A DNA stretch of 7,901 nucleotides from a virus. Its lineage: Duplodnaviria; Heunggongvirae; Uroviricota; Caudoviricetes. The notes beneath the pieces are model-generated. The model worked only from the letters and a program-made list of their open reading frames with translations, did not search any database and was not told the DNA's origin. The translations under genes and the position numbers were made by a program. The DNA is taken from the IMG/VR virus record IMGVR_UViG_2740892258_000002; one strand, 5' to 3'. Shown here piece by piece: positions 1 through 7,901 of the stretch; positions within the stretch are counted from its first letter, which is position 1, and each line of letters starts with the position of its first letter.

Positions 1-1
1 T

Positions 2-1066
2 CAGCAGAAGCCGGTCTGGGCACTGTGCAATGACACGGCCTGTTCTGCAGCCATGCTGCTGGCGTCGGCCTGCTCCCGACGGCTGGTTACCCAGACATCC
101 CGTATCGGCTCCATTGGCGTGATGATGAGCCATGTCAGCTATGCCGGTCATCTGGCGCAGGCCGGTGTGGATATCACGCTGATTTACTCAGGGGCGCACA
201 AGGTGGATGGCAATCAGTTTGAAGCGTTGCCGGCAGAGGTTCGCCAGGACATGCAGCAGCGGATTGATGCGGCGCGCCGGATGTTTGCCGAAAAAGTGGC
301 GATGTTTACCGGTCTGTCTGTTGATGCAGTCACGGGAACAGAGGCCGCTGTTTTTGAAGGTCAGTCCGGCATTGAGGCCGGGCTGGCGGATGAATTAATC
401 AATGCGTCGGATGCCATCAGTGTGATGGCCACGGCGCTGAACAGTAATGTCAGAGGAGGCACTATGCCGCAATTAACTGCAACGGAAGCCGCCGCGCAGG
501 AGAACCAGCGAGTGATGGGGATCCTGACATGCCAGGAAGCGAAAGGACGTGAACAGCTTGCCACGATGCTGGCAGGACAACAGGGCATGAGCGTTGAACA
601 GGCCCGGGCGATTCTGGCCGCGGCGGCACCGCAGCAGCCGGTGGCATCCGCGCAGAGTGAAGCCGATCGCATTATGGCGTGTGAAGAAGCGAACGGTCGT
701 GAACAACTGGCGGCAACGCTGGCGGCGATGCCGGAGATGACGGTGGAAAAAGCCCGCCCGATCCTGGCGGCTGCACCACTGGCGGATGCCGGGCCCTCGC
801 TTCGTGATCAGATCATGGCCCTGGATGAGGCAAAAGGGGCAGAAGCGCAGGCTGAAAAACTGGCGGCCTGCCCGGGAATGACCGTGGAGAACGCCCGGGC
901 TGTGCTGGCTGCGGGATCAGGTAAGGCCGAACCGGTCTCTGCATCCACAACCGCCCTGTTTGAACATTTCATGGCGAATCATTCACCGGCAGCGGTGCGG
1001 GGTGGCGTGTCACAGACGTCAGCAGACGGTGATGCGGACGTGAAAATGCTCATGGCCATGCCATGA
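2..1066 (+). CDS. C: Head maturation protease / scaffold (lambda C/Nu3-like), 5'-partial; the frame is open from the window edge
   Basis: Frame 2 has no stop from position 2 to the TGA at 1064-1066. The N-terminal part (KPVWALCNDTACSAAMLLASACSRRLVTQTSRIGSIGVMMSH...GLADELINASDAI) resembles the C-terminal half of S49/ClpP-like prohead proteases such as lambda gpC (match from memory). It sits immediately upstream of the D/FI/FII/Z/U/V synteny. Confidence 0.85.
   Translation, partial: QQKPVWALCNDTACSAAMLLASACSRRLVTQTSRIGSIGVMMSHVSYAGHLAQAGVDITLIYSGAHKVDGNQFEALPAEVRQDMQQRIDAARRMFAEKVAMFTGLSVDAVTGTEAAVFEGQSGIEAGLADELINASDAISVMATALNSNVRGGTMPQLTATEAAAQENQRVMGILTCQEAKGREQLATMLAGQQGMSVEQARAILAAAAPQQPVASAQSEADRIMACEEANGREQLAATLAAMPEMTVEKARPILAAAPLADAGPSLRDQIMALDEAKGAEAQAEKLAACPGMTVENARAVLAAGSGKAEPVSASTTALFEHFMANHSPAAVRGGVSQTSADGDADVKMLMAMP
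464..1066 (+). CDS. Possible nested in-frame scaffold protein (Nu3-like) from an internal start
   Basis: In-frame ATG at 464 lies 5-6 nt downstream of a strong Shine-Dalgarno GAGGAGG (453-459). The downstream portion is Ala/Glu/Gln-rich and low-complexity, as expected for a scaffold. In lambda, Nu3 is the in-frame C-terminal product of the C reading frame (established knowledge). Confidence 0.45.
   Translation: MPQLTATEAAAQENQRVMGILTCQEAKGREQLATMLAGQQGMSVEQARAILAAAAPQQPVASAQSEADRIMACEEANGREQLAATLAAMPEMTVEKARPILAAAPLADAGPSLRDQIMALDEAKGAEAQAEKLAACPGMTVENARAVLAAGSGKAEPVSASTTALFEHFMANHSPAAVRGGVSQTSADGDADVKMLMAMP
512..916 (+). repeat. Three tandem in-frame copies of a roughly 47-52 aa scaffold motif inside the C/Nu3 ORF
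   Basis: Translated units begin near 512, 668 and 809: RVMGILTCQEAKGREQLATMLAGQQGMSVEQARAILAAAAP / RIMACEEANGREQLAATLAAMPEMTVEKARPILAAAP / QIMALDEAKGAEAQAEKLAACPGMTVENARAVLAAG. Conserved core is (I/V)M-x-[CL]-[QED]-EA-[KN]-G-x-E ... GM-x-VE-x-AR-x-[IV]-LAA, with spacing of about 156 and 141 nt. Confidence 0.7.
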
Positions 1067-1102
1067 AGTCAGTGCTGACCATCAATAGGAGGTTTTTACA
1101 AT

Positions 1103-1210
1103 ATGGTGACGAAAACCATCACTGAACAGCGTGCGGAAGTACGTATTTTTGCCGGTAATGATCCGGCTCATACCGCCACAGGCAGCAGCGGGATTTCACA
1201 GGTGAAATAA
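1103..1210 (+). pseudogene. D: Truncated head decoration gene (lambda D-like N-terminal remnant, 35 codons)
   Basis: RBS TAGGAGG (1086-1092) then ATG at 1103. Translation MVTKTITEQRAEVRIFAGNDPAHTATGSSGISQVK* carries the GN-DPAHTAT motif that I recall near the N-terminus of lambda gpD (110 aa), but stops after 35 codons. Only 196 nt separate the protease stop from the FI start, so a full D and E cannot fit. Confidence 0.55.
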
Positions 1211-1218
1211 TCCGTGAG

Positions 1219-1247
1219 CGGGGGCGAAATGCCCCCGTGTCTTTTTT
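1219..1247 (+). terminator. GC-rich hairpin followed by a T-run (intrinsic-terminator-like or RNA-stabilising stem-loop)
   Basis: Stem CGGGGGC (1219-1225) pairs with GCCCCCG (1231-1237) across loop GAAAT, followed by TGTCTTTTTT (T-run 1242-1247). It lies between the D remnant and the FI RBS. Confidence 0.5.
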
Positions 1248-1261
1248 CACAGGAGGCTGAG

Positions 1262-1645
1262 ATGGCAACAAAAGAAGAAAATCTGAATCGTCTTCGTCAA
1301 CTGGCTGACCTGCTGGGGCGCGAGGCGGATATGTCGGGGAGTGCTGCGGATATTGCTCAACGTGTGTCTGAGTGGGAAGAGGAGCTTGCTGTTTCCCCGG
1401 AGGGCATTATGCACTCTGATGAGAGCGGGGCTGATCAAAATCACACAGACGATGGTGAGCAGTTGAACAACACGGATGCTCCGGATGATGTTAAAGCCGT
1501 CCGGGTACGGAAGTGCCTGCAAGTAATGGGGTATTGCCCGGAGACAGGTCGTCCCGTTGAGCTGGCGTTACGGGGTATGCGTGTTCTGGTGCCATCATCA
1601 CTGGCAACGGCCATGATACAGCACGGAACGGCTGAATATGCGTGA
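1262..1645 (+). CDS. FI: FI-like DNA-packaging / head assembly protein
   Basis: RBS AGGAGG (1251-1256) then ATG at 1262; this is preferred over the ORF-track start at 1214, which would begin inside the hairpin. Acidic N-terminal half and position directly upstream of FII fit lambda FI. The stop overlaps the FII start by 8 nt (ATGCGTGA). Confidence 0.75.
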   Translation: MATKEENLNRLRQLADLLGREADMSGSAADIAQRVSEWEEELAVSPEGIMHSDESGADQNHTDDGEQLNNTDAPDDVKAVRVRKCLQVMGYCPETGRPVELALRGMRVLVPSSLATAMIQHGTAEYA

Positions 1646-1991
1646 TTTTCAGAATGCCTTTGATGCTGCCCTCGCCGGGGTAGACAGTACGATCGTTGAA
1701 GTGATGGGGCTCTGTGCGCAGTTCACCTCGGGGGCACAGTGTGGCAGCGAAGTTCAGGGGGTTTTTGATGATCCGGAGTCGCTGGGGTTTGCCGGTGGCG
1801 GGGTCCGTATTGAAGGAAGCAGCCCGTCATTATTTGTGCGGACGGATACGGTTCGTGCCGTGCGGCGTGGTGACACGCTGACCATTAATGGTGAGATATT
1901 CTGGGTGGATCGTGTTTCTCCGGATGACGGGGGCAGCTGTTATCTCTGGCTCAACCGTGGTCAACCACCCGCAGTTAACCGGCGACGATAA
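1638..1991 (+). CDS. FII: FII-like head-tail joining protein (117 aa)
   Basis: 117 aa, the same length as lambda gpFII. Motifs GVFDDPE, EGSSPSLFVRTD, RRGDTLTI, FWVDRVSPDDGGSC and PPAVNRRR match my recollection of gpFII. Translationally coupled to FI. Confidence 0.85.
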   Translation: MRDFQNAFDAALAGVDSTIVEVMGLCAQFTSGAQCGSEVQGVFDDPESLGFAGGGVRIEGSSPSLFVRTDTVRAVRRGDTLTINGEIFWVDRVSPDDGGSCYLWLNRGQPPAVNRRR

Positions 1992-2006
1992 ACGCAGGGT
2001 GAAATT

Positions 2007-2540
2007 ATGGCGATAAAAGGGCTTGATCAGGCGATTGACAATCTGAGCCGGGTTCGTAAAAACGCCATTCCGGCGGCTTCAGCAATGGCCATTAACCGCG
2101 TGGCCACAACGGCGATTAATCAGTCTTCATCACAGGTTGCCCGGGAGACAAAGGTTCGCCGGAAACTGGTTAAGGAACGGTCCAGACTGAAACGGGCGAC
2201 GGTCAGAAATCCGAATGCCAGAATTATCGTTAACCGCGGTGATCTCCCTGTGATTAAGCTGGGGATCAGGATGCTGGGGCGTCGCCCGAACAGCATACTT
2301 AAAGCCGGTCAGCATCGGTATCAGCGGGCATTTATTCAGAGATTAAAAAATGGTCGCTGGCATGTCATGCAGCGTGTGGCCGGGAAAAACCGTTACCCCA
2401 TTGATGTGGTGAAAATCCCGATGGCGGCCCCACTGAAACAGGCATTTGATGAGAATGTTGACCGTATCCGGCGTGAACGCCTGCCTAAAGAACTGGCATA
2501 CGCGCTGAAACAACAACTGAGGATTGCAATAAAACGATGA
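2007..2540 (+). CDS. Z: Z-like tail completion protein
   Basis: MAIKGLDQAIDNLSRV...QVARETKVRRKLVKERSRLKRATV...NGRWHVMQRVAGKNRYPIDVVKIPMA...RIRRERLPKEL matches recalled lambda gpZ. RBS AGGGTGA lies upstream. Stop overlaps the U start (ATGA at 2537-2540). Confidence 0.85.
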   Translation: MAIKGLDQAIDNLSRVRKNAIPAASAMAINRVATTAINQSSSQVARETKVRRKLVKERSRLKRATVRNPNARIIVNRGDLPVIKLGIRMLGRRPNSILKAGQHRYQRAFIQRLKNGRWHVMQRVAGKNRYPIDVVKIPMAAPLKQAFDENVDRIRRERLPKELAYALKQQLRIAIKR

Positions 2541-2932
2541 AACACACTGACATTCGTGCCGCAGTGCTGGATGCACTCGAGCAGCATGAACACGGGGCGA
2601 CGCTGTTTGATGGTCGCCCCGTTGTTTTTGACGAAGAGGATTTTCCTGCGATCGCGGTTTATCTGACGGATGCAGAGTATACCGGTGAAGAGCTGGATGC
2701 AGATACCTGGCGGGCCACGCTGCATATTGAGGTGTTTTTACCGGCACAGGTACCGGATTCAGAGCTTGATCAGTGGATGGAAAGCCGGATTTACCCGGCG
2801 ATGACCGCGATCCCGGCACTGGCAGGACTGATTACCACGATGGTTACGCAGGGCTATGAGTATCGTCGTGATGACGATATGGCGTTATGGAGTTCTGCAG
2901 ATCTGACTTATTCCATTACATACGAGATGTGA
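2537..2932 (+). CDS. U: U-like tail terminator protein (131 aa)
   Basis: 131 aa, as for lambda gp[18 protein letters not shown]...[17 protein letters not shown]...YRRDDD...[14 protein letters not shown] matches recalled gpU at roughly 80% identity. Confidence 0.9.
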
Positions 2933-2939
2933 GGACGAT

Positions 2940-3692
2940 ATGGCAACACCAAATCCCCTTGAGCCGGTAAAAGGTGCCGGTACCACTCTGTGGGTTTACA
3001 ACGGCAAGGGTGATGCTTATGCAAACCCGTTGTCAGACGATGACTGGCAGCGACTGGCTAAGGTGAAGGATCTGACGCCGGGCGAGATGACGGCAGAATC
3101 CTACGATGATAACTACCTGGATGATGAAGACGCGGACTGGACCGCGACCGGGCAGGGGCAGAAATCTGCAGGTGATACCAGTTTTACGCTGGCCTGGAAA
3201 CCGGGAGAGGAAGGCCAGAAAGGGCTTATAGGCTGGTTTGAAAGCGGCGATGTCCGGGCCTATAAAATCCGTTTTCCGAATGGCACGGTGGATGTGTTTC
3301 GTGGCTGGGTCAGCAGTATCGGTAAGGCCGTGACGGCGAAAGAAGTGATCACCCGCACGGTGAAAGTCACTAACGTGGGTAAACCTTCTGTAGCGGAAGA
3401 ACGCAGCAAAATTACGCCGGTCAGTGCGATTAAGGTGACGCCGACATCCGGTACGGTGGCAAAAGGGAAAACAACCACCCTGACGGTTTCTTTTGAGCCG
3501 GAAAGTGCAACCGACAAGACGTTCAGAGCGGTTTCCGCCGATCCGTCGAAAGCCACCATTAGTGTGAAAGATATGACAATTACGGTAAACGGCGTGGCGA
3601 CAGGTAAGGTGCAGATCCCTGTGGTGAGCGGAAATGGTCAGTTCGCCGCAGTGGCTGAAGTCACCGTTACTGAAGCGGGCGCTGCAGGGTAA
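2940..3692 (+). CDS. V: Major tail tube protein V, copy 1 (250 aa) with C-terminal Ig-like (Big_2-type) domain
   Basis: RBS GAGGACGAT then [15 protein letters not shown]...[55 protein letters not shown]...[41 protein letters not shown] matches lambda gpV. The C-terminal region shows the TLTV...FRAVSAD...ATGKV pattern typical of Big_2 domains. Confidence 0.9.
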
Positions 3693-3705
3693 ACGGAGGT
3701 AATAC

Positions 3706-4137
3706 ATGTTTCTGAAAACAGAACAATTTGAATATAACGGTGTGTCTGTCACGCTTTCCGAATTGTCTGCGCTGCAGCGTATCGAGCATCTTGCCCTCCT
3801 GAAACGGCGTGCAGAACAGGCAGAATCCTGCGGCAACCTGCAGGTAAGCGTGGAAGATCTCGTCAGAACCGGCGCGTTTCTGGTGGCGATGTCCCTGTGG
3901 CATAACCATCCACAGAAAACGCAGTCACCGTCAATGAATGAGGCCGTGATGAAGATAGAGCAGGAAGTGCTCACCACCTGGCCTGCCGATGCCATTGCCC
4001 GGGCGGAAGACGTGGTGTTGTGCCTGTCCGGGATGATCGAAGCTGTTCGTCCGGATACTGATATTACTGAAGTGGCGAAAAATAACACGCTGACTGATGA
4101 TGATTTTTCTGCGGGAAAGTCTTCGACGGCGAGCTGA
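3706..4137 (+). CDS. G: Tail assembly chaperone G, copy 1 (143 aa)
   Basis: RBS GGAGG then ATG at 3706. MFLKTEQFEYNGVSVTLSELSALQRIEHL...TGAFLVAMSLWHNHPQKT...MNEAV.KIEQEVLTTWP matches lambda gpG. Ends at TGA 4135-4137, 16 nt after the slippery site. Confidence 0.85.
   Translation: MFLKTEQFEYNGVSVTLSELSALQRIEHLALLKRRAEQAESCGNLQVSVEDLVRTGAFLVAMSLWHNHPQKTQSPSMNEAVMKIEQEVLTTWPADAIARAEDVVLCLSGMIEAVRPDTDITEVAKNNTLTDDDFSAGKSSTAS
4113..4119 (+). promoter_or_regulatory. Programmed -1 ribosomal frameshift slippery heptamer G GGA AAG (G to GT), copy 1
   Basis: GGGAAAG at 4113-4119 with GGA and AAG in the G zero frame (codon phase matches the 3706 start). The -1 frame is open from 4119 into the T ORF (VFDGELNFALRLAREMGRPDW...). 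This is the same heptamer and position as the classical lambda G/GT frameshift. Confidence 0.75.
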
Positions 4138-4577
4138 ACTTTGCCCTCAGACTGGCGCGTGAGATGGGGAGACCCGACTGGCGCGCCATGCTTGCCGGGA
4201 TGACATCCACCGAATATGCCGACTGGCACCGTTTTTACCGCACGCATTATTTTCAGGATACCCAGCTGGATATGCATTTTTCCGGGCTGACGTACGCTGT
4301 ACTCAGCCTGTTTTTTTGCGATCCGGATATGCATCCCTCTGATTTCAGTCTGCTTGTCCCCCGGCATGAGGAAGAGCAGGTGGAGAGGCCGGATGAGGAC
4401 AAAATGCTGATGCAGAAAGCGGCAGGACTTGCCGGAGGCGTCCGGTTCGGTGGGGACGGAGGGCGCGATATTTTATCGTCTGCGGATGTGGCGGATGTCA
4501 TGGTGGATGATGCCGCATTAATGATGGCTTCAGCGGGGATTCCGGGAGGTGTGAGATATGTCCCAGCCGGTTGGTGA
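4119..4577 (+). CDS. T: T-frame portion of the GT tail assembly chaperone fusion, copy 1 (expressed only by -1 frameshift from G, not from its own start)
   Basis: The -1 frame is continuous from the slippery site to TGA at 4575-4577. Conserved T motifs are present: GRPDWRAMLAGM.STEYADWHRFY.THYF, HFSGLTY.VLSLFF.DPDMHP, LMQKAAGLAGGVRFG. No RBS precedes the ATG at 4164. Confidence 0.75.
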   Translation, partial: VFDGELNFALRLAREMGRPDWRAMLAGMTSTEYADWHRFYRTHYFQDTQLDMHFSGLTYAVLSLFFCDPDMHPSDFSLLVPRHEEEQVERPDEDKMLMQKAAGLAGGVRFGGDGGRDILSSADVADVMVDDAALMMASAGIPGGVRYVPAGW

Positions 4578-4938
4578 TCTTGTTATTGACCTGAGTCTGG
4601 ATGCTGTCCGTTTCGATGAGCAGATGAGCCGGGTAAGGCGTCATTTTTCAGGTCTGGATACCGACGCCAGAAAAACCGCCAGTGCTGTTGAACAGGGCCT
4701 GAGCCGCCAGGCGCTGGCTGCACAAAAAGCCGGGATTTCCGTCGGGCAGTATAAAGCGGCCATGCGAACCCTGCCCGCACAGTTTACGGATATCGCCACG
4801 CAGCTTGCCGGTGGTCAGAATCCCTGGTTGATCCTGCTGCAACAGGGCGGTCAGGTGAAGGACTCCTTCGGCGGGATGATCCCCATGTTCAGGGGGCTTG
4901 CCGGTGCGATCACGGCCTGTGGAGTTCAGCCGATCTGA
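4558..4938 (+). pseudogene. H: Tape measure protein H, copy 1, truncated after 119 codons at a rearrangement junction
   Basis: The N-terminus (M.QPVGDLVIDLSLDAVRFDEQM.RVRRHFSG...QALAAQKAGISVGQYKAAMR.LPAQFTD.ATQLAGGQ.PWLILLQQGGQVKDSFGGMIPMFRGLAGAIT) is collinear with copy 2 through nt 4913. The frame then runs into unrelated sequence (ACGVQPI) and stops at 4938. Lambda H is about 853 aa. Confidence 0.8.
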
Positions 4939-4964
4939 CTTATGTCATTACCTATGAAATGTGA
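4914..4964 (+). pseudogene. U: Relic of the last 16 codons plus stop of a second U gene ([16 protein letters not shown])
   Basis: Nucleotides 4914-4964 align with 2881-2932, the 3' end of U copy 1, and translate in the U frame to [16 protein letters not shown]. The same spacer and RBS (TGAGGACGCTATG) precede V copy 2 as precede V copy 1. Confidence 0.65.
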
Positions 4965-4971
4965 GGACGCT

Positions 4972-5712
4972 ATGCCTGTACCAAATCCTGTAATGCCGGT
5001 GAAAGGTGCCGGGACCACCCTGTGGGTTTATAAGGGGAGCGGTGACCCTTATGCGAACCCGCTTTCAGACGTTGACTGGTCGCGTCTGGCAAAAGTTAAA
5101 GACCTGACGCCCGGCGAACTGACCGCTGAGTCCTATGACGACAGCTATCTCGATGATGAAGATGCAGACTGGACTGCGACCGGGCAGGGGCAGAAATCTG
5201 CCGGAGATACCAGCTTCACGCTGGCGTGGATGCCCGGAGAGCAGGGGCAGCAGGCGCTGCTGGCGTGGTTTAATGAAGGTGATACCCGTGCCTATAAAAT
5301 CCGCTTCCCGAACGGCACGGTCGATGTGTTCCGTGGCTGGGTCAGCAGTATCGGTAAGGCGGTGACGGCGAAGGAAGCGATTACCCGCACGGTGAAGGTC
5401 ACCAATGTGGGACGTCCGTCGATGGCAGAAGATCGCAGCACGGTGACGGCGACGACCGGCATGACGGTGACACCCGCCAGTGCTTCCGTAGTGAAAGGGC
5501 AGAGCACCACGCTGACCGTGGCATTCCAGCCGGATGGCGCAACCGACAAGAGCTTCCGTGCGGTGTCTGCGGATAAAACAAAAGCCACCGTGTCGGTCAG
5601 TGGTATGACCATCACCGTGAAAGGTGTTGCTGCAGGCAAGGTCAACATTCCGGTCGTATCCGGTAATGGTGAGTTTGCTGCGGTTGCAGAAATCAACGTC
5701 ACCGCCAGTTAA
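4972..5712 (+). CDS. V: Major tail tube protein V, copy 2 (246 aa), lambda-type
   Basis: RBS GAGGACGCT then ATG at 4972. The ORF-track start at 4942 would read through the U relic and is rejected. [135 protein letters not shown] matches my recollection of lambda gpV almost residue for residue, and 246 aa is the lambda gpV length. Confidence 0.9.
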
Positions 5713-5727
5713 TCCGGAGAGTCAGCG

Positions 5728-6150
5728 ATGTTCCTGAAAACCGAATCATTTGAACATAACGGTGTGACCGTCACGCTTTCTGAACTGTCAGCCCTGCAGC
5801 GTATTGAGCATCTCGACCTGATGAAACGGCAGGCAGAACAGGCGGAGTCAGACAGCAACCGGAAGTTTACTGTGGAAGACGCCATCAGAACCGGCGCGTT
5901 TCTGGTGGCGATGTCCCTGTGGCATAACCATCCGAAGAAGACAAAGCTGCCTTCCATGAATGAAGCCGTTAAACAGATTGAGCAGGAAGTGCTTACCACC
6001 TGGCCCACGGAGGCAATTGCTCAGGCTGAAAACGTGGTGTACCGGCTGTCCGGTATGTATGAGTTTGTGGTGAATGATGCTCCTGAACAGGCAGAGGACG
6101 CCGGGCCTGCAGAGCCTGTTTCTGCGGGAAAGTGTTCGATGGTGAGCTGA
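5728..6150 (+). CDS. G: Tail assembly chaperone G, copy 2 (140 aa), lambda-type
   Basis: MFLKTESFEHNGVTVTLSELSALQRIEHLDLMKRQAEQAESDSNRKFTVEDAIRTGAFLVAMSLWHNHP...SAGKCSMVS; 140 aa as for lambda gpG. Paralogous to 3706-4137 at an estimated 75% amino-acid identity. Confidence 0.9.
   Translation: MFLKTESFEHNGVTVTLSELSALQRIEHLDLMKRQAEQAESDSNRKFTVEDAIRTGAFLVAMSLWHNHPKKTKLPSMNEAVKQIEQEVLTTWPTEAIAQAENVVYRLSGMYEFVVNDAPEQAEDAGPAEPVSAGKCSMVS
6126..6132 (+). promoter_or_regulatory. Programmed -1 ribosomal frameshift slippery heptamer G GGA AAG (G to GT), copy 2
   Basis: GGGAAAG at 6126-6132 in the correct phase relative to the G copy 2 start at 5728. The -1 frame is open from 6132 to TGA at 6564-6566. 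Confidence 0.8.
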
Positions 6151-6566
6151 GTTTTGCCCTGAAACTGGCGCGTGAGATGGGGCGACCCGACTGGCGTGCC
6201 ATGCTTGCCGGGATGTCATCCACGGAGTATGCCGACTGGCACCGCTTTTACAGTACCCATTATTTTCATGATGTTCTGCTGGATATGCACTTTTCCGGGC
6301 TGACGTACACCGTGCTCAGCCTGTTTTTCAGCGATCCGGATATGCATCCGCTGGATTTCAGTCTGCTGAACCGGCGCGAGGCTGACGAAGAGCCTGAAGA
6401 TGATGTGCTGATGCAGAAAGCGGCAGGGCTTGCCGGAGGTGTCCGCTTTGGCCCGGACGGGAATGAAGTTATCCCCGCTTCCCCGGATGTGGCGGACATG
6501 ACGGAGGATGACGTAATGCTGATGACAGTATCAGAAGGGATCGCAGGAGGAGTCCGGTATGGCTGA
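6132..6566 (+). CDS. T: T-frame portion of the GT tail assembly chaperone fusion, copy 2 (via -1 frameshift)
   Basis: VFDGELSFALKLAREMGRPDWRAMLAGMSSTEYADWHRFYSTHYFHDVLLDMHFSGLTYTVLSLFFSDPDMHP...LMQKAAGLAGGVRFG...GGVRYG matches my recollection of the lambda gpT segment. There is no independent RBS; the GTG at 6132 is not a real start. Confidence 0.8.
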   Translation: MFDGELSFALKLAREMGRPDWRAMLAGMSSTEYADWHRFYSTHYFHDVLLDMHFSGLTYTVLSLFFSDPDMHPLDFSLLNRREADEEPEDDVLMQKAAGLAGGVRFGPDGNEVIPASPDVADMTEDDVMLMTVSEGIAGGVRYG

Positions 6567-7901
6567 ACCGGTAGGCGATCTGGTCGTTGATTTAAGTCTG
6601 GATACGGCCAGATTTGACGAGCAGATGGCCAGAGTCAGGCGTCATTTTTCCGGTACGGAAAGTGATGCGAAAAAAACAGCGGCAGTCGTTGAACAGTCGC
6701 TGAGCCGACAGGCGCTGGCTGCACAGAAAGCGGGGATTTCCGTCGGGCAGTATAAAGCCGCCATGCGTATGCTGCCTGCACAGTTCACCGACGTGGCCAC
6801 GCAGCTTGCAGGCGGGCAAAGTCCGTGGCTGATCCTGCTGCAACAGGGTGGTCAGGTTAAGGACTCCTTCGGCGGGATGATCCCCATGTTCAGGGGGCTT
6901 GCCGGTGCGATCACCCTGCCGATGGTGGGGGCCACCTCGCTGGCGGTGGCGACCGGTGCGCTGGCGTATGCCTGGTATCAGGGCAACTCAACCCTGTCCG
7001 ATTTCAACAAAACGCTGGTCCTTTCCGGCAATCAGTCGGGACTGACGGCAGATCGTATTCTGGCCCTGTCCAGAGCCGGGCAGGCGGCAGGGCTGACGTT
7101 TAACCAGACCAGCGAGTCACTGACGGCGCTGGTGAATGCCGGTGTGCGTGGTGGTGAGCAGTTTGAGGCGATCAGCCAGAGTGTGGCGCGTTTCTCCTCT
7201 GCATCCGGCGTGGAGGTGGACAAGGTCGCTGAAGCCTTCGGGAAGCTGACCACAGACCCGACGTCGGGACTGACAGCGATGGCACGTCAGTTCCATAACG
7301 TGACGGCGGAGCAGATTGCGTATGTTGCTCAGTTGCAGCGTTCCGGAGATGAAGCCGGGGCATTGCAGGCGGCGAACGAGGCCGCAACGAAAGGGTTTGA
7401 TGACCAGACCCGCCGCCTGAAAGAGAACATGGGCACGCTGGAGACCTGGGCAGACAGGACAGCACGGGCATTCAAATCCATGTGGGATTCGGTGCTGGAT
7501 ATTGGTCGCCCGGACACTGCCCAGGGAATGCTGGAGAAAGCAGAAAAGGCTTTTGATGAGGCGGACAAAAAATGGCAGTGGTATCAGAGCCGGAGCCACC
7601 GGCGCGGTAAAACCTCAGCATTTCTTGCCAATCTCCGGGGAGCATGGGAGGACAGAGCGAATGCGCAACTTGGACTTTCAGCCGCCACGTTGCAGGCCGA
7701 TCTTGAAAAGGCCAGAGAGATGGCAGCAAAGGACTGGGCCGAGTCTGAGGCATCACGGCTGAAATATACCGAAGAGGCGCAGAAGGCTTACGAACGCCTG
7801 CAGACGCCGCTGGAGAAATATACCGCCCGTCAGGAAGAACTGAATAAGGCACTGAAAGACGGGAAAATCCTGCAGGCAGATTACAACACGCTGATGGCGG
7901 C
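6559..7901 (+). CDS. H: Tape measure protein H, copy 2, 3'-partial (continues past the window end), lambda-type
   Basis: ATG at 6559 overlaps the T stop by 8 nt. The frame stays open to the window end (447 codons) and is absent from the ORF track only because it has no stop. MAEPVGDLVVDLSLD.ARFDEQMARVRRHFSGTESDAKKTAAVVEQSLSRQALAAQKAGISVGQYKAAMRMLPAQFTDVATQLAGGQSPWLILLQQGGQVKDSFGGMIPMFRGLAGAITLPMVGATSLAVATGALAYAWYQGNSTLSDFNKTLVLSGNQ...RLKYTEEAQKAYERLQTPLEKYTARQEELNKALKDGKILQADYNTLMAA matches recalled lambda gpH. Confidence 0.9.
   Translation, partial: MAEPVGDLVVDLSLDTARFDEQMARVRRHFSGTESDAKKTAAVVEQSLSRQALAAQKAGISVGQYKAAMRMLPAQFTDVATQLAGGQSPWLILLQQGGQVKDSFGGMIPMFRGLAGAITLPMVGATSLAVATGALAYAWYQGNSTLSDFNKTLVLSGNQSGLTADRILALSRAGQAAGLTFNQTSESLTALVNAGVRGGEQFEAISQSVARFSSASGVEVDKVAEAFGKLTTDPTSGLTAMARQFHNVTAEQIAYVAQLQRSGDEAGALQAANEAATKGFDDQTRRLKENMGTLETWADRTARAFKSMWDSVLDIGRPDTAQGMLEKAEKAFDEADKKWQWYQSRSHRRGKTSAFLANLRGAWEDRANAQLGLSAATLQADLEKAREMAAKDWAESEASRLKYTEEAQKAYERLQTPLEKYTARQEELNKALKDGKILQADYNTLMA

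Follow-up and report, generated by a model that had tools for sequence, protein, structure and literature searches.

Three Tri-box units in the scaffold part of a phage-21-type head protease gene of an Escherichia coli prophage

The window, which is the whole 7,901-nucleotide stretch of DNA analysed here (IMG/VR record IMGVR_UViG_2740892258_000002), covers the head-to-tail region of a lambdoid prophage of E. coli, and the three consecutive units found in the scaffold part of its gene-5-like open reading frame are very probably the Tri boxes previously annotated in gp5/gp6 of phage 21. With the same high confidence, as part of one explanation, this single reading frame is predicted to yield both an S49 prohead protease and, from an internal start at position 464, a scaffold protein of 200 amino acids. 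The triple repeat is already known; it is an ordinary feature and not a new one. As it stands, the finding rediscovers a repeat that has stood in the annotation of phage 21 for three decades and matters little; a small interest remains in the natural variation of the repeat among relatives, described below.

The gene-5-like frame (2..1066, + strand; 354 codons and a stop) encodes an S49 head maturation protease fused to a scaffold, with lambda C and phage 21 gp5 as homologues. It represents the C-terminal 354 amino acids of its product; the 5' end lies off the window, and the frame is entered at gp5 residue 148. The C-terminal two thirds of a Peptidase_S49 domain (Pfam PF01343, E=3.3e-34, amino acids 1-146) occupy 2..439 (+), ahead of the scaffold part and in frame with it, and the window protein matches the PHROG family of head maturation proteases (phrog_53, E=6e-155). 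An intact relative is the 501-amino-acid protein of the E. coli ATCC 11775 prophage, which differs at two amino acids from the part present in the window and is encoded in the gene order portal, 501-amino-acid protein, decoration, capsid, FI, FII, Z, U, V, G, T, H; the portal gene lies upstream of the protease gene in relatives. The candidate nested in-frame scaffold gene (464..1066, +; 200 amino acids) begins at the ATG equivalent to that of gene 6 in GenBank record M81255.1, and a Shine-Dalgarno motif, GAGGAGG, read from the sequence at 453..459 (+), occupies the site equivalent to the ribosome-binding site of gene 6 in the same record.

The repeat consists of unit 1 (RVMGILTCQEAKGREQLATMLAGQQGMSVEQARAILAA; 509..622, +), unit 2 (RIMACEEANGREQLAATLAAMPEMTVEKARPILAA; 668..772, +) and unit 3 (QIMALDEAKGAEAQAEKLAACPGMTVENARAVLAA; 809..913, +), which are paralogous, about 40 amino acids long each, and separated by Ala-, Pro- and Gln-rich linkers, namely linker 1 (AAPQQPVASAQSEAD; 623..667, +) between units 1 and 2 and linker 2 (APLADAGPSLRD; 773..808, +) between units 2 and 3. 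Pairwise local alignments of the units score 81-99, compared with 20-23 +/- 4-5 for residue shuffles (z = 13-19); the observed score was reached in 0/2000 composition-preserving shuffles, and 16 alignment columns are invariant across the three units. A hidden Markov model (HMM) of the unit has three matches in the window protein and matches each unit of phage 21 gp5 with E ~1e-27. Unit 3 is the most diverged and has GAE in place of the family's nearly invariant GRE. These values bear out the preliminary description, which had reported three consecutive units with Ala/Pro/Gln-rich linkers in a C/Nu3-type frame and had proposed self-alignment of the product, in which the internal repeats are significant; its statement that lambda C/Nu3 carries the motif once is also correct, since a single unit (RIMGILNCEEAHGREEQARVLAETPGMTVKTARRILAAAP) occupies C residues 356-399 of lambda (J02459). 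At the DNA level, Tandem Repeats Finder detected no array with the period of the unit, and only 15-nt seeds recur; the DNA copies have diverged and the repeat is visible only in protein, so it is an old protein-level repeat and not a recent duplication. The probability that the similarity of the units is a chance or low-complexity effect is practically nil: the region is Ala-rich and has no tandem repeat in its DNA, but the shuffle test, which preserves composition, refutes this reading, and the strength of the HMM match to each unit and the conservation of the unit in 457 clusters also speak against it. Neither Pfam nor NCBIfam has a model covering the Tri-box unit.

The identification with phage 21 follows from several comparisons. 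A tblastn search of window positions 473-1066 against phage records found Escherichia phage 21 (95.4%) and about 20 other lambdoid phages, and the predicted scaffold product is identical to phage 21 gp6 at 191 of 200 amino acids (95.5%), with nine substitutions. GenBank M81255.1 ("Bacteriophage 21 head gene operon"), which we take to be the record of Smith and Feiss (1993, Gene 126:1-7), marks three stretches within genes 5/6 as repeat_region features ("Tri1 box", "Tri box" and "Tri3 box", with the note "function unknown; putative"), and also annotates the nested gene 6 with its own ribosome-binding site. The Tri1 box maps to window 531-634 (unit 1), the Tri box to 671-781 (unit 2) and the Tri3 box to 812-925 (unit 3). 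No text on the Tri boxes came up when the literature was searched for the original phage 21 paper and for studies of gpNu3. The preliminary description was right in placing three tandem units in a C/Nu3-like frame where lambda has one; its view of them as an unusual expansion is not supported, three units being normal for the phage-21-type head module.

Of the decoration and E-type capsid genes, which lie directly downstream of the protease gene and are intact in the ATCC 11775 prophage and other relatives, the first is cut short in the window and the second is absent. In the remnant of the head decoration gene (shp/D; 1103..1209, +), codons 1-31 run in frame into the last four capsid codons and the stop codon (MVTK...GISQVK*) at a deletion junction between 1197 and 1198. 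Compared to the ATCC 11775 prophage, window positions 1-1197 are 99.4% identical and positions 1198-4913 are 100% identical, and 1326 bp are absent between them. No microhomology was found at the breakpoints (1197/1198), and the junction is contiguous in 0/5426 complete E. coli genomes. The missing capsid gene is a private in-frame deletion of these 1326 bp, unrelated to the repeats, and is a matter of decay of the element, not of a different family. The preliminary description had thought it odd to find the repeats in an element lacking its capsid gene, an oddity that vanishes with a separate deletion and an intact capsid gene in the near-identical prophage of ATCC 11775. Because the capsid gene has been deleted, the protease/scaffold gene is a relic in this element. 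The head module resumes normally after the deletion, with a gene for an FI-like DNA-packaging protein (1262..1645, +; phrog_92, E=1e-46; 100% identical to L002).

Other signs of decay or rearrangement were observed in the window and in a relative. The tape-measure (H-like) gene breaks off after some 119 codons (4913-4920). Next come GGCCTG, the 3' end of a U gene and then another V-G-T-H tail module (4920-6914), which is only 77-80% identical to the first (2888-4913). The junction at 4913-4920 is absent from complete E. coli genomes, and thus is presumably either a private rearrangement or an assembly chimera. A lambda-type slippery heptamer, GGGAAAG, is located near the end of both G-like chaperone genes (4113-4119 and 6126-6132), as expected for a predicted programmed G/GT frameshift. 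Another decayed copy of the locus, in E. coli BEC1-S17-ESBL-09 (L001:6562-8507), has a frameshifted S49 gene, an IS200C element in gene U, and a 405-nt decoration gene that runs straight into FI with no capsid gene; this capsid-gene loss is independent of that in the window.

Genes with three units are widespread. By megablast, at least 80% of window positions 1-1300 is present in 1864 of 5426 complete E. coli genomes, at a median of two places per genome, and a 111-nt probe across intact unit 2 is present in 1808 of the 5426, so that roughly one in three complete E. coli genomes carries the three-unit gene. Homologous places in the 5426 genomes number about 5196. Three units are also present in the isolated phages 21, ev017, 4A7, D2, 1W, 3W, the PhiR series and Gifsy-1, and all of the isolated phages that were found have three. 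The unit-bearing protease is located in head modules of the order Nu1-A-W-portal-C-D-E, and the units are conserved there. In a unit-by-unit score matrix, each window unit scores best with the unit at the same position in P0121 and in the prohead protease of the Salmonella phage Gifsy-1, which has three units, and window unit 1 also scores best with unit 1 of P0122. The best scores at the same position imply that the units have not been homogenised since the lineages split, and the position-by-position match with Gifsy-1 implies that the triplication predates the split between phage-21-like and Gifsy-1-like lineages. The single unit of lambda is closest to unit 1 (score 124, versus 106 for unit 2 and 78 for unit 3), and unit 1 is in all likelihood its counterpart. 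Units 2 and 3 would then have been added between unit 1 and the conserved C-terminal tail before the lineages split.

When 1.84 billion representative proteins were searched with a profile built from the three units (threshold E <= 1e-3), the 457 clusters mentioned above were matched. Among the matches listed, 55 representatives are at least 350 amino acids long, and 54 of these have one unit while one has three; outside the phage-21/Gifsy-1 clade, a single unit is the rule. In the single-unit relatives the unit lies at a constant distance from the C terminus (median 52 residues). A search for homologues of lambda Nu3 returned mostly fragments. A metagenomic protein of 198 amino acids from another lineage (P0145, L006:21-617) has two tandem units (ERRRFARIIGTPEAAGREQLA... 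and ERNRLAAITSLPEAKGREGLA...), which suggests an independent duplication. P0145 is encoded on a contig of 897 bp and P0222, a stand-alone single-unit protein, on a contig of about 1 kb, neither of which offers gene context.

The number of units also varies among close relatives of the window protein. When units were counted with the unit HMM over the 120 closest protein clusters, 25 clusters (435-452 amino acids) had two units, 92 clusters (mostly 482-501 amino acids) had three, two clusters (551 amino acids) had four, and one cluster (657 amino acids) had about six. The alignment shows that all these differences arose in register: the 451-amino-acid allele contains a hybrid of units 1 and 2; the 452-amino-acid allele has cleanly lost unit 2; the 482-amino-acid allele, with about 2.5 units, has a 19-amino-acid deletion inside unit 2; and the 551-amino-acid allele carries an additional unit that is a hybrid of 2 and 3. 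The 482-amino-acid allele is very abundant (3592 index blocks), and its head module looks intact, as does that of the 451-amino-acid allele; an O157:H7 example of the 452-amino-acid allele adjoins a truncated capsid gene. Loci of these alleles in relatives are L010:3001-4449, L011:3001-4356 and L012:3001-4359, which carry about 2.5 units (482 amino acids) or two units (451/452 amino acids). Since alleles with two and about 2.5 units are found in head modules that look intact, three units may not be required. The natural alleles of two to four units, of a unit whose function is putative and for which there is no curated domain model, could serve to ask what such units do in lambda-type scaffolds.

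The structure of the scaffold part was predicted by AlphaFold with an alignment of 123 sequences (mean pLDDT 70.4, pTM 0.29); this run was used instead of a single-sequence run (pLDDT 63.5) that fused the first two helices of each unit. Three short helices are predicted per unit, with pLDDT reaching 80-89 in the first two units and about 75 in the third, and confidence is low in the linkers (in linker 1, at scaffold residues 58-60) and in the last 45 or so residues. The C-terminal tail of 50 amino acids (914..1063, +) is predicted to form one helix (TTALFEHFMANHS) followed by a disordered end. The model, which is of moderate confidence, suggests small three-helix modules on flexible linkers rather than one packed domain. 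A PDB sequence search gave a best E of 0.24, to the Lac repressor, which is spurious, and a Foldseek search against PDB gave nothing significant (best E=2.3), with a flexible query model that makes it a weak test. On the question, raised in the preliminary description, whether each unit forms a helix-turn-helix like those of scaffold capsid-binding domains, the prediction gives a module of three helices per unit, and a match to the scaffold helix-turn-helix did not emerge from this weak test.

Protease and scaffold share the stretch of the frame in which the units are located. Two-hybrid tests and earlier work show interactions of lambda Nu3 with itself and with both C and E (PMC3224144), and the helix-turn-helix of P22 gp8 and phi29 gp7 provides a model for a short helical element that binds capsid protein (PMC11922011). 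The preferred reading, which we infer tentatively and hold to be plausible, if somewhat short of probable, is that the module plus the tail may be a shared address that targets the protease and the scaffold to the capsid shell. This address would bring both proteins into the assembling E-type shell by contact with the capsid protein, by self-association of the scaffold, or by both. In the phage 21 lineage, three modules would replace the long Ser/Thr/Ala-rich linker of Nu3, so that the scaffold protein keeps the same length, and head size would be expected to remain unchanged. Points against this reading are the intact-looking modules of alleles with two and about 2.5 units, the loss from unit 3 of the nearly invariant Arg of GRE, the PDB and Foldseek searches without a significant match, and the moderate confidence of the structural model. 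A tentative and, taken as a whole, rather doubtful extension is that the Tri-box module is a targeting element for E-type capsid shells whose copy number (2, ~2.5, 3, 4) varies naturally through in-register recombination; if this were true, E. coli prophages would hold an allelic series for the effects of scaffold valency on prohead assembly.

Among the alternatives, the units may be self-association (oligomerisation) modules of the scaffold that do not bind the capsid, in which case three units would raise scaffold-scaffold valency. This is possible, on the unlikely side: lambda Nu3 forms dimers or multimers and interacts with C, which has the same C-terminal sequence (PMC3224144), and the units are predicted amphipathic helical modules, but AlphaFold does not pack the three units together, as the pTM of its model reflects. 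A second alternative, that only unit 1 and the tail are functional while units 2 and 3 mostly serve as dispensable filler, a structured spacer holding the scaffold at about 200 amino acids once the internal start had moved downstream, is unlikely. It draws on the nearly equal lengths of phage 21 gp6 (200 amino acids) and lambda Nu3 (201 amino acids) despite a start 63 codons further downstream, on the abundance of alleles in which unit 2 is missing or truncated in intact modules, and on the loss of the conserved Arg from unit 3; with alleles of two and about 2.5 units in intact-looking modules, a spacer role fits as well as a binding role. Against it, units 2 and 3 keep 16 positions invariant with unit 1, and E. 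coli and Salmonella phages share them position by position at an overall identity of about 56%, which argues for selection on each unit. The suggestion of the preliminary description that the expansion changes procapsid size or scaffold stoichiometry is very improbable and unsupported, in that nothing was found in its favour beyond the difference in copy number itself, whereas the capsid protein gp7 (342 amino acids) is 62% identical to lambda E (341 amino acids), the genomes of three-unit phages (42.9-54.4 kb) are of the size of lambda's (48.5 kb), and the scaffold is only one residue shorter than Nu3.

The reading of the module and tail as a shared address can be set beside the known systems to which the window was compared. 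The closest is phage 21 gp5/gp6, which is the same gene with three units at equal positions, the same nested start and ribosome-binding site, and flanking shp and FI genes that match those of the window; the window differs in its truncated shp gene downstream and in the deletion of the capsid gene. The Gifsy-1 prohead protease (STM2605; 498 amino acids), a homologue of lambda gpC, likewise has three units, which follow the same order and correspond one by one to those of the window, and differs in that its scaffold part has about 56% identity to that of the window. Lambda C/Nu3 shares with the window a homologous S49 protease whose C-terminal scaffold part is read in frame with it, the motif of the unit, the order of head genes and a C-terminal tail of similar pattern. 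Lambda differs in having a single unit, which follows a Ser/Thr/Ala-rich linker of about 55 amino acids, where the window has three, and in the position of the internal start: the start of Nu3 is C residue 239, within the protease domain, and that of gp6 is gp5 residue 302; the residue equivalent to the Nu3 start is Ile in the window and the internal start predicted there is 63 codons further downstream. P22 gp8 and phi29 gp7 share with the predicted structure of the window protein the presence of helical modules within a scaffold that exits the procapsid, and differ in showing no sequence or fold match to the units; the P22 element is present as a single copy at the extreme C terminus, whereas the units of the window are internal, present in three copies, and followed by a tail of 50 amino acids.

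What the first reader, a model, noticed from the sequence alone, without database searches (positions are those of the whole stretch)
4105..4140. Both G/GT modules retain an intact GGGAAAG -1 frameshift site, including the copy upstream of the truncated H
The slippery heptamer is conserved in phase in both copies (4113-4119 and 6126-6132) despite about 20-25% divergence of surrounding codons. The -1 frame is open to the T stop in each. Copy 1 chaperones would serve a tape measure that is truncated to 126 aa, so they are either recently orphaned or can act in trans on the copy 2 tape measure. Two divergent G/GT chaperone sets acting on one H is an unusual configuration.
Basis: partly seen in the sequence, partly recalled or inferred. 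Interest (0 to 1): 0.4.

Follow-up and report, generated by a model that had tools for sequence, protein, structure and literature searches.

The report
Lambda G/GT frameshift sites, patchwork contig
Both GGGAAAG sites are real, but they are the textbook phage-lambda tail-chaperone frameshift signal copied unchanged from two different E. coli prophages, and their side-by-side arrangement exists only on one short draft contig, so the finding is ordinary.

Summary
GGGAAAG lies at 4113-4119 and 6126-6132. Each is in the G GGA AAG phase, five codons before the G stop, and the -1 frame stays open to the T stop (4575-4577; 6564-6566).

This is the known lambda gpG/gpGT programmed -1 frameshift. Copy 2 is almost lambda itself (T 144/144 aa). 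Copy 1 is a diverged allele (70-77% aa), and 78 of 78 of its relatives carry the same heptamer in phase.

The window is the entire 7,901-bp draft contig CVOH01000071.1, built from three blocks joined bluntly:
- 1-1197 matches the first prophage at 99.3%.
- 1198-4913 is 100% identical to an intact prophage at 1.46 Mb of E. coli IHE3034, which has its own full-length H.
- 4914-7901 is 100% identical to a second intact prophage at 0.588 Mb of the same genome.

Neither junction occurs in 5,426 complete E. coli genomes or in any other collection searched. Copy 1 has no substitutions since the join, so selection cannot be tested.

The "two chaperone sets, one H" layout is most likely an assembly chimera (about 0.6). 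Otherwise it is a very recent rearrangement in a prophage that also lacks its capsid gene (about 0.33). Nothing supports a selected dual-chaperone arrangement.

The parts
1..1197 (+). Block A: 3' part of the S49 head protease/scaffold gene (C/Nu3-like, ORF to 1066) plus the first 95 nt of the head-decoration gene D.
   Evidence: 99.3% identical to IHE3034 prophage at 1.46 Mb (L001 1347-2542), 8-9 mismatches. The best match in any complete E. coli genome is 99.4%.
1103..1210 (+). 35-aa in-frame D'-'E fusion ORF spanning junction J1 (1197|1198). Relative to the parent prophage, 1,326 bp (rest of D and nearly all of major capsid gene E) are missing.
   Evidence: L001 2542 joins to 3869 with no shared bases. 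The protein is found on this contig only. The junction is absent from all collections searched.
1198..4913 (+). Block B: E 3' end with terminator-like hairpin (1218-1238), then FI (1262-1645), FII (1638-1991), Z (2007-2540), U1 (2537-2932), V1 (2940-3692), G1, T1 and the first 356 nt of H1.
   Evidence: 100% identical (3,716/3,716) to IHE3034 1461380-1465083 (L001 3869-7584) and, over 1261-4910, to at least 14 other complete genomes. Pfam domain calls are; the hairpin is.
3706..4137 (+). G1, tail assembly chaperone G, copy 1 (143 aa).
   Evidence: PF06894 E=5e-51. 69% aa identity to lambda G over the full length; 74% over the part up to the slip site.
4113..4119 (+). Slippery heptamer 1, G GGA AAG, in phase with G1.
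   Evidence: 78 of 78 close relatives of G1 have it in the same phase.
4119..4577 (+). T1: -1 frame extension (152 aa plus stop), read only as a G1-T1 fusion of 290 aa.
   Evidence: Open frame. PF06223 E=4e-14.
4558..4938 (+). H1': truncated tape-measure ORF (126 aa). 119 aa come from H1, then 7 aa are read out of frame from the U2 3' end.
   Evidence: The exact protein is found on this contig only.
4913..4914 (.). Junction J2: H1 nt 356 joined bluntly to the last 51 nt of U from a different prophage.
   Evidence: L001 7584 joins to L002 5833 with no microhomology. The left side lies 56 nt into a 68-nt exact H1/H2 repeat. The junction is absent from 5,426 complete genomes and from the other collections.
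4914..7901 (+). Block C: 'U2 (4914-4964), V2 (4972-5712), G2, T2 and H2 (6559 to contig end, 447 aa visible).
   Evidence: 100% identical (2,988/2,988) to IHE3034 587832-590819 (L002 5833-8820). It is nearly lambda itself.
5728..6150 (+). G2, tail assembly chaperone G, copy 2 (140 aa).
   Evidence: PF06894 E=5e-59. 94% aa identity to lambda G.
6126..6132 (+). Slippery heptamer 2, G GGA AAG, in phase with G2.
   Evidence: The context matches lambda 10109-10115 apart from one base 13 nt downstream of the heptamer.
6132..6566 (+). T2: -1 frame extension (144 aa plus stop), read as a G2-T2 fusion of 279 aa.
   Evidence: Open frame. 144/144 aa identical to lambda T. PF06223 E=2e-14.

Best explanation
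Both heptamers are the canonical lambda gpG/gpGT programmed -1 ribosomal frameshift signal.

Mechanism, from the literature on lambda: with tRNA-Gly and tRNA-Lys on G GGA AAG, a few percent of ribosomes slip back one base. They bypass the G stop five codons downstream and continue in the T frame. The result is abundant G and rare G-T. G domains coat the tape-measure protein H, and the T domain recruits the tail-tube protein V.

Each copy here was inherited intact from a different, complete lambdoid prophage of ST95-type E. coli. Copy 1 comes from the prophage at 1.46 Mb in IHE3034. Copy 2 comes from a nearly lambda-identical prophage at 0.588 Mb.

Their tandem placement, with a 126-aa H stump between them, most likely does not exist in the cell. 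The window is a whole 7.9-kb contig of a draft assembly. It appears to be three repeat-bounded pieces (1-1197, 1198-4913, 4914-7901) abutted during assembly or scaffolding of multi-copy prophage sequence.

Shown: the sites, phases, open frames, family membership, 100% identity of the blocks to two intact prophages, and the uniqueness and bluntness of the junctions. Inferred: that frameshifting actually occurs, and that the junctions are artefacts.
For: Frameshift module:
- Positions, phase and open -1 frames.
- Pfam G, T and H families well above their cut-offs.
- Copy 2's T is 100% aa identical to lambda T, with near-identical slip-site context.
- 78 of 78 relatives of G1 keep the heptamer in phase.
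- Lambda mechanism, about 4% frameshifting and a G:GT ratio near 30:1: PMC3296357 and PMC5009743.

Origin:
- Blocks B and C are 100% identical to two separate IHE3034 prophages, each with a full U-V-G-T-H set (H of 857 and 859 aa).
- dN/dS between the copies is 0.11-0.32, which is purifying selection during divergence in the parent phages.

Artefact reading:
- The window equals the entire contig CVOH01000071.1 of GCA_001245225.1. Both junction-spanning proteins occur on that contig only, among 153 billion gene positions.
- No J1 or J2 in 5,426 complete E. coli genomes, nor in the genome, viral or metagenome collections.
- All 9 long-contig contexts of V2 show the canonical Z-U-V-G-T-H order.
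- Both junctions are blunt. A genuine D-E deletion in a complete genome shows about 15 nt of overlap.
- The J2 left end lies inside one of the few exact repeats between the two prophages. About 5% of block B lies in such repeats. That is where a short-read contig would be expected to stop.
- The join runs from 1.465 Mb back to 0.588 Mb on the same strand, which a simple deletion cannot produce.
- IHE3034 carries at least 3 places matching the U2-V2 region, so these sequences are multi-copy.
Against: - The contig has no Ns. A pure de Bruijn contig needs read support for every k-mer, so blunt joins need a scaffolder or gap-closer step. I could not identify the assembler.
- Only one of the six block ends (the B end) could be tied to a repeat. 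The other lambdoid prophages of the lineage could not be retrieved.
- A simple k-mer reading (k=57) does not explain why a 61-nt repeat inside block B did not also break the contig.
- Real prophage decay, including D-E deletions, does occur.
- No reads were available, so the artefact remains an inference.
Confidence: 0.6

Rival explanations
1. The junctions are real. The isolate carries a hybrid, defective lambdoid prophage created very recently by two illegitimate (homology-independent) events. One is an in-frame 1,326-bp D-E deletion. The other joins H1 nt 356 to the U2 3' end, for example by illegitimate integration of a lambda-like genome into the resident prophage, or by a deletion within tandem prophages. 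G1/GT1 are then freshly orphaned passengers that have not had time to decay. Their intact slip site reflects recency, not function.
For: - The contig is continuous without Ns, and de Bruijn contigs normally require reads across every junction (inference about assemblers).
- Block A carries 8-9 private differences from all complete genomes, so the strain's prophage is not simply the IHE3034 one.
- Decaying prophages with D-E deletions, IS insertions and frameshifts exist in finished genomes.
- Zero substitutions in blocks B and C fit a very recent event.
Against: - It needs two independent zero-microhomology events within 4 kb.
- It needs a join between prophages that lie 877 kb apart in the closest finished genomes, in an order a deletion cannot give.
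- There is no second sighting anywhere.
- The breakpoint coincides with an inter-prophage exact repeat without using it for recombination.
Confidence: 0.33
2. One reading: the arrangement is real and maintained. Two divergent G/GT chaperone sets (and two V proteins) are co-expressed, and copy 1 acts in trans on the copy 2 tape measure. This could broaden or modulate tail assembly, or interfere with it.
For: - Both modules are intact and lie in one transcriptional direction, with no predicted + strand terminator between them.
- H1 and H2 are 83% identical overall and 86% over the first 118 aa, so some cross-recognition is conceivable. G is reported to bind multiple regions of H.
Against: - There has been no time for selection: 0 substitutions against the intact parents.
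- The same element lacks major capsid gene E, so no virions could be made and tail assembly is moot.
- The arrangement is not seen in any other genome or phage.
- Lambda tail assembly needs a balanced G:GT ratio, so an extra heterologous set is more likely harmful or neutral.
Confidence: 0.03

Closest known systems
Bacteriophage lambda gpG/gpGT tail assembly chaperones with programmed -1 frameshift (NC_001416 G 9711-10133, T 10115-10549, slip site 10109-10115; Levin, Hendrix & Casjens 1993; Xu, Hendrix & Duda 2004, 2013, 2014)
   Same: - Same gene order V-G-T-H.
- Same heptamer G GGA AAG in the same phase, five codons before the G stop.
- Same overlap geometry.
- Copy 2: T 144/144 aa, G 94%, V 97%, H N-terminus 99% identical to lambda.
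- Copy 1: 74-78% aa identical for G, T and V, 87% for the H N-terminus.
   Different: Nothing in the mechanism differs. Copy 1 has a longer, diverged G C-terminal linker (3 extra residues) and a T part 8 aa longer (GT of 290 against 279 aa).
Intact prophages of E. coli IHE3034 (NC_017628.1): ECOK1_RS07555-RS07570 at 1.46 Mb and ECOK1_RS02880-RS02895 at 0.588 Mb
   Same: Window 1198-4913 and 4914-7901 are base-for-base identical to these two loci.
   Different: In IHE3034, each G/T pair is followed by its own full-length H (857 and 859 aa), D and E are complete, and the two loci are 877 kb apart. The window joins them bluntly.
Naturally decayed relative: prophage of E. coli BEC1-S17-ESBL-09 (NZ_AP022298.1, 2.86 Mb)
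   Same: Same prophage type (G and T proteins identical to copy 1). The major capsid gene is lost through a D-E deletion.
   Different: Its deletion has other breakpoints and about 15 nt of overlap at the junction. It occurs in a finished genome alongside an IS200 insertion and frameshifted genes, and it has only one V-G-T-H set.

Membership tests
Lambda-type G/GT tail assembly chaperone with programmed -1 frameshift | Chaperone ORF lies between the major tail (tube) gene and the tape-measure gene. | tested here: met
   V1-G1-T1-H1' and V2-G2-T2-H2.
Lambda-type G/GT tail assembly chaperone with programmed -1 frameshift | Slippery heptamer X XXY YYZ in the zero-frame phase near the 3' end of G. 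| tested here: met
   G GGA AAG at 4113-4119 and 6126-6132, five codons before each G stop. Identical to lambda's site.
Lambda-type G/GT tail assembly chaperone with programmed -1 frameshift | -1 frame is open from the heptamer to a stop just inside or before the tape-measure gene. | tested here: met
   152 and 144 sense codons after the slip, with stops at 4575-4577 and 6564-6566.
Lambda-type G/GT tail assembly chaperone with programmed -1 frameshift | Sequence membership in Phage_TAC_2 (PF06894) and Phage_tail_T (PF06223). | tested here: met
   G1 172 bits and G2 198 bits (cut-off 27). T1 53 bits and T2 54 bits (cut-off 25.9).
Lambda-type G/GT tail assembly chaperone with programmed -1 frameshift | A cognate full-length tape-measure protein is encoded directly downstream. 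| tested here: inconclusive
   Copy 2: H2 runs off the contig after 447 aa but is 859 aa in the identical IHE3034 locus. Copy 1: not met in the window (126-aa stump) but met in the identical parent locus (857 aa).
Lambda-type G/GT tail assembly chaperone with programmed -1 frameshift | A frameshift product GT is actually made at a few percent of G. | not testable with these tools
   Known for lambda. Here it is inferred from identity of the site and context.
Genuine genomic rearrangement (tandem V-G-T-H' segment in a prophage) | The junction is seen in independent assemblies or genomes. | tested here: not met
   0 of 5,426 complete E. coli genomes. 0 in GTDB representatives, IMG/VR and JGI metagenomes. 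The junction proteins occur on one contig only.
Genuine genomic rearrangement (tandem V-G-T-H' segment in a prophage) | Read-level support across the junctions at chromosomal depth. | not testable with these tools
   No reads are available. The contig is from draft assembly GCA_001245225.1.
Genuine genomic rearrangement (tandem V-G-T-H' segment in a prophage) | The junction carries a signature of a known recombination route (homology or microhomology). | tested here: not met
   Both junctions have 0 shared bases. A natural deletion in L004 has about 15 nt.

The most novel reading that the evidence does not exclude
The junctions are real, and the isolate carries a hybrid defective prophage. From one late operon it co-expresses two heterologous V/G/GT sets ahead of a single intact lambda-like tape measure. 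The diverged G1/GT1 set (70-75% aa identity to lambda's) would then either cross-chaperone or poison assembly on H2. That would be a natural experiment on chaperone/tape-measure specificity, or an accidental tail-assembly interference module.
Probability: 0.04. Interest if true: 0.35.

Novelty: already known. Interest (0 to 1): 0.07.

Why it matters
It matters little for biology. The G/GT frameshift of lambda-like phages has been characterised since 1993, and both copies here are verbatim alleles from intact prophages. The practical value is as a caution. Short draft contigs built from multi-copy prophage sequence can place modules from different prophages side by side, and 'conservation despite divergence' between such modules reflects their separate histories, not selection on the apparent arrangement. 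Reference annotation also still lists G and T as separate genes without the ribosomal-slippage join.

Tried and rejected
1. A k-mer explanation of the block ends. J2's left end lies exactly 56 nt into a 68-nt H1/H2 repeat, which suggests k=57. A 61-nt repeat inside block B did not break the contig, and the A end does not fit, so k could not be established.

2. Locating the other lambdoid prophages of IHE3034, to test whether all block ends coincide with within-genome repeat boundaries. The search tool reports only the best place per record. Place counts show further copies (3-5 places), but I could not obtain coordinates.

3. Exact-match scans for both junctions in GTDB genomes, IMG/VR and JGI metagenomes found nothing.

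4. A literature search for the assembly accession found nothing.

5. A downstream RNA stimulator. A G+C-rich hairpin is conserved in copy 1, copy 2 and lambda, with z=-3.65 for copy 1 but only -1.6 for copy 2 and lambda. It starts 33 nt after the heptamer and overlaps a conserved T peptide, so I do not claim it as a frameshift stimulator.

6. It is uninformative, because copy 1 is 100% identical to intact prophage genes. Only the historical copy 1 versus copy 2 values could be computed.

Full report
**1. Observation**

The window holds a lambda-like late operon on the + strand. Its genes are:
- the C/Nu3 3' part
- a 35-aa D stump
- FI, FII, Z and U
- V (2940-3692), G (3706-4137), a T frame and a 126-aa H stump (4558-4938)
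- the last 51 nt of a U gene
- a second V (4972-5712), G (5728-6150), T frame and H (6559 to the contig end)

GGGAAAG occurs exactly twice in the window, at 4113-4119 and 6126-6132. The count alone is unremarkable: 1.15 are expected, and 63 of 200 shuffles give at least 2.

The geometry is not chance:
- Both heptamers start at codon position 3 of their G ORF, giving G GGA AAG.
- Both lie five codons before the G stop.
- The -1 frame read from each has no stop until 4575-4577 and 6564-6566.
- The predicted fusion proteins are 290 aa (138+152) and 279 aa (135+144).

Divergence between the copies is 74-82% nt and 70-86% aa per gene, and 74-88% by repeat block.

**2. What the modules are**

Pfam places G1 and G2 in Phage_TAC_2 (172 and 198 bits). 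The -1 frames fall in Phage_tail_T (53 and 54 bits), V1 and V2 in the lambda tail-tube family plus Big_2, and H in TMP_2.

Against lambda (NC_001416):
- Copy 2 is nearly lambda itself: T 144/144 aa (431/432 nt), G 94%, V 97%, first 118 aa of H 99%.
- In the 52-nt window compared around the slip site, copy 2 differs from lambda 10109-10115 at a single base, 13 nt downstream of the heptamer.
- Copy 1 is a diverged allele, 74-78% aa identical to lambda for G, T and V and 87% for the H N-terminus. It has a longer G linker.

Of the 80 closest IMG/VR relatives of G1, all 78 with a recognisable G start carry GGGAAAG in the same phase.

The literature describes this site. In lambda, about 4% of ribosomes slip -1 on GGGAAAG, giving a G:GT ratio near 30:1 that must stay balanced. 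G binds multiple regions of tape-measure protein H, and the T domain binds tail-tube protein V (PMC3296357; PMC5009743, citing Levin et al. 1993 and Xu et al. 2004, 2013, 2014). Both sites are therefore members of an already characterised system.

**3. Where the sequence comes from**

An exact-protein look-up of the H stump and of the D stump returns one place only. That place is contig CVOH01000071.1 of draft assembly GCA_001245225.1, which is 7,901 bp long, so the window is the entire contig.

blastn against two prophages of E. coli IHE3034 resolves the contig into three blocks:

| Block | Window | Match | Identity |
|---|---|---|---|
| A | 2-1197 | L001 1347-2542 | 99.3% |
| B | 1198-4913 | L001 3869-7584 | 100% (3,716/3,716) |
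| C | 4914-7901 | L002 5833-8820 | 100% (2,988/2,988) |

L001 is the prophage at 1.46 Mb and L002 the prophage at 0.588 Mb, both on the same strand of the same chromosome. In IHE3034 each has complete D, E, U, V, G and T genes and its own full-length H (857 and 859 aa; 83% identical).

Window 1261-4910, which is nearly all of block B, is 100% identical in at least 15 complete genomes, and 309 records match at 99% or better. Block C is 100% identical in at least 9 complete genomes. Block A differs at 8-9 positions from every complete genome.

**4. The junctions**

J1 (1197|1198) removes 1,326 bp, the rest of D and nearly all of major capsid gene E. It leaves an in-frame 35-aa ORF. J2 (4913|4914) joins H1 nt 356 to the last 51 nt of U2. 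Both are blunt, with no shared base on either side.

Neither junction was found anywhere else:
- None of the 5,426 complete E. coli genomes contains J1 or J2.
- Exact junction 30-36-mers are absent from the GTDB representative genomes, IMG/VR and the JGI metagenomes.
- All nine long-contig contexts of the exact V2 protein show the canonical Z-U-V-G-T-H order.

A genuine D-E deletion in finished genome BEC1-S17-ESBL-09 has different breakpoints and about 15 nt of overlap at the join.

J2's left side lies 56 nt into a 68-nt exact repeat shared by H1 and H2 (L001 7529-7596 = L002 7778-7845). Only about 5% of block B lies in exact repeats of 30 nt or more with the other prophage. The join does not use that homology, because it goes to U2 and not to H2. 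This fits a short-read contig ending at a graph branch point better than it fits recombination.

The direction of the join, from 1.465 Mb back to 0.588 Mb on the same strand, cannot arise by a simple deletion in an IHE3034-like chromosome. It would need a duplication junction or the insertion of a second phage genome.

**5. Interpretation**

What can be said firmly is that the two frameshift sites are intact because each block is an unaltered copy of a working prophage module.

The 20-25% divergence, and the dN/dS of 0.11-0.32 between the copies, record purifying selection in two separate phage lineages. They say nothing about selection on this arrangement. Copy 1 has accumulated zero substitutions since the join, so the proposed dN/dS test for 'orphaned' chaperones has no power.

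Whether the join exists in the cell is not settled. I favour an assembly or scaffolding chimera of three repeat-bounded pieces (about 0.6), for these reasons:
- It is a short contig made of multi-copy prophage sequence.
- It has two blunt, unique junctions.
- One block end coincides with an inter-prophage repeat.
- The topology is implausible.

Against this:
- The contig has no Ns.
- De Bruijn contigs normally need read support across every k-mer.
- I could not identify the assembler or tie the other block ends to repeats.

The alternative (about 0.33) is a very recent double illegitimate rearrangement in a prophage that lacks its capsid gene. G1/GT1 would then be freshly orphaned passengers.

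A maintained, trans-acting dual-chaperone system (about 0.03) has no support. There has been no time for selection, the element is defective, no second occurrence exists, and lambda tail assembly is sensitive to the G:GT balance.

**6. Comparison and novelty**

The mechanism and family are those of lambda gpG/gpGT. All sequence-level defining features are met for both copies. The only one not met is a full-length downstream H for copy 1 in this contig, and it is met in the identical parent locus. The frameshift itself is already known, and the apparently unusual configuration is probably not a real feature of the genome. Interest is low.

**7. Dead ends**

- A k=57 reading of the block ends was not consistent across ends.
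- The further lambdoid prophages of the lineage could be counted but not retrieved.
- The accession is not mentioned in the searchable literature.
- A conserved hairpin starts 33 nt downstream of the heptamer. It is too distant, and too entangled with conserved coding sequence, to call a stimulator.

Noticed in passing
window 1103-1210 (junction 1197|1198): A 35-aa in-frame D'-'E fusion ORF is created by a blunt loss of exactly 1,326 bp (442 codons). The major capsid gene E is absent from the contig. The ORF is followed by the E terminator-like hairpin at 1218-1238.
   Followed up: yes
window ~470-930 (within ORF 53-1066): The scaffold (Nu3-like) C-terminal part of the S49 head protease contains three diverged tandem repeats of about 47 aa (…EAKGREQLATMLAGQQGMSVEQARAILAAA…), with 16 invariant columns. 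The parent protein is 501 aa against 439 aa for lambda C.
   Followed up: partly
window 4153-4188 and 6166-6201 (also lambda, L005 ~5150-5185): A G+C-rich hairpin is conserved 33 nt downstream of both slip sites (z=-3.65 for copy 1; -1.6 for copy 2 and lambda). It overlaps the conserved T peptide LAREMGRPDWRAML and lies too far downstream for a classic -1 frameshift stimulator.
   Followed up: partly
window 4394-4459, 6395-6460, 6506-6571: The C-terminus of the T frame carries an internal repeat (…LMQKAAGLAGGVRFG… / …LMTVSEGIAGGVRYG…), reported as repeat family D5. Its function is unknown.
   Followed up: no
L001 9779-11614 = L002 10034-11869 (IHE3034): The two IHE3034 prophages share an exact 1,836-nt repeat across the M-L-K tail genes, plus 140-nt and 68-nt exact repeats in H. 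Repeats of this kind fragment or mislead short-read assemblies.
   Followed up: partly
L001 6377-7248; L002 6647-7485 (IHE3034 RefSeq annotation): G and T are annotated as separate CDSs, with T starting at an internal ATG in one prophage and at a GTG on the slip site in the other. There is no ribosomal-slippage join, although T is only known to be made as a G-T fusion. The lambda RefSeq record does the same.
   Followed up: no
L004 (NZ_AP022298.1, 2856715-2869312): A finished genome holds a naturally decayed relative of prophage 1. It has a D-E deletion with about 15 nt of junction overlap, IS200 inserted in U, and frameshifted terminase and protease genes.
   Followed up: partly
window 1-1197: Block A differs at 8-9 positions (1, 28, 49, 109, 495, 577, 1088, 1097, 1102) from IHE3034, and no complete E. 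coli genome matches it at 100% (best 99.4%). Blocks B and C are 100% identical to many genomes. It could be strain-specific variation or a consensus of paralogous prophage copies.
   Followed up: partly
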